Below, in pieces: positions 1 to 64,000 of a stretch of DNA of 64,000 nt (the stretch's first letter is position 1; every line of letters starts with the position of its first letter). The notes under the pieces were generated by a model. It saw only the letters and a list, made by a program, of their open reading frames with translations, did no database searches and was not told the origin of the DNA. The stretch spans positions 15,924-79,923 of the forward strand of contig CALKPY010000028.1 in assembly GCA_937991435.1 (NCBI GenBank). Direction: 5' to 3'. A program made the translations under genes and the position numbers. The DNA is from an uncultured Acidimicrobiales bacterium. Lineage in GTDB: Bacteria > Actinomycetota > Acidimicrobiia > Acidimicrobiales > UBA10347.

Positions 1-306
1 GAACCAGAATGGGCCTTGTTGCGCAAGCACGCCAGGTTGGTCAAGGGTCTCGATCAGTGCGTCTCGCGTGGCATTCCAACACTGCACTGGGTCACTCGAG
101 TCGGCAGGCGAAGTCGGCTTAGCCATCTGGCCGGTCGACGCCACCAGCTGTACGCCATTGAGTACCGAACACTGGTGCTCAACCACATCGTGGGCTGTCC
201 ATCCGTCGCAAGGACTCGGTTTAGACCACGCCGAAGCATCGACGCGTTGCACCACGGCGTCAAAGGCATACACAGCTTCGAGAAAAGTACGCAGGTTCTT
301 ACTCAT
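1..306 (-). CDS. DinB-fold / mycothiol-dependent maleylpyruvate-isomerase N-terminal-like protein (TIGR03086-type); N-terminal part only, gene runs off the left edge
   Basis: It is absent from the ORF track because it is open at the window edge. The reverse complement of 1..306 reads ATG(306) MSKNLRTFLEAVYAFDAVVQRVDASAWSKPSPCDGWTAHDVVEHQCSVLNG... with no stop. The W-x-x-PSPC-x-GW-x-x-x-DVV-x-H motif is typical of this actinobacterial family. Confidence 0.55.
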   Translation of the reverse strand, partial: MSKNLRTFLEAVYAFDAVVQRVDASAWSKPSPCDGWTAHDVVEHQCSVLNGVQLVASTGQMAKPTSPADSSDPVQCWNATRDALIETLDQPGVLAQQGPFWF

Positions 307-347
307 CGGGAACACCATTTCTGCAGAGTGACGATACGGGTCCGACC

Positions 348-1244
348 CTAACCGGCTCGATAGAACCCGACGCTGAAACGTTCAGGGCCGGGTGCTTCGC
401 TGACGATCCACATGCGGGTCATATCGCGTGAAAAGGTGACACCCTCGGGCTGTTCAAACCCATTTGGCGGCGCGCCGAGATCGCGCGTACCAAGCACCTG
501 TATCGCGGTGAAGTCATCGTCGACAAGAAGGTGGACCAGCCGTCGCGATTCGTCGCTCAACACAAACAAGCTTCCGTCGGGTGCGGCCCATAGGTCGGAA
601 GCGTCAGTGATTCCAATCTCCGGCGCGTCAAGCGCAACCGAACCGACCTCACCGTCTGCACCGAACAAATGAAGCCTTGGCGGCTTTTCAAATACCACCC
701 AGAAGTCCCGCAGAGACCCATCGTTGCCGTTCGTCGCCGCGGCTGCCACCCCTTCAAGACCACTTCCGTTGCTCTCACGCAGGCCCGTCGGAACGGTTTC
801 AAAAGTTGAAGCAGTCGTAATTGCGGTGTCATCGTCGGCGAGATCGAACACGATCACCGGACCGAAGTTCTCGGCCAGCACGGCGTAGGTGTTCCCTGCC
901 AGCCACGCGATGCCTTCGGTGTCTCCACCGCCGATTTCGATAGCGATTGAGCGCCGCGGTGGCGTGACGACCGTGCCATCGTCGAGAAGATCGAACTCAA
1001 ACACCACATCGGCATCAGACACGACGAGTAGGCGCTGCAGGTCCTCGTTTACGGTTACCCCTGAGAATTCATTCGACCCGGTACCGAGGTCCGTATCAAA
1101 TGTCGCGACCAGGCTAAGGGCCAGTGGTGTCGTTGCCGTTGCAGGCACGGGGCTCGTCTGCCCGCCGAGGCCTAAGCCCAAGACGGCAACTACACCAGCA
1201 ACTACAGAGGCTGCGAACTGCGCCACTGCTTGCAGATCGATCAT
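348..1244 (-). CDS. Secreted or membrane-anchored beta-propeller-like protein (SdiA-regulated/YjiK-like, tentative)
   Basis: ORF 348..1580 is trimmed to the internal ATG at 1244, which is preceded by GAGGAG (ttGAGGAGaattcaATG). MIDLQAVAQFAASVVAGVVAVLGLGLGG looks like a signal or anchor helix. Recurrent D/Q-x-EG(I/V) motifs (DTEGIAW, QPEGVTF) resemble SdiA-regulated-type propellers. Confidence 0.6.
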   Translation of the reverse strand: MIDLQAVAQFAASVVAGVVAVLGLGLGGQTSPVPATATTPLALSLVATFDTDLGTGSNEFSGVTVNEDLQRLLVVSDADVVFEFDLLDDGTVVTPPRRSIAIEIGGGDTEGIAWLAGNTYAVLAENFGPVIVFDLADDDTAITTASTFETVPTGLRESNGSGLEGVAAAATNGNDGSLRDFWVVFEKPPRLHLFGADGEVGSVALDAPEIGITDASDLWAAPDGSLFVLSDESRRLVHLLVDDDFTAIQVLGTRDLGAPPNGFEQPEGVTFSRDMTRMWIVSEAPGPERFSVGFYRAG

Positions 1245-1560
1245 TGAATTCTCCTCAACACACCAGGGCGCAATCAGCCGACGACCAAGGCAATCATGGC
1301 CTTGATTGGCGGTTGCTTTCGTGCACGCCCATAGGCAATTACCCCTGCCTGTTGTGCCGGGGCCAAGAAACAGCGACCATGGGGTAGTGACAAGAGGGCT
1401 CCGCGGCGACCAATCGCGCACCACCGGCAGCTCCGCGCCTACCCAAAAAGGTGCACACAGCGATAGCGGCTCTGCCATCAGCCCACTCAGAGCGGGCTCG
1501 GGGCCGCGGCGAATTCTCACTCGGTACATCAAGGAACGCAAAGGACTCTTTGGCGGCAAC

Positions 1561-4140
1561 TTGATAATTCGCCTCGTCAAAGATCTGCTTCCCTTTCAAG
1601 GACCAATCCTTGTTGGCGTCGCGGTCGACCTGCTGTCGGGAACCGACCGGTCGCTCTATGGCCTTGACCTGACGCCAAACGACACGCGCTCGATCGTGAT
1701 CATCGCCATCGGCATGGGTCTGCTGGCGATCGCCAAGGTTGTGATCGGGTACATGCACACCATCTCGTCGGCTCTTCTTGGCCGCCAAATGGTCGAGGCA
1801 GCTCGGCGGGATATGGCCGAAGCCACCATGCAAATGACGCTCGACGAGCGGCGGCGGTTCAACAGCGGCGACCTGCTCGATCGGTCGTTGGCTGACTCGA
1901 AGGGTCTGCGCAGCTTTGTGCAGAACGTCGTGATCCGGCTCGTCTCCAACACCTTGCGAGCGATCTATCCGGTGACGCTTATGTTCCTCATCGACCCGAT
2001 CATGGCATTGGTCGTTCTCGCTGTGATCCCCTTGCAGTCCGGGTTCAGTGGGCTACTCCAACGGCGACTGCACCGCCAAACCCGGGCAGCTCGCATGCGC
2101 GAAGCCGCTCATACGTCAGCAGTCAAGGAGTCAATCGACGGTTGGAACTCGGTCATATCAGTCGGCGGTCAAGACTGGGTCACCACTGAGCTCAAAGCCT
2201 CAGCCTCGGCTGCTGAAGACGCGAAGATCGAAAAGAAGCACACCACCGCCCAGATCAGCGCGGTCATCAACTTGTGCACCAGTTTCGGCATCGCTGCCTG
2301 TTACGCGATCGGCGGCTGGCGCATCATCAACTCGGGCATTATCGGCAACGACACGGCAACGATCTCTGGCGCACTCACACTCGGCACCTTGACGACCTTT
2401 ATTGGCGTAGCTAAGAAAACGTATGCGCCGTTCCAGGCCTACACCAAGATCGTCAGCTCCTACCGAACCGGAATCGTCAACCTGGAACGCATCAGCGAAG
2501 TCCTCGATGCCCCAATGCAGGACCCTCGACCGAACGGGCCCGTGCTGAATCTCACTGACGGGAACATCGATATTGACGACGTTTCGTTCCGCTATGACGC
2601 CGAGGCAACTCGAGTGTTGTCAGGGCTCACCGGAAGAATCCCCGGCCGGGCCTTGACCGTTATCAGCGGGCCAAGCGGTACGGGAAAGACCACACTGTTA
2701 CGCATGCTTATGGGTCTTGACGTACCCGAGAGTGGCACGATCAGCATCGATGGGCAAGACATCAACACGGCTCGTTTGTCGAGCGTGCGATCGACCATGG
2801 CGCTCGTGCCTCAGGAACCGATGTTGTTCACTGGCACGCTCGGTGAGAATCTGCTGTTCGGCAACCCTTCAGCCTCGACCGAAAAATTGCTCGACGCGTG
2901 CCACAAGGCTGGACTGCTCGAACTCGTTCGAGAACTCCCCAAAGGACTCGACACTGATGTAGGCAGCGGCCGCCACATGCTCTCGGGCGGACAGCTGCGT
3001 CGTATGGCGATCGCCCGAGCTCTCCTGCGCAACCCCGGTGTGTTGTTGCTCGACGAACCAACGACGGGCCTTGACCAGCTTCGCAGCGAACAGGTTCTTG
3101 ACACCCTTCGCTCCATCTCTGCCGAGACCACGGTGATCATGGTGAGTCACCGACGCGACCCCCTGGCTGCCTCGGATCATCACTTCATCCTCGCCGACGG
3201 AAGTTGGACTGCCGGTGCCGCGGGCCCCGCTACAGCCGTTAGGCACGGGGCCGAACCTTTGGCATCGACCATTGACGGTTCCGATCACAGCACCTACGCA
3301 CGGGTCACCGAACCACTATCTTCACCCGCGGCGTCGCACGCTGCGGTGGCGGCGAACGGTGCAGTCGGCGCTGTAGCGACAAATGGCGCAGGTCAGGTCG
3401 CTGCGCGAGCAGTAGCCGCCGCCAACGCGCCATCCGTACCGGCTCGAATTGGCACCCACGTCGGTCATCGTGTCATCGGGCTTTCGGCAATGGGCCGGGC
3501 AATAACGTTGAACTCCATCGACCGGGACAACACCACGACAAGCCTGGTGCTGGTGGGCGGACATCGTGCTGAAATCGATCATCTTCGGGACTTCGCTCCG
3601 CGGTTCCTTGCCGCGGTGGCTCCGATCGACAGCATTGCAGTAGGACTTGCGGCAATCGACAACCTGAATCCAGACGGCGCATGGACCGACGATGGGCGCA
3701 CTGTGCTCGGCATCGACCCATCCGCTGATCATCACCGACGGGCGGCCACCGAGACGTTGCTACTGCATCGCACGGTCGCCGAACACAGCGCTGCGCTCGT
3801 GATCGACGTCGGACATGACCCTCGCCCGAGCGACGGCTCGGCCGATGTGCGCGTCACGATTAGACATGGTTCAAACAGCGAGTCGGTCGCGTGGTTGGGC
3901 CAGCTCGCAAGCGATGTCGAACGTCGTCTTGCCGTTTCACGATTCAGCTTCGACGTCAAGCTCGAGGCCTGCGCAGCCGACAGTTTGACGGCCGCCCTGG
4001 GCGTACCCGTTATCGAACTGACGGCGATCAACGCACCAAGCGGTCACCAGGACGAACGGGTAACAACGGCCCTCGGCGAAGTCGGACTCGCGATCTACCG
4101 ATCGAGCGGTCTCAGCCAGCCGACGTTGGCAAGACCCTGA
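1561..4140 (+). CDS. ABC exporter (TMD-NBD half transporter) with an Ala-rich linker and a C-terminal M14/AstE-like domain
   Basis: This is ORF 1306..4140. Its first ~85 codons are low-complexity and lie in the divergent promoter region. The in-frame TTG at 1561 (LIIRLVKDLLPF...) is my preferred start, but it is uncertain. It has Walker A GPSGTGKTT, signature LSGGQLRR and Walker B LLLDEPT. A 309-aa tail follows (3211..4137). Confidence 0.85.
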   Translation: MIIRLVKDLLPFQGPILVGVAVDLLSGTDRSLYGLDLTPNDTRSIVIIAIGMGLLAIAKVVIGYMHTISSALLGRQMVEAARRDMAEATMQMTLDERRRFNSGDLLDRSLADSKGLRSFVQNVVIRLVSNTLRAIYPVTLMFLIDPIMALVVLAVIPLQSGFSGLLQRRLHRQTRAARMREAAHTSAVKESIDGWNSVISVGGQDWVTTELKASASAAEDAKIEKKHTTAQISAVINLCTSFGIAACYAIGGWRIINSGIIGNDTATISGALTLGTLTTFIGVAKKTYAPFQAYTKIVSSYRTGIVNLERISEVLDAPMQDPRPNGPVLNLTDGNIDIDDVSFRYDAEATRVLSGLTGRIPGRALTVISGPSGTGKTTLLRMLMGLDVPESGTISIDGQDINTARLSSVRSTMALVPQEPMLFTGTLGENLLFGNPSASTEKLLDACHKAGLLELVRELPKGLDTDVGSGRHMLSGGQLRRMAIARALLRNPGVLLLDEPTTGLDQLRSEQVLDTLRSISAETTVIMVSHRRDPLAASDHHFILADGSWTAGAAGPATAVRHGAEPLASTIDGSDHSTYARVTEPLSSPAASHAAVAANGAVGAVATNGAGQVAARAVAAANAPSVPARIGTHVGHRVIGLSAMGRAITLNSIDRDNTTTSLVLVGGHRAEIDHLRDFAPRFLAAVAPIDSIAVGLAAIDNLNPDGAWTDDGRTVLGIDPSADHHRRAATETLLLHRTVAEHSAALVIDVGHDPRPSDGSADVRVTIRHGSNSESVAWLGQLASDVERRLAVSRFSFDVKLEACAADSLTAALGVPVIELTAINAPSGHQDERVTTALGEVGLAIYRSSGLSQPTLARP

Positions 4141-4228
4141 CATCTTTGGTGCGCCGTATCGCCGCAGCGGGCCGACCCCGCAGGCGGCGCCCACGTCCAC
4201 GAGAGCTGGCCGCTTTCGACGCCAACCA

Positions 4229-7200
4229 TTGAAAACCAGCGGCGAACGCCGATGGGAACAGGTGTTGAGTAGCTCTCCGGCGCATGCCGATCGTCGCCTT
4301 TGGGCTGCTCTTGCCACTGCGTTCATGTGGCACGGCGGAATGTTGCTCGGCGGTAGCTACGAGCGCACGTATGACGCGTATATCCATATGTTCTTCGCAG
4401 ACCACTACGCACGCGATTGGTTTTCCACCTGGGAGACCCGTTGGTACACGGGCTTCACCATCACGAGCTATCCGCCCGGCACCCATCAGCTCATTGCGTT
4501 GCTATCAAAGATCTTCAGCCTCGAAACAGCGTTTGTTCTTGTTCAGCTAAGCGCAGTTCTGCTGCTCATAGTCGGTGTGTATCGGTTCAGCCGTATTTGG
4601 GTTGACCCGGTCTCGGCTGGCTGGGCGGCGCTACTCGCTTCGGTGTCGACGTCGCTGGCCGAGGTCGTGCACGTTTTCGGTCAGCTTCCGACCACGTTCT
4701 CATTGGCGATGCTGCTCAACACGTTGCCTTCGATCTTTGTGTGGGTTCGCGACGGTTCGCGTGGCGATCTCGTGCTCGCGTGCGCAGGACTTGCCGCAAC
4801 AACCGCGGCGCACCACGTGACGACACTCTTTGGCGCTGTGTTCTTCGTCGGCCCGGTGGTCGCCACCGCGCTACTCGACCAGTTTCGCTGCCCGCACCCC
4901 GACGAGAAGCCAGGACATTGCGCCCGCGTTGACAGGTATTCGCTATGGCCCGCAATCGCCCGCCGCAGCCGTCGCGTACTTCCGGGCCTGGTTCGTGCTG
5001 GCGTCATCGGTACAGCCGCGATAGCGATCTTGGTCATTGTTGTACTTCCGTACTGGTTGTGGTCAGCGAGCGACCCGATCGTGCAGATACCAATACCTCA
5101 CGCCACGCGAGACAGTTTCATCGAAAACGGAGCGGCGGGCATCGTGTTCTTCGTCGTGCCGTGGGGCCTCATGGTGCTGATGCTGCCGTTCGCGTTGATG
5201 CGGTCGGTGTTCACCCGTGCTCTTCCGCTCGCGGCGTCGGTGGCTTTGTTGTTCATCCTCGGCACCGGAGGCACCACGCCGATTCCGCGTTTGTTGTTGC
5301 GATCGGCCTTTGACATCTTGACCCTGGACCGATTCACGGTCTGGGCGACCATTGGCGTATTGCCGTTGGTCGGAGCGCTCGTGACAAGCATGACCGACGG
5401 TCGCCTCAACACGATTGCTACCTCGCTGCTCGGCCGACGAACATGGAAGGCTGTACTCCTTGGCGGAGCCTGCGGTCTGATGGTGGCCAGCGTGTTGGCT
5501 GCCAACTTTGCCCAGTTCCGTCCGCTCCAGCCCGATCGAATCGACCCCGAGCCCATCGCGGCATTTATGGACAAAGACCAGCATGACCGCTGGAGATACT
5601 TGACCTTGGGGTTCGGCGATCAGATGGCCCGAGTGGCCGCCGAGACCACGGCGACGACGGTCGACGGCAACTATCACTCCGCTCGACGATTGCCTGAACT
5701 GACAAGCCGCTCTGTCGAGCGGCTCGAGGGGGCCAAATTTCGTGGTGTCCCTGGCCTCGGTTCCCTTCAGCAATTCTTGGCTACCCCTGAGCGTTACAAC
5801 CTCAAGTTCGTTTTCTCTAACGACGTGTTCTATGACCCGCTGCTTTGGGCATCGGGGTGGCATCGACTCGATCGTTTACGCAACGGCATCGTTGTATGGG
5901 AACGTGAAGACATACCCCCGCTACCTGATTTGTTGCCGACCAAAGAGCTTCCGGACTGGCAGCGAGTCATGTGGGGCACCTTGCCGATGTCGGCGCTGGC
6001 TGCGGCTGCGCTGACTCAGCTGTGGAACTTCGTTGGTCGACCCAACCCGCAGTCAGCTCAATGGGCCGCTCGCCAGGTTCGTTCACTCGGCCCGACGCCC
6101 GTCGCCCGGATTCTGACGTGGATCGATCGACGACTCGCACGTGCTGCCCAACGCGCGTCTTCAGGGCACCCACGCCACCGCTGGTATCGAGACGTCACCG
6201 AGACCTATCTGCAGCGATTGGACAGACTTGCCGAGCGCCGTGCGCCGAGTCTCCGACTGCGTCTCGCGTGCTGTGCACTGATAGGCGCCCTCGGTTTCGG
6301 GCTATGGCAGATGACAAGCGCGGACCTCGGGGCGACCGATGCCGAAGCAACCGTCGAGTCCTGGTACGACGATCTTGATTTCCAACGGTTTAGCGACGCA
6401 TGGAACCGGCTCGACCCGCAGGCCCGACCACCGTTTGACCAGTTCAGCCTTGAGCGCTCGGTTGTTGACGGCCTTGTCGCCGGTTACAGCAAGCTCGATC
6501 GTGTCGACACGGCGCTGGTCTCATCGACTTCAGACCGAGCAACCGTGCGGGCCAGCCTCAGCTATGTCACGTCGCTCACTCGCTACGACACCGTCGTCGA
6601 CCATCAGCTACGTCGAGTTGACGGACAATGGTGGATTGTTCCGTTCCAAAGCGACGTGTCAACAACACCCGACCAGTTCTCGCGCTCGACCGAAGTGACC
6701 TATCTCAGTCAGGGACGCAGACAGGTGACAGCTGATCAAACCGGTTTCGGCGATGTCTTAGACCGCCCTCGGATCGAGACGCTGAGTGCGCAGGCCGTGT
6801 ACCGAGACGGCCGATTCGCCGTCGTCGGCGAAATTACCAATCTCGATGTCGACCCGGCCGACATTACGGTGACCGCTCGCTTTCTTGGCGAAGACGGGGA
6901 GACGCTCGTCGAACACAATGCAGCGCTCGTCACCGCTAGCAAAGTTCTACCCAGAGAAACCGTTCCGTTTCGAATCGATATCGAAGCGATCGCTGGAGCA
7001 GCCGATGCCAAAGACGAAGCCGCTGGCGAGTTTCAGCCAGATCTGTTTGCCACACCTGACCTGGGTCCACGCGACATCGCCAACATCGAACTCATCACCA
7101 AAGCGGTGGTCACAGGCCGAGATCTTCAACGGGACCTTCAGCCACAGCACCTGCGGGTCGTCGTCGACGACACGGTTACGTTGCTCGGCGAGCTTCGCAA

Positions 7201-7513
7201 TGATGGCGTCGAGACTGCAACCGTTCCGCAGGTGCTCATCACCTTGATCGATGAAGAGGGCAACGTAGGTTGGGTTGACTCTGTATGGATCGACCAGGCG
7301 ATTCGCCCGCAGCGAATCGGTTCATTCAGCGTCGAGCTGACCAAACCCGATGTGCTCACCGCTCTCGATGTCCCGCTGATTGTGTACGGCAACGGCATCA
7401 CCCGGTCGGAGGGAAACCCGTTCAGTAGCGACGCCGTTATCGAGTTACCTCCCGAAAGTGGCTGGGCCTCGGCCCGCATCACGGTTCAGTCGTTCTATCG
7501 AGCATCGTCATGA
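4229..7513 (+). CDS. Large polytopic membrane protein, GT-C-fold-like (PTPS-related/PMT-like, tentative), with a C-terminal extracytoplasmic NTF2-like domain plus two beta-sandwich repeats
   Basis: The ORF is 1094 aa, starting at TTG 4229 (alternative GTG 4262). The first ~560 aa contain many hydrophobic helices, with a loop YDAYIHMFFADHY...WETRWYTGFTITSYPPG after the first helix. The soluble tail has an NTF2-like part ending ...RRVDGQWWIVPF and two repeats (DGRFAVVGEITNLD..., VTLLGELRNDG...). Confidence 0.75.
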   Translation: MKTSGERRWEQVLSSSPAHADRRLWAALATAFMWHGGMLLGGSYERTYDAYIHMFFADHYARDWFSTWETRWYTGFTITSYPPGTHQLIALLSKIFSLETAFVLVQLSAVLLLIVGVYRFSRIWVDPVSAGWAALLASVSTSLAEVVHVFGQLPTTFSLAMLLNTLPSIFVWVRDGSRGDLVLACAGLAATTAAHHVTTLFGAVFFVGPVVATALLDQFRCPHPDEKPGHCARVDRYSLWPAIARRSRRVLPGLVRAGVIGTAAIAILVIVVLPYWLWSASDPIVQIPIPHATRDSFIENGAAGIVFFVVPWGLMVLMLPFALMRSVFTRALPLAASVALLFILGTGGTTPIPRLLLRSAFDILTLDRFTVWATIGVLPLVGALVTSMTDGRLNTIATSLLGRRTWKAVLLGGACGLMVASVLAANFAQFRPLQPDRIDPEPIAAFMDKDQHDRWRYLTLGFGDQMARVAAETTATTVDGNYHSARRLPELTSRSVERLEGAKFRGVPGLGSLQQFLATPERYNLKFVFSNDVFYDPLLWASGWHRLDRLRNGIVVWEREDIPPLPDLLPTKELPDWQRVMWGTLPMSALAAAALTQLWNFVGRPNPQSAQWAARQVRSLGPTPVARILTWIDRRLARAAQRASSGHPRHRWYRDVTETYLQRLDRLAERRAPSLRLRLACCALIGALGFGLWQMTSADLGATDAEATVESWYDDLDFQRFSDAWNRLDPQARPPFDQFSLERSVVDGLVAGYSKLDRVDTALVSSTSDRATVRASLSYVTSLTRYDTVVDHQLRRVDGQWWIVPFQSDVSTTPDQFSRSTEVTYLSQGRRQVTADQTGFGDVLDRPRIETLSAQAVYRDGRFAVVGEITNLDVDPADITVTARFLGEDGETLVEHNAALVTASKVLPRETVPFRIDIEAIAGAADAKDEAAGEFQPDLFATPDLGPRDIANIELITKAVVTGRDLQRDLQPQHLRVVVDDTVTLLGELRNDGVETATVPQVLITLIDEEGNVGWVDSVWIDQAIRPQRIGSFSVELTKPDVLTALDVPLIVYGNGITRSEGNPFSSDAVIELPPESGWASARITVQSFYRASS

Positions 7514-8790
7514 GCGCACCTACGCCACAAAATCGGCGACGCGGACCGTCTGTCTCATCGCTCGCGTTGGCGGCGCTCGTGGCGGCCGCACTGTTGGGAT
7601 TGTTGAGCGCAGTACTCGTCACTGGTGGCCCTCGAGGGGCGACCCCAGTTCTCAAAGGGCAGTTGGGTACGCGGCTGACCATCAACGCCCCGATCGAGAG
7701 CCGGGCAGGCCAAATTGTCACGCTGCAAATTGCCGGTGCACCGATCGCCAGTGACCAGGTGCAACTTGTGCAATTCGGTTCGCTGTCGACGACAACCAGC
7801 GTGCACAAACTCGACGCAGGGTCCGCGAGCATCACCATCGACGCCTCGCACACGACTCATGCAGGCCTGATTCATTGGGTCGCTGTTGCAGGTTCCGCCA
7901 GCGGTAACGCGTCGACAATGATCACTCCGGGCAATGCCGTCGACCCGGTGACTCCTTTGGTCGGCCCGAGAACAGTCATAGCCGACGGCGATGACTTCAC
8001 CATGGTTGTTGCATCACCAACCGACGAATTCGGAAATCCCGTTGCCGATGACACCCGGCTCATGACAACGGTCGAACGGCCAGATGGCACGAGAACACGA
8101 GATGACATTTCGGTGAATGCTGGGATCGCCGCTCAAGTCATCGCCTCACAAACACGCGCTGGGCGCGTCACGGTGTCGGTCACCGCCGGCGACGCGATCG
8201 GCCCCACAACCAGCTTTGACCAGGTGGCCGGCGTACCGGCCGCGTTCAGACTCTCCGCTGACGACACACCCAAAACTGCCGACGGATTTACTCTGCACAC
8301 GCTCGAGACTGGAACGCTCCTCGATCAGTACGACAACCTGCTGCCCGACGGCATCAATGTCGTTTTTGGCATCGAGGGTCCACAAGGACGAACGCAAATC
8401 GACTCGACGGTGCAATCGGGAACTGCGAGAGCCAACTTCGAGGCGCCCGGACTGCCAGGCGTAGTCGAAATCACGGCGCGAGTGAGCGGGCGCACAGGCG
8501 AGCCGCTGCGAATCGACTTCGATCCGGCGGTTTCAGAAGTGTCGGCCGCGGCCATCGTCGATGGAAGCGACGTGAAGCTTTCGATTGGGCCCGTACGCCT
8601 CATCGCAGGCGGTTACGTACCAGATGGAACCGACGCAATCGTGGTCGATGCCGACGGAGCGGTCGTGGCTAAGACTGGGCTCTTTCGCGGCGAGTCGACG
8701 ATGACGGTTCCTGGCGAAGTAGGCGACTCGTTCGAGATCTACGTGTTGGGGAAGCTCGTTCGTGTTGTTGTCGCGGCTGGCGACTCATGA
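7510..8790 (+). CDS. N-terminally anchored protein with invasin/intimin-type Ig-like (Big_1-like) domains
   Basis: The start overlaps the upstream stop as ATGA. The TM anchor is LALAALVAAALLGLLSAVLV. Repeated patterns ADGDDFTMVVASPTDEFGNPVADD and ADGFTLHTLETGTLLDQYDNLLPDG are typical of Big_1 repeats. Confidence 0.7.
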   Translation: MSAPTPQNRRRGPSVSSLALAALVAAALLGLLSAVLVTGGPRGATPVLKGQLGTRLTINAPIESRAGQIVTLQIAGAPIASDQVQLVQFGSLSTTTSVHKLDAGSASITIDASHTTHAGLIHWVAVAGSASGNASTMITPGNAVDPVTPLVGPRTVIADGDDFTMVVASPTDEFGNPVADDTRLMTTVERPDGTRTRDDISVNAGIAAQVIASQTRAGRVTVSVTAGDAIGPTTSFDQVAGVPAAFRLSADDTPKTADGFTLHTLETGTLLDQYDNLLPDGINVVFGIEGPQGRTQIDSTVQSGTARANFEAPGLPGVVEITARVSGRTGEPLRIDFDPAVSEVSAAAIVDGSDVKLSIGPVRLIAGGYVPDGTDAIVVDADGAVVAKTGLFRGESTMTVPGEVGDSFEIYVLGKLVRVVVAAGDS

Positions 8791-9401
8791 GAACCCGAAG
8801 TGTCAAACAAGCTCTTGGCGCCACCGTTGCGGTTGCTATCGCGGCGCTGATCGCCGTCGGGCTTGTCGCGTTGGCTCTCGTAGTACAAAGGACCAACACT
8901 GGCGCCGACCCAATGGCGTCGTTCACACAAGTTCCTGCTGTGCCAGACGATGTGCAAGCGCTAATCACGTGGCTCCCTGACGGGGAGCTCGCACGCCGGG
9001 TTGAACCAACGACCCGAGAAGCAGTAGGGGCCGCATGGGCTCGCGGGTGGCACCGGCTCGACGTTGCGCAGCGCACGCACGACTCTGCCGGAATTGAGAC
9101 CTGGTTTGTCGGCGCACTGCCAGAGCAGATCGCTGCTTCCGTCGGCGAGACCCAGGTGCGGTCGAGCGTGACGCAGTTTGGCCACACCATGCAGATCACC
9201 TTCTATTCGCTCGACGGATCCATCATCGGGCTGGAGTCGATGAGCGACATCGAACGCGCAGTCGAATCCGGACCGAGTCGTCGGTCGGTCGAACGGTTGC
9301 AAGCAGTACTGGTACTGTCAGACGGCAACTGGAGGGTGCGCCACCTCACTGCCCTTCCTACTTCGTCAACCGACAAGCCAACATTCTCGGAACCTACGTG
9401 A
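8787..9401 (+). CDS. Membrane-anchored hypothetical protein, NTF2/SnoaL-like extracytoplasmic domain (tentative)
   Basis: The start overlaps the upstream stop as ATGA. The TM helix is ATVAVAIAALIAVGLVALALVV. The C-terminus ...AVLVLSDGNWRVRHL resembles the NTF2-like segment in the tail of the 4229..7513 protein. Confidence 0.6.
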   Translation: MRTRSVKQALGATVAVAIAALIAVGLVALALVVQRTNTGADPMASFTQVPAVPDDVQALITWLPDGELARRVEPTTREAVGAAWARGWHRLDVAQRTHDSAGIETWFVGALPEQIAASVGETQVRSSVTQFGHTMQITFYSLDGSIIGLESMSDIERAVESGPSRRSVERLQAVLVLSDGNWRVRHLTALPTSSTDKPTFSEPT

Positions 9402-10972
9402 CCACGCCCGAATCTTCGTCGCTCAACATCGAAGCCTTTGCCTCGGTCAGTCACGAGCTGCGCGCACCGCTGCACGCCATCGTGGGATTGTCTGAGCTTC
9501 TTCTCGACCGAGAGCTCAGCGACGAAAACCGAGAGCTCGCCGAAGGAATCCATCGCGAGGGCGAAGCTCTGCGAATCATCATTGACGACCTGCTGGACCT
9601 GTCCAAAATCAACGCCGGACAGATGCGCCTCGTCGTTCAACCACTCGCACCTCGCGCTGTCGTCGACGAAGTGCTCTCGATGTTTCTGCCTCAGGCCCAA
9701 ACACGCGGGCTTGCGCTGCAAACAACCGTCGACGAACGAGTTCCACGGTCGGTTCGCGCCGACCGATTTCGGCTACGCCAAGTCGTCGTCAACCTTGTCT
9801 CCAACGCTGTCAAATACACCACCTCGGGTGGGGTGCAGATTCATGTTGACGCTCCCGAATCAGATCGCCTGACCTTCGAAGTCGCAGACACCGGACCGGG
9901 GATCCCCGACGGTGCACTACCCGGACTGTTCGACCCCTTTCAGCAGGCACGTGATCGAGACCGAACCCAAGGCACAGGTCTTGGGCTCTCGATTTGTCAA
10001 CGGTTAATCGACCTCATGGGCGGAACCTTGACTCTCGACACCTCGCCAGCTGGCACCACGTTTCGTATCGAGATACCTGTCGAACCAACCGCGACTACCC
10101 CTGTACAGAAACGAGACCTTCTCAGCAGCGGACCGCATGGGCGCGTTCTCGTAGTTGATGACACGCAGGTCAATCGACTCGTAGCCATTTCACAACTCGA
10201 GCGGCTCGGACACCACGCCACGGCCGTGTCGAGCGGACACGAGGCACTCCAGAAACTCGAAAACGAGCACTTCGACGTTGTGCTCATGGATTGGCATATG
10301 CCAGATCTCGACGGGCTCGATACCGCCCGTGAATATTTTGAACGAGCCCGCAGCCGAAAGGCCGAGCCCATCCCGTTGATCATGATGACAGCGAGCGTGT
10401 CAGCCGAGGCCCGCGAAACCTGCCTCAAGGCCGGCATGTCTGACTTCCTCCCGAAACCGGTCAACCTCGACAGCCTCGCGACCTGTCTCAGCCAATGGAT
10501 CACCGGGGTCCCGACCGAGCCAGCCGAGACCTCGACTGACATCGATGGGGTGTCGCAACCTGCGTCGGTCGACCGTTTGGTCATCGATCGCATGATCAGC
10601 GACCTCGGGTCCGATGCGCCAGTTATTGCGGTCATCGACGCCTTTATTGCTGACTCCGCAGTGCGACGATCAGATTTGACCCGAGGCGACAACACAGAAC
10701 TCGCCGCCCGTGCCGCCCATACGTTCAAGTCGACCGCCGCTCTTCTCGGAGCAACCGGCCTATCCGAAACCTGCGCCGAGATCGAATCTCACTACCGAAA
10801 CGGCGAGGCCGCAGCCGCGGCAGCCCCCGCGATCGTGAGCTTGTTCGAAGGTCAGCTCGATGCTGCCGTGACAGAACTGAGGCAGATTCGCGACGGGCTC
10901 GCTAACGCTTCGAGCAGCTCAGACGCTGACCAAGAACCATCAACGTCAGAGACAAACGAGGAAATTCTATGA
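9398..10972 (+). CDS. Cytoplasmic hybrid histidine kinase (DHp-CA-REC-HPt) with no recognisable input domain
   Basis: The start overlaps the upstream stop as GTGA. The H-box SHELRAPLHAIVGLSELL sits at residue ~18. CA motifs are NLVSNAVKYT, DTGPGIP and GTGLGLSI. The REC domain shows VLVVDD...DVVLMDWHMPDLDG...LPKPV. The HPt motif is AAHTFKSTAALLGA. There is no TM or PAS segment. Confidence 0.9.
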   Translation: MTTPESSSLNIEAFASVSHELRAPLHAIVGLSELLLDRELSDENRELAEGIHREGEALRIIIDDLLDLSKINAGQMRLVVQPLAPRAVVDEVLSMFLPQAQTRGLALQTTVDERVPRSVRADRFRLRQVVVNLVSNAVKYTTSGGVQIHVDAPESDRLTFEVADTGPGIPDGALPGLFDPFQQARDRDRTQGTGLGLSICQRLIDLMGGTLTLDTSPAGTTFRIEIPVEPTATTPVQKRDLLSSGPHGRVLVVDDTQVNRLVAISQLERLGHHATAVSSGHEALQKLENEHFDVVLMDWHMPDLDGLDTAREYFERARSRKAEPIPLIMMTASVSAEARETCLKAGMSDFLPKPVNLDSLATCLSQWITGVPTEPAETSTDIDGVSQPASVDRLVIDRMISDLGSDAPVIAVIDAFIADSAVRRSDLTRGDNTELAARAAHTFKSTAALLGATGLSETCAEIESHYRNGEAAAAAAPAIVSLFEGQLDAAVTELRQIRDGLANASSSSDADQEPSTSETNEEIL

Positions 10973-11502
10973 AGGGCATCATTTTCAACGCTGTCGAGTC
11001 GGCAGTCACCGATCTGTACTCGGCTGACACTTGGGACGACCTTCTCGACGCGGCTGGCCTCGATGGCGACTACACATCGATTGGCACCTACGACGACGAA
11101 GAGTTGCTCAAGCTTGTCGGCGTCGCGGTAGAAGCGACCGGCGAAGACCCAGCAACCCTGATTCGGACCCTCGGGACCAAAGCGTTTACGCACCTTGCGA
11201 CACGCCACCCAGAGTTCGTCGAAGGGGTTTCCGATACACGCTCGTTCTTACGAACGGTCGACGAAATCATTCATCCTGAGGTCATGAAGCTTCATCCCGA
11301 CTCGACTCCGCCGCGGTTCCGCTATGAAGACCTCGAAGACGGCACGCTGCGAATGACCTATGAATCCAAGCGCAAACTCGGTCTACTTGCCGAAGGCCTA
11401 ATCTTGGGTGCCGGCGACTGGTTCGGAGAAAAGGTCTCGATCGCCACCGTCTCGGGCTCGGGCGAAGAAGTCACCGTGTATGACTTGTCGTTCGAGCCGT
11501 AG
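10969..11502 (+). CDS. H-NOX (haem nitric oxide/oxygen binding, HNOB) domain protein
   Basis: The start overlaps the upstream stop as ATGA, and GAGGA lies 7 nt upstream. The N-terminus is MKGIIFNAVESAV. The proximal-His region is VDEIIHPEVMKLHPDSTPPRF. The haem-propionate motif Y-x-S-x-R appears as MTYESKRKL. At 177 aa it is the typical stand-alone H-NOX size. Confidence 0.85.
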   Translation: MKGIIFNAVESAVTDLYSADTWDDLLDAAGLDGDYTSIGTYDDEELLKLVGVAVEATGEDPATLIRTLGTKAFTHLATRHPEFVEGVSDTRSFLRTVDEIIHPEVMKLHPDSTPPRFRYEDLEDGTLRMTYESKRKLGLLAEGLILGAGDWFGEKVSIATVSGSGEEVTVYDLSFEP

Positions 11503-11507
11503 TCGAC

Positions 11508-12419
11508 GTGACCAAACGTGACGACGGCGATGATGCCGATCAGCGTCTAGAGCGCTTAGAGCGTCGTCTCAAACGGGCTCAGAGCGCTCGGCTCGAAGCC
11601 GAGACTATTGCCGACCGACGCATGCGCGAGCTCTACCTCAGCAACCTGGAACTCGACGAACGCGTCGCGGCCAGAACAAGGGACCTTGAGCTGGCGGTAG
11701 CCGAGCTCGAATCCACCTCGTCGGCCGCCGCAGGGTTCCTTGCGAACCTGAGCCACGAAATGCGCACGCCGCTCAATGGCATTATCGGCATGCTCGAGTT
11801 GCTGCCCAGCCATGTCAACGGCGAGCAAGGCCGTCAATACCTCGACACTGCGCTCGAATCGAGTCGCACTCTCAACGCCCTCGTCTCGCGACTTATCAGC
11901 GCCGCTGAGGTCGGAACCACGAGCGCCCACGACCGATCACCGTGGCCACTTGGCGTCATCGCGGAGTCGATCGACGATTCGTGGAGGTTGCCGTGCCTGT
12001 CCAAAGGACAGCTTCTCACTATTCGGGTGGTCGGCTCTGACGGCACGACTGTCAACGTTCCTTCGGTACTGCTGCTGCAGACGGTTCGGGAATTGATGAG
12101 CAACGTCGTCACGCACGCAGATGCCGGTGTCGTGACGATCGACATACGACTTGAACCGCCGACCGACACAGAACCAGCACCGATGCTGCACCTAACGATC
12201 ACTGATCCGGGACCAGGCTTTGACGTCACGCACGAGGCCGACCTACTCGAATCTGTGGCGCGCGCCGACACCACATCGACACGTGCAGGTGGCGGGCTCG
12301 GCTTGGGGCTCTATCTCGCTCACGACAGCGTGCGGCGGTCCGGGGGTCGAATGGAGATCGTGAGCGGTACAGGACAACCAACCGCGATTGATATACGAAT
12401 CCCAGCCACAAACAGCTGA
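11508..12419 (+). CDS. Cytoplasmic histidine kinase (coiled coil-DHp-CA), candidate H-NOX-associated kinase
   Basis: The GTG start lies 5 nt after the H-NOX stop. The N-terminus is a charged coiled coil (LERLERRLKRAQSARLEAE...). The H-box is SHEMRTPLNGIIGMLELL, and CA motifs are DPGPGF and GGGLGLGLYL. There is no TM or sensor domain. Confidence 0.88.
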   Translation: MTKRDDGDDADQRLERLERRLKRAQSARLEAETIADRRMRELYLSNLELDERVAARTRDLELAVAELESTSSAAAGFLANLSHEMRTPLNGIIGMLELLPSHVNGEQGRQYLDTALESSRTLNALVSRLISAAEVGTTSAHDRSPWPLGVIAESIDDSWRLPCLSKGQLLTIRVVGSDGTTVNVPSVLLLQTVRELMSNVVTHADAGVVTIDIRLEPPTDTEPAPMLHLTITDPGPGFDVTHEADLLESVARADTTSTRAGGGLGLGLYLAHDSVRRSGGRMEIVSGTGQPTAIDIRIPATNS

Positions 12420-12479
12420 TCGACCCTCAAAATTGGGGGCAATGTATCAACTTGTGCTGTTAGCTGCCGAAAGTAACAA

Positions 12480-13694
12480 GTGTCCGTACCGAACCAACTG
12501 CCCCGTCGAGTCGGCCTGATTACCGCATTCCCGCCCGGTCGAAACAGTCTCAACGAATTTGGCTTCCACCTCGTGAGCCATATGGCCGAGAACCCGCAAC
12601 TCGACCGCGTGGTTGTGTTTGCCGATGAGACCGACGCCGGTCCCCCGCAGCCGATTCCCGGCACCGAGGCTGTCGTCTGCTGGAAGTTCAACGATCTAAC
12701 GAATCCACTTCGTCTGATTCGAGCAGTACGACGATCCAAGGTCGACGCGGTTCTCGTCAACCTGCAATTCGCAACCTTTGGCGACAGCAAGGTCGCCGGC
12801 GGTCTGGGACTTCTGGCTCCCGCCCTACTCAAGCGAATGGGCATTCCCACCGGGGTGATCTTGCACAATCTGGTCGACAACGTCGATATGCAAGATGCCG
12901 GATTCGCATCGAGCAAGTTGATGGCCAAGATCATGAACACCGCCGGTGAAATGCTGACCCGCACGATTCTGCAAGCCGACTACGTCGCCCTCACGATTCC
13001 TCGCTACGTCGAGTTACTCCGGGACAAGTACGGCGCTACTAACGCACTGCTGACGCCCCACGGGAGCTTTGAGGAGATCGACGAACCGTCATTCGGTGTT
13101 CCTGCCGACGGCCCACGTCGCATTTTGGCATTTGGCAAATTCGGCACCTATAAGACCGTCGACATTCTCGTCGAGGCCTACCGCCTGCTCATCGAACGGG
13201 GCTACCACGACCTTGAACTCGTGATTGCCGGGACCGACAGCCCGAACTCACCCGGCTATCTCGCCAATGTCGCGAGCGGTTGCGCCGACCTCGAATCTGT
13301 CACGTTCACCGGATACGTCGAAGAAGCGGACGTAGCGGGGCTGTTCGAGACTTCGGCAATCACCGCGTTTCCGTATACGAGCACGACTGGGTCTTCAGGC
13401 GTCTTGCACCAAGCCGGTTCGTATGGCCGCGCTGCTGTGCTTCCTCAGATCGGCGACTTCGTTGAGGTCATCGAAGAAGAAGGCTTTGTGGGCGTCTACT
13501 TTGAGCCGGGAAGCGCCAAAGGGTTGGCTGACGCGCTGGCCGCGGCGCTCGATGACCCCGAAATGATTGCGGAACACGGTCGACGCAACTATCTGGCCTC
13601 GACGGGTATCCCCATGAGTGAAGTCATCGACTGGCACCTGCTGCATCTTGGCGAAGCGATGAGTTCTCAAGTTCGCACGACCGCGACCCCATGA
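12480..13694 (+). CDS. Glycosyltransferase, GT4-type (GT-B fold)
   Basis: The 404-aa ORF has a GTG start. The C-terminal half carries the typical GT4 pattern (TSTTGSSGVLHQAGSYGRAAVLPQIGDFVEVIEEEG). Confidence 0.8.
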   Translation: MSVPNQLPRRVGLITAFPPGRNSLNEFGFHLVSHMAENPQLDRVVVFADETDAGPPQPIPGTEAVVCWKFNDLTNPLRLIRAVRRSKVDAVLVNLQFATFGDSKVAGGLGLLAPALLKRMGIPTGVILHNLVDNVDMQDAGFASSKLMAKIMNTAGEMLTRTILQADYVALTIPRYVELLRDKYGATNALLTPHGSFEEIDEPSFGVPADGPRRILAFGKFGTYKTVDILVEAYRLLIERGYHDLELVIAGTDSPNSPGYLANVASGCADLESVTFTGYVEEADVAGLFETSAITAFPYTSTTGSSGVLHQAGSYGRAAVLPQIGDFVEVIEEEGFVGVYFEPGSAKGLADALAAALDDPEMIAEHGRRNYLASTGIPMSEVIDWHLLHLGEAMSSQVRTTATP

Positions 13695-15028
13695 CGGTGA
13701 ACACCCGCGACGACGGAACGGAAACCGCTCCCGGGTCAGCGGCGCCAACGACAGACGCCACTGGATCACGGGCGTTGATGGCCGGCGGGTCGGTGCTGGC
13801 ACTGGCAATGTTTGCGGCCAACGGCGGCAATTACCTGCTCAACGTCGTGCTCGGACGATGGCTTGAACCAGCAGAGTTCGCCGATGCGAATCTGATGGTC
13901 ACCCTCATGCTGCTCGTCACTGCAATCGCGGTCAGCCTGCAGCTGATTGGCGCCAAGTTCACCGGGCAATATGAAATCAGCGGCACCGACGATCAGACCC
14001 GTGCCCTCGCTCGGGGCCTTAGCCGACTGGCGATCGGCTCAGGCGTTGTCCTCGCCGCGCTCTTGGCTGTAGGCGCCCCCGTTTGGCAGAACCTGTTCAA
14101 CACCGAATCATCGTGGCCGTTTGTGATCCTTGGCATCGGCATGCCCGCGTATCTTCTTCAGGCCGTCGGGCGAGGCGTGTTACAAGGGCAACTCGCCTTT
14201 TCGAAACTGGCGTCGACGTTCATCTCCGAAATGGTCGTGCGAGTCGTTCTGGGAGTGGCTCTCGTCGCGATGGGTTATGGCGTGATCGGCGCTACAGCAG
14301 CGCTCACTGCGTCGTTCGTTGCTACCTGGTTAGCCGTGCGTCGAGCTCTCGGCTGGAAGAAATCAACCGTGCAAGCTGATGTTCCCGCGGCGGTCCGTTC
14401 GTACGCAGGTCCCGTCGGCGTGCTGCTGCTCGGGCAAATCATCATCAACAACGGTGATGTACTCATCTCGAAGAACGGACTCGACCCAGAGACGGCTGGC
14501 ATCTACGCCGCAGTGGCTCTCGTCGGCCGAGCGGTGTTCTTCCTCAGCTGGTCAGTAGCGACGACCTTGTTTCCCGCAGCCGCTCAACGCAACGAAGCTG
14601 GCGAAGACTCCAGTGGCCTGCTGCATGCAGGCCTGGGTGTTGTCGCAGTACTCGGTGTCGTCGCAGTGCTCGCCGCTCACTTTCTCGGTGGAACGGTTCT
14701 GGGTCGAGTCTTTGGACCCGAGTACGCCGGCGTTTCGGGGCACCTGAGCCGATACGCACTCGCAACTGCGGTCTTTGCCATGGCAAACCTCGTCGTGTCG
14801 CATCACCTTGCACTTGGTCGGCTGCGTGAAGCGCTGATCATGGTGGCCGGAGCGGTCGTTCAGACCGTGCTACTTCTCACCGCCGCCCAGACAATCGAAG
14901 CTCTTATCGAAGCGCAGGTGTATGCCATGGCCATCTTGTTCATCGCTGTTGCTGCGAGCCACGCTGATCGGCTACGCGCTGGCCACCCGAAATTCACCGA
15001 CCCCACGAACTCGAGAATGACATCGTGA
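13691..15028 (+). CDS. Polysaccharide/oligosaccharide flippase (MOP superfamily, Wzx-like)
   Basis: The start overlaps the upstream stop as ATGA. The 445-aa protein is very hydrophobic with many TM helices. The N-terminal pattern ...GNYLLNVVLGRWLEPAEFADANLMV is typical of polysaccharide biosynthesis flippases. Confidence 0.75.
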   Translation: MTVNTRDDGTETAPGSAAPTTDATGSRALMAGGSVLALAMFAANGGNYLLNVVLGRWLEPAEFADANLMVTLMLLVTAIAVSLQLIGAKFTGQYEISGTDDQTRALARGLSRLAIGSGVVLAALLAVGAPVWQNLFNTESSWPFVILGIGMPAYLLQAVGRGVLQGQLAFSKLASTFISEMVVRVVLGVALVAMGYGVIGATAALTASFVATWLAVRRALGWKKSTVQADVPAAVRSYAGPVGVLLLGQIIINNGDVLISKNGLDPETAGIYAAVALVGRAVFFLSWSVATTLFPAAAQRNEAGEDSSGLLHAGLGVVAVLGVVAVLAAHFLGGTVLGRVFGPEYAGVSGHLSRYALATAVFAMANLVVSHHLALGRLREALIMVAGAVVQTVLLLTAAQTIEALIEAQVYAMAILFIAVAASHADRLRAGHPKFTDPTNSRMTS

Positions 15029-15810
15029 CCGCACCCACGTCTTCATCGACCTATCGCTCATGGGCAGACACGCCGAACACCGGTCCAATTGCTTGGTCGG
15101 TCGTGATACCGACATACAACGAATCAGAGCGTGTCGTTCCGACCATTGGAGCCATTGCCGCACATCTAAGTTCGCTCGGCTCCCCATGGGAACTCATCGT
15201 CGCTGACGACGGTTCAACCGACGACACTGTCGAAGTGCTCAACGCACTTGGGCTTGCGAACTTGCAGGTACTGGTCGCCGAACAAAATGGCGGCAAAGGA
15301 AGCGCAGTCCGCCGTGGCGTGCTGGCAGCGCAAGGCGATGTAATCCTCTTCGCCGACGCAGACCAAAGCACCCCGATCGAACAATTCGCATCGCTGCTGT
15401 CGTGCATTGAAGGTGGCGCCGACGTGGCCATTGGTTCGCGAGCAGCTGCAGGCGCACACGTGTCCAACAAGTCGATGGCGCGCAAGGTGTTTAGCAAAGG
15501 CCTGAATCTGCTGGTGCGATTCGGGTTCGGCGTGCATCACGCCGATACGCAATGCGGCTTCAAGATGTTCACCACCACGGCTGGGCGTCAGCTGTTCCAG
15601 AGGCAGCTGATCGACCAGTTCTCCTTCGATCTCGAAATCTTGTACCTGGCGAAGAAATTCGGCATGCGGGTCGACGAAGTTCCTGTTGAATGGATCGATG
15701 CACCCGGATCGACTGTCGACCCAGCAAAGGTCGCAGTCGAATTCTTGAAAGACATGGCAGTCATTCGCTGGAACGACCTGCGTGGCCGCTATCGCCGCGA
15801 CAATCGATGA
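15025..15810 (+). CDS. GT2 glycosyltransferase, polyprenyl-phosphate sugar synthase-like (DPM/DPG synthase family)
   Basis: The start overlaps the upstream stop as GTGA. Motifs are WSVVIPTYNESERV, ADDGSTDDT, GKGSAVRRG and FADADQSTP (DxD). Confidence 0.85.
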   Translation: MTAPTSSSTYRSWADTPNTGPIAWSVVIPTYNESERVVPTIGAIAAHLSSLGSPWELIVADDGSTDDTVEVLNALGLANLQVLVAEQNGGKGSAVRRGVLAAQGDVILFADADQSTPIEQFASLLSCIEGGADVAIGSRAAAGAHVSNKSMARKVFSKGLNLLVRFGFGVHHADTQCGFKMFTTTAGRQLFQRQLIDQFSFDLEILYLAKKFGMRVDEVPVEWIDAPGSTVDPAKVAVEFLKDMAVIRWNDLRGRYRRDNR

Positions 15811-15901
15811 GGCGCACCGAAGCACAGCCGCCACCGCTCCTGCATTTGCCAAAACAGCCCACAACAAACGTGATCAGGAAAGAATCTGGCAGGATCCAAC
15901 A

Positions 15902-16219
15902 ATGAATATCGAGACTCAGCACCATGACAACGACAGCGCTGGCCTTGTGCTGTCTGGGCGCTTCGATGCCTTCGAGACCGATGCCTTTCGCGCAACGATT
16001 GACCCGCTGTTGGCGAGCGAGTCGACGGCCAAGGTGAGGGTGACAATGGCCGACGTCAACTTCATTGACTCATCGGGGCTCGCTGAACTGGTGAGGTCAA
16101 TGAAGCGGGCACGCGAGGCCGGCGGCGATATCGAGCTGCATAACCCGTCAGACCCGGTGCGCGTCATTCTCGAGCTGACTCGGCTCGACCTGGCCTTTAC
16201 CATCACATCTGCCGAGTGA
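15902..16219 (+). CDS. STAS-domain anti-sigma-factor antagonist-like protein
   Basis: ORF 15782..16219 is trimmed to the ATG at 15902, with AGGA upstream. It carries the motif NFIDSSGLAELV, including the conserved phosphorylatable Ser context (DSSG). Confidence 0.8.
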   Translation: MNIETQHHDNDSAGLVLSGRFDAFETDAFRATIDPLLASESTAKVRVTMADVNFIDSSGLAELVRSMKRAREAGGDIELHNPSDPVRVILELTRLDLAFTITSAE

Positions 16220-17820
16220 CGACGGCCGATCCACCGTTCGATGCCCTGACGTCGGTCACCGGCGCGTTGGTCGACGCGAACGATCGGCTGCTTGAGCTCA
16301 TCACGCTTACCGGCACCGCCTCTACGTCACTTGACGAGGGCGAATTGCTCGACACTCTCATCGAACCCACGATCGCGCTCTTACATCTCGACGGTTGCCG
16401 ATTGTCGGCCAAGATCGAGCGAACCTGGGGCACCCCGCCGACCGTCGACCTTGAGTCGACCGCCCATCAATGGAAGTCAAACCGCAACGTCGCCGACGAA
16501 TCGATCGAAATGGTCGTTTGGCGCACAGCTGACCCATTTGGCACCGCCGACGCCAAGCTGCTCGAAGCGATTGCCAACCTTGCAGGCAACGCCATCGGCA
16601 TGGCTCGCATGCACGCCGAGGGGTTAGCCCAGGCTGCCATCGGCCAAGAACATGCCGCTGCCGCGAAATTGGCATCGGCAGCGCTTCCCGATCCTCTGAT
16701 TCCTCCGACCGTCCCCCACGCCACGATTTGGGCCGCCGCTCGACCGGCACGCACCACCGGCGGCGACCTGTTCGTCTGGGCTGAACTCGACAACCAGTTG
16801 TGGTTTGCGGTCGGCGATGTTTCGGGCAAGGGACTTCCGGCCGCAGTTCTGATGACGGTGTGCACAACATCGATTGAGACCGCTATTCAACGTCACGGTG
16901 AGCAGGGGCCTGTCGCAGTCCTCGACTCGGTGACCCGGTCAACGCACCGACGTTTGTCAGATGCGGGCATGTTCCTCACGATCGCTCTCGGGCGTTTCTG
17001 CCCAACGACACGCACCGTAGAGATGGCCAACCACGGGCATAGTCCGATCGTATTTCGACAAGCGCACGAGGTCCGAAGAATCTCGGCCACCGCTCCCCCA
17101 ATTGGTGTGCTTGTCGACGCCCGCGCTGAGCTTGAAAGCTTTGTGGTGCAACCCCACGACCTTCTCGTCATCGCCACCGACGGACTCACCGAACAAATAG
17201 ATGCAGCCGGGAACTTGTTTGGGGAATCGCATTTCGACGCGCTCGTCGCATCGTTGGAACTCAGTGACGCAGATCATGTCGGGACATCGATACTCGCCAC
17301 CGTCGACACTCATCGAGGCACGACAGCTCAGTCTGACGACCAGACCCTGATGGTGATCGGCTTCCATTGTGAACGAACACGGCCCCTTTTGATTGATGCG
17401 ACGAACCAAGGCGTACGAGCACTTGGTCCGTGGCTTTCTGAACACCTCGCAATCCTCGCCAACGGTCGATTCGAATCCCGTCTCGGCGAAATCGAATTGG
17501 CGGTGCACGAGATTGCGATGAACATCGTCGATCATGCGTTGGCCGATGCTCCAAGCTCTAGGTTCGCGTTAACACTGACCGTTGACGACGACGAGCTCGT
17601 GGCCGAATTTCGCGACCGGGGATCTGCGTTTGGGGTTGCGCCGTCGCGCCCCGACCCGGAACACCCGCAGGTCGGCGGCTACGGACTCATGATTGTTGAG
17701 CAGCTTGCGTCTCGCATCGAGCGCAGCCGTATCGACGATCTCAACATTTCTCGACTGTGGTTTTCGAGCCAAGGCTCTATTCCCGCCGCTTCAGGCCGAA
17801 AGGAAGCACATGACGCTTGA
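16216..17820 (+). CDS. GAF-like / PP2C (SpoIIE) phosphatase / RsbW-type serine kinase (GHKL) fusion protein
   Basis: The start overlaps the upstream stop as GTGA. The PP2C core shows GGDLFVW...WFAVGDVSGKGLPAAVLM...IATDGLTE...SDDQTLMVIGF. The C-terminal kinase shows HEIAMNIVDHA, FRDRGSAFG and GGYGLMIVEQL. Confidence 0.85.
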   Translation: MTTADPPFDALTSVTGALVDANDRLLELITLTGTASTSLDEGELLDTLIEPTIALLHLDGCRLSAKIERTWGTPPTVDLESTAHQWKSNRNVADESIEMVVWRTADPFGTADAKLLEAIANLAGNAIGMARMHAEGLAQAAIGQEHAAAAKLASAALPDPLIPPTVPHATIWAAARPARTTGGDLFVWAELDNQLWFAVGDVSGKGLPAAVLMTVCTTSIETAIQRHGEQGPVAVLDSVTRSTHRRLSDAGMFLTIALGRFCPTTRTVEMANHGHSPIVFRQAHEVRRISATAPPIGVLVDARAELESFVVQPHDLLVIATDGLTEQIDAAGNLFGESHFDALVASLELSDADHVGTSILATVDTHRGTTAQSDDQTLMVIGFHCERTRPLLIDATNQGVRALGPWLSEHLAILANGRFESRLGEIELAVHEIAMNIVDHALADAPSSRFALTLTVDDDELVAEFRDRGSAFGVAPSRPDPEHPQVGGYGLMIVEQLASRIERSRIDDLNISRLWFSSQGSIPAASGRKEAHDA

Positions 17821-18148
17821 GACCTCTTCGCACGAGATTCGCATTGACACGATCGTGTTGGGTGACCGGCTCGACGCGCTACGGGCGGTGGAATTGCGTG
17901 AACAGATCACCGCGGCGGTCGCCGGCGGCACCGTTCGCATCATCGTCGATTTGTCGACCACCCAATTTGTCGACAGTGCAGGGCTTGCAGCGCTGGCCAA
18001 AGGCATGAAGGACTGTCGCTCAGGCGGCGGCGATCTGAGGGTTGTTTCGTCGCAGCACCCAGATGCCGCCCGCGTGTTCGCTCTCACGCGCTTCGATCAA
18101 GTGTTCGTGATGGCCGAATCCGCCGATGACCTGTTGCGAACCTGGTAG
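17810..18148 (+). CDS. STAS-domain anti-sigma-factor antagonist-like protein (second copy)
   Basis: ORF 17693..18148 is trimmed to the ATG at 17810, preceded by GAAAGGAAG. It overlaps the upstream gene by 11 nt. It carries the motif QFVDSAGLAALA. Confidence 0.8.
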   Translation: MTLETSSHEIRIDTIVLGDRLDALRAVELREQITAAVAGGTVRIIVDLSTTQFVDSAGLAALAKGMKDCRSGGGDLRVVSSQHPDAARVFALTRFDQVFVMAESADDLLRTW

Positions 18149-18154
18149 TCCGCA

Positions 18155-18529
18155 GTGGCTCACCTTCTCGTCATCGACGATGACCCCGTCAGCTTGCTTG
18201 TGGCTGAACATATTTTGCGCGGCGCCTCTCATGATGTCAGCACAGCAACAGGCGCACAGTCCGCGCGTGCAGCGCTGCGCGATGCCAACGCCGTGATCGA
18301 TCTCGTTGTGTGCGACGTGCATATGCCGGGCGAGTCCGGCTTCGACCTGCTCGATTCGTTGACCCGAAGCGAAACCCCAGTGCCACCTTTTCTTATGCTT
18401 ACCGGTGTTCGAGATGAGGCCGAACGAGGTAATAGCCGTGCCGATTCCGCCGCTGGCTACTTGACCAAGCCAGTTCGGTCAGAAGATCTTCTCAACGCGG
18501 TCGAGTCAATACTCCAAAGCTCGTTCTGA
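18155..18529 (+). CDS. Single-domain response regulator (CheY-like receiver only)
   Basis: The GTG start lies 6 nt after the STAS stop. Receiver motifs are LLVIDDD, DLVVCDVHMPGESG and YLTKPV. At 124 aa it has no output domain. Confidence 0.85.
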   Translation: MAHLLVIDDDPVSLLVAEHILRGASHDVSTATGAQSARAALRDANAVIDLVVCDVHMPGESGFDLLDSLTRSETPVPPFLMLTGVRDEAERGNSRADSAAGYLTKPVRSEDLLNAVESILQSSF

Positions 18530-18607
18530 GTCGAGTTGCCGGGAACGGTCGCAACCCTGCTCGTCTCGGACTGTTCCCGTCTTCGATCCGCGCAGTAGCG
18601 TCACAGC

Positions 18608-19363
18608 ATGGATCTTCGACTTGATGGCAAAACAGCACTCGTAACGGGCGGTTCGCGTGGCATCGGCAAAGCCATTGCCAAGTCCTTCGTCGACTCTGGA
18701 GCTCGGGTCATGATCACGAGCCGCAAAGCCGAAAGCTGCGAAGCGACCGCGAACGAGATTGGTTGCGACTACGAAGCTGGTCACGTGGGCAAGCCCGAAG
18801 ACGCCGAACGGGTCGTCGATGCTTGCTTGGAGCGTCTCGGCGGGGTCGACATTCTCGTCAACAATGCCGCTACGAATCCGTATGCGGGTCCAACGATCGA
18901 CGTCGATGTTCCGAGGTGGAACAAGACACTAGAGGTCAACCTGACAGCGCCGCTCATGTGGAGCCAGCTGACATGGAACAAGTGGCAGAAACAAAACCCG
19001 GGCGGCTCGATCATCAACATCTCATCGGTCGGTGGACTCAGCACCAACCCAGCACTAGGCGTGTACGACGTGACCAAGGCTGCGCTTATTCATCTGACCA
19101 AGCAGCTCGCCGCCGAACTCGCCCCCAACGTACGAGTCAACGCCCTCGCTCCGGGTCTCGTAAAAACCGATTTCGCCAAGTACCTGTGGGAAGACGGCAA
19201 GGGTGACGAGGTCGCCGAGATCTATCCCCTCAAGCGTCTCGGCGAGCCCGAAGACATTGCGTCGGCCGCGACCTGGCTCGCCGCCGACAGCGGTCGCTGG
19301 ATCACTGGGCAGACAATCGTGCTCGACGGTGGCGGATTGATCGCCTTCCCCCGCGGCCAGTAG
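18608..19363 (+). CDS. Short-chain dehydrogenase/reductase (FabG-like)
   Basis: Motifs are TGGSRGIGKAIA, NNAA and YDVTKAA (YxxxK). The protein is 251 aa. Confidence 0.88.
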   Translation: MDLRLDGKTALVTGGSRGIGKAIAKSFVDSGARVMITSRKAESCEATANEIGCDYEAGHVGKPEDAERVVDACLERLGGVDILVNNAATNPYAGPTIDVDVPRWNKTLEVNLTAPLMWSQLTWNKWQKQNPGGSIINISSVGGLSTNPALGVYDVTKAALIHLTKQLAAELAPNVRVNALAPGLVKTDFAKYLWEDGKGDEVAEIYPLKRLGEPEDIASAATWLAADSGRWITGQTIVLDGGGLIAFPRGQ

Positions 19364-19367
19364 TCGA

Positions 19368-19392
19368 GCGACGCCCCGCCGCGTCGTTAATT
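19368..19392 (+). terminator. Possible weak intrinsic terminator after the SDR gene
   Basis: The stem is CGACGC (19369-19374) paired with GCGTCG (19381-19386), with loop CCCGCC, followed by TTAATT. The stem is short, so this is tentative. Confidence 0.3.
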
Positions 19393-19430
19393 GACGCGTC
19401 AGCACTACGTCGGGTCCATAGGCTCTGGCA

Positions 19431-22337
19431 ATGGCCGAACCCGCATCGACCGACATCCCCGAGTGGCGCTATAACGCTGACCTCGCGCAAGGCATCGAAC
19501 GCAGGTGGCAAGACCACTGGGACGAGCACAAAACGTTCGAGACGCCGAACCCATCAGGTCCGCTCGCCGACCCCGAAGCTCTGGCCGCTCGCGGCGAAAA
19601 ACTATTCGTGCTCGACATGTTTCCGTACCCCTCGGGAAGCGGACTACACGTCGGCCACCCGCTCGGCTACATCGGCACCGACTGTTACAGCCGGTTCGAG
19701 CGCATGCGGGGCCGCAACGTGCTCTACACGATGGGCTTCGATGCCTTTGGCCTGCCCGCAGAACAGTTCGCGGTACAGACCGGCCAGCACCCGGCAATCA
19801 CCACCAACGACAACATTGCCAACATGCGTCGCCAGCTTCGCCGGCTGGGGCTCAGCCACGACAAGCGCCGCAGCATTTCGACCACTGATCCGGCCTACTA
19901 CCGCTGGACTCAATGGATCTTCAGGACCGTGTTCGAAGCGTGGTACGACCCCGACGCACAAAAAGCGCGACCCATCTCTGAACTGATCGACGAGTTCACC
20001 GAAGGAACCCGCGCTCTACCCTCAGGCGGGCAGTGGAGCGACCTCGACAGCGCGGAACAAGCAGCGGTGCTCGACGACTACCGGCTCGCGTACGCAGCAG
20101 AAGCGCCCGTCAACTGGTGTCCGGGCCTGGGCACCGTTGTCGCCAACGAAGAAGTCACCGCTGACGGCCGTAGCGACCGCGGGAACTTCCCGGTATTCAA
20201 ACGCAACATGCGCCAATGGATGATGCGCATAACGTCGTACGCCGATCGTCTGCTCGATGATCTCGAGCTGCTCGACTGGACCGACGCAATCAAGGCAATG
20301 CAGCGCAACTGGATCGGCCGCTCCGAAGGCGCCGCGGTTACGTTTGCATCTGAAGCAGGCCCAATCAGCGTCTTCACGACCCGACCCGACACCCTGTTTG
20401 GCGCCACGTTCATGGTGCTGGCTCCCGAGCACGAACTCGTCTCGGCGCTGACCACCGCCGACCGGGCCGAAGCTGTGGCCGCGTATCAGGCCGCTGCCGA
20501 CGCCAAGAAAGACATCGAGCGCCAAGACGAAACGCGCGAAAAGACCGGCGTATTCACCGGAAGCACCGCCACCAACCCCGTTACCGGCGAGCAGATCCCG
20601 GTATGGATCGCCGACTATGTACTCATGGGCTACGGCACCGGCGCCATCATGGCTGTGCCGTGTGGCGACCAGCGTGACTTTGAGTTCGCTCGCAAGTTCG
20701 GGCTCGACATTCCGGCCATTCAACAACCGCCAAGGACGTGGTTCGAAGAACACCACATCGCCCCCAGCCTCGACACGGCCACATGGCCAATGGCCTTTGT
20801 CGGCAATGCCCCGTACGTCAACTCGAGCAACGCAGGCTCATTAGAGCATGCCAAAGGCGCCTTGACGACTTGGGTCGAAGGTTCACCACCGCCCAACGTT
20901 CTCGATCTGAATGGGCTGGCCGACGTACCCACCGGTGTCGCCACCACCAATGCCTGGTTGAGCGCCAACGATCACGGCGAAGCGACCATCAACTACAAGT
21001 TGCGCGATTGGTTGTTCAGCCGTCAGCGTTACTGGGGCGAACCGTTCCCGATCGTCTATGACGAGAACGGGACCGCGCACAGCCTGCCCGAAGACATGCT
21101 TCCGGTGCTGCTGCCCGAGACCGACAACTTTTCGCCGCGGACCTTCGACGCTGACGACGCAGCTTCCAACCCAGAGAGCCCACTCGACCGGCTCGATGAT
21201 TGGGCAAACGTTGAGCTCGACCTGGGCGACGGGCCAAAGATGTACCGCCGCGACACCAATGTCATGCCACAGTGGGCCGGCTCTTGCTGGTACGAAATGC
21301 GCTACCTCGACCCGACCAATGAAGAACGATTCGTCGACCCCACAGTCGAGCAGTACTGGATGGGACCACAGACCGACGTGCGCCCAGACCATCCCGGTGG
21401 CGTCGACCTCTACGTCGGCGGCGTTGAACACGCCGTTTTGCACCTGCTCTACGCCCGTTTCTGGCACAAAGTGCTGCACGACCTGGGCCACGTCAGCTCG
21501 CGCGAACCGTATGCCCGACTGTTCAACCAGGGCTACATCTTGGCGGCTGCGTTCAAAGATGAACGTGAGATCTATGTCGAAGCGACCGAGGTCGACGAGC
21601 GCGATGGCGAGTGGTTCCTCGGCGATGTACCCGTCAGCCGCGAGTGGGGCAAGATGGGCAAGAGCCTGAAAAATGCTGTCTCGCCCGACGACATGTACGA
21701 CACCTACGGCGCCGACACCCTGCGTCTCTATGAGATGGCCATGGGGCCGCTCGACGCGTCGCGACCGTGGGAAACCCGCGACGTCGTGGGCATGTACCGC
21801 TTCCTTCAGCGAGTGTGGCGCAACGTCGTCGATGAAGACACCGGCGAGTTGTGCACAACCGACGACGAGCCCGATGCTGAAACGACCCGCCTGTTGCACG
21901 TCACGATCGACTCGGTCAGCACCGAGATGTCGCACCTGCGTTTCAATACCGCCATCGCCAAGCTCATCGAGCTCAACAATCACCTCACCAAGCTCGACGC
22001 TGTCCCCAAGGCCATCGCCGAGCCGTTGGTTCTCATGCTGGCGCCGCTTGCCCCTCACGTTGCTGAAGAGTTGTGGTTGCGCTTGGGTAACACTGAGACA
22101 CTGACCTACGAGTCGTTCCCTGTCGCCGATCCTGCGCTTCTCATCTCTGATGAGGTCGAATACCCCGTGCAGGTCAACGGCAAGGTTCGCGCTCGCATCG
22201 TCGTCGCTGCCGATGCACCGAGTGACGCAATCGAAGCCGCTGCTCTCGCCGAAGAAAACGTGGCCCGCACCCTCGACGGGGCGACCCCAAAGAAAGTCAT
22301 CGTTGTACCCGGGCGCATGGTCAACATCGTCGTGTGA
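19431..22337 (+). CDS. leuS: Leucine--tRNA ligase
   Basis: The 968-aa protein has a HIGH-type motif (HVGHPLGY), a KMSKS-type motif (KMGKSLKN), and class I LeuS signature stretches ([17 protein letters not shown]). Confidence 0.97.
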
Positions 22338-22406
22338 TCTCGGCGTTGAATCTCAGACGAAACTGAACTTCGATCTAATCGTCGCGGCACCGTAGGGTTA
22401 GACGTC

Positions 22407-23264
22407 GTGTCACCTTCGCCTCACAATCCCGAGCTTCATCGCGTGGCTTCCACCCACGACGTCGACCTGGCACTTCACCATTTCGGCGGAAGCGGACCCA
22501 CGCTGATGCTCTGTCACGCAACCGGGTTCAACGCCACGACGTACCGACCGCTCGCCCAGTCGTTCGTCGAACATTTCGATGTGTGGGGCCTGGACTTTCG
22601 CGCCCACGGACAGTCGACGCCACCCGCAAACGACGAGTTCGACTGGACCAACATGGCAGACGACGTACTCGCCGTCGTCGACTACATGGGCGTGTCGGCG
22701 ATGAACGGCTTCGGACACTCGATGGGGGCCGCCGCACTCATGATCGCCGCAGCAAAACGGCCAGAACTCATCGCCTCAGCCTGGATCTATGAGCCGATCA
22801 TCTTCCCGCCTGACCTCGTTCCTCACAACAGCACCCTGGCCGAAGGCGCTCGCAAAAGACGCTCAGTTTTTCCTTCAAAGGCCGAAGCCCTCGCCCGCTA
22901 CGCCAGTCGACCACCATTCGGTTGGGTTCGGGCTGATGCGTTGGCCGCCTATGTCGACGGCGGTTTCATCGAGCAGGCCGATGGCACGGTGACGTTGGCC
23001 TGCACCGGCGCACACGAGGCGATGACCTTTGAACGAGCTGGCACACCGGTGAGCGATATCGCCACCGTGGCGGCGCCGGTGGCGGTAGCAGCCGGTCTCG
23101 ACACGCCGCTTGCGGACCACCCCGGCACTTGGAGCCCGGCGATCGCCGACGCACTGCCAAACGGAACCTATGTCGAGTACGCCGAATACGGACACTTCGG
23201 GCCGCTGCAAGACCCTCGCATCATCGCCCGAGACGCAATCGAGTTCTTTGCTGCTGTTTCATAG
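22407..23264 (+). CDS. Alpha/beta hydrolase
   Basis: It has the nucleophile elbow GHSMGAA and HGQS after strand 3. The protein is 285 aa with a GTG start. Confidence 0.8.
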   Translation: MSPSPHNPELHRVASTHDVDLALHHFGGSGPTLMLCHATGFNATTYRPLAQSFVEHFDVWGLDFRAHGQSTPPANDEFDWTNMADDVLAVVDYMGVSAMNGFGHSMGAAALMIAAAKRPELIASAWIYEPIIFPPDLVPHNSTLAEGARKRRSVFPSKAEALARYASRPPFGWVRADALAAYVDGGFIEQADGTVTLACTGAHEAMTFERAGTPVSDIATVAAPVAVAAGLDTPLADHPGTWSPAIADALPNGTYVEYAEYGHFGPLQDPRIIARDAIEFFAAVS

Positions 23265-23404
23265 TCTCGATGAAGCGAGTCAGCCTATGGCTTGAAATTT
23301 CAGATCGACGAGCACGTGAACGAGCCCATCGGTGGCACCCCCTCGTCGCGCTTCCAAGCTGAGGTTCCACGGCCCGCGCCGATCGTGGTTAGGTACGCTG
23401 CGGC

Positions 23405-24025
23405 GTGTCCGCCGTGCTGCTTCTGGCCGCTCTGATAGCCGCCGTCTGCGACTGGTGGTCGGTCAGTACGCAACGCCAAAATGTCGAACAGCTCGCCAAG
23501 CCGCTGGTAATGCTGTGCCTGATCGCCGCCGTGCTTGTCAGCAGCGATCTCGATTTTCTGGTCAGGGTGTTCGTGCTGGGGGCTCTCTCACTGGGCCTGG
23601 CGGGTGATGTCTTTCTGCTTCCTCAATACGACCGATTCCTTGCCGGGCTGGCATCGTTCGCGGTTGGCCATGTGCTGTTCATTGCAGCATTCCTTCAGTA
23701 TTCGCTCGAGCGGTCAGGCCTGTTTTTGGGGGCTGCAGTTGGTTTAGTACTTGTTTCAACACTCGGGCGGCGCATCGTCGCAGCTACCCGGGGCTCAGCT
23801 CTGCATGTGCCAGTGATGGCGTATATCGCGATCATCGCCGTGATGGTTCTAACCGGTATCGGAACACCATCACGGGTCATTGCCGTTGGATCTGCGTTGT
23901 TCGCAGCGTCAGACGCACTGCTTGGATGGGATCGCTTTGTCGCTGTTCGCGACGACCGGCGAGTCTGGGTTCACGTGATGTATCACCTGGGACAGACAGC
24001 AATCGTTGCCGGACTCGTCACGTAG
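23405..24025 (+). CDS. YhhN-family (lysoplasmalogenase-like) membrane protein
   Basis: The 206-aa protein has about 7 hydrophobic helices. Motifs LAGDVFLL and SDALLGW are typical of YhhN. Confidence 0.7.
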   Translation: MSAVLLLAALIAAVCDWWSVSTQRQNVEQLAKPLVMLCLIAAVLVSSDLDFLVRVFVLGALSLGLAGDVFLLPQYDRFLAGLASFAVGHVLFIAAFLQYSLERSGLFLGAAVGLVLVSTLGRRIVAATRGSALHVPVMAYIAIIAVMVLTGIGTPSRVIAVGSALFAASDALLGWDRFVAVRDDRRVWVHVMYHLGQTAIVAGLVT

Positions 24026-24207
24026 ATCCTCGGTTCACTCATCGGCCGGCAGGAGTCAGACTTACCGCGGCGCGAAGCCGTGCTCATCGCTGACCGTCCG
24101 CGAAGGCTCGCCACGTTCGGATACTCGCGCTTGATCGACGAGTGACATCACCGTTGAACCAACAACTTGGTCACACCATCGCCTAAGGAGACGTCGGCGC
24201 ACCTACC

Positions 24208-25968
24208 GTGTTCGACGTGAGGGCGCTGAAATTGATCTGGCCATGGGCGCGCCCCTATCGCCGCTACGCGATTGGTGCCGTGCTGGCCTCGGCAGTTGGC
24301 GTACTTATCAATCTGTCGATTCCGCTCCTTACCTCTCGCATCATCGACGATGGCATCGCCGTCGGGAACCAAGGCCTTGTCACGAGCCTTGCCGTGACAA
24401 TGATCGTGCTGATACTTATCGCAATCACAGCCTCGGCATTGTCGAGCGTGCTCGCGGTGCGAATTGCGTTTCACACCACCACCGATCTTCGCCGCGACCT
24501 GTATGCGCACACCCAGAAGCTGTCATTCGCCAACCTTGACCGACTGAGCACCGGCGAAATTCTCACGCGTCTCACCAACGACATGACCAAAGTCACCCAG
24601 CTGCTCGGCATGACCTTCTCGTTCTTCACCCAGGTTCTGGTGATGTTCGTTGGCGCACTCAGCGCCATTGTGCTGATCGACGCGTCGCTCGTGGTCATCG
24701 TTGCGGTAATGATTCCTGTTATTGGCGTGCTGGTTGCCTTTGTTGTGTCGCAATCGAATGTGCTTTACGACGCTGTTCAGCGGCGTATCGATCGGCTCAA
24801 TACCGTGTTGCAAGAGAACATTCACGGTGCCGAAGTCATCAAGGCCTTTGTGCGCCAGGACCACGAGCGAGAACGCTTCGACGACGTCACTGACGACCTC
24901 GCTGGCCAGGCTGTCAAGGTCAATCAACTCGTGGCGTCACTGTTCCCAACACTGTTACTCATTTCCGGCCTAGGTGTCGCTGCGGTGTTGTGGCTCGGCG
25001 GCATCAAGGTGATCGACGGTGACCTCACCGAAGGCCAACTTGTTGCGTTCATCAGCTACATGACCATGGTCAGCATGCCAATGATGATGTTCGCCTTTCT
25101 GCAACCGACTATCTCGGCTGCGACAGCCTCAATGGCCCGTATCCATGAAGTTCTCGACGAGGTTCCTGCTGTTAGTGACGCTGACGCCGGAATCGACCTG
25201 AGCACGCAAGCCCGACCAGGCGACATCTCGTTTCGAAACGTTTCATTCGCGTACGAGGCCACAGACGCACACAGCGAACCCGAGGCTGCACTTCTCAACG
25301 TCACCTTTGACATAGCGCAAGGTTCAACCGTCGCTGTTCTTGGAGCTACAGGATCAGGCAAGTCCACCCTCGCTCATCTGATTCCCCGGTTCTACGACGT
25401 CACGGGCGGAAGCCTGTTCATTGGCGGAGTCGACGTGCGCGAACTCAGCAAAGACTCGCTGCGCCAGTCGATCGGTATCGCGCTGCAGCAACCCCAACTG
25501 TTCAGTGGCACGGTGATTGAGAATCTGCGCTATGCGCGGCCCGAAGCCACGCTCGAAGACATCGTTGCCGCGGCACAAGCCGCTCAAGCTCACGACTTCA
25601 TTGTGAATATGACCGAGGGCTATGAATCCCGAGTTGAGCAAAACGGCGCCAACTTGTCCGGTGGACAACGCCAACGAATTGCTATTGCCCGCACACTCGT
25701 AGCAAATCCGCAGATCCTGATCCTTGATGATTCCACCAGCGCTGTCGACCTCGAAACCGAAGCACGAATTCAACAGGCCTTATCAGAATTCGATAACCAA
25801 ACGGTGGTGATCGTGGCTCAGCGCATCAGTACCGCGCTTGGAGCCGATGAAATCATCGTGCTCGACGAGGGCCGCCTCGTGGCGCACGGCACCCACGCAA
25901 ACTTGGTGCAATCGAGTGAGATCTACCGAGACATCTTCCGTTCACAACTCGGCGAGCCCGTCCAGTGA
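24208..25968 (+). CDS. ABC exporter, fused permease/ATPase (first of a pair)
   Basis: The protein is 586 aa, with Walker A GATGSGKST, signature LSGGQRQR and Walker B LILDDSTS. Confidence 0.92.
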   Translation: MFDVRALKLIWPWARPYRRYAIGAVLASAVGVLINLSIPLLTSRIIDDGIAVGNQGLVTSLAVTMIVLILIAITASALSSVLAVRIAFHTTTDLRRDLYAHTQKLSFANLDRLSTGEILTRLTNDMTKVTQLLGMTFSFFTQVLVMFVGALSAIVLIDASLVVIVAVMIPVIGVLVAFVVSQSNVLYDAVQRRIDRLNTVLQENIHGAEVIKAFVRQDHERERFDDVTDDLAGQAVKVNQLVASLFPTLLLISGLGVAAVLWLGGIKVIDGDLTEGQLVAFISYMTMVSMPMMMFAFLQPTISAATASMARIHEVLDEVPAVSDADAGIDLSTQARPGDISFRNVSFAYEATDAHSEPEAALLNVTFDIAQGSTVAVLGATGSGKSTLAHLIPRFYDVTGGSLFIGGVDVRELSKDSLRQSIGIALQQPQLFSGTVIENLRYARPEATLEDIVAAAQAAQAHDFIVNMTEGYESRVEQNGANLSGGQRQRIAIARTLVANPQILILDDSTSAVDLETEARIQQALSEFDNQTVVIVAQRISTALGADEIIVLDEGRLVAHGTHANLVQSSEIYRDIFRSQLGEPVQ

Positions 25969-25975
25969 TCGCCAA

Positions 25976-26052
25976 CCAGATGACCGTCCACCAGATGACC
26001 GCCCACCAGATGACCGCCCACCAGATGGCTGGCACCAGATGACCGCCACCCA
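25976..26052. repeat. 15-bp tandem repeat (CCAGATGACCGCCCA), about 5 copies, between the two ABC genes
   Basis: Copies lie at 25976-25990, 25991-26005, 26006-26020, 26021-26034 (degenerate, 14 bp) and 26035-26049, plus a partial copy. All were read directly from the sequence. Confidence 0.9.
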
Positions 26053-27877
26053 GTCGACACGCGGCTCAGCTGACCTTGCGGCTCGTCGTGGGCCGGGTTC
26101 ACACAGCAGCGGCCCTGTCGAACGCGACGCGCAATCACGCGAAACGATGAAGCGCATCGTGGCCTATGTCAGGCCATGGCGACCGCTGCTGGTCATCTGC
26201 GCTGTGTTCATCGTTGTGTCTTGCGTCGCCAGCTTGCTTGCCCCGTGGCTTCAAGGTCTCGCCATCGACGAATTCGTCGCCACTCGCGACCGCTCGGGGT
26301 TGCGAACCATCGTGGTGTTGCTGGTCGCTGCCTATCTGATTTCGTGGGCGGCTTCGCTGTTCTACAGCCGCACCGTGGCGTCGATCGCGCAAAAGGCGAT
26401 GGCCCAGATGCGCAAGGATCTGGCCGGACGGCTGCAGACCCTTTCGATGAGGTTCTTTGACCGGAATCGCACCGGCGATCTCATGAGTCGTGTCACCAAT
26501 GATGTCGACGCCATCGATCAACTTCTTAGCCAGAACCTGATGACAGTGGCCTGGTCGATCGTGCAGATCGGCAGCCTGCTCACGATCATGACCGTGCTCG
26601 ATTGGCGGCTCACGCTCGCAGTTCTGATTCCTGTGCCATTGTCGATGTTCCTCGTTGCCACGCTCGGCAAAAAGTCAGGGCCGCGCTTTGGGGTCTACCA
26701 GCGGTCGCTTGGCCAACTCAACGCCGAAGCAGAGGAACGGCTCGCCGGGCAGCGCGCCGTTATTGCGCTGCACCGCCAACAAGCCGCCGAGGCCCAGTTT
26801 GAAGGGCTCAACGAAGCGACTCGACTCAGCGGTATTCGGGCTCAGACACTTACCGCGGCGATGATGCCGATCATGTGGGGTTTGGGAAACCTGAGCGCCG
26901 TGTCAGTGGTTGGCGTCGGCGGTTGGCTGGCGGTTAGCGAACGCGGCGTAACCGTCGGGCTCATCGCATCGTTTGTGACCTATGCCAGCCGTGTCGGGCA
27001 GCCCCTCGGCCGCATCTCACAATCGCTGACGGCGGTATACACCGCCCTAGCCGGCGGGCGACGCGTGTTCGAGTTGCTTGACGAAGAAACCGACCTGCCT
27101 GATGCTGCGTCGGCCATCGAGCTACCCGCAGTGCAGGGTCGAGTCGTATTCGACCATGTCGACTTCGAGTACGTCGACGGCGAGCCAGTGCTGCGCGATG
27201 TCAGCTTCGTTGCCGAACCCGGCCAGATGGTCGGCCTGGTAGGGCCAACCGGCGCAGGCAAGTCGACGATCATCAATGTACTCAACCGCTTTTACGACAT
27301 TTCTGGTGGGCAGGTCACGGTCGATGGCCACGACATCAGCCATGTCACAAAGGATTCGCTGCGTGACCAACTCGGCATTGTCCTGCAACGCACCTATCTG
27401 TTCACCGACACGGTGCGCGAGAACATTCGATTCGGCCGGCTCGATGCCACTGACCAAGAAATCCAGGCCGCCGCAGAACTGGCCAACGCGCACCACTTCA
27501 TCAACGCTCTTCCTCGCGGCTATGACACCGTCGTCTCCGAGGGCGGCACGAATCTGTCCCTCGGCCAACGTCAGCTCATCGCCATTGCCCGGACCGCCCT
27601 TGCTGACCCCCGCATGCTTGTGCTCGACGAGGCGACCAGCTCCGTCGACACACGGACCGAGCGCGCACTACAAGCTGCGCTCCTTAACCTCATGCGCGGC
27701 CGCACGAGTTTCGTCATTGCCCACCGCCTGTCAACGGTGCGAGACGCAGACCTGATTCTGGTGGTCGAAGACGGCCGCATCACCGAACGAGGCACCCACG
27801 AGCAACTTGTTGCGTTGGGCGGCTTCTACAGACAGCTCCACGCGGCACAATTTCGCGGGCAGGCCGAATCCGCGTAA
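26039..27877 (+). CDS. ABC exporter, fused permease/ATPase (second of the pair)
   Basis: ORF 25838..27877 is trimmed to ATG 26039, the first in-frame start after the upstream stop. ATG 26147 (MKRIVAYVRPWRP) is an alternative. It has Walker A GPTGAGKST, signature LSLGQRQL and Walker B LVLDEATS. Confidence 0.9.
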   Translation: MTATQSTRGSADLAARRGPGSHSSGPVERDAQSRETMKRIVAYVRPWRPLLVICAVFIVVSCVASLLAPWLQGLAIDEFVATRDRSGLRTIVVLLVAAYLISWAASLFYSRTVASIAQKAMAQMRKDLAGRLQTLSMRFFDRNRTGDLMSRVTNDVDAIDQLLSQNLMTVAWSIVQIGSLLTIMTVLDWRLTLAVLIPVPLSMFLVATLGKKSGPRFGVYQRSLGQLNAEAEERLAGQRAVIALHRQQAAEAQFEGLNEATRLSGIRAQTLTAAMMPIMWGLGNLSAVSVVGVGGWLAVSERGVTVGLIASFVTYASRVGQPLGRISQSLTAVYTALAGGRRVFELLDEETDLPDAASAIELPAVQGRVVFDHVDFEYVDGEPVLRDVSFVAEPGQMVGLVGPTGAGKSTIINVLNRFYDISGGQVTVDGHDISHVTKDSLRDQLGIVLQRTYLFTDTVRENIRFGRLDATDQEIQAAAELANAHHFINALPRGYDTVVSEGGTNLSLGQRQLIAIARTALADPRMLVLDEATSSVDTRTERALQAALLNLMRGRTSFVIAHRLSTVRDADLILVVEDGRITERGTHEQLVALGGFYRQLHAAQFRGQAESA

Positions 27878-27947
27878 CGGTCAAGTTTTGCCGAAGGTCT
27901 TCGGTGGTTCACGCCAATTTCTTACCTTTTGCGGCAAGGCTGCCCCC

Positions 27948-29225
27948 ATGACATCGAAGACAACGCCACATGGTTTCATCGGGCTGGTAGTCGCCGGGCT
28001 GTTCTTAGTCGCCGCATGCGGAAGCACCGCAACGACTTCCGACGCCGTAGGGCGCGAGGAACAGCAACCAGAAGATGTCGCAATAACCGCTGAAGCTGAC
28101 CCTGAACAGCTCGCCACGCCGCCAGCGACCACCACATTCGACGAGCCCGAACCAACGCCAGAACCAGATCCAACCGCTGTACCGACACCGGCTGACGAAC
28201 CTACAGAAACCGAAGGGTCTGCCACCTCGCTTGAATTGGTGAGCCGATTGGGGTCCTATGAAATGACCGACGCAGACTTCGGAAGCTCAGTCACGGTCAC
28301 CGTCGATGGTGCTATTCGCACAATCGTCTCGAACGCTCTGCCTGATCACGCGACCGGCGACTTCCCGAATTCGGGCAACCCAAACACGATCAGCGAACAG
28401 AACCTGGTGCGAGAGTTCACAACCAAACCACTCTTTACTGGCGATGCGACCGGTGCCCGCGAGATCGGCATCGCTGTCAACGGTGTCAAGTTCGAACCGG
28501 GTACAGCCGAGACCGTTACCTGCGCTTCGGGCGAGGTTTACCGAATCGAGGCGATCCAGGACCTCTACAACCTTGGCCTCGACTTCAACAATGCGCACGT
28601 ACAACCGACCGGTGAATACCACTACCACGGAGTCTCTGAGCTGCTCGTCGCCATGTACGGCGACCAAGCCGCCGACGACACCGACCTCGTACATGTCGGC
28701 TTCGCCGCTGACGGCTTTTTGATCTACTACTCCAAGTCAAATGCGTATCCATCAAGCTTCCGGCCTTCAGCCGAGCTTCGAGTCGGCGCTGACTGTGTCG
28801 CGAGCGGGCCAGCAGGCGGCACAAGCATCGAGATCCAAGACTCAACTCCTGATGGCACCTACACATCTGATTGGGTCTTCGACGAAGACGCTGGAGTTCT
28901 CGACAACTGCAACGGAACGATCGTCGATGACAGTTACGTCTATTTCGTGACCGACGCCTACCCGTATATCTCGCGATGCCTCAATGGTGAAGTCGCCGCG
29001 GGCCAGGGTGGCCCAGCGCAAGGCCAAACCGCACCCGGAACCGCACCCGCAGGAGCTGCACCCGCCAGGCCCGACTTCACCGACGCTGCGTCAGCTCTCG
29101 GCATCAGCGTCGAGGAGCTTCAGTCGGCACTAGGCGGACCACCACCAGATTTCGACGCAGCCGCCGCCAAGCTCGGAGTGACTGTCGACGAACTTCGCTC
29201 GATCATGCCGGCGCCTCCAGGCTGA
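27948..29225 (+). CDS. Lipoprotein with a YHYH-motif domain
   Basis: ORF 27807..29225 is trimmed to ATG 27948. The signal peptide ends in the lipobox LVAAC. A Pro/Glu/Thr-rich linker follows. It carries the GEYHYHG motif and a C-terminal duplicated PDF-x-x-AA-x-x-LG(I/V)(S/T)V(E/D)EL motif. Confidence 0.75.
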   Translation: MTSKTTPHGFIGLVVAGLFLVAACGSTATTSDAVGREEQQPEDVAITAEADPEQLATPPATTTFDEPEPTPEPDPTAVPTPADEPTETEGSATSLELVSRLGSYEMTDADFGSSVTVTVDGAIRTIVSNALPDHATGDFPNSGNPNTISEQNLVREFTTKPLFTGDATGAREIGIAVNGVKFEPGTAETVTCASGEVYRIEAIQDLYNLGLDFNNAHVQPTGEYHYHGVSELLVAMYGDQAADDTDLVHVGFAADGFLIYYSKSNAYPSSFRPSAELRVGADCVASGPAGGTSIEIQDSTPDGTYTSDWVFDEDAGVLDNCNGTIVDDSYVYFVTDAYPYISRCLNGEVAAGQGGPAQGQTAPGTAPAGAAPARPDFTDAASALGISVEELQSALGGPPPDFDAAAAKLGVTVDELRSIMPAPPG

Positions 29226-29366
29226 AGCCCTAACGAAAGACAGACCCGACAATACGTCGCAATATTGGCATCCGAGGCGACTTGGGTGCTGCGTGGTTCG
29301 GCTGAACACATCGCAGCCGGTTCAAATTACCTGCACCGCCCCACCAGACCCGCAACAATCTCAAGC

Positions 29367-29846
29367 ATGCACATCCGCCCTGCGGAGCCACCTGATCTGG
29401 GACAGCTGTTCTCGATGCAACGCGCTGCGTTTGTTGATGAGGCATTTCTCTATGGCACACCCGAAGTCCCAGCGCTGCTCGACACTCGGGATGACCTGCA
29501 GGCGAGGCTCGCCGCATCATCGACCTGGGTATCGGTCGACAACGATCGGTTGATCGGCGCGATCAGTGTCCGAACGTGGCGAGAGCCAGGACCCGATATC
29601 GAACGATTGATGGTGGTTCCCGACCGCCGAGGCGAGGGGGTCGCAACGGATCTCGTCAGGTGCGTTGAGACCTACCTTGTGCAGACTGGATGCACAGCGG
29701 TTCAGCTGGTTGTCGGCGGCATCGCCGTCGACAACCAAAGGCTGTACCAGCGACTCGGCTTCGTCGCGACGTCATCAACGATGCTCGACGGATATCCGAG
29801 CGTCGAAGTCATAACGATGACAAAACAACTCCGCACGAATACCTGA
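29367..29846 (+). CDS. GNAT-family N-acetyltransferase
   Basis: ORF 29265..29846 is trimmed to ATG 29367. The acetyl-CoA motif is V-x-P-x-x-RGEGVATDL, followed by YQRLGF. Confidence 0.8.
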   Translation: MHIRPAEPPDLGQLFSMQRAAFVDEAFLYGTPEVPALLDTRDDLQARLAASSTWVSVDNDRLIGAISVRTWREPGPDIERLMVVPDRRGEGVATDLVRCVETYLVQTGCTAVQLVVGGIAVDNQRLYQRLGFVATSSTMLDGYPSVEVITMTKQLRTNT

Positions 29847-29851
29847 AGAAT

Positions 29852-32161
29852 TCATTGTGCGTCCTCGATTGCCCGCCAAACTCGCTGGGCAGTGCATGGC
29901 AAGTCAATGTGTTCGATCCCAAGGTGTGCCACCGCGTCGATCACTGCGTTATGAAGCGCAGGTGTTGCCCCAATTGGGCCCGACTCGCCGACAGCTTTCC
30001 AGCCGCGTGGGTTCACGCTCGTTGCTGTCTCATGTGTCTCAAGTTCGAACTGGCAGAGCTGATCGATCGTGATGATCGGGTAGTCGAGCAACGTGCCATT
30101 GAGGGGGTTGGCGTCATCGTCAAACTCGCTCACTTCACCAAGCACCTGAGCGACACCGAGGGCAATCCCACCGTGTAGCTGCGCTGTGACGCTCGCCGGG
30201 TTGACCTGTACACCGGCGTCGTCGACGGCCACGAAACGCTTGAGCAGCACTTCGCCGGTCGAGATATCGACATCAACAACAGCGATATGGCAGCCCGACG
30301 GATACACGTCGAGCCCGTCAGGGTCATAGGTGTTGTCGCAGGCCAGCTCCCGGGAATGAGCCAGCCCGAATGAAGCGAGCTCGGCCCAGCCAACCGACCG
30401 GGCGGGAGAACCAATCACGTGAAAGGCCCCAATGGCACGGTCGAGAACAATGTCGGCCTCGGCGGCTTCGAGGTGATCAGCCGCCAGGCCAAGTGCCTGG
30501 TTCACAACGTCTACTGAAGCAACCTGTACCGCCATACCCGCGGTCTGGACAGAGCGCGAGCCGATCGCTCCAATGCCCGTCGCAATCTCGTCGGTGACGC
30601 CTTCGATGACCGTGATCAGTTCGGGGCTAATGCCGAGTTCATTCGAGGCAATCGTGGCCCACGTCGAGGCGTGCATCTGGCCCTGGTCGGTCGTACCCGT
30701 CACGATGGTGGCGCCGCCGTCGGCGGTGATTTTGACGATCGCCTGCTCGCTACTGCCCCCGTTGGTGCGGTGCACGTAGCTCGCAACGCCTATGCCCATC
30801 TGCAGTGACTCGCGGGCGTCGCGACGGCGCCGCTGCTCGGCCCGCAAGGACTCATAATCAGCAAGGCGAACCGCGGCATCAAGTGCAGCGGGATAGTCAG
30901 CTTCGTCGTATATCGCCCCCGTAGGGGAACGCCACGGCATGTCGGTTGGCTGCACGAGGTTGCGGCGTCGCAGCTCAACCGGATCAAGGCCGCATCTGGC
31001 GGCGTACATATCAATGCAGCGTTCTAACGCCGCAATTATGGGCGAACGGCCTGCGCCGCGGAGCGCTGATACCGGCGGCTTGTTTGTGATAGCCACCACC
31101 GCATCGAACTCGACATGGCCGATGTCATAAACGCCATTGGCGACCGCACGACTCCACGCGTTAGGCAAGCCAGCGCCGCTGCTCGGATACGCGCCGGCTT
31201 CCTTGCGTAATTCGACCCGAACCGCCTGAAGATCTCCGTCAGAAGTACCGGCCAAGGTGATGTCGAGTTCTTCGGCTCGCCCCTGAGGCGCGCTGGTTAG
31301 ATTCTCAGAACGCGATTCGATCCATTGCACCGGGCGGCCCACGAGACGGGCGAGCTCCGGAACGAGCTGCTCCTCAGGCCCAGGTGCACCCTTGCCACCG
31401 AATCCTCCGCCCACAGTTGGCCCGGCGATCACATGAATCGACGAGAGAGCAAGGCCGTATATCGGTGAAATTCGTCCGCGGAACGAATGCGGTGTTTGAG
31501 TGCTCAACCACACGTGCAGGTCGCCGTTGGGTGTCCACACAGCAGCCGCGCCGCGACATTCAATTGGTGCTGCCAGTTGGCGAGGGTTCACGAACGTTTC
31601 ACGCACGACAATCTGCGCACCTTCGAAGCGTTCAGGCTGATGGGTCGTGTCGAGCCCGCCCGCTGTCGCCGAGGTGACCACGTTGGTTCTTTCGCCAGTA
31701 GGAAGATCGCGGCCAGCACTATTCCTGGTGGCGAGGTCACCATCGCCAAAGACCTCGACCTCGTCGCGAACCGACTGGGCAACGGTCAAAACCGCGGGTA
31801 GCGGCTCGTAGTCAACAACGACGTACTCCGCGGCATCGAGCGCTTGCGCCAGCGACTCAGCGACCACCACTGCAACTGGTTCACCGACGAAGCGCACCTT
31901 GTGTTCGGCGAGAAGTGGTTGCGCAAACCGGGCCGAGAGCTGAGCGCTGTACGCCGTTGTCGGCCAGGCCGAAATGTCTTCTGCCGAGAAGACACCGATC
32001 ACGCCTTCGCCCAGCCGAGCTTCGGTCAAGTCCACCGTAAATGTCGCGTGCGCGACCTGCGAACGCACAAAGACGGCCCTGGCGCAGTTGGCGAGCAAGG
32101 GGTCGTCGAGATCAGCCACATAGGTCGCTGCGCCCGTTAGCAGGCGAGAATCGGAAAGCAC
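29852..32161 (-). CDS. Molybdopterin-dependent hydroxylase large subunit (xanthine dehydrogenase / CoxL form-II-like family)
   Basis: The 769-aa protein starts with N-terminal LTGAATYVADL and has an active-site-loop-like ALRGAGR (compare form II AYRGAGR). No FAD or 2Fe-2S subunit gene is adjacent. Confidence 0.85.
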   Translation of the reverse strand: MLSDSRLLTGAATYVADLDDPLLANCARAVFVRSQVAHATFTVDLTEARLGEGVIGVFSAEDISAWPTTAYSAQLSARFAQPLLAEHKVRFVGEPVAVVVAESLAQALDAAEYVVVDYEPLPAVLTVAQSVRDEVEVFGDGDLATRNSAGRDLPTGERTNVVTSATAGGLDTTHQPERFEGAQIVVRETFVNPRQLAAPIECRGAAAVWTPNGDLHVWLSTQTPHSFRGRISPIYGLALSSIHVIAGPTVGGGFGGKGAPGPEEQLVPELARLVGRPVQWIESRSENLTSAPQGRAEELDITLAGTSDGDLQAVRVELRKEAGAYPSSGAGLPNAWSRAVANGVYDIGHVEFDAVVAITNKPPVSALRGAGRSPIIAALERCIDMYAARCGLDPVELRRRNLVQPTDMPWRSPTGAIYDEADYPAALDAAVRLADYESLRAEQRRRRDARESLQMGIGVASYVHRTNGGSSEQAIVKITADGGATIVTGTTDQGQMHASTWATIASNELGISPELITVIEGVTDEIATGIGAIGSRSVQTAGMAVQVASVDVVNQALGLAADHLEAAEADIVLDRAIGAFHVIGSPARSVGWAELASFGLAHSRELACDNTYDPDGLDVYPSGCHIAVVDVDISTGEVLLKRFVAVDDAGVQVNPASVTAQLHGGIALGVAQVLGEVSEFDDDANPLNGTLLDYPIITIDQLCQFELETHETATSVNPRGWKAVGESGPIGATPALHNAVIDAVAHLGIEHIDLPCTAQRVWRAIEDAQ

Positions 32162-32269
32162 GCCGCAACGCTACGAGACCAGAGACTAGCCGCGCTCAGA
32201 TTTGCGCCTGCCGACCCATCGGCCGGCTCAAGTAGCCCGTGGCCGGGCCCCGGCCGGCAATGAATTCAG

Positions 32270-33397
32270 CTAAGCCTGGCTGTCAAATGCACGGTCTCGA
32301 GTGGCGTTGAACGCTTGGGTGAGGTCGGCCCACAGGTCATCAACGTGTTCACAGCCGACCGAGAATCGAATGAGTGTTGGTGGAATGGTCTCTTGACCGG
32401 CTACGGCAGCACGACGTTCCATCGTGGACTCGACGCCGCCAAGGCTCGTGGCGTGATTGATGATCGCAACCTGCTCGCAGATGGCCGCGCAGCGGGCTGG
32501 GCTTCCGATGGTGTCGAACGAGATCATCGCTCCCCAGCCCTGCATGAATGTGCGAGCGACCTCGTGGGTCGGGTGCGTCTTCAGCCCCGGGAATCTCACT
32601 TCACCAACGTCGGTCGAATTCGCGAGTCGCTGCGCGAGTTCGGCAGCATTTGCTTGCGCCTTTTCCATGCGCATTGACAGTGTGCGGGCGCCGCGGGTGG
32701 CCAGAAATGCTTCGAGTCCGCCGATGGTGGCACCATGAAGCAGCCGACGGGTATGGAATTCGTCAAAGAGCGAATCGTCGGTGACGATAAGCAGGCCGGC
32801 GAGCAAATCGCTGTGGCCGCCGATGAACTTGGTGGCCGAGTGCATGACCACATCTGCGCCCAAGTCGAGCGGCCGCTGCACGAATGGTGTTGCGAACGTC
32901 GAATCGACGGCGACGATCGTGCCGAGCTTACGCGGAGCGGCACAGATGCGAGGCAGATCAGCGACGGTGAGCAGTGGATTCTCAGGTGTTTCCAGCCACA
33001 GCAGGTCAGCTACCAGAGCGGCGTCAACCCAGGCTTGGGTGTCATCAAGCTCAAGGCGCATGATTGTCCATCGACCCTGAGCTTCGGCTTCGTCGGCTAG
33101 GCCACGTACCCCGTGATACGGGTCGACGGGGATCGCCAGTATGGCGCCCGCGTCGAGTCTGTTGAGCACCGTGGCCGCCGCGGCCATGCCAGATCCAAAG
33201 CTGAGCGCACGCCCGCCTTCGAGTGTGCCGAGCAGCAGTTCGAGCGCTTCGCTAGTTTCGGTGCCTTTGGCCCGGCTGTAGTCGCGCTCAGCAGGTAGGT
33301 AGAAGTTCGACGCCAGCTGGGGGGCTACGTTGAGCGGCTGGCCTGGTTGGCGCGAGCGAGCGCCCGAGATCAACCAGGTTGCAGGATCTATTGCCAT
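32270..33397 (-). CDS. Cys/Met-metabolism PLP enzyme (cystathionine gamma-synthase/lyase family, MetB-like)
   Basis: The 375-aa protein has the PLP-lysine motif HSATKFIGGHSD. Confidence 0.85.
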   Translation of the reverse strand: MAIDPATWLISGARSRQPGQPLNVAPQLASNFYLPAERDYSRAKGTETSEALELLLGTLEGGRALSFGSGMAAAATVLNRLDAGAILAIPVDPYHGVRGLADEAEAQGRWTIMRLELDDTQAWVDAALVADLLWLETPENPLLTVADLPRICAAPRKLGTIVAVDSTFATPFVQRPLDLGADVVMHSATKFIGGHSDLLAGLLIVTDDSLFDEFHTRRLLHGATIGGLEAFLATRGARTLSMRMEKAQANAAELAQRLANSTDVGEVRFPGLKTHPTHEVARTFMQGWGAMISFDTIGSPARCAAICEQVAIINHATSLGGVESTMERRAAVAGQETIPPTLIRFSVGCEHVDDLWADLTQAFNATRDRAFDSQA

Positions 33398-33442
33398 GCC
33401 GCGACGCTAGTCCCGCCGCCGACGAGCCCCGGCAGAGCTCGA

Positions 33443-33448
33443 TAGGTT
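33443..33448 (+). promoter_or_regulatory. Candidate -10 box (TAGGTT) for a leaderless phosphorylase mRNA, inside a 7-bp inverted repeat
   Basis: TAGGTT fits TANNNT and ends 7 nt before ATG 33456. No Shine-Dalgarno sequence is present. AGCTCGA (33436-33442) and TCGAGCT (33449-33455) flank it. Confidence 0.3.
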
Positions 33449-33455
33449 TCGAGCT

Positions 33456-34232
33456 ATGGCTGAGCCGGGCGTCGCTCCAATTCTCGAGTTCGACCCCGAT
33501 CGAGAGGCAATTATCGAGCCGTCGAGCTGGTTCCAACCTGTCGATGGCATGCCTCGCCGCGCAGTCATGACCTGGATGCGCGATGCGCACGACACGTTGC
33601 TCACTGAGTACGCAGCCGTCGAGCTGCTGCGCTTCGAGCTCGAATCGACCGACAGTCCTGTGTGGCGCATCAACGTCGACGACACGCCGATTGCGATCGT
33701 GCTTGCCCCGGTCGGCGCAGCAGCATCGGCTGTGCTTCTCGAAGCCTTGATTGGTTTCGGCTGCGACACGGTCATCACGGTCGGTTCATCGGGCGGACTC
33801 GTTCCTCACCTGCCGCCGGGCACCGTCGTGGTTCCTGAAGACATCATCCGCGACGAGGGAACCTCCTATCACTACGCGCCAGCGCAACGTGTTGTGCGCG
33901 TCGACCCGGCTATGCAAGACCATCTCAGGACTTCGTTGACCGCAGCCGATCTGACTCAGACCGCAGGAAGCTTGTGGACAACCGATGCATTTTTCCGCGA
34001 AACAGCGGCGCGTGTTGAACGTCGGGTGGCCGAAGGTGCAGTGGCGGTAGATATGGAGGCCTCAGCGCTTGCGACCGTTGCTGACTTCAGAGGAATTCGC
34101 AGCGGCCACGCCGTCTACATGGCTGACACCTTGCACGGTGACGCTTGGGATCCCCGGCAGTTGATCTCACGAGACACTCCCTTTCGCACACGACTGCTGC
34201 AAGCCGCAGTCGTGGCGTGCGCCACAGCCTGA
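33456..34232 (+). CDS. Nucleoside phosphorylase-family protein (PNP/UDP fold)
   Basis: The 258-aa protein has the motifs TVGSSGGL and AVAVDMEASALATVA, which are typical of the PNP_UDP_1 fold. Confidence 0.7.
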   Translation: MAEPGVAPILEFDPDREAIIEPSSWFQPVDGMPRRAVMTWMRDAHDTLLTEYAAVELLRFELESTDSPVWRINVDDTPIAIVLAPVGAAASAVLLEALIGFGCDTVITVGSSGGLVPHLPPGTVVVPEDIIRDEGTSYHYAPAQRVVRVDPAMQDHLRTSLTAADLTQTAGSLWTTDAFFRETAARVERRVAEGAVAVDMEASALATVADFRGIRSGHAVYMADTLHGDAWDPRQLISRDTPFRTRLLQAAVVACATA

Positions 34233-34244
34233 GTTCTGCCGTTC

Positions 34245-35519
34245 ATGCTTGGTCCGCGCGCAGCGCGTCGCCCGCGGGCGTTCTATGGCTGGTGGATGGT
34301 GCTGTTCTGCACGATCGTGCGCGGTATCACCGCGCCAGGCCAGACCATTGGCGTGTCAGCGTTCACGGATCACCTGATCGATGCGCTCGAAACAAGCCGC
34401 TCTGCGGTGTCTACGGCGTACATGGTCGGCACCTTGACCGGCGCCGTCGCTCTTCCGTTTGTCGGACGCTGGATCGACCGAGCGGGGGTCAGGCACACCC
34501 TCAGCATCACCGGTATCGCTTTCGCAGCAGCGGTCATGTTCGTTGGATCAGCCCAGAACATCATCATGTTGGCCATGGCTTTCGTCGGGTTACGCATGCT
34601 CGGCCAGGGTTCACTGTCACTGATAGGGACAACCGGCATCGTTGTCTGGTTCGAGAATCGTCGCGGATTCGCGCTTGCGCTGTCCGGCATGGGAGCAATG
34701 GCGATGATGGCACTGTCGCCGCTCGCCTTTGGCGCGCTAATCAATGCGGTCGGATGGCGAACCACCTGGCTAGTACTCGGGCTCATAATCGCAACCGTGC
34801 TCGTGCCGCTGGCCCGCTTCGCGATTGTCGACCGCCCTGAGGTACTTGGCCAGCTTCCTGATGGCGTCATCGTTTCGGGTGCGGACCCGTATCGCCAACG
34901 GTCGTTCACCGTCAGCGAAGCCCTTTGGACGCCGGCCTTTTGGACTCTCACCAGTCTGACGATTTTGATGGGAGCGGTAAGCACCGGTCTCACATTTCAC
35001 AACACCGACCTGCTCGGCGAGCGCGGCCTGACCGAGACTCAAGCAGCGACAGTCTTTGTTCCGCTGCTCGTCGGAAGCGTGTCAAGCAGTTTCGTCGTCG
35101 GCTGGCTGACCGACCGTGTTCCATCACGGCCGCTCATGTTCGCCGGCGGCGGGTTCTTGGCGCTTGCATCGGTTCTCGCAACGACCGCTTCGCCCGGCGT
35201 GATGGCCGCAGCGTATGGGCTTTGTGCAGGTCTGGCAGTGGGCGCAATTTCTGCGGCTAACGGAGCGCTGTTGCCCAAATGGTTTGGAGTAGACCATATT
35301 GGATCGATCAAAGGGGTCTCCACGACGATGACTGTCGTTGGGTCAGCTGTTGGCCCGTTGATTTTGTCGATCGGCAACGATGTATCCGATTCCTACACGC
35401 CGGTGGTCGTCGGCACCGCCATCGCGTGTGCAGCAATGGCCGTTATTGCTGGTGTCGTGCCTACGCCGGCACCTGAACCGGTCGCAGTTTCGCGACGCTC
35501 ATCGACTGGCCCGGGCTGA
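34245..35519 (+). CDS. MFS transporter
   Basis: The 424-aa protein has about 12 hydrophobic helices and an MFS loop motif GRWIDRAGVR. Confidence 0.8.
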   Translation: MLGPRAARRPRAFYGWWMVLFCTIVRGITAPGQTIGVSAFTDHLIDALETSRSAVSTAYMVGTLTGAVALPFVGRWIDRAGVRHTLSITGIAFAAAVMFVGSAQNIIMLAMAFVGLRMLGQGSLSLIGTTGIVVWFENRRGFALALSGMGAMAMMALSPLAFGALINAVGWRTTWLVLGLIIATVLVPLARFAIVDRPEVLGQLPDGVIVSGADPYRQRSFTVSEALWTPAFWTLTSLTILMGAVSTGLTFHNTDLLGERGLTETQAATVFVPLLVGSVSSSFVVGWLTDRVPSRPLMFAGGGFLALASVLATTASPGVMAAAYGLCAGLAVGAISAANGALLPKWFGVDHIGSIKGVSTTMTVVGSAVGPLILSIGNDVSDSYTPVVVGTAIACAAMAVIAGVVPTPAPEPVAVSRRSSTGPG

Positions 35520-35978
35520 CAGGTTCTCAAGCGCTTGGTCCAACCCCTTGGCAGCGTTTTTGACGAGAGGTCCTTTGAGAAGTTTCGCGGCAGTCCGCAT
35601 TTCGACGCCGATACGCCAGTCAACCTCAGTTGCGCCGTTGCCTACGTCCCGCAACTCCACAATCTCGGCCATGCTCTTGAGCACCGGCACGTTCATCTCA
35701 ATGACAGACATGCCCCATGACTGCCCCGGCTCCCAAGCGGTGATGAGTTCCCTCACTTTGAACTGATCCTGGCGCAGGGCGCGTATCGACCCGGCGTGAT
35801 GAGGTGCCGGACCTTCAAAAGCACACGATTTGAAACCGGGGAACCACTCTGGCCAGCCTTCGTTGTCGGCAATAACGTCCCAAATCTTCGTAGGCGATGC
35901 TTGCATCGTTACCTTGCGATTGATTTGAATCGGCGCTGTTGCAATCCAGCTCGCCGACTGCTTCTTGACCTGAGCCAT
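35499..35978 (-). CDS. SRPBCC (START/polyketide-cyclase-like) family protein
   Basis: The 159-aa protein has motifs SPTKIWDVIADNEGWPEWFPGF and ...W.PG.SWG, which are typical of SRPBCC ligand-binding proteins. AAGAGG lies upstream of the ATG. Confidence 0.7.
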   Translation of the reverse strand: MAQVKKQSASWIATAPIQINRKVTMQASPTKIWDVIADNEGWPEWFPGFKSCAFEGPAPHHAGSIRALRQDQFKVRELITAWEPGQSWGMSVIEMNVPVLKSMAEIVELRDVGNGATEVDWRIGVEMRTAAKLLKGPLVKNAAKGLDQALENLSARASR

Positions 35979-35996
35979 CGTGGCCTCTTTCTATCG

Positions 35997-36034
35997 TTAT
36001 GAATGTGTTCATTTATAACTGAACACATTCATAA
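35997..36034. promoter_or_regulatory. Perfect 15-bp inverted repeat, candidate TetR operator
   Basis: TTATGAATGTGTTCA (35997-36011) and TGAACACATTCATAA (36020-36034) are separated by an 8-nt spacer, TTTATAAC. This AT-rich island in GC-rich DNA lies 19 nt upstream of the SRPBCC start and in the gap to the divergent TetR gene. Confidence 0.65.
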
Positions 36035-36188
36035 CCGCAACCAACCAGCTACGATCACCCAAACAACAGATCCAACGACCTACACCGCGATGGAACGCAC
36101 CTCAACATGAAACACACGCCGCCTCAAATCCCGATACGCAAGACGAACCCCTGCACAGCTGGCACGGCCGCAGCGGGCCGGACCCATC

Positions 36189-36767
36189 ATGGGTAAGGCC
36201 GAGGCGACTGCTTTGCGAATCGTGACCGCAGCAGCGAAACGCTTTGCCACCCATGGCTTCGACGCCACAACGATTGCGCAGGTGGCGCAAGACGCCGACG
36301 TGGCAACGGGCACGGTGCTGTTGCACTTCGGCTCGAAGTCACAGCTAGCCACCGCCGCATTTGCCTCAGAAATTCAGCAAGCGGTTCGAGTCGCTGCGGC
36401 CGGTGCCCAACCAGGTGACGCGGTCAGCGAACTCACCCACATCGCGGAATCGTTGTACCGGTGGTACAGCGATCATCAGTCGATGCGCTCGACCTTGCTT
36501 CGCGAGGCGCTGTTCTCCGACGGGCCGTGGGCAGCCCGATACAACGAAACGGTAGAGGCCACGGCGGCGTTGTTCGGTGAAATCATCGCTCGCCATCAAC
36601 AGGCCGACACCCTTGATCGAGCTCTCGACACGCAGCTCCTCGCTCAAGGAACCCTGGCGGACTACCTGTTGGTGCTGATTCAAGGCCTGCGTGGCAGTTT
36701 CGCGGATGCTGCCGAGCAGACAGAACGTTTCCGTTCACTCACAGCGCAGCGCCTGCGTGTGAGCTAA
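36189..36767 (+). CDS. TetR-family transcriptional regulator
   Basis: The N-terminal HTH is AAAKRFATHGFDATTIAQVAQDADVATGTVLLHFGSK. The protein is 192 aa. Confidence 0.88.
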   Translation: MGKAEATALRIVTAAAKRFATHGFDATTIAQVAQDADVATGTVLLHFGSKSQLATAAFASEIQQAVRVAAAGAQPGDAVSELTHIAESLYRWYSDHQSMRSTLLREALFSDGPWAARYNETVEATAALFGEIIARHQQADTLDRALDTQLLAQGTLADYLLVLIQGLRGSFADAAEQTERFRSLTAQRLRVS

Positions 36768-36781
36768 CACGCGTAAGGCTG

Positions 36782-37609
36782 TCAGATCCGACGCTCGCGT
36801 AGAAGCACTTCCTGGGCTATCGAAGCGACGTGGGTGCCGTCTTGGCTAAACAGGTTTCCTACGGTCATGCCCCGCGCGCCTTGCAACCCGCGGCATTCCC
36901 ATTCATAGAGATGCCAATCGTCGGCCCGAACTGGGCGATGAAACCACATCGCGTGATCGAGGCTGGCCCCCACGAAAACCTCATGGTGGTCAGCTTCGGG
37001 AGCACGCAGGGGATGAAGCGACCGTGCCGCGGGAAACTGCAACGTGTCCGACGTAAACGCCAGCCCACACACGTGCAACGAGGGGTCGTCGCCAAGGGGG
37101 TCCGAAAGGCGCACCCATCCGATCGACTTGCTCGCGCCAGGGTAGATCTTCATGGCCCGGCGCTCCATGATCCACGGCCAACCGTCGGTGGGGTCTTGCA
37201 TATCTTCGGGCGCAGGCACCAACGGCATACGCGCGGTCTGCACATCGGCTTCTGCCTCGGTGCGTTGGAACGAACATGACAGGTGCAAGATCGCCCCGCC
37301 AGATTGACGGGCAACCACAGCGCGGGTGCAGAAGCTGCGCCCGTCACGTAAGCGATCGACCTCGAACCGGATTGGTTCGTCGTAGTTGCCCCCACGAATG
37401 AAATAGGCATGCAACGAATGAGGATGGAACTCTTCGTCAACCGTCTGAAGCGCAGCCCGCAACGCCTGGGCTACGACCTGTCCTCCGTAGACCCGCCCCC
37501 ACCGATACTTCGGGCTGCGACCAACCCACGTGTCGGGACCATGAGACTCGAGGGCAATCACCGCGGGGAACGTTGTCGGATATTCAGGAAGTTCTCGCCT
37601 GTCGGTCAC
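36782..37609 (-). CDS. tesB: Acyl-CoA thioesterase II (double hotdog, TesB-like)
   Basis: The 275-aa protein has motifs HSLHAYFIRGG and FEVDRLRDGRSFCTRAVVARQ, which are characteristic of TesB. Confidence 0.8.
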   Translation of the reverse strand: MTDRRELPEYPTTFPAVIALESHGPDTWVGRSPKYRWGRVYGGQVVAQALRAALQTVDEEFHPHSLHAYFIRGGNYDEPIRFEVDRLRDGRSFCTRAVVARQSGGAILHLSCSFQRTEAEADVQTARMPLVPAPEDMQDPTDGWPWIMERRAMKIYPGASKSIGWVRLSDPLGDDPSLHVCGLAFTSDTLQFPAARSLHPLRAPEADHHEVFVGASLDHAMWFHRPVRADDWHLYEWECRGLQGARGMTVGNLFSQDGTHVASIAQEVLLRERRI

Positions 37610-37737
37610 GCCACCAGCCTAGAACGCTTCGCACGCAGCAGCTTTCGCCCGGCGACAGCCACACGAACACCATCACTTTGTCGCAACCGCGTGCGAGTAT
37701 CTGCTGACAACACCCCGACCATGGGCCGTTTCTTCCT

Positions 37738-40700
37738 ATGCCAGTTCACATCACCACCGCCGAAAACATGCACAACCTCGCGCATGCACTTGCCGGCTCT
37801 GTTGGCGGGGTGCGCTCTGATCCGTTTGTTGAGGAACTCATCGTCGTTCCTTCTGCGGGATTGCAACGCTGGCTAGAGCAGCAACTCGCCGTCGAACTTG
37901 GCGTTGCTGCAAACCTGCGCTTCCTTTTGCCAGGTGCTTTGACTGCAAAGCTGCGGTCGATGAGCGGCGCAACAGAGAGCGACAGCTGGCGCCTCGATGC
38001 CATCACCGGGCAGGTGTTCAGACTCGGCAACCCATACGCCAGCGAAGACGCCACCGACTGGACAGGTGAACTTCAGGGGCCAGGTTCATGGATGGCTCGC
38101 GCCCGGTATATCGCTGACCTCTTTGACCGCTACGGCATGCACCGCCCGCACATGTTGCGTAACTGGGCTATCGGTAATGACGTCGGCGGTGACAGCGAAC
38201 CTCTTGCCGATGCGGCGGTCTGGCAGCCGAGGCTATGGCGAGCCGTTCGCGAGCAGCTCGGACCCGCTCCAGCTGAACAACTCATGAGCTTTCTGGCCGA
38301 TCTGGCGACGCACGACATGGCCCTGACCAAAGCAAGTCGGGTTCATGTGTTCGGGCTATCGGCCATGTCTGTCGAATTCGTGCAGGTACTGCGCGCACTC
38401 GCTGTTTCGACTGACATGCGCTTGTTCGTACCAGTCACATCAGATACCCGCGCGGGCTCAGTCCTGCGCGGCCAGGGCGAAGACCCAACACACCCGCTAC
38501 TCGCCACCTGGGGCCGAACCGAACGCGACGGGCTCGGACTACTACGCGAGCACCTTCCCGAGCCAGCGGCCGCCGCCGATCGACTCACCGTCGAGCCCAC
38601 TCTGGTATCGCTGCTCGGCCAGTTACAACAACAGATTCGCCTCGACGCGACGCCGTCGAACGCCGACGTCACTGCCGACACTTCAATGCAGTTCCACGCG
38701 TGTTCCGGCGAGTCCCGCCAAGTCGAGGTGTTGAAAGATGCGATCTTGCATCTGCTCAAGGCCGACGCCTCGCTCAACGAGTCTGACATCTTGGTCATGT
38801 GCCCGCAGTTGCGTCGTTATGCGCCGCTGATCGAAGCGAGTTGGGGCCTATCTGCGCGCCACGATGAATCGACGCCCGGCGATCGCGTGCCTTCTCTGCG
38901 CTATGCCATCAACCAAGGGTCGCTCAATCAGGCCGCTCCAATCATCGAAGCTCTTCAGCGACTCCTCGCTCTTGTTCGGGGGTCGGTTACTCACTCGGAA
39001 CTCGCGGCATTTCTTGCGCTCGAACCCGTCCGACTCCGATTCGGGTTCAGCGAGGACTACGACCTCGCTACTGCGACCGAGTGGCTTGGTCGCACCGCGA
39101 TGCGCTGGGGCCTCAACGTCGACCACCGGCAACGACGCGCCGATCTACCGACCCACTATCAGGCGCATACGCTCAAGCAATCGAGCACGGCGATTGTCGG
39201 CTCCATGGCATTTGACGAAGCCGAAATTATGCCTGCGGGGCCAGCAGCGATCCGTCTCGACCTGTCGCAGTTTGAATTGGCCGCGCAGCTGGGTGACCTC
39301 ACCACAACGCTCGAACAAATCGATCGAGAGTGGGTCGCCGGTCGACCGGCCGATGCCACGGTGTGGGTGCAGCGCCTCGACACGGCCTGCCGTCAGCTAT
39401 TCGCCGTTGCCGACACTGAACGTTGGCAGCTCGATGCGTTGCGCACCGTTATCGAATCGATACACACAGTTGCGCCTGACGACACCTTGTTGAGCATCGA
39501 TGACTTGGCCGATGCAATCGACGATGCGGTCGCCACCCGTTCTGGCTGGCGCCACTTTGGCACCGGCGCCATCATCATCGATCAACCACAAGCCCTGCGG
39601 GCGGTGCCTCACCGTGTCATTTGCCTGCTCGGCTTTGATGACGACGCCATACCCAGTCCTGGCACTTCAGGTGACGACCTGATTGCGTCCCATCCGCTGC
39701 CAGGTGATCGAGATCGCCGCCTCGAATCCAAGCAGCAACTTCTCGAGGCAGTGCTGAGCGCAACCGACACCTTCGTCGTGACCTTCTCGAGCCACAACAT
39801 TCACACCAACGCAGAAATCCCCCCATCGGTAGCCCTTCAGGAACTTCTCGACGCGGCCGCGACAGTTGCCGGAGTGCGACCGGGCCAGTTGATTCGTCAA
39901 CACGCGCGCCACAGGTGGGCGCCGTCCAACTTTGAATTGAGCAACCCATGGTCCTTCGACGGCTCCGCACTCGAAATCGAAGTTGCGCGACGAGCCCGGT
40001 CAAACGAACGTTGGGGGCCTGCTGATCCTCTACCCGCAGAGCAAATCGACGCGGTCAGCCTGCGCGAGTTGGTGTTAGCTGCGAGCGACCCAAGTTCCAT
40101 TTATGTTCGTGACCGCCTGGGCGTTTCACTCCCCCGCCCGGCCGAGCAACCTGGCGACCTATTGCCAGCATCACTCTCCACCCTCGAACGATGGTCGGTC
40201 GGCAACGGCCTGTTACATGCGCGAGCCAAAGGGCAATCAGCACAACAATGGGAACAACATGCACGTTCAGCAGGTCATCTGCCGCCAGGCGCACTTGGTA
40301 AGGCCGAGGCTGCCGACGCCGAAGAGAATGTCGACACGCTCCTCGACGCCGTGCGCCAGATCACCGGAGTTGACTACACCTCGGTGACATCTTCGTTGCA
40401 ACCGATCAGTCTCGAAATACGCGGTACAAAAGTGCTTGGTCTCGTCGAGCTGTTGAACGACCAGGTTCTGAGGGTCAGATGGTCCAGCCGCAAAGGAGCC
40501 GACGATCTCGCGCTCTGGATCGACGCTCTTGTTCTGTCCCAAATCGGCCATTTCGAGCCGGCATTTTGGTTCTCAAGAAAGTCCAAGTCACTGCAGGTAC
40601 TCCGGTGTCGAATCAATCCCGATGCCCAAGCCGCTTGCCAGACCGCTCTTGCATACCTGTGCGACCTCCATCGCCAGGCGCGCCGCGAGCCGATTGCATT

Positions 40701-40929
40701 GTTCCCAAACACCACGCGCGACATTGCGAACAATGACCTCAAGTCGGCCAGACAAAGCTGGAAACACCGCACGTTCTCTTCAGGCGACAGCGATCGCGCC
40801 GAAATCGCCACCATGTTCGCTGGCGTTGCCTTTGACGACCTATTACGTGATCCAATCAATGCTCAAGACCAAGCCGCTGAGCTTCACCACCACATCGCCG
40901 CAACAACCTCAGACTGGTCCGACTCGTGA
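37738..40929 (+). CDS. recC: Exodeoxyribonuclease V gamma subunit (RecC)
   Basis: The 1063-aa protein has the N-terminal stretch ELIVVPSAGLQRWLEQQLA, typical of RecC. It is followed by recB and recD with overlapping stop/start codons. Confidence 0.88.
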   Translation: MPVHITTAENMHNLAHALAGSVGGVRSDPFVEELIVVPSAGLQRWLEQQLAVELGVAANLRFLLPGALTAKLRSMSGATESDSWRLDAITGQVFRLGNPYASEDATDWTGELQGPGSWMARARYIADLFDRYGMHRPHMLRNWAIGNDVGGDSEPLADAAVWQPRLWRAVREQLGPAPAEQLMSFLADLATHDMALTKASRVHVFGLSAMSVEFVQVLRALAVSTDMRLFVPVTSDTRAGSVLRGQGEDPTHPLLATWGRTERDGLGLLREHLPEPAAAADRLTVEPTLVSLLGQLQQQIRLDATPSNADVTADTSMQFHACSGESRQVEVLKDAILHLLKADASLNESDILVMCPQLRRYAPLIEASWGLSARHDESTPGDRVPSLRYAINQGSLNQAAPIIEALQRLLALVRGSVTHSELAAFLALEPVRLRFGFSEDYDLATATEWLGRTAMRWGLNVDHRQRRADLPTHYQAHTLKQSSTAIVGSMAFDEAEIMPAGPAAIRLDLSQFELAAQLGDLTTTLEQIDREWVAGRPADATVWVQRLDTACRQLFAVADTERWQLDALRTVIESIHTVAPDDTLLSIDDLADAIDDAVATRSGWRHFGTGAIIIDQPQALRAVPHRVICLLGFDDDAIPSPGTSGDDLIASHPLPGDRDRRLESKQQLLEAVLSATDTFVVTFSSHNIHTNAEIPPSVALQELLDAAATVAGVRPGQLIRQHARHRWAPSNFELSNPWSFDGSALEIEVARRARSNERWGPADPLPAEQIDAVSLRELVLAASDPSSIYVRDRLGVSLPRPAEQPGDLLPASLSTLERWSVGNGLLHARAKGQSAQQWEQHARSAGHLPPGALGKAEAADAEENVDTLLDAVRQITGVDYTSVTSSLQPISLEIRGTKVLGLVELLNDQVLRVRWSSRKGADDLALWIDALVLSQIGHFEPAFWFSRKSKSLQVLRCRINPDAQAACQTALAYLCDLHRQARREPIALFPNTTRDIANNDLKSARQSWKHRTFSSGDSDRAEIATMFAGVAFDDLLRDPINAQDQAAELHHHIAATTSDWSDS

Positions 40930-43900
40930 CCGCCCCACTCCTCGACACCGCAATCGCCTTGCCACATACTGGGCTCCACTTCATCGAAGCGAGCGCTGGC
41001 ACCGGCAAGACCTACACCCTGGCAACCTTGGCGGCCCGCTGGATTGCTCAGACTGAAATCCCAACGTCACAGCTGCTAGTGGTTACGTTCACCCGCGACG
41101 CTGCAGCCGAACTTCGGAGCCGCGTCAGGAACCGCCTCACCGACCTTGATCGCTCACTCTCTAGCGACGACCAACCAACCAACGACGATCTCGCCGCCTA
41201 CTTGCGGCAGTCACCCGACTGCAGATTGCATCGCGCACGTATCGCAACCGCTATCCGCGACTTTGATCAAGCGACGATCACGACAATCCACAGCTTCTGT
41301 CAGCAGTTGCTCGCACGTTCCGGACTTGAAGGAAACCCCCGTTTCCGGTTGCGCAGCGACGTCGCAAGTATCGAAGCTGACGTGCTGATGAACAGCCTGA
41401 CGGCTCGGTCCTTCGCTATCGATGACGCTGGTGTTCTACCCACCGCAAATCTTCTCGTCAATGGGTTGGCTCAGGCTCGCAACCACCCCGACACGCCGTT
41501 GGCTCCGGGCGACCGAGAGTTCAACGAGCGACGTGCTGCGCTTGACCGCGTCATGGAGATCCTTGACTCTCACGGCGGCCAACCCCAAGACCTGAACAGC
41601 GCTGAAGCGCTCGAAGCACTCGATCTTTGGCAACAGCACGGATCCGCCGAGACCCTGATGTCGAACCGCACGAAGGTCGACCCACGTACCAAAGTCGTCA
41701 ATGCCATGACCGAGTTGCGCAAAGCTGCAATCACCGCCCAAGTGATCGCGTCGTCTCGCGACACGCTCGAACATCGACTCGCAGACCAGGGTGAGCTCGG
41801 GTTTGCTGACCTATTACTTCAGGCTCGTTCGCTAATCACCGGGTCAACCGCGACGCAGGCAGAGTTATCAGCGCGATGGTCGGTCGTGTTCATCGATGAA
41901 TTCCAAGACACCGACCCCACGCAATGGGACATCATCGCATCGATGCTCGAGGCATCGAATCCATCACGTCCGACAGCAGTCGTCGTGGGCGATCCGAAAC
42001 AGGCGATTTACCGCTTTCGCGGTGGTGACATCAATACGTATCAGAGAGCTAAAAACACGCCCGATTCAACGTTGACGACCCTCGATGTCAATTGGCGATC
42101 TTCGCCAGAACTCATCGCAGCGACGAACACACTGTTGGCCGACACCACCTACGGGCCGGGGGTGACCTACGGCTCGATCCGCGCTCCCAAAACACCGCTC
42201 GACATCGAACGGTGCGTTCCCGACGGCGCCCCGATCCAAGCCCGATTGATTGCCCAAGGTTCTGCTGATGACCGCAAGCGCTCAGTAGCGCACGACCTCG
42301 CGATCGAAATACGCAACCTCGTAGCCGACTCAGCACTTGGCTACCGCGACGTTGCAGTGCTTTACAAGGCGCACGCAGACGCACCGGCACTGCTTCGTTC
42401 TCTTCGCGATGTCGGTATTCCTGCGACGATTGGCCGTGGCGAAAGCGTGCTCGATTCACCGGCCGTTCGGCTGTGGCTCACGCTGCTGACCGCGATCGAG
42501 CGCCCGACCGACGCTCGTCGAGTTCGCGCCGCTGCACTGTCGGCCATGTTCGGACACACCGCCGAGCAACTTCTCGACCCTGAGAATGTTCGCAAGCTAC
42601 AGGGTCGACTCCAAACCCTCGCCGCCACCCTTGAGCACCATGGCGTCGCTTGGCTGACCTCAGTTTTGATGCGCTCAGACAACATGGCCATCCACCTCAT
42701 GGGTGCTCCCGACGGCGAGCGCCTTCTGGTCGACACAGAGCACATCGCGGAGCTCCTACATCTCGCGACAGACGGAGCGGCCACCACTGCGACCACCTTG
42801 ATCGCAACGCTCGGCGAACTCGTTGTCTCCGATCCCGACGACGTCGACTATGCGGCAGACCTGATGAAACGCCGGCTGACGACCGACACCGACGAAGACG
42901 TCGTACGTCTTATGTCGATGCATGCCGCCAAAGGACTTGAATTCGAAGTCGTCTACTTGCCCACACTTTGGACAGCGACAATTCCCACTGCGCCGCATCA
43001 CTACATCGACGACGACAGTCGGCCCGTGCTTCGATTCGGCAAGAAGATGCTCGACGAAGCCGCATACGTTCTCGCTGCACGTGAAACGCTCGACGAGAAC
43101 TGCCGACTCGCGTATGTGGCTCTGACCCGTGCACGCCAGCGAGTCGTGCTCTGGTGGCCAGAGCAACCAGCTAATGCCAAGCCGCCCAAGCCCAATGAGT
43201 TCAAGAACGGGTTCGAGCGGTTAATGGCCGAACGAGCACACGCACTTGGACTCGCGGATCCCCACCCAGAGCGCGTGCTGCAACGCATCGCCGAACTTCA
43301 TCCCGAGTCGCTGCAGGTGACAATCGCTGCAGCCGCCGCCGATCTAGGTTCTATCGAAAAGTCAGCGCCTCAGGTCGATTTGGTGACAGACATGCGAGCG
43401 GCGCAGCTCGACCGCGAACTTGACCGAAGCGCTTCGCGCTTGTCTTTCTCGCGCATCTCGGGCGTTGCCTTTCCCTATGACGACCGGGCCCACATCGCAA
43501 CCGACCCGCAACTTGGCGACGACGCAGGCAGCCTTGACGAAAACCCCGACGAAATCCTTGACCCCGTCGTGGTCCCGAGCACCAATGAGGTGCCGCTCGC
43601 CGTTCTTCCCGCCGGCAAGCAGGCAGGAACGCGCTTGCATACCATCTTCGAACACATCGACTTTGGCCAACCTCAGCCGGTGCTCGCCGATCAGGTCGAG
43701 CGCGAATTCAGCAACGAACTCGAACCCGACGACCTGCTAAGGGTGCAACGCGGAATTGCTGCAGCGCTACAGACCCCATTGGGGGCGGCGATAGACCAGG
43801 TGCGTCTGGCCGATATTCATTATGACGACCGGCTCGATGAAATGCAGTTTGACCTGGCACTTCGTGGTGCAGCCTCAAGCCCGGCCACACTTCCGCTGCT

Positions 43901-44408
43901 TTCTGACATCATCGTCGCTCACCTCGACCCCGATGACGCTGACGACGATGTCATCAGAGCCTGGGCGTTGGGGCTCCGCGACCCGGCTCGCACGGTTCGA
44001 TTCGCAGGCTTCCTCACGGGTTCAATCGACCTGCTGTTTCGCGTGCCGACAAGCGACGGCGACTTGAAGTACGTGGTGGCCGATTACAAGTCGAACAAGG
44101 TCGCCCGGTGGCCCGAGCAGATGACTCCTGAGGTGTACCAACGTGAGCGACTCGGCCATGAAATGGTGCACGGGCAATACCTGCTCCAGGCATTGTTGTA
44201 CCTGGTCGCAGCCAATCGGTTCCTCAAACAACGCGTCGAAAACTATGACGCCGACAAGCAACTCGGACCCGCGTTGTATCTGTTCGTTCGTGGCATGACC
44301 GGCGCCCAAGGCAGTGACGGCGCCCCATTTGGCGTCTTCTCATGGCGTCCGGCGACAGCAATGATCGAAGCTGTCGACACCGCTCTATTGGCACCGGTGA
44401 CGTCATGA
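40926..44408 (+). CDS. recB: Exodeoxyribonuclease V beta subunit (RecB helicase-nuclease)
   Basis: The start overlaps the upstream stop as GTGA. It has Walker A EASAGTGKTYTL and UvrD-type motifs (FIDEFQDTD, VGDPKQAIYRFRGGD). The C-terminal PD-(D/E)xK nuclease motif is GSIDLLFR...YVVADYKSN. Confidence 0.92.
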   Translation: MTAPLLDTAIALPHTGLHFIEASAGTGKTYTLATLAARWIAQTEIPTSQLLVVTFTRDAAAELRSRVRNRLTDLDRSLSSDDQPTNDDLAAYLRQSPDCRLHRARIATAIRDFDQATITTIHSFCQQLLARSGLEGNPRFRLRSDVASIEADVLMNSLTARSFAIDDAGVLPTANLLVNGLAQARNHPDTPLAPGDREFNERRAALDRVMEILDSHGGQPQDLNSAEALEALDLWQQHGSAETLMSNRTKVDPRTKVVNAMTELRKAAITAQVIASSRDTLEHRLADQGELGFADLLLQARSLITGSTATQAELSARWSVVFIDEFQDTDPTQWDIIASMLEASNPSRPTAVVVGDPKQAIYRFRGGDINTYQRAKNTPDSTLTTLDVNWRSSPELIAATNTLLADTTYGPGVTYGSIRAPKTPLDIERCVPDGAPIQARLIAQGSADDRKRSVAHDLAIEIRNLVADSALGYRDVAVLYKAHADAPALLRSLRDVGIPATIGRGESVLDSPAVRLWLTLLTAIERPTDARRVRAAALSAMFGHTAEQLLDPENVRKLQGRLQTLAATLEHHGVAWLTSVLMRSDNMAIHLMGAPDGERLLVDTEHIAELLHLATDGAATTATTLIATLGELVVSDPDDVDYAADLMKRRLTTDTDEDVVRLMSMHAAKGLEFEVVYLPTLWTATIPTAPHHYIDDDSRPVLRFGKKMLDEAAYVLAARETLDENCRLAYVALTRARQRVVLWWPEQPANAKPPKPNEFKNGFERLMAERAHALGLADPHPERVLQRIAELHPESLQVTIAAAAADLGSIEKSAPQVDLVTDMRAAQLDRELDRSASRLSFSRISGVAFPYDDRAHIATDPQLGDDAGSLDENPDEILDPVVVPSTNEVPLAVLPAGKQAGTRLHTIFEHIDFGQPQPVLADQVEREFSNELEPDDLLRVQRGIAAALQTPLGAAIDQVRLADIHYDDRLDEMQFDLALRGAASSPATLPLLSDIIVAHLDPDDADDDVIRAWALGLRDPARTVRFAGFLTGSIDLLFRVPTSDGDLKYVVADYKSNKVARWPEQMTPEVYQRERLGHEMVHGQYLLQALLYLVAANRFLKQRVENYDADKQLGPALYLFVRGMTGAQGSDGAPFGVFSWRPATAMIEAVDTALLAPVTS

Positions 44409-46210
44409 CCGAAACCAGTCTCGTCAGCTTCACCATGAACGATCTCATCAATGCAGGCCTGGTCAGTCGGGCCGGCGTCAACTTCGCTCACTACATCGCA
44501 TCCGATTCGTCACTAACGGTTCAGATAGCCGCGGCTCTCGCAGTTACCGCCACCCAGCGCAGCCATTCAAACCTCGACTTGGCGCGCATCGCAGATGATC
44601 TCGGAGATCACGTTGCCTGGCCCTCGATCGAGACCTGGGTTTCTGAGCTCGAACAGAGCCCACTCGTGCAGCGTCTCAGCGCAAGTCACCCGGCAACCCA
44701 CGACTTTGATCGCGCTGCGTTCGATCCCCCGTCGAGCGACGGGCCGCCGCTCACATTGCGTGGCACACAACTGTTCCTTCGACGGTTCGATCATGACGAA
44801 CAGCAGATCGCGCGAACTCTGAGCTACCTGTTGACGAGAGATGACGACGCAACCCGACCTCATAACCTGAGCGCTCTGTTCGCAACCTCCGAACGGGATC
44901 CCAGCAATACGTCACTGCAGGCCGCTGAACTACTCGTATCTGGCGCGTTATCGGTTCTGACCGGCGGCCCAGGCACCGGCAAGACCTTCACGATTGCCCG
45001 CACGATTGCCGCGATGTGGCAGGTGAACCCTGACACCACCATCGCGCTGGCGGCGCCGACCGGCAAGGCTGCGATGCGCATGAAACAAGCCGTGCTGCAG
45101 GCGATTCCATCGGTCGACGGGCAGCTGTCACAACAGTTACAGGAACTCGAAGCCCACACCCTGCACAGGTTGCTCGGACTCCGTCCTGGCCAACCCCCGC
45201 GCCACTCGAGGTACAGCCCGCTTCCTCACGACGTGGTGATCGTTGACGAGGTGTCGATGGTGTCGCTACCGCTGATGGCGGATCTCATGCAGGCGTTGCG
45301 ACCCGACGCCCGGTTGATACTTGTAGGCGACCCGCATCAGCTGGCAAGCGTCGAAGCTGGCTCCATTCTTCGCGACCTTGTGGATCATCGCGCACCCACA
45401 CGAACCCGAGTGGCCGAACTCACCGTCAATCACCGCTCTGTTCCGCTTCTCGAAACTCTTTTTTCAGCGGTCAACCGTGGCGATGGCGATGAGGTGGTCG
45501 AGATATTGCGATCCGCCGACCCAGCTGTCATCCAGTGGATCGAGACTGCTGACGACGCGACGATTCCCGAGATCGACGCGGCAACCGACGATCTCTTGAG
45601 ACGCGTCGTCACACCGCATGCTCTCGGGCTCATCGCTGCAGCTCGGGTCGAAACCATCGAGATTGCGCATGCGGAACTCGTCGACACGAAACTTCTCTGC
45701 GCCACTCGCAATGGCGCGCTTGGGTCCGGGCGGTGGCAGCTTCGAGTCGAGCGCATGCTGCGTCCGAAATCCGAGCGACATCGCACCTGGTATGTCGGTC
45801 GCCCCGTAATGGCCACGCGCAACGACTACATCACCGGCCTACTCAACGGAGACGCCGGCGTTTGTCTAGGCGACACCGTTTCGTTTCCGGACTCAGGCAA
45901 TTTCGGCATCGAGCAGCTGCATGACATTGAAACCTGGTGGGCAATGACGATTCACAAAAGCCAAGGATCAGAGTTTCGCCATGCCATCGTCAGCCTTGAC
46001 GCTGCGACTCGGCTGAACACCCGCGAGCTGCTGTACACCGCAATCACTCGAGCCAAAGAACAGCTCACGGTCGTGGCCAGCGAAGCAACGTTGCGCCAGG
46101 CGACCAAGCGACAAGCGGTGCGATCGTCGGGGTTGCTCGACAAATTGGCTGCGGCATCAGAAGCATCTATCGAGCCGAAGCCGGCGCAGCTCAGCCTCGA
46201 ACTCGGGTAG
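44405..46210 (+). CDS. recD: Exodeoxyribonuclease V alpha subunit (RecD)
   Basis: ORF 44342..46210 is trimmed to ATG 44405, which overlaps the recB stop as ATGA. Motifs are Walker A GGPGTGKTFT, VIVDEVSMV, MTIHKSQGSEF and YTAITRAK. Confidence 0.9.
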   Translation: MTETSLVSFTMNDLINAGLVSRAGVNFAHYIASDSSLTVQIAAALAVTATQRSHSNLDLARIADDLGDHVAWPSIETWVSELEQSPLVQRLSASHPATHDFDRAAFDPPSSDGPPLTLRGTQLFLRRFDHDEQQIARTLSYLLTRDDDATRPHNLSALFATSERDPSNTSLQAAELLVSGALSVLTGGPGTGKTFTIARTIAAMWQVNPDTTIALAAPTGKAAMRMKQAVLQAIPSVDGQLSQQLQELEAHTLHRLLGLRPGQPPRHSRYSPLPHDVVIVDEVSMVSLPLMADLMQALRPDARLILVGDPHQLASVEAGSILRDLVDHRAPTRTRVAELTVNHRSVPLLETLFSAVNRGDGDEVVEILRSADPAVIQWIETADDATIPEIDAATDDLLRRVVTPHALGLIAAARVETIEIAHAELVDTKLLCATRNGALGSGRWQLRVERMLRPKSERHRTWYVGRPVMATRNDYITGLLNGDAGVCLGDTVSFPDSGNFGIEQLHDIETWWAMTIHKSQGSEFRHAIVSLDAATRLNTRELLYTAITRAKEQLTVVASEATLRQATKRQAVRSSGLLDKLAAASEASIEPKPAQLSLELG

Positions 46211-46229
46211 CACGCGCACGCGGTCGCTG

Positions 46230-47450
46230 TCAGTCCAGTTTCGAGCCGAACAGTCGGGGCGCTGCTCTGACTGAAGTCTCGCCAATCGCCCCCAGAAGCC
46301 ACGCTCCGCCGATAGCCATCAGAATCGCCAGAGCGACCGATGCCGCTCCAAGCCCGAGCTGAGCACCGACGAGGCCAACGACTAGCGGTCCGGCGATCGC
46401 GCCCACATCTTCGAAGATGGCCAGACCCGCAAGGAACGGTCCTGGAGCATCATCTGGCGAGAGATCGCTGCCGTAGGTCATCAAGCCACCTGAACTCAAC
46501 CCGTTTCCCACGCCCATCATCGCGCCCGCTGCGACAACAGCGCTAGTAGATGCTGCCGTCCCCAGCCAAACGAGGCCGACCGACATGAGCGTGAACGACG
46601 GGATGAGTGCCCACAGTCTTCCGAATCGATCCATCACATACCCAGCGACGGGAAACAACGCCAGATCTGCCATCGTGCTCACGGTCACGATGGCGCCAAT
46701 ACCTGCAGGGCTCACCCCCAATTCGTCAGCGATCAGCGGAAGCACGACATAGCGCCCACGACGGGCTGCCGCCACATGCAGCGGAACCCAACCAGCGATG
46801 AGAAGACGCCGCCAATGAGTTCGCAGGCCAACGACCATGCCCCCGACCAGTCGCCGGGTCGATGATTGGTCGAGTAGAGGCAGACCGACGTCTCGCGAGA
46901 CAAGCGCCTGCGCAAGTCCGAGCCCCGCCGTTAGCGCCGCGACGATAAAGGTCGCCTTGTATCCGAATCGATCGAGTACGACACCGCCGACGACAGGGCC
47001 GAGCAACAAGGCGACCCGATTGGAACCTCCGATGTATGACATCGCCCTGCCCCGTTGATCGACGGGGACTCGGCGAGTGACATATGTCTGACGAGACAAA
47101 CGCAACGCGACGTGTGCTCCGCCAAAGAGCACCCGAAGCCCAACGAGCAGCCCGACGGAGTCAGTGAAACCCAGCGGAAGCCCAACCAATGCCATGACGC
47201 CAAAGGCAACCAACAACGCGGTGTACTCGCCACGCTTGGCGATCAAGCTGCCAACCGGCAACCCCGCGATCGAAGCACCGATGCCGACCCCAGCAAGCAC
47301 GACTGACGCCGACTCGAGAGACAGCCCTGCGTCGGTCAGATACAGCGGCATCACCGGAATGAGCATCGAAGAGCCCAGCGTGCCGAACAGGATCGGGGCA
47401 TAGACGGCCGGCACCAAGCGACGCAGTGTTACCCCAGTGCGGGCGGCCAT
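46230..47450 (-). CDS. MFS transporter
   Basis: ORF 46230..47534 is trimmed to ATG 47450, 2 nt after the upstream stop (TGAtcATG). It has about 12 hydrophobic helices. Confidence 0.8.
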   Translation of the reverse strand: MAARTGVTLRRLVPAVYAPILFGTLGSSMLIPVMPLYLTDAGLSLESASVVLAGVGIGASIAGLPVGSLIAKRGEYTALLVAFGVMALVGLPLGFTDSVGLLVGLRVLFGGAHVALRLSRQTYVTRRVPVDQRGRAMSYIGGSNRVALLLGPVVGGVVLDRFGYKATFIVAALTAGLGLAQALVSRDVGLPLLDQSSTRRLVGGMVVGLRTHWRRLLIAGWVPLHVAAARRGRYVVLPLIADELGVSPAGIGAIVTVSTMADLALFPVAGYVMDRFGRLWALIPSFTLMSVGLVWLGTAASTSAVVAAGAMMGVGNGLSSGGLMTYGSDLSPDDAPGPFLAGLAIFEDVGAIAGPLVVGLVGAQLGLGAASVALAILMAIGGAWLLGAIGETSVRAAPRLFGSKLD

Positions 47451-47452
47451 GA

Positions 47453-48613
47453 TCAGCGTGGACCCAGATAGCGGGCGATCGTGCGAAATCGCAGGGCCGT
47501 TTCGCCGTATTCCTCGAGTGCATGGGCGATCCACCCCACCGTTCTCGCAACGGCAAAGATTGATTCGCCGGCGTCGGCATCCATTCCAGAGAGCCAGGTC
47601 ATGGCCCCGAGAGCGAGGTCAACATTGGGCAACATGCCATGCCGATCACCGGCGACATCGCGCAGGCGATGTATGTGGGCCAAACGCGGGTCGTCGGCCC
47701 ATGCGTGCATAACCTGAGCCATCAAGGCCCCGTAGCGTGGGTCCTGCCTGCTGTAAACGGTGTGCCCAAACCCAGGAACCCTGCCGATACGCCGGACAAC
47801 ATCCCCGACGGCCGCAGCAATATCTCCGCGACTTTTGGCGTCGGCGATCAGCTCATGTACGGCTGCGCTTGCGGCTCCGTGTAGCAGCCCACCGACGGCG
47901 CCCATGCCCGTGGACACGACCGAATAAGGGTCAGCGCGTACCGAAGCTGCGACCCGCGCCGCGAACGTGGAGCTAGCAAGACCATGATCAGCGAGTAGGG
48001 CGAGCGCAAGGTCGAGCGTTGCCCGTTCCTCGATTGATCCCCGTCTCGGTGTCAGCCTTCGCCACAACATTTCAACGAGATCCGTTGAGCGGCCCTTTTG
48101 CTTTGGCGGCAGGCCACTCGCCATCGTCGTGATCATGCGGCGACCACAGGCTCGCACGGTTCGCTCCGAAAGATCATGACGCAGCGGGTCAGTATGCGAT
48201 GCCTGGGCAACGAGAGATCGCAGCCCGTCGAGTCCTGACATCGTCGTCGTCAATTCCGGTTCCACAGCAGGCCAAGTCTCGCCATCGCCGCCCTGCCAGA
48301 TGAGATCTGCAACCTCGACAAATGACGTTCCCTTGCGAACCAATTCGACAAGGTCCTGGCCGCGCACCAAAAGTTGATCATCATCGACTCGAGTGATCGA
48401 GGTCGCAATCAGTGTGCGAAGCTCACCGTCTTCGCGATCGGCTCCTCTCATGCGGAACTGTTCGACCTCGTGCGGATCGAACATGCTGGACCGACCGTCG
48501 AGGGCGACCGTGCGATGCAGTAGGCCGCGGCTCACGTAGGCGTACAACGTCTGACGCTTGACGCCTAGGCGGGCAGCCGCCTGGGCGGCCGTCATCAACT
48601 CGCTACTAGTCAC
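47453..48613 (-). CDS. Fusion of an excisionase/MerR-type HTH with a citrate-synthase-like domain (putative metabolite-sensing regulator)
   Basis: The N-terminal HTH is MTAAQAAARLGVKRQTLYAYVSRGLLHR. The rest aligns by eye with citrate synthases (LHGAASAAV, GFGHTVYSRQDPR, PNVDLALG, ARTVGWIAHALEE). The start is GTG. Confidence 0.8.
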   Translation of the reverse strand: MTSSELMTAAQAAARLGVKRQTLYAYVSRGLLHRTVALDGRSSMFDPHEVEQFRMRGADREDGELRTLIATSITRVDDDQLLVRGQDLVELVRKGTSFVEVADLIWQGGDGETWPAVEPELTTTMSGLDGLRSLVAQASHTDPLRHDLSERTVRACGRRMITTMASGLPPKQKGRSTDLVEMLWRRLTPRRGSIEERATLDLALALLADHGLASSTFAARVAASVRADPYSVVSTGMGAVGGLLHGAASAAVHELIADAKSRGDIAAAVGDVVRRIGRVPGFGHTVYSRQDPRYGALMAQVMHAWADDPRLAHIHRLRDVAGDRHGMLPNVDLALGAMTWLSGMDADAGESIFAVARTVGWIAHALEEYGETALRFRTIARYLGPR

Positions 48614-48670
48614 GATGTGTATTCATTTCTCACGCCTCGTCAGGGTAGATAGACCACCGAGTGCCCGGAG

Positions 48671-48710
48671 GTTGATTGCGTCAACGTTGACTTGATCAAT
48701 GTTGTCAACA
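48671..48710. promoter_or_regulatory. Array of GTTGA/TCAAC half-sites with 15-bp phasing (candidate operator)
   Basis: The array reads GTTGATTGCGTCAAC, GTTGACTTGATCAAT and GTTGTCAACA starting at 48671, 48686 and 48701. It includes the perfect palindromes GTCAACGTTGAC (48680-48691) and TTGATCAA (48692-48699). It sits between the divergent HTH-CS-like and citrate synthase genes. Confidence 0.55.
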
Positions 48711-48736
48711 TAGCGATTTGAACGCAGAGTGGAGCC

Positions 48737-49852
48737 ATGGATGAACTCATTGCCCCACCCGGACTCAAAGGTCTCATTGTCGCCGACACGACGATCGGTA
48801 GCGTGCGAGGCGACGAGGGCTTCTTCCATTATCGCGACCATGACGCCGTCGAAATCGCACGCCACCAGACGTTCGAGGCTGCAGCCTCGCTGTTGATTGA
48901 TGGCACGCTTCCGAGCGCCGCAGAAGAAAGTTCGATGAGGGCCCAACTCGCCACAAACCGCATGTTGAGCGCCGAGCTCATTGACGCACTTCGAGCAATC
49001 GTCGCGGTGACGAACAACCCTCTCCCGGCTTTGCGGGCTGCAATCTCCCTTGTCGTCGATGACACGGCAACGATCGACCTCACACCCGAGGAACGACGCG
49101 AACGGGCAATTCGCGTCGTTGGGGCGACGCCAAGCGTGCTAGCCGCCATTTACCGAATTGCAGCCAACAAGCCCGTCCTCGATGCTGACCCGAGTCTGAG
49201 CCATGCTGCCGACTATGTGCGAATGGTGACTGGAACCGCCGCAAGTCCAACGCTCGCTCGAGCGGTTGAGACGTATCTGCTCCTTACCGCGGACCATGGC
49301 TTCAATGCTTCGACGTTCACTGCACGAGTCATCACGAGTACCGGCGCAGGGGTTGGCAGCGCCTTTGCCGGAGCAATCGGTGCACTATCTGGGCCGCTCC
49401 ACGGCGGCGCGCCGAGCCGCGTGCTCGACATGATCAATGCAATCGGAAGCCCCCAGAACACCGAAGATTGGGCTCGCGACGAACTCAAAGCAGGTCGCAA
49501 GCTCATGGGCTTTGGACACGCGGTGTACCGCGCCGATGATCCCCGCTCCCTGCTGCTGCGCGAAACGGCGGTTGGGCTCGGCGGAGAACTCGTCGACCAG
49601 GCAATCGAGATCGAACAACGCATGCTTGCGTTTCTCGCCGAATGGCGTCCCGAAGCAACCATCGTCACCAATGTCGAGTTCTACGCGGCCGTCGTAATGC
49701 ATTTAGCGGGAATCTCCCAAGACATGTTCACGCCAACATTTACGACGAGCCGAGTCGTCGGCTGGGCCGCCCACGTACTCGAGCAAGCGGCGAATAACAA
49801 GATAATGCGACCCAAGGCCCGGTACGTCGGCCCTGCCGTGAAGGTTCCCTGA
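48737..49852 (+). CDS. Citrate synthase family enzyme (citrate or 2-methylcitrate synthase type)
   Basis: The 371-aa protein has motifs LHGGAPSRV, GFGHAVYRADDPR and SRVVGWAAHVLEQ. The usual NVDFY motif reads NVEFY here. Confidence 0.85.
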   Translation: MDELIAPPGLKGLIVADTTIGSVRGDEGFFHYRDHDAVEIARHQTFEAAASLLIDGTLPSAAEESSMRAQLATNRMLSAELIDALRAIVAVTNNPLPALRAAISLVVDDTATIDLTPEERRERAIRVVGATPSVLAAIYRIAANKPVLDADPSLSHAADYVRMVTGTAASPTLARAVETYLLLTADHGFNASTFTARVITSTGAGVGSAFAGAIGALSGPLHGGAPSRVLDMINAIGSPQNTEDWARDELKAGRKLMGFGHAVYRADDPRSLLLRETAVGLGGELVDQAIEIEQRMLAFLAEWRPEATIVTNVEFYAAVVMHLAGISQDMFTPTFTTSRVVGWAAHVLEQAANNKIMRPKARYVGPAVKVP

Positions 49853-49891
49853 CACACGGGTCACTCACGATTCAGCGCCGCCAGCCTCGGG

Positions 49892-50668
49892 CTACGAGCG
49901 GCGCCATCCGCCCTCGGAGTTGATGACCTGGCCGCTGATCCAATCGCCTTCGCCGCTGACGAGCCAGGCGACGATACGGGCGCTGTCGGTCGGCTGACCC
50001 CAACGGCCCTGCGGAAATGCGCTCCTCACATCTTCATAGTCCTGCCCGGTGGCCCAACCCGTATCAACAGGGCCCGGGTTGATCGTGTTGACCGTGATGC
50101 CCTTGTCGGCCACAGCGTTGGCCAACGAGGCTGTCATCTGGTGGATCGCCCCCTTTGAGACGGCATAGGCGATCTCTCCATCCATCGGTCCCAGATGTTG
50201 ACCGCTTGTAAACAGCACGAGACGACCGCCCGGGCGCTGTCCGTCATGGTGGCGGTCAAGCGCTTGTGCGAGTAGCACGCTCGCACGGGCGTTTACCGCC
50301 CAACAAGCGTCGAGCTCCTCAGCAGTCACCGTTGCGAGGCCGTTCGACGACGATTGGGCGTGGGCTGCTACGACGATGTCAACGGGACCAAATTCGTGGG
50401 CTGCGTCGTCGAGCAGTGTTGCAGGGGTTGTGGCGTCCGCGAGATCTGCGGGCTCCCAGCGGTAGCGCTCCGCGGGCAGGTCGCCGTCGTCTCGGGGCGT
50501 GCTTCCCCACGGCATCTGCTCATCGTGGCTCGGCCATCCGGTCGCGAACACCGAGGCTCCATCATCGACCAATCGCCGAGCAACCGCCATGGCGATACCG
50601 GCCGACCGCGACACCCCGGTGACGACAGCGACCTTGCCCTTCAGCGGAAGTGAACTCATGGCGCGCAC
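49892..50668 (-). CDS. Short-chain dehydrogenase/reductase
   Basis: The 258-aa protein has motifs VAVVTGVSRSAGIA and YAVSKGA (YxxxK). Confidence 0.82.
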   Translation of the reverse strand: MRAMSSLPLKGKVAVVTGVSRSAGIAMAVARRLVDDGASVFATGWPSHDEQMPWGSTPRDDGDLPAERYRWEPADLADATTPATLLDDAAHEFGPVDIVVAAHAQSSSNGLATVTAEELDACWAVNARASVLLAQALDRHHDGQRPGGRLVLFTSGQHLGPMDGEIAYAVSKGAIHQMTASLANAVADKGITVNTINPGPVDTGWATGQDYEDVRSAFPQGRWGQPTDSARIVAWLVSGEGDWISGQVINSEGGWRRS

Positions 50669-50727
50669 TCTATTCGAGAGACCGTGGCGGTGACGGTGTC
50701 ACATAAGTGTCGGTGGCAGGCAGATCT

Positions 50728-51480
50728 TCAACGACTGGCAATCACATGGATTTGAGAACCGAACCATCGGTACGGGTCCGTTCTCGATGCGAGGTCTTCG
50801 GCCCGCAGAATCAAATCGAGACGATCGCGAGATGGCGGAATCACGTCACCGTCGATTGCGTCGTTGAACACCCGCACGCCGTACCAGTTTCGCACCTCGA
50901 ATCCCGACGCTGCCAGGTGATCACGGATCTCGGCGAGCTCATGCGCCTGAGCCTGAATCCCGAGTTCGTTGTCGTAGACGGCGCTGGAAAATGCATCAAT
51001 AGCGCGCTGCCATTCGCCTCGCAACGCAGGCCGCATCGCTAGTCCATGCGCATTCTTGAATGTGATCGACAGCATTCCGCCCGGCGCAACACGATCCGCG
51101 AGGCTGGCTATCGGCTCAGCAACATCATCGAGATACATCAACAAGCCGTGGGCACACACAGCATCAAACGATCGTCCCGACAGGAGCGCCGGAACCTCGC
51201 TGATGGAGCCATCCATCAGCTCCGGGAGCAGATGCAGTTCCGAGGCGTGAGACGCGAATCGATTCCGTAGATCTTCCGAAGGCTCGATGCCGACAACAGA
51301 GCAACCGCGCCCCAAGAGTCGCAGGCCTTGCGTACCTTGCCCGCAGCCAACGTCGAGTACCGACACCCCGTCTGGTATGTGGGCATCGAGCTGGCTCCCG
51401 ATGAGTTCTTGCCGAATCACGTTGCGCAGATTGCCCAGCTTGGCAATCCACTGCGCTTCGCCCATATCGAAACTTCCCAT
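50728..51480 (-). CDS. Class I SAM-dependent methyltransferase
   Basis: Motif I is VLDVGCGQGTQG. The protein is 250 aa. Confidence 0.8.
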   Translation of the reverse strand: MGSFDMGEAQWIAKLGNLRNVIRQELIGSQLDAHIPDGVSVLDVGCGQGTQGLRLLGRGCSVVGIEPSEDLRNRFASHASELHLLPELMDGSISEVPALLSGRSFDAVCAHGLLMYLDDVAEPIASLADRVAPGGMLSITFKNAHGLAMRPALRGEWQRAIDAFSSAVYDNELGIQAQAHELAEIRDHLAASGFEVRNWYGVRVFNDAIDGDVIPPSRDRLDLILRAEDLASRTDPYRWFGSQIHVIASR

Positions 51481-51539
51481 AGCGACAACATCGCACAGAC
51501 CGGCTGACAGTGCTGCCCTGGGTGCAACTGAGATTTCAC

Positions 51540-51567
51540 TTGCATTGCGACTTGTTCTAGTTATAAT
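51540..51567 (+). promoter_or_regulatory. Near-consensus sigma-70-type promoter for a leaderless GntR mRNA
   Basis: The -35 box is TTGCAT (51540-51545). A 16-nt spacer precedes the -10 box TATAAT (51562-51567). ATG 51574 lies 6 nt after the -10 box, with no room for a Shine-Dalgarno sequence. Confidence 0.55.
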
Positions 51568-51573
51568 AAAACA

Positions 51574-51921
51574 ATGCTACTGCGAGTCGACCCCAGTTCG
51601 GGGCAACCGTTACACGAACAGCTCGCCGGGCAATTGCGTGCGGCAATTGCTGCGGGCGACCCCGGGCCTGGCGACCGACTGCCACCAGCGCGAGAGCTCG
51701 CTCGCACCCTCGACGTCAACGTCCACACCCTGTTACGCGCGTATCAGGCATTGCGAAACGAAGGCCTGCTCGAAGTACGGCGAGGGCGCGGCACGCTCGT
51801 GACCGCGACCGCGATTGAACGGGTAGACCTCGTTTCCAAAGTGCGAGAAATGGTGGCCGTAGCAAGAAAGAACGGACTAAGCGACAGCGACATACGTTCG
51901 CTACTGGAGGCACAACTGTGA
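51574..51921 (+). CDS. GntR-family regulator, short YtrA-like type
   Basis: The 115-aa protein is a winged HTH (LPPARELARTLDVNVHTLLRAYQALRNEGLLEVRRGRGTLV) with only a short C-terminal helix region. Confidence 0.85.
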   Translation: MLLRVDPSSGQPLHEQLAGQLRAAIAAGDPGPGDRLPPARELARTLDVNVHTLLRAYQALRNEGLLEVRRGRGTLVTATAIERVDLVSKVREMVAVARKNGLSDSDIRSLLEAQL

Positions 51922-52892
51922 AAAACCAAACTGCAAAGTTCCTACTCGGCATTGCGATGCCCGCTGCTCTAGCAACGCTCGCTTTCTTACCTTGGGCCCT
52001 GTGGGCAAGTGAGCTTCCTGACCCACTCGCCAGCCACTATTCGGGATTGAGCGGACCGCCCGATGGCTCCATGTCGGTCGTTGGGTTCGGTCTCATCTTC
52101 GGGCTCATTCTCGTTGCGTTTCTGACTGCGATGGCTTCGCTAGCGCGAGGCCACCTATCGCCACAGGGGGCGCTCGTTACTGGTGCAGTCGTTGGACTCA
52201 TGGCTGGACTCGCCGCAGCCGTGCTGGCGGAAACAGCCTGGACCCAGCGGGGACTCGACTCGTGGGAACAGGCCACGACATCGGGCTGGCATGTCGCATG
52301 GGTTCTTGGGGTTGCCCTTGCCGCCGCCGCGATCGGCGCCTGGTGCGCTGGGGCCCTGAGCACCCGCGAAAAGGCGATCATCGGCGACGCCGAGGCTCCT
52401 GTCCTGAACCTGAGTAAAAATGAGGTAGCGGCATGGAGCGGCGGTATGTCGAATGGGCTTCTCCTTGCCCTGGCTGCAGCACTAATTGTCATCGGCGGGA
52501 TCGTGGCGGTAGCCACAAACCCAGTGAGCGGGCTCGTGATGGCCGCCGCCGGATTGATTGCGGTCTCGCTGTCGTCTATCCGAGTTCACGCCGGGCCAGC
52601 AGGGTTGACCGTGAACTACGGACTACTGCCGTGGCCACGCACCCAGATCACTATCGATCGCATCGAAACGGCTTCGGCTATCGACGTCAGGCCAATGGAG
52701 TGGGGTGGCTGGGGCTATCGCGGCAGCGTGAAGCTGATGAAGCAAGCAGCAGTCGTCGTGCGGGGCGGACCGGGAGTTCGACTCGATCTCAACGGCAACA
52801 AAACCTTCGTCGTGACTGTTCCCGAGGCCGAGCTACCCGCCAGCGTCATCAACGGTTACCTGCTACGCGATAGTCACGTTGCGACTAGCTGA
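51918..52892 (+). CDS. Membrane protein with a DUF1648-like N-terminus and a PH-like C-terminal domain (tentative)
   Basis: The start overlaps the GntR stop as GTGA. The N-terminal pattern LPDPLASHYSGLSGPPDG resembles DUF1648. Several TM helices follow. The soluble C-terminus reads ...MEWGGWGYRGS...VVVRGGPGVRLDLNGNKTFVVTV. Confidence 0.6.
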   Translation: MKNQTAKFLLGIAMPAALATLAFLPWALWASELPDPLASHYSGLSGPPDGSMSVVGFGLIFGLILVAFLTAMASLARGHLSPQGALVTGAVVGLMAGLAAAVLAETAWTQRGLDSWEQATTSGWHVAWVLGVALAAAAIGAWCAGALSTREKAIIGDAEAPVLNLSKNEVAAWSGGMSNGLLLALAAALIVIGGIVAVATNPVSGLVMAAAGLIAVSLSSIRVHAGPAGLTVNYGLLPWPRTQITIDRIETASAIDVRPMEWGGWGYRGSVKLMKQAAVVVRGGPGVRLDLNGNKTFVVTVPEAELPASVINGYLLRDSHVATS

Positions 52893-52966
52893 AGACCGAG
52901 GGCCTGTAAGCAGTCGATACTTGAGCCGCTGATGGCCGGCAGGCGCACGAGAAGAATCTGACATGG

Positions 52967-54151
52967 TCACGGTGTAGCAGCATCGAGGGCACGATCGAGA
53001 TCGCGCCACAGATCTTCGATGTCTTCGAGACCGATCGACAGGCGTATCAACCCGTCGCCGATCCCAACGGCGGACCGAGCCTTGGGATCTAGCCGGCGAT
53101 GCGTTGTCGTCGCCGGGTGGGTTACCAGGCTCTTGGTGTCGCCGAGATTGTTCGAGATGTCAAAGAGCTGCAGCGCGTCGAGCACAGCGAAGGCCGAAGC
53201 TTTGCCGCCTGCAAGGTCAAGAGTCAGCACCGAGCCGCCACGACTCATCTGGCGTCGAGCGACCTCGAACTGCGGATGCGAAGCCACTTCGGGGTGGCGA
53301 ACAGCGCCAACACGAGGGTCAGCTTCGAGTCGTGTGGCGAGCTCCAGCGCCGCATCTGCTGCAGCATGCACACGTAGCCGCAACGTCTCGAGCCCTTTTA
53401 CAAATACCCAGGCGTTGAACGGGCTCATGGCCGGGCCGGTGTGCCGGGTGAATTGCTGCAGCGGTCCGTCGACAAACTCGGCGCTACCCAAGACAACGCC
53501 ACCGAGGGTGCGCCCCTGACCGTCGATGTGCTTAGTGGCCGAGTAGACAACGATGTCGGCGCCCAGATCCAACGGCTTCTGCAGCACAGGACTGGCGAAT
53601 ACGTTGTCGACAATCACGACCGCACCCGCCGCATGCGCTACTTCGGCCACCGCGGCGATGTCGACAATCTCGAGTCCGGGGTTCGACGGCGTCTCGAGGA
53701 ACACGGCGTCAGCGGGTCGCGCCAATGCTGCTTGCCAGGCATCGAGCGACGTGCCGTCAACGAGTTCCGTCTCAACGCCGAAGCGAGGCAGGATCTCGGT
53801 CAAAATGACATGACAGCTTCCGAACAATGCCCTTGAAGCCACGACACGCCCGCCGGCGCTCACCGAAGACATCAGCGCAGCGAAGACAGCAGCCATTCCG
53901 CTCGCGGTCGCCCGGCATGCTTGTGCCCCTTCGAGCAGCCGCATGCGCTCTTCGAACATCGCGACCGTCGGATTGCCATATCGGCTGTAGATATATCGTT
54001 CCGTTTCGCCCGCAAACGCCGCTTCTGCTTCGGCAGCAGTTCCGTACACATAGCCAGACGTGAGATAGAGAGCTTCGGACGTCTCATCAAAACCTGAGCG
54101 TTGCAATCCACCCCGAATCAGATTCGTTGCCTCGGCCAAGGGTTCGCTCAC
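52967..54151 (-). CDS. metZ: O-succinylhomoserine (or O-acetylhomoserine) sulfhydrylase
   Basis: The 394-aa protein has the PLP-lysine motif YSATKHIDGQGR. The N-terminal pattern RGGLQRSGFDETSEALYLTSGYVY...YSRYGNPTV is typical of MetZ. Confidence 0.85.
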   Translation of the reverse strand: MSEPLAEATNLIRGGLQRSGFDETSEALYLTSGYVYGTAAEAEAAFAGETERYIYSRYGNPTVAMFEERMRLLEGAQACRATASGMAAVFAALMSSVSAGGRVVASRALFGSCHVILTEILPRFGVETELVDGTSLDAWQAALARPADAVFLETPSNPGLEIVDIAAVAEVAHAAGAVVIVDNVFASPVLQKPLDLGADIVVYSATKHIDGQGRTLGGVVLGSAEFVDGPLQQFTRHTGPAMSPFNAWVFVKGLETLRLRVHAAADAALELATRLEADPRVGAVRHPEVASHPQFEVARRQMSRGGSVLTLDLAGGKASAFAVLDALQLFDISNNLGDTKSLVTHPATTTHRRLDPKARSAVGIGDGLIRLSIGLEDIEDLWRDLDRALDAATP

Positions 54152-54735
54152 GACGCGTCATCTTCGGAAGCTGCCGCCACAATCGTGGCTGCTCTCGGCG
54201 AGAGCGCAACAAGCGAAGATGCTTCGACAGCGGCATTGCTCATCTTGGCCAGCGTCTTGCGCACAATCCCGACAAGGTGATCCGGCTCGGTTCTGTCGAT
54301 CATCGGCTCGAACTGGGTTTCGAGAAATACCAGACACGCGACGTCTTCGATGAGCTGAACTTCTGTGTCGGTTCCCAACCCTTGCCGCAACAAAAGCTGA
54401 CTGACACGATGAGCGTCAATCAGCGGAGCATGCTCGCGGACGAGCTGAGCAGCTCGTTCCGCCTGATGGGCCTTGTTGTCACGCCGCCACCGCAGGTACC
54501 CAGCTCGCCCATCGGGGTACGAGCTGCGGGTAAGCACCCAGCGTTCGAGATGATGGGCTCGCGCTGCGACATGCACCTCCGCCGATGCGGCCGGTTCCAG
54601 TTCATCAACCCACAGGGTTGCGCGCTCCCCCTGGACCTGTGCAAGCGGACGGCCGTCGAGCAGGTTGGGGTCGGCGCTGTTTGCTGCATCAATGGCCGCC
54701 ACCACCAACTCGACTGCCGGAATCAGGTGGCGCAC
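54148..54735 (-). CDS. DUF4202-family protein
   Basis: The 195-aa protein has a GTG start. Motifs are AIDAANSADPN, AARAHHLERW, SYPDGRAGYLRWRRDNKAHQAE and DVACLVFLETQ. It overlaps the upstream stop by 13 nt and the metZ start by 4 nt. Confidence 0.7.
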   Translation of the reverse strand: MRHLIPAVELVVAAIDAANSADPNLLDGRPLAQVQGERATLWVDELEPAASAEVHVAARAHHLERWVLTRSSYPDGRAGYLRWRRDNKAHQAERAAQLVREHAPLIDAHRVSQLLLRQGLGTDTEVQLIEDVACLVFLETQFEPMIDRTEPDHLVGIVRKTLAKMSNAAVEASSLVALSPRAATIVAAASEDDAS

Positions 54736-56510
54736 TCAGACACACCGACTTCAGCAACGTAGGGACCGGTCTCGTCAAAGTCGACGTAGAACGACGGATC
54801 CTCTTGCGGGGTCGGAAAATGGTCGAGGTCTTTCAGTCCGGTTGCGACCGAACGAGCTCCCCCGCTGCGCTCAAGCCAGCCCCGAAAGTTCTCGCCAGCT
54901 TCACGCTCAGCAACAAACCGACGCACAACGCGCACGGTCGCCTCGGCGGCATTATGAGCCGGGAGCCTCAGTGCTTTGTCACCAAAGTGAATCTGCTGTT
55001 GGCCGACATAGCCGCCGAGGAGCATCTGGTAGCCCGGCGCCGATTGCCCGTGCGCTCGGCGCTCAGCGCCAAAGAACCCGATGTCCGCTACGTGGTGCTG
55101 GCCGCACGAGTTCGTGCAACCCGAGATATTGATTCGTAGGCCGCCAACCTCGCTGAGTCCTTCTGCTTCGAGCGCTTCAGAGATCGACTTGGCGAGACCA
55201 CGGCTTTGGGTGACCGCAAGCCCGCACGTGTCAGCACCGGGGCAGGACACGACGTCTTTGACGAGTTCGGCTCCTGGTTCGGCCATTCCGAGAGCCGTCA
55301 ACCGTTCGAAGAGCGGTTCAAGCTGCTCTTCGCGCAGCCCACGCAAAATGAAGTTCTGGCGGTTCGACGCTCGCACATCGATATCGAAATCGCGAACGAT
55401 TTGGGCGATGCCGCGGAACTGGTCAGACGTGACATCGCCAAGTTCACACCATGCATATGCCGACACCGTCTTCTTGGCGACACCGCGAACAACATTGGCA
55501 GACTCCCATCGACCAAACGGCGTTCGACCGCCCAGATTCACGGAAACGCCCTGCCCAATTGCAGTAGAACGAGCAGTCGGATCTTGTCCAGCAGGAGCAT
55601 CGCCATGGGCGAGGACCGTCGTCGGTATACCACCTGGCCAAGTTGCCGACGCCGGCAACAGATGACGTGTCGACAGCACTTGTCGTTGCACCTCTTCGAA
55701 GCCGAGTTCCTGCACGACCCACTTCATACGAGCTCGCAATTTGTTGTCTCGATTGCCGGTGCGGTCAAAGACTCGCAAGATTGCTTCCAACGTCGGAAGC
55801 AGGTCCTGCTTAGTCGTGAAGTCTTCGATGGCACGTGCGGCATGCGGATTTGCGCCGAGGCCACCGGCCACGAACACTCTGAATCCGGATTCGACGGTGC
55901 CATCGTCGAGGGTTCTCGTGACTGCGATGACACCGGCGTCGTTAAACATCGCCTGTCCGCAGTCTGTCTCACAACCCGAAAAATTGATCTTGAACTTGCG
56001 CGGCAACCGCTGACCCAGCGGGTTGCGTAGGAAGTACTCATTTGCCGCATCAGCCCAGGGACTGATGTCGAGCACCTCGAATGGGCAGGCGCCGGCGAGG
56101 TGGCAGCCTTGGATATTGCGCACGGCGTCGCCGCATGCTTCGCGGCTGGTCAACCCAACCGACCCAATCAACTCCAGCACCTCGGGAATCTGCTGCAGCT
56201 GAATGAAATGCATCTGGATGTTTTGGCGGGTGGTGATGTGCCCCCAACCCCGTGAGTACCTGTCAGCGAGTGTGGCCAACATGTCGAGCTGATCCGGCGT
56301 GATGCCGCCGTAGGGCATACGCACGCGGATCATTTGATTGAAGCCACCTTGGCGCTGACCGTAGATGCCGTTTGTGAGTCGGAACACCCGAAAGACGTCT
56401 TCTGACACAGTTCCGTCGAGGTAGCCCGCCAACATGACTTTGAACTTGTCGATGTCAGCTTGCTGGTCATCGTCAGGAACAACGATGGAAGGAAGGTCGA
56501 GAATGGTCAT
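54723..56510 (-). CDS. Ferredoxin-dependent sulfite (or nitrite) reductase, NirA/SirA type
   Basis: ORF 54723..57122 is trimmed to ATG 56510, which overlaps the cobA stop as ATGA. The sirohaem-4Fe4S Cys clusters are SCPGADTC and GCTNSCGQHH. It has two nitrite/sulfite reductase repeats. Confidence 0.9.
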   Translation of the reverse strand: MTILDLPSIVVPDDDQQADIDKFKVMLAGYLDGTVSEDVFRVFRLTNGIYGQRQGGFNQMIRVRMPYGGITPDQLDMLATLADRYSRGWGHITTRQNIQMHFIQLQQIPEVLELIGSVGLTSREACGDAVRNIQGCHLAGACPFEVLDISPWADAANEYFLRNPLGQRLPRKFKINFSGCETDCGQAMFNDAGVIAVTRTLDDGTVESGFRVFVAGGLGANPHAARAIEDFTTKQDLLPTLEAILRVFDRTGNRDNKLRARMKWVVQELGFEEVQRQVLSTRHLLPASATWPGGIPTTVLAHGDAPAGQDPTARSTAIGQGVSVNLGGRTPFGRWESANVVRGVAKKTVSAYAWCELGDVTSDQFRGIAQIVRDFDIDVRASNRQNFILRGLREEQLEPLFERLTALGMAEPGAELVKDVVSCPGADTCGLAVTQSRGLAKSISEALEAEGLSEVGGLRINISGCTNSCGQHHVADIGFFGAERRAHGQSAPGYQMLLGGYVGQQQIHFGDKALRLPAHNAAEATVRVVRRFVAEREAGENFRGWLERSGGARSVATGLKDLDHFPTPQEDPSFYVDFDETGPYVAEVGVSECAT

Positions 56511-57259
56511 AGCAGGGCTCCTTGCAGCTCGGCGGGGTTGGCCAGCAACGCTGGTTCCAAGACAGATTCGGCAGCAACGTCGCCAATGACGATCACAGCC
56601 GGGTTCTTGACAGGTGTTCGCTCGAGCTCGCCGAGCTCGAAGCGTTGGATTGTTTGCGATGGAGTGCTGGCGGCGTGCACGACCGCAACCGGGGTTGATT
56701 CGCTCAGGCCGCCGGCGACAAGCTCTCGACTGATGACGCCAGCAAGTCGAGCTCCCATGAGCACGACAATTGTCGAGCCGACCTCTGCGAGCGCCCGCCA
56801 GTTCACCGGCTTGCCGGTAGGTCCCCGCTGTGCTGTCACAACGGTAAACGCCGCCGACATACCTCGATGGGTCACCGGAATACCCGCTTGTGCCGGCCCG
56901 GCGATTGCCGAGCTGATTCCGGGAACGACGTGAACTTCTAGGCCTTGCGCTGCGAGTGCGATCGCTTCTTCTCCGCCACGCCCGAAGACGAACGGGTCGC
57001 CGCCCTTGAGCCTGACGACAGACGTAGCGACCTTTGCGCGCTCGATGAGAAGTGCGTTGATCTCCGCTTGGGTTGTGCGCTTGCCATTGGGGTCTTTGCC
57101 AACGTCGATCAGTTCGGCCCACGGCGGCACCATGGCAAGAATCTCCGCAGACACCAGACGGTCGTGAACTACGACATCGGCGTTGGCCAACAGGCGAGCT
57201 GCCTTGAGCGTCAAGAGCTCGGGGTCACCCGGGCCGGCACCAACGAGATGCACGGTCAT
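56507..57259 (-). CDS. cobA: Uroporphyrinogen-III C-methyltransferase (SUMT)
   Basis: The 250-aa protein starts MTVHLVGAGPGDPELLTLKA and contains VVRLKGGDPFVFGRGGEE. Confidence 0.9.
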   Translation of the reverse strand: MTVHLVGAGPGDPELLTLKAARLLANADVVVHDRLVSAEILAMVPPWAELIDVGKDPNGKRTTQAEINALLIERAKVATSVVRLKGGDPFVFGRGGEEAIALAAQGLEVHVVPGISSAIAGPAQAGIPVTHRGMSAAFTVVTAQRGPTGKPVNWRALAEVGSTIVVLMGARLAGVISRELVAGGLSESTPVAVVHAASTPSQTIQRFELGELERTPVKNPAVIVIGDVAAESVLEPALLANPAELQGALL

Positions 57260-57918
57260 GATGAGAGCTCCAATTCGCGGGCCGGCTCCAATTCGCGGAC
57301 AGGTAGACCAAGTTGACGTCGCAGCAGCTCACGGGCCGCTTGCACGTTTCCGTTCGCAACGAGGTCGAATGCACCGGCGTCGAGCGCTTCGCTCCAACCC
57401 CGCACCTCGCTCGTACCAAGCACTTCACGCGCTTCGGACCGAACCTCAGCGAGTACATCGAGCAGAGTCTCATAGCGTCCGTCAAACTCGGCCTCGAAGC
57501 GCTGGCGAAGCCACGTGGCCAATGCGGGGCTGCGACCGTGAGTGGCGACCGTCAGCTGCAGGTCCCCTCGTCGGGCGACAGCCGGAAGCGTAAACGCGCA
57601 GTTGATCGGATCATCAGCGGAGTTCGCCCAGATACCCAGTCGTTCGGCATCTCGGTAGACAGCCGCATTGACGTGCTGGTCGTCGGTACAGGTGATCACT
57701 AAGCGATGACCGTCAAGATCACTCGTCTCGTAGCGCTTGGTGACGCAGCGGATGCGGCTGTCGGCACTTAGCCCGGCAGCTATCTGTGGTGCAACCACTG
57801 TCACGTTGGCGGCGGCAGCTACGAGTCCGCCCGCCTTGCGAACTGCCACATTGCCACCCCCAACGATAAGGCACGAACGACCTTCGAGACGGAGATTCAC
57901 TGGGTACGAATGCACCAT
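57256..57918 (-). CDS. Precorrin-2 dehydrogenase / sirohydrochlorin ferrochelatase (CysG N-terminal-like, SirC/Met8 type)
   Basis: The 220-aa protein has the Rossmann motif LIVGGGNVAVRK. Its stop overlaps the cobA start by 4 nt. Confidence 0.8.
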   Translation of the reverse strand: MVHSYPVNLRLEGRSCLIVGGGNVAVRKAGGLVAAAANVTVVAPQIAAGLSADSRIRCVTKRYETSDLDGHRLVITCTDDQHVNAAVYRDAERLGIWANSADDPINCAFTLPAVARRGDLQLTVATHGRSPALATWLRQRFEAEFDGRYETLLDVLAEVRSEAREVLGTSEVRGWSEALDAGAFDLVANGNVQAARELLRRQLGLPVRELEPARELELSS

Positions 57919-58067
57919 TGTTGTTAAACCCGATCGGATTAGTCGTCTTTGGAAATCCTGACCTTAGACCCACCGCCCCCTAAAGGCAACCAATTTGGTC
58001 GGGATTAAGGATGAGACTTTGCGTGGTTAGGCAGCCACGTGACGCGAACTCTCGATACGCTGACGGC

Positions 58068-60860
58068 ATGGGTGGAGAATTCATATCGTCATTATTCGCG
58101 CGCAAATCCGGATCGGATTCGCCAAGATTGCAACGCTATTTACCGAAGGTCGTCTTAGGATTTTCGCTTGCGTTGATCGGAATTGTTGCGCTGTCGCTCA
58201 ACTCAACCGATGCCTCGGCGCAAGAGGGTCTGGCCGACGCACTAATCAACAAGAGAATGGCCGAGGGGTCTGCTATACCTGATGAGCCGTTTACCTTCTC
58301 GATCACGGCAACTCCAGACACCTGCACCGCACCCGCAAGCGTTCAGACGCTGGGCAATTCGAGTGTTGAATTCCAAGTATCGACAACCAGTGGCGAGACG
58401 CCCTGCACCTACACAGTCACCGAGGTTGATCTGCCCGAGGGATGCGTATTGCTCACTGAGAACAACCTGGTGCTAGACCGCGAAGTCAAGTATCGAGCGA
58501 CCTTCGGCAACGCCTGCGCAACGATCGAGGACGCAACCATTAACAAAGTTATGGCCGACGGTTCCGAGGTGCCAGATGCACCATTCCCGTTCACCTTGAC
58601 CCCGAGCTCAGACACCTGTACCGCACTGACAGCGTTTGATCTGCTCGGCGGCGAGAGCCTAGTGATTCCGGTCATCGTCAAAGACGTGGCTGGTGCGTTT
58701 TGCACGTACACCGTGACCGAAGGCGATCTGCCCGCCGGATGTTCTCTGGTCTCAGAGAACGATCAACTCGTAAACGTTGATTTCTTGTCGCTCACCTTCG
58801 TCAACTCATGTGTTCCGCTCACCCAATTCGGTGACGCCGTCGTCAGCAAGACTATGGCTGACGGTTCTGACGTTCCAGCTGAGCCGTTCTCGTTCACCAT
58901 CACGCCGAGTTCAGATACCTGTAGTGCGGCTGCAGAGTTTGACCTAGCCGCTGGTGCGAGCACCGAGATTCCCATCATCACGGTCGACGAGGCTGGCGTT
59001 GCATGTACCTACACGGTCACCGAAGGCGACTTGCCCGTCGGATGTTCGATCGTTTCTGAAAACGGTGTGGTACTGAATCGCGACAACAAATTTGCGGTGA
59101 CCTTCGTCAACTCGTGCATGCCGCTAACCGAGACTGGTGAAGCGACCATTGCGAAGGTGATGGCCGATGGCTCTGATGTTCCAGCTGAGCCGTTCCCGTT
59201 CACCATTACACCGAGCGCAGATACCTGTAGTGCTCCCGATGCGTTTGACCTCGCAGGCGGCGACAGCGTCGAGATGGCGCTCATTACCGTTGACGAGGCT
59301 GGCGTGCCATGTACCTACACGGTCACCGAAGGCGACTTGCCCGCCGGTTGTTCGATTGTTTCCGAAAATGGTCTGGTACTGAATGCTGACAACAAGTTTG
59401 CGGTGACATTCGTCAACACTTGTGACCTCACATCGCCGGTCCCCGCTCTCACAGCTAGCAAGGTTGCAGTTCCTGGCGACTCCGATTGCGCGGCAACGGT
59501 CGCCGATCCGATGCCCGTTGCAGCGGGCGATGTCGTGAAGTACTGCATCACCGTGACGAACTCCGGTGTCGGTCCTGCGTCAAACGTAACAATCGTTGAC
59601 GATGCGGGTACGCCAGCAAACACCACCGATGACACCACGTTCATCTACACCGACAACGGTGGAGTACTCGCAGAAGGGGCGTCATGGACCGTTGAATACA
59701 CGGTGACCGTTGAGGCTGGCAACGAGAACGTGACGAACACGGCTCAGGTCACTGCTGTAAACGACAAGGGAGAGCCGACGACGCCTGTCGAAGATACCGC
59801 GGTGACCGTAGGCGGGCCGGTTCCAGCGCTTTCAGCTAGCAAGGTTGCAGTTCCGGCCAGCTCCGATTGCGGTGCGGCCGTAGCTGATCCGCTTCCTGTG
59901 GCGGCTGGCGATGTTGTGAAGTTCTGCATCACCGTGACCAACTCCGGTGTCGGTCCTGCGCTAAACGTGATGATTGTTGACGATGCTGGTACGCCAGCAA
60001 ACACCGCCGATGACACCACGTTCGCCTACACCGACAACGGTGGAGTGCTCGCTGAAGGGGCGTCATGGACCGTTGAATACACCGTAACCGTTGAGGCCGG
60101 TAGCGAAGCCATTGTGAACTCCGCTTCAGTCACCGGCGAGAACGAGTTCGGTGATCCGACTGAGCCCGTCACTGACACGGCGACGACTGTAGATTCGCCG
60201 GCAGCGGGTCTGACCGTGAACAAGGTGGCAGTGCAACTTGGTGCTTCCTGCTCTGCAGGCGGCTCTGGCGCTCTCGTAGTTGCTGCTGGCGACATCGTGA
60301 AGTACTGCATTACGGTGACCAACAATGGCCCTGGCTCTGCCTACAACGTGGTCATTGCCGACGACAGCGGCACCCCTGGTAACGCCGCTGACGATATGGC
60401 CTTCACCTACACCGACAACGGCGGCGAGCTGATTCCCGGCGGCTCATGGACGATTGAGTACACCGTGGTCGTAGTCGCGGGAAATGAAGCGCTGACCAAC
60501 TCAGCGCAGGTGACGGCTGAGAATGAATTTGGGCGACCCGTTTCTGCAGCTGGCGACAGCGCAGTTACTACGCCAGCGACGACCCCAGTCGTCGTTGTTG
60601 AGATGTTCGAGTATCCAGTCATCACAAACATGCCTGCGGGGCCGAACGGGCCCTATGGGTTCGTCAATATTGAGAACCCAGGTCCTGTTGTCGGTGCACC
60701 TGCACCGGCGACAACAGCTCCTGTAGAGGCGGCTGCCGACAGCCAACTCGCTCACACCGGCAATTCCGCCAACGTCTCCACGTTCCTTGGTCTCGGCCTT
60801 GTTGGCTTTGGGGCCCTGGCTCTCGCAAGCATGCGGAAGCTAGACGAAGACGACGAATAG
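58068..60860 (+). CDS. Cell-wall-anchored surface protein built from two repeat families, with an LAHTG sorting signal
   Basis: This is ORF 58011..60860. The start is uncertain (ATG 58011, ATG 58068 or TTG 58128). The signal peptide ends ASA-QE. Four ~101-aa Cys-containing repeats are followed by three ~127-aa DUF11-like repeats. The C-terminus is LAHTG, then a hydrophobic helix, then RK. Confidence 0.85.
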   Translation: MGGEFISSLFARKSGSDSPRLQRYLPKVVLGFSLALIGIVALSLNSTDASAQEGLADALINKRMAEGSAIPDEPFTFSITATPDTCTAPASVQTLGNSSVEFQVSTTSGETPCTYTVTEVDLPEGCVLLTENNLVLDREVKYRATFGNACATIEDATINKVMADGSEVPDAPFPFTLTPSSDTCTALTAFDLLGGESLVIPVIVKDVAGAFCTYTVTEGDLPAGCSLVSENDQLVNVDFLSLTFVNSCVPLTQFGDAVVSKTMADGSDVPAEPFSFTITPSSDTCSAAAEFDLAAGASTEIPIITVDEAGVACTYTVTEGDLPVGCSIVSENGVVLNRDNKFAVTFVNSCMPLTETGEATIAKVMADGSDVPAEPFPFTITPSADTCSAPDAFDLAGGDSVEMALITVDEAGVPCTYTVTEGDLPAGCSIVSENGLVLNADNKFAVTFVNTCDLTSPVPALTASKVAVPGDSDCAATVADPMPVAAGDVVKYCITVTNSGVGPASNVTIVDDAGTPANTTDDTTFIYTDNGGVLAEGASWTVEYTVTVEAGNENVTNTAQVTAVNDKGEPTTPVEDTAVTVGGPVPALSASKVAVPASSDCGAAVADPLPVAAGDVVKFCITVTNSGVGPALNVMIVDDAGTPANTADDTTFAYTDNGGVLAEGASWTVEYTVTVEAGSEAIVNSASVTGENEFGDPTEPVTDTATTVDSPAAGLTVNKVAVQLGASCSAGGSGALVVAAGDIVKYCITVTNNGPGSAYNVVIADDSGTPGNAADDMAFTYTDNGGELIPGGSWTIEYTVVVVAGNEALTNSAQVTAENEFGRPVSAAGDSAVTTPATTPVVVVEMFEYPVITNMPAGPNGPYGFVNIENPGPVVGAPAPATTAPVEAAADSQLAHTGNSANVSTFLGLGLVGFGALALASMRKLDEDDE
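58230..59440 (+). repeat. Intragenic tandem repeats, type A (4 copies, ~303-307 bp each)
   Basis: Each copy carries KxMADGSxVPxEPFxFTxTPSxDTC...CTYTVTEGDLPxGC...TFVNxC. Copy starts are near 58239, 58533, 58836 and 59143. Confidence 0.85.
59441..60590 (+). repeat. Intragenic tandem repeats, type B (3 copies, ~381 bp each, copies 1 and 2 nearly identical)
   Basis: CAGCTAGCAAGGTTGCAGTTCC occurs at 59452 and again at 59833. The peptide is SKVAVP..SDC..VADP.PVAAGDVVK.CITVTNSGVGPA.NV.IVDDAGTPANT.DDTTF.YTDNGGVLAEGASWTVEYTVTVEAG. Confidence 0.85.
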
Positions 60861-60930
60861 CGTCCCGAACCTTTGGCGCCACACTTGAAGGATGAAGATC
60901 CTCAAGGAAGCGCCACCCGTGCGATTTAGA

Positions 60931-60962
60931 ACCCCGCCGCTCTCGGTTGAGCGGCGGGGTTT
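60931..60962 (+). terminator. Candidate intrinsic terminator after the surface-protein gene
   Basis: An 11-bp GC-rich stem pairs ACCCCGCCGCT (60931-60941) with AGCGGCGGGGT (60950-60960). The loop is 8 nt and the stem is followed by TT. It lies 70 nt after the stop. Confidence 0.55.
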
Positions 60963-61101
60963 GCGCGTTGAGACGGAGTGCGCAGCGATCGCACGCCACT
61001 CGATTGCGCGACTGTTATGCACGTCAGCGGGAGCGTCCTGTAGGGAACAGACCCCAACCGCGTAGGACATGCAGGCCCCGCGCGCCTGTCAAGCTGCGCA
61101 G

Positions 61102-62892
61102 ATGAAGTCGCGAACGATTCGATCAGCCTGCGCCATTTGTTGGCACCTCACCGCAGCGGCGATGATCATGCTCGGTGCGGCTGGCTGCCAACGAAGCGAT
61201 TCCGCTGCGATCACGAACAACCGTCCCCAAACTGCTCACGCAGCACCGTCTGCAACATCGGAAGTGGCTTCGAATGATGGGCTGTCGGCGGACATCGTCG
61301 CGCTGGGTCGCTCGCCTGACGGGTTTGAGTACTTGGTTGCATACCCCCCAGCAAACGGAGGCGGCAACGGACAGATCCTGGTTCAAACTCCCACTGGCGA
61401 TATCCCCGCGCTGGCCGACGAGGCCATGGTGCTCCCCAGACTGCGAGATATGCGATTCGGGCCCGACGGACTCGTTGGTTTCATATCAGATCATTACAAC
61501 TATGGTCCGCTCGTCTTTGTTGGCCGCATCGATCAGGTTGGGAAGATTCGCGATCTGCACAGGGTCGGCGACCACTTCTCTGAACGTCCGAGGACAATCG
61601 ACCGATTCGACGCAACCGGCAACTTGATTGCTGGCCACTTCACGCTCGATACGACGACAGACCCAAGGTTCGTCAACACCGCGACCGCACCGCCCAGAAT
61701 CGAAGGCCGGGCACTTATCCCTTCGGTCGATAGCGCTGGGGGTCGCCCAAGCGGTGCATGGCATCTCGGCGAAACGTTGAGCGGCGACCCTGCGTGCGGC
61801 GCCAGCACGGTATATCGAGTGGTGCCCGACGGATGGCAGCGTGTGCTCCACCCAGCAACCGAACTCGACACAATCGTCGCCGTCCATGCAACGGAATTGC
61901 GTAGCACCGGTGGTATTGAAACGACGGGGGTTGGCCGAGAAATGGTGATCGCTACCGAGTGTCCAGCCGACTACGACGGCCAACGCCTCTACTGGGGCTA
62001 CGACGGCGTCGACTACGGCGACGGCGGACCGCCTTTGGTAAGCGAAGTCTGGCCATTCCCAATCGACGACCTTGTCGTAGATGCGGTCATCAACGTCACC
62101 CCGATTTTGGACAGCGACTGGGGATTCGTCTCAGATCTCCTACTCGAAGTCCGGACTCTCGACGGCGAAACCATGACCCTGGGCGTTACTCGGATCTACC
62201 GACCAAAACGGCGGGCAACGTTCTCGGTTCGCCCCGTTCTTGGGCTTGACACGACCGAAGCAATTCCCATCGCCCGGATCGACGACGCAGCCTGGCTCAT
62301 CCAGTCGGCGAGTAGCCCCGACCAAGTGGTTCGGGTGGAACCGACAACTGGCGACATCGTCGACGTGATCTGGCAGGAAAACCGCGGACCCGGCATTCGA
62401 GGCCAAAAGCCTCTTGGTGGACAGAGTCTGAGCTGCCCAGGGCGCGACCCCGATGGACGGTTGCAGCTGATCGAAGTGTTCTACGAGCTGCGCGGCGACC
62501 TACTCGACCTGGTTACTGTCGCCGAGATTGTCGATGGCGAGATGGTCAACGGCTACACCGAACCGATCAGCGGGAGCAACATTCCGTTGGAAATCTCGCA
62601 TATTTGCGGCCGACCACGCGTGCCACCGCTGCTGGTCACATCAACGCAACTCGTGAACCTGCTCGAGGTTGCGGGGTTCGTTGAAATCGGAATCGACCAC
62701 CCGATTGACCCTGTCGCCACCGCCGGCGGCAGCTGGACGGGTCAGCACTACGTGTTTACCCTCGATCAAAGCCCAGATGCGGTGGACCGTGATCGCCGAA
62801 CGGCCATCGAGTGCCTCATGGGCGTGCTCGTCATCGACGAGTCATTGCCCGAAGAACCACGATCTGTTCTCGAAGAACTGTGCATGCCTTAG
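61102..62892 (+). CDS. Hypothetical lipoprotein, no recognisable domain
   Basis: ORF 61069..62892 is trimmed to ATG 61102. MKSRTIRSACAICWHLTAAAMIMLGAAGC has a lipobox (LGAAGC). I recognise no motifs in the remaining ~570 aa. Confidence 0.65.
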   Translation: MKSRTIRSACAICWHLTAAAMIMLGAAGCQRSDSAAITNNRPQTAHAAPSATSEVASNDGLSADIVALGRSPDGFEYLVAYPPANGGGNGQILVQTPTGDIPALADEAMVLPRLRDMRFGPDGLVGFISDHYNYGPLVFVGRIDQVGKIRDLHRVGDHFSERPRTIDRFDATGNLIAGHFTLDTTTDPRFVNTATAPPRIEGRALIPSVDSAGGRPSGAWHLGETLSGDPACGASTVYRVVPDGWQRVLHPATELDTIVAVHATELRSTGGIETTGVGREMVIATECPADYDGQRLYWGYDGVDYGDGGPPLVSEVWPFPIDDLVVDAVINVTPILDSDWGFVSDLLLEVRTLDGETMTLGVTRIYRPKRRATFSVRPVLGLDTTEAIPIARIDDAAWLIQSASSPDQVVRVEPTTGDIVDVIWQENRGPGIRGQKPLGGQSLSCPGRDPDGRLQLIEVFYELRGDLLDLVTVAEIVDGEMVNGYTEPISGSNIPLEISHICGRPRVPPLLVTSTQLVNLLEVAGFVEIGIDHPIDPVATAGGSWTGQHYVFTLDQSPDAVDRDRRTAIECLMGVLVIDESLPEEPRSVLEELCMP

Positions 62893-62974
62893 CCCGTGTG
62901 CTCACCATCTGGTCAGCCAATGACAGCGACGACGTATTCTCAAAAAGTCGGAAGATAACGGACACAAGACCAGG

Positions 62975-63547
62975 TCAGTGTCGACGGGCAACCGAAACCA
63001 AGTATCCAGACTCAGCGTCAAAGGCGTCGCCATTCCAGGTGGAATAGCGTTCGCTGGCGACAAGTCCCGCGCTGCCGATCCACGTCTCCCAGTCGTCAAC
63101 CGTCACGCCGCGACCGAGGCCGAAACCAGCGATCAGGCTTCCACCCGGAGCAACGTGGCGACAAGCTCCGGCCACAACCGCAGCTTCGGTTCCTGGTTCG
63201 ACAAACAGCACGATGTTTCCGGCCATTACCACTACGTCGAACTGGCGGCCTGCGTCGAGTTGCGCGAGATCCGAGGGAATCCACTCAACATCTGGAGCCT
63301 TTACACGGGCGACGTCAAGCATCTGCTCGTCGAGATCTGACCCGACGACGTCGATGCCGCGCGCTGCTAGCTCAATCGCGACACGTCCGGTGCCACACCC
63401 AGCGTCGAGTACTGAGGTCGGACTGAAGCGCTCAACGAAGTCAGCCTCGCCGTGAGGGTTCTGGCCCTGATCCTGCATGCGTTTCCAAGCCTCGTCGTAG
63501 GACCCGGCTCGTGCGCCATCCCACCGCGATCCCGGTTGATCAGCCAA
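62975..63547 (-). CDS. Class I SAM-dependent methyltransferase
   Basis: ORF 62975..63793 is trimmed to TTG 63547, which overlaps the P450 stop (alternative ATG 63478). Motif I is VLDAGCGTGRVAIELAARG. Confidence 0.75.
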   Translation of the reverse strand: MADQPGSRWDGARAGSYDEAWKRMQDQGQNPHGEADFVERFSPTSVLDAGCGTGRVAIELAARGIDVVGSDLDEQMLDVARVKAPDVEWIPSDLAQLDAGRQFDVVVMAGNIVLFVEPGTEAAVVAGACRHVAPGGSLIAGFGLGRGVTVDDWETWIGSAGLVASERYSTWNGDAFDAESGYLVSVARRH

Positions 63548-64000
63548 CGGGAGCGAACTTCGCGTCGAGGTGCTTGATTCCGTTGATGAAGTTCGACCGT
63601 AGGTAGTCAGGCTCGCCTGCCGCGGCAATATCGGGAAGCCGCTCGAACAGCTCACGGAACATCGCGGCGATCTGGCGACGAGCGAGGTGAGCACCGAGAC
63701 AGAAGTGAGGTCCCGGCCCGCCAAAGCCCAACTGGGCGCTGTTATCTCGGGTGATGTCGAAGTCATACGGGTTTTCGAAGACCGCCGTGTCACGATTGCC
63801 TGAGCCGTACCAGAGCACGACCTTGTCGCCTTGTGAAAATGTGTGACCGCCTAGTTCGACGTTGTCTTGGGTCACGGTTCGGCGGAAATGCACGACTGGA
63901 GAAGCGAGCCGCACGATCTCTTCGACTGCACCACCGATGTGGGCCTCGAAATCGCTCACCAGCAACGCACGTTGATCCGGATTGTCAGTCAGCAACTTGA
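63540..64000 (-). CDS. Cytochrome P450, C-terminal part (gene continues beyond the right edge); CYP124/125-like tail
   Basis: The haem-thiolate loop is FGGPGPHFCLGAHLARRQI. The tail LRSNFINGIKHL is typical of that P450 group. The reading frame is open to position 64000. Confidence 0.85.
   Translation of the reverse strand, partial: KLLTDNPDQRALLVSDFEAHIGGAVEEIVRLASPVVHFRRTVTQDNVELGGHTFSQGDKVVLWYGSGNRDTAVFENPYDFDITRDNSAQLGFGGPGPHFCLGAHLARRQIAAMFRELFERLPDIAAAGEPDYLRSNFINGIKHLDAKFAPVG

Follow-up and report, generated by a model that had tools for sequence, protein, structure and literature searches.

The fusion gene and its divergent citrate synthase neighbor

The window analyzed here, a stretch of 64,000 nucleotides from contig CALKPY010000028.1 of an uncultured Acidimicrobiales bacterium, contains a gene for a protein of 386 aa (47453..48613, minus strand) in which a predicted DNA-binding domain precedes a citrate synthase (CS) fold. 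An alternative ATG start lies six codons downstream of the GTG start and would yield a protein of 380 aa (P0001). A gene for an MFS transporter of 406 aa (46230..47450, minus strand; MFS_1, 142 bits) starts 2 nt after the stop codon of the fusion gene, the junction reading CGC TGA tc ATG GCC, and is probably co-transcribed with it. On the other side, across an intergenic gap of 123 nt (48614-48736), a stand-alone CS of 371 aa is encoded divergently (48737..49852, plus strand; Citrate_synt, 341 bits). The observation of the earlier note is thus confirmed. The arrangement is far beyond chance; the same two-domain protein recurs in hundreds of genomes and the divergent CS recurs in 68 of the 80 genome loci that we compared.

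The N-terminal domain (48452..48598, minus strand, residues 6-54) matches HTH_17 (PF12728) with 31.9 bits (cut-off 27), while the MerR models PF13411 (MerR_1) and PF00376 score 23.4 bits (cut-off 21.6) and 20.7 bits (cut-off 28.2), respectively. Whether this segment is predicted as a DNA-binding fold had been named beforehand as a critical point for the interpretation. The AlphaFold2 model of the monomer (mean pLDDT 82) indeed gives a strand-helix-helix-strand-strand-helix winged HTH at residues 7-57, followed by a low-confidence linker (residues 58-69) and a CS fold. The long antiparallel coiled-coil dimerization helix and the C-terminal effector-binding region of MerR-family regulators are absent from this model, since the helix at residues 47-57 leads into the disordered linker. 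When the HTH alone was compared with PDB sequences, only a weak hit to an AlpA-family protein (8C3T, E = 1) was obtained.

The CS-fold domain occupies residues 70-386 (47456..48406, minus strand), with the Pfam match to Citrate_synt (PF00285) extending over residues 70-372 (184 bits, cut-off 27). Foldseek retrieves PrpC, CitA and other CS structures as best matches (TM about 0.65). The motifs LHGAAS, GFGHTVYSRQDPR, PNVD and ARTVGWIAHALEE, which the earlier note had taken as enzyme landmarks, are all present and align to the catalytic motifs of solved CS structures. H210, H245, H284, R293, D332, R357 and R377 are retained, whereas the universal Asn of the DH-x-x-N-A-S-T motif is replaced by Ala213. 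The protein does not reach the cut-off of any of the 22 NCBIfam models for CS and citryl-CoA lyase; the best score is 130.8 bits for TIGR01800 against a cut-off of 421.3.

The stand-alone enzyme is a CitA-type CS. Its best match is CitA from B. subtilis (2C6X, E 1.8e-79), and it carries Glu instead of the catalytic Asp (NVEFY) as well as HGGAP instead of HGGAN (GPLHGGAPSRV). NVEFY, which the earlier note had pointed out, is not an oddity of this gene but the hallmark of the whole CitA clade: 2C6X likewise has NVEFY, M. tuberculosis CitA (8GMF) has NVEFW and all 68 partners have NVE.

Distribution, upstream array and partner genes

The fusion occurs in 57 of 401 sampled Actinomycetota genomes, in at least 580 species genomes and in about 411 clusters at 50% identity, and more than 100 homologues were found to have the same two domains. 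Its CS domains form a single clade (support 100/100) on a long branch outside all true CSs, with terminal branches longer than those of the partners, and this distinct clade is fast-evolving. The partners group with 2C6X and 8GMF (support 100/99), and the fusion and partner trees are broadly congruent. In 200 family members, down to about 39% identity, the HTH residues T22, Y24, Y26, S28, R29 and G30 are conserved in 198-200 sequences, and the same holds true for H210, the catalytic His/His/Asp (H245, H284, D332) and the three substrate-binding Arg residues (R293, R357, R377). The adenine-loop residues P280, G281, G283 and H284 are conserved in 200 of 200 sequences or nearly so, R324 is invariant, and 28 of 55 universally conserved CS columns are retained. 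On the other hand, Ala replaces the universal Asn in 199 of 200 sequences, and the basic residues at positions +1 and +4 after GFGH are not conserved.

The intergenic region harbors a putative operator (48671..48709), an array of RTTGAY/RTCAAY hexamers that includes GTTGA-N5-TCAAC, the 12-bp palindrome GTCAACGTTGAC, TTGATCAA and GTTGTCAAC. It ends 27 nt before the ATG of the CS gene and starts 58 nt from the GTG of the fusion gene. A promoter scan of positions 48400-48900 found no sigma-70-like promoter. The array, with the core GTCAAY-RTTGAY-N3-RTCAAY, lies just upstream of the fusion gene in 78 of 80 loci from three phyla, including loci without a CS partner and loci from Myxococcota and Acidobacteriota, and is nearly absent elsewhere. 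TCAANNTTGA occurs 77 times in the 858 kb of these 80 loci; 76 occurrences lie within about 150 nt upstream of the fusion start, and the 77th lies next to the CS gene in L013, a locus in which an insertion has split the pair. The two exceptions, the Streptomyces loci L061 and L077, keep the fusion gene but have lost both the clear array and the partner. In the 3.7-Mb host genome the three-half-site form occurs once, in this intergenic region. In five other genomes it occurs once or twice each, with one copy at the fusion locus in four of the five, while the reversed control gave 0. Single 15-bp palindromes occur 21 times in the host genome, mostly inside ORFs, but only this intergenic region has the clustered array, and a wider regulon was therefore rejected in favor of a local regulator.

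Partner calls were based on tblastn, because simple ORF calling mis-assigned opposite-strand ORFs in GC-rich loci. A divergent CitA-type CS is present in 68 of 80 loci. In the subclade comprising loci L017, L041, L062, L065 and L074 the divergent gene instead encodes an enzyme of the homocitrate/isopropylmalate/citramalate synthase family, that is, another enzyme condensing acetyl-CoA with a 2-oxoacid, and in locus L039 it encodes a family III CoA-transferase. Some genomes keep the fusion without any adjacent partner.

A putative regulator built on the citrate synthase fold

The earlier note inferred an enzyme-derived sensor domain that could bind oxaloacetate, acyl-CoA or citrate and regulate a paralogous enzyme and a transporter. 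This interpretation is partly supported by our findings. The predicted winged HTH, the distinct CS clade, the conserved operator-like array and the conserved divergent partner argue strongly for a regulator-target pair, whereas coupling to an MFS transporter is not a family feature, and a sensor cannot be separated from a protein that is still an enzyme. In our view the protein most likely is a local, autoregulated one-component transcription factor whose effector domain is a nearly intact CS, and we consider this reading reasonably well supported. As CS is an obligate dimer, the protein would present two N-terminal winged HTH domains that would bind the hexamer array in the divergent promoter region and from there control its own operon, here including the MFS gene, and the divergent CitA-type CS. 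The pocket keeps every oxaloacetate/citrate-binding residue, the catalytic triad and the adenine-binding loop and would therefore bind a CS ligand, be it oxaloacetate, citrate and/or an acyl-CoA. The open-to-closed domain rotation of CS dimers would then change how the two HTH domains engage DNA. While the domain architecture, the conservation of residues, site and partner and the locality of the site were established here, DNA binding and its modulation by a ligand, the identity of that ligand, the sign of regulation and the coupling mechanism are inferred, with binding of the HTH to the array resting on co-occurrence only.

The complete conservation of the catalytic triad and the adenine loop fits a working enzyme as well as a sensor. 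It is therefore possible, albeit tentative, that the protein is a bifunctional enzyme-regulator following the logic of BirA, PutA or NadR, that is, a catalytically active citrate or 2-methylcitrate synthase in which turnover or a bound intermediate such as citryl-CoA sets the affinity for DNA, such that the protein would report flux or substrate supply rather than simply bind a metabolite. This view overlaps with the preferred one and differs only with regard to catalysis. The exchange of the universal Asn, the loss of the basic residues after GFGH, the long branch, the failure to reach any NCBIfam cut-off and the presence of two true CS genes in the same genome speak against it. We regard it as very unlikely that the protein is merely a third CS isozyme, its N-terminal extension lacking a DNA-binding role and the conserved AT-rich array serving some other regulator. 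Databases name the protein citrate synthase, the probable S. coelicolor orthologue SCO5831 is treated as a putative CS (PMC12323332, PMC9739823), and MtrA binds the intergenic region there (PMC12323332). However, the HTH residues are as invariant as the catalytic ones, the array follows the fusion gene into three phyla and into loci lacking the CS partner, which an unrelated host regulator would not do, and the MtrA site lies in a different, Streptomyces-only sub-element. Equally unlikely is a role as pseudoenzyme subunit that forms a heterodimer with the CitA-type partner and tethers or titrates it, with the HTH reporting partner abundance. Co-inheritance of the two genes, the broadly congruent trees and the fact that CS active sites are built across the dimer interface would agree with such a role, but a whole subclade pairs the fusion with an unrelated TIM-barrel condensing enzyme, some genomes lack an adjacent partner, and fusion and partner are only about 30% identical.

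The most far-reaching possibility, which remains tentative, is that a catalytically competent CS acts as a flux-sensing transcription factor. Binding of oxaloacetate plus acyl-CoA or formation of citryl-CoA would close the dimer, reposition the HTH domains on the array and switch on or off an alternative acetyl-CoA/2-oxoacid condensing enzyme, a CitA-type Si-citrate synthase in most lineages and a homocitrate/Re-citrate-synthase-like TIM-barrel enzyme in others. This would be a previously unrecognized class of central-carbon regulator, present in roughly one in seven Actinomycetota species and probably in S. coelicolor, for which orthology of SCO5831 is inferred. CS is a textbook example of ligand-induced domain closure, and a natural transcription factor built on it would offer a structurally tractable case of how the conformational cycle of an enzyme is turned into gene control. 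It could also serve as a ready-made biosensor scaffold for oxaloacetate, citrate or acyl-CoA. A function would be assigned to genes that genome annotation and Streptomyces papers count as citrate synthases (SCO5831/citA3 being the probable example), a count that inflates the apparent number of TCA-cycle isozymes. Furthermore, the finding points to how the poorly understood CitA-type second citrate synthases, relatives of M. tuberculosis CitA, are controlled in Actinomycetota genomes carrying the fusion, and the swap to a non-homologous condensing enzyme suggests that the regulated function is the condensation step rather than one particular gene.

Related systems and accessory genes

In B. subtilis, the LysR-type regulator CitR is encoded divergently from the minor citrate synthase gene citA. 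The layout resembles the one described here, including a CitA-type CS with NVEFY, but the regulator studied in this work is not LysR-type and consists of an HTH_17 domain on a CS fold. By design it is analogous to the MocR/GabR/PdxR regulators, in which a winged HTH is fused to a complete, dimeric aminotransferase fold that keeps its cofactor or substrate site, serves as the sensor and typically acts on a neighboring, often divergent gene. There is no homology, as the HTH class (GntR versus HTH_17/MerR-like) and the enzyme fold both differ. BirA, PutA and NadR share with the fusion fully conserved catalytic residues next to a DNA-binding domain, so that catalysis or a reaction intermediate could be the signal, but the enzyme families are unrelated and catalysis by the fusion remains hypothetical. 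The N-terminal domain resembles MerR-family and excisionase-type HTH_17 proteins such as AlpA, without the MerR dimerization helix or C-terminal effector lobe, and dimerization would have to come from the CS body. CitA of Caulobacter, a CS paralogue with a regulatory role in the cell cycle, is a further case of a CS-family protein used for regulation rather than, or besides, metabolism, but it has no DNA-binding domain and is not a transcription factor.

SCO5831 (citA3) and SCO5832 (citA4) of S. coelicolor are probably the orthologous divergent pair, orthology being inferred. The published intergenic MtrA site TTGACTTAACTGTCCA matches the Streptomyces-conserved element TTGATTCGACTGTCCA next to the array. 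As MtrA binds this intergenic region (PMC12323332), the fusion is not the only input there. Full-text literature searches revealed no paper that recognizes the HTH-CS fusion; only S. coelicolor expression and MtrA papers name SCO5831 as a CS-like gene, and the papers found treat both proteins as putative citrate synthases and do not mention the HTH.

The MFS transporter is a lineage-specific accessory. A tblastn search with the protein from the window found nothing in the 80 genome loci, where the genes downstream of the fusion are heterogeneous. Among three near-relative proteins that were looked up, one keeps the coupling, at both places found for it (L087, L088), while the MFS gene is absent in L086 and lies on the other strand in L084/L085. 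A link to the module is uncertain for the short-chain dehydrogenase gene that is convergent with the CS gene in the window (49892..50668, minus strand; adh_short_C2), but a short-chain dehydrogenase gene recurs next to the CS gene in near relatives, namely in L086 (same strand, 20-nt gap) and in L087/L088.

Architecture and residue conservation of the fusion protein

The three genes lie where the earlier note had placed them, and its observation of an HTH fused to a citrate-synthase-like body next to a transporter gene and a divergent citrate synthase (CS) gene is confirmed. The fusion protein of 386 aa is encoded at 47453..48613(-), the MFS transporter at 46230..47450(-) and the stand-alone CS of 371 aa at 48737..49852(+). 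The stop codon of the fusion gene and the start codon of the MFS gene are separated by only 2 nt (...CGC TGA tc ATG...), while the divergent start codons of the fusion and CS genes are 123 nt apart. Pfam profiles identified an N-terminal HTH_17 domain at residues 6-54 of the fusion protein (31.9 bits, cut-off 27), with MerR_1 also passing, albeit marginally (23.4 bits against 21.6), and a Citrate_synt domain at residues 70-372 (184 bits). The divergently encoded neighbour is a full CS (341 bits) and the gene downstream of the fusion encodes an MFS_1 transporter.

The fusion protein is not a bona fide CS by curated thresholds. None of the NCBIfam models for CS, PrpC or citryl-CoA lyase reaches its cut-off, the best score being 131 bits against a required 421. 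The host genome, a 3.7-Mb assembly whose placement in the Acidimicrobiales agrees with the nearest loci found, contains three CS-family genes, namely a gltA-like gene on another contig, the stand-alone CS and the fusion. In a maximum-likelihood tree the CS bodies of 23 fusion proteins form a single clade with 100/100 support, which sits on a long branch outside all true CSs and whose terminal branches are roughly twice as long as those of the divergently encoded partners. In the AlphaFold2 model (mean pLDDT 82) residues 7-57 are predicted to form a strand-helix-helix-strand-strand-helix winged HTH, residues 58-69 constitute a low-confidence linker and the remainder is a confidently predicted CS fold, for which Foldseek returned M. 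tuberculosis PrpC, CitA and other CSs as best matches. The earlier note had named the absence of a DNA-binding fold at the N-terminus as a result that would refute its claim, and the predicted structure therefore does not refute this reading. The protein is, on the other hand, not a classical MerR regulator because the coiled-coil helix is lacking in the model.

An alignment of 200 family members, reaching down to about 39% identity, revealed that the HTH residues T22, Y24, Y26, S28, R29 and G30 are conserved in 198-200 of 200 sequences. The residues corresponding to the pig-heart CS set are equally conserved: H210 (His238), H245 (His274), H284 (His320), R293 (Arg329), D332 (Asp375), R357 (Arg401) and R377 (Arg421'). 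Of 55 columns that are at least 95% conserved in 75 bona fide CSs, 28 are kept in the fusions. The clearest family-specific change at a universal position is the replacement of Asn by Ala213 in the DH-x-x-N-A-S-T motif, which is seen in 199 of 200 sequences. In addition, the basic residues at +1 and +4 after GFGH are not conserved. The pocket is therefore under strong purifying selection, although such conservation does not by itself distinguish between catalysis and mere ligand binding.

Distribution of the fusion and its divergent partners

A degenerate-pattern scan of one genome per species detected the fusion in at least 580 species genomes. Most of these are Acidimicrobiia and Streptomyces, while Actinoplanes, Nonomuraea and Spirillospora also appear, together with a few metagenome-assembled genomes of Myxococcota and Acidobacteriota. 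The first 120 residues, comprising the HTH and the junction, match 57 of 401 evenly sampled Actinomycetota genomes, that is 27 of 249 genera, and always in one copy. The same 120 residues match 411 clusters at 50% identity with E values up to 1e-10.

In 68 of 80 genome loci that were compared (numbered with the prefix L), a CS gene lies divergently upstream of the fusion gene, usually at a distance of 50-270 nt. All 68 partners carry Glu at the position of the catalytic Asp, in the form of NVEFY (54), NVEFW (6), NVEYY (5), NVELY (2) or NVEYW (1). The same Glu is present in the structurally solved CitA proteins of B. subtilis (2C6X, NVEFY) and M. tuberculosis (8GMF, NVEFW), with which the partners group at 100/99 support. 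The NVEFY motif, pointed out in the earlier note for the stand-alone CS, is therefore a hallmark of the CitA clade and not a peculiarity of this gene.

A different divergent gene is found in a well-supported subclade of fusions (loci L017, L041, L062, L065 and L074; support 100/96). Here, at about 3570-4950 on the minus strand of each locus, a short protein of about 400-450 aa from the homocitrate/isopropylmalate/citramalate-synthase family is encoded, whose best NCBIfam hit is NifV-type homocitrate synthase, below cut-off. In L041 the hit is split and the gene may be disrupted. This enzyme is not homologous to CS but also condenses acetyl-CoA with a 2-oxoacid. Re-citrate synthase belongs to this family, and the proteins could be Re-citrate synthases. 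In locus L039 the divergent gene encodes a family III CoA-transferase. The common theme is an acyl-CoA-using enzyme, in most cases a condensing one.

A conserved upstream array and the inferred mode of action

The intergenic regions share a striking AT-rich array with the consensus tGTCAAtATTGATnnnATCAAt, which reads as hexamer half-sites RTCAAY-RTTGAY-N3-RTCAAY. The 10-mer TCAANNTTGA occurs 77 times in the 858 kb of the 80 loci and 76 of these copies lie within about 150 nt upstream of the fusion start. The remaining copy sits next to the CS gene in L013, an Actinoplanes locus, in which an insertion of about 870 nt has separated the pair and each gene has kept its own copy of the array (L013:4100-4200 and about L013:4959). 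With relaxed matching, the unit is found in 78 of 80 loci. It is present where the CS partner is missing or replaced as well as in loci from Myxococcota and Acidobacteriota, and the site therefore travels with the fusion gene. In two Streptomyces genomes (L061 and L077) the fusion gene is kept, but the adjacent CS is lacking and the array upstream of position 5001 has been lost or degraded. The module may be decaying there.

In the window, the array is located at 48671-48709 and contains GTTGA-N5-TCAAC, GTCAACGTTGAC, TTGATCAA and GTTGTCAAC. It ends 27 nt before the CS start codon, so it must overlap the CS promoter or leader. The three-half-site form occurs once in the host genome, at this place. 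In five other genomes it occurs once or twice each, with one copy at the fusion locus in four of the five, while a reversed-pattern control gave zero matches. Single 15-bp palindromes elsewhere in the host genome lie mostly inside ORFs. Single RTTGAY-N3-RTCAAY palindromes or a three-half-site-like string outside long ORFs were noted on three further contigs (C128:21632, C136:18550 and C94:15804) and could be extra weak targets or chance matches. The invariant recognition residues and the invariant site match each other. Together, this is strong comparative evidence for a local autoregulator that also controls the divergent gene, but it is not proof of binding.

The earlier note had suggested an enzyme-derived sensor that could bind oxaloacetate, acyl-CoA or citrate and regulate both the paralogous enzyme and the transporter, an interpretation that is partly supported by our findings. 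What the analysis establishes is the architecture, the selection acting on both domains, a conserved site that travels with the gene, the locality of this site and a partner that is conserved or functionally equivalent. Everything beyond this, including DNA binding itself and regulation of either sign, is inferred. In this view, the CS body would dimerize, as all CSs do, and present two HTH domains to the hexamer array, while a CS ligand (oxaloacetate, citrate or acyl-CoA) would drive the open-to-closed rotation known for these enzymes and thereby alter DNA binding. A bifunctional mode resembling that of BirA or PutA, in which the protein would also catalyze, remains possible but is considered the less likely alternative.

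The design resembles that of the MocR/GabR regulators, in which an HTH is combined with an enzyme fold, and that of the enzyme-repressors BirA, PutA and NadR, while the genetic layout parallels B. subtilis citR-citA. None of these is homologous to the fusion. In the papers found, sco5831 and sco5832 of S. coelicolor are termed citA3 and citA4, and both are described as putative citrate synthases without mention of the HTH (PMC12323332, PMC9739823, PMC7324645). They are the probable orthologues of the pair studied here, although for SCO5831 this is inferred from the shared intergenic element and not from the gene sequence. MtrA was shown to bind their intergenic region at a neighbouring, Streptomyces-specific element. 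Our literature searches did not reveal any paper describing the fusion as a regulator. Enzyme-fold one-component regulators as such are established. What sets the present protein apart is a sensor fold that is not used by any characterized regulator known to us or found in these searches, in combination with a defined candidate operator and a wide distribution.

The MFS transporter and other neighbouring genes

The tight coupling of the fusion gene with the MFS gene at 46230-47450(-) is real here and is repeated at both places found for one related protein (loci L087 and L088). It is absent in L086, another locus of a near relative, and in L084/L085 an MFS gene lies further downstream on the other strand. 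It is likewise absent in all 80 genome loci, where the downstream genes are unrelated to each other. The transporter is a lineage-specific addition to the operon of the putative regulator. Its family matches are weak and efflux-like. The best NCBIfam similarities, all far below cut-off, are to efflux-type transporters and include the rhizoferrin exporter FslB. Rhizoferrin is a citrate-derived siderophore. This is only a hint about what the protein might export.

On the other side of the module, a short-chain dehydrogenase gene at 49892-50668(-) lies next to the CitA-type CS gene, and this neighbourhood recurs in near relatives (L086:1994-2773, L087:1899-2678 and L088:407-1186). In L086 it is located on the same strand with a 20-nt gap, and it may be a further member of the module in this lineage. 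A terminator-like hairpin (CGAGGCTGCAGCCTCG followed by a T-rich tail) at 48874-48889(+) lies inside the CS coding region and is probably a chance match. Two large overlapping genes at 40926-46210(+), which end just before the MFS gene, look like a RecB-like helicase-nuclease (1160 aa) and a RecD-like helicase (622 aa).
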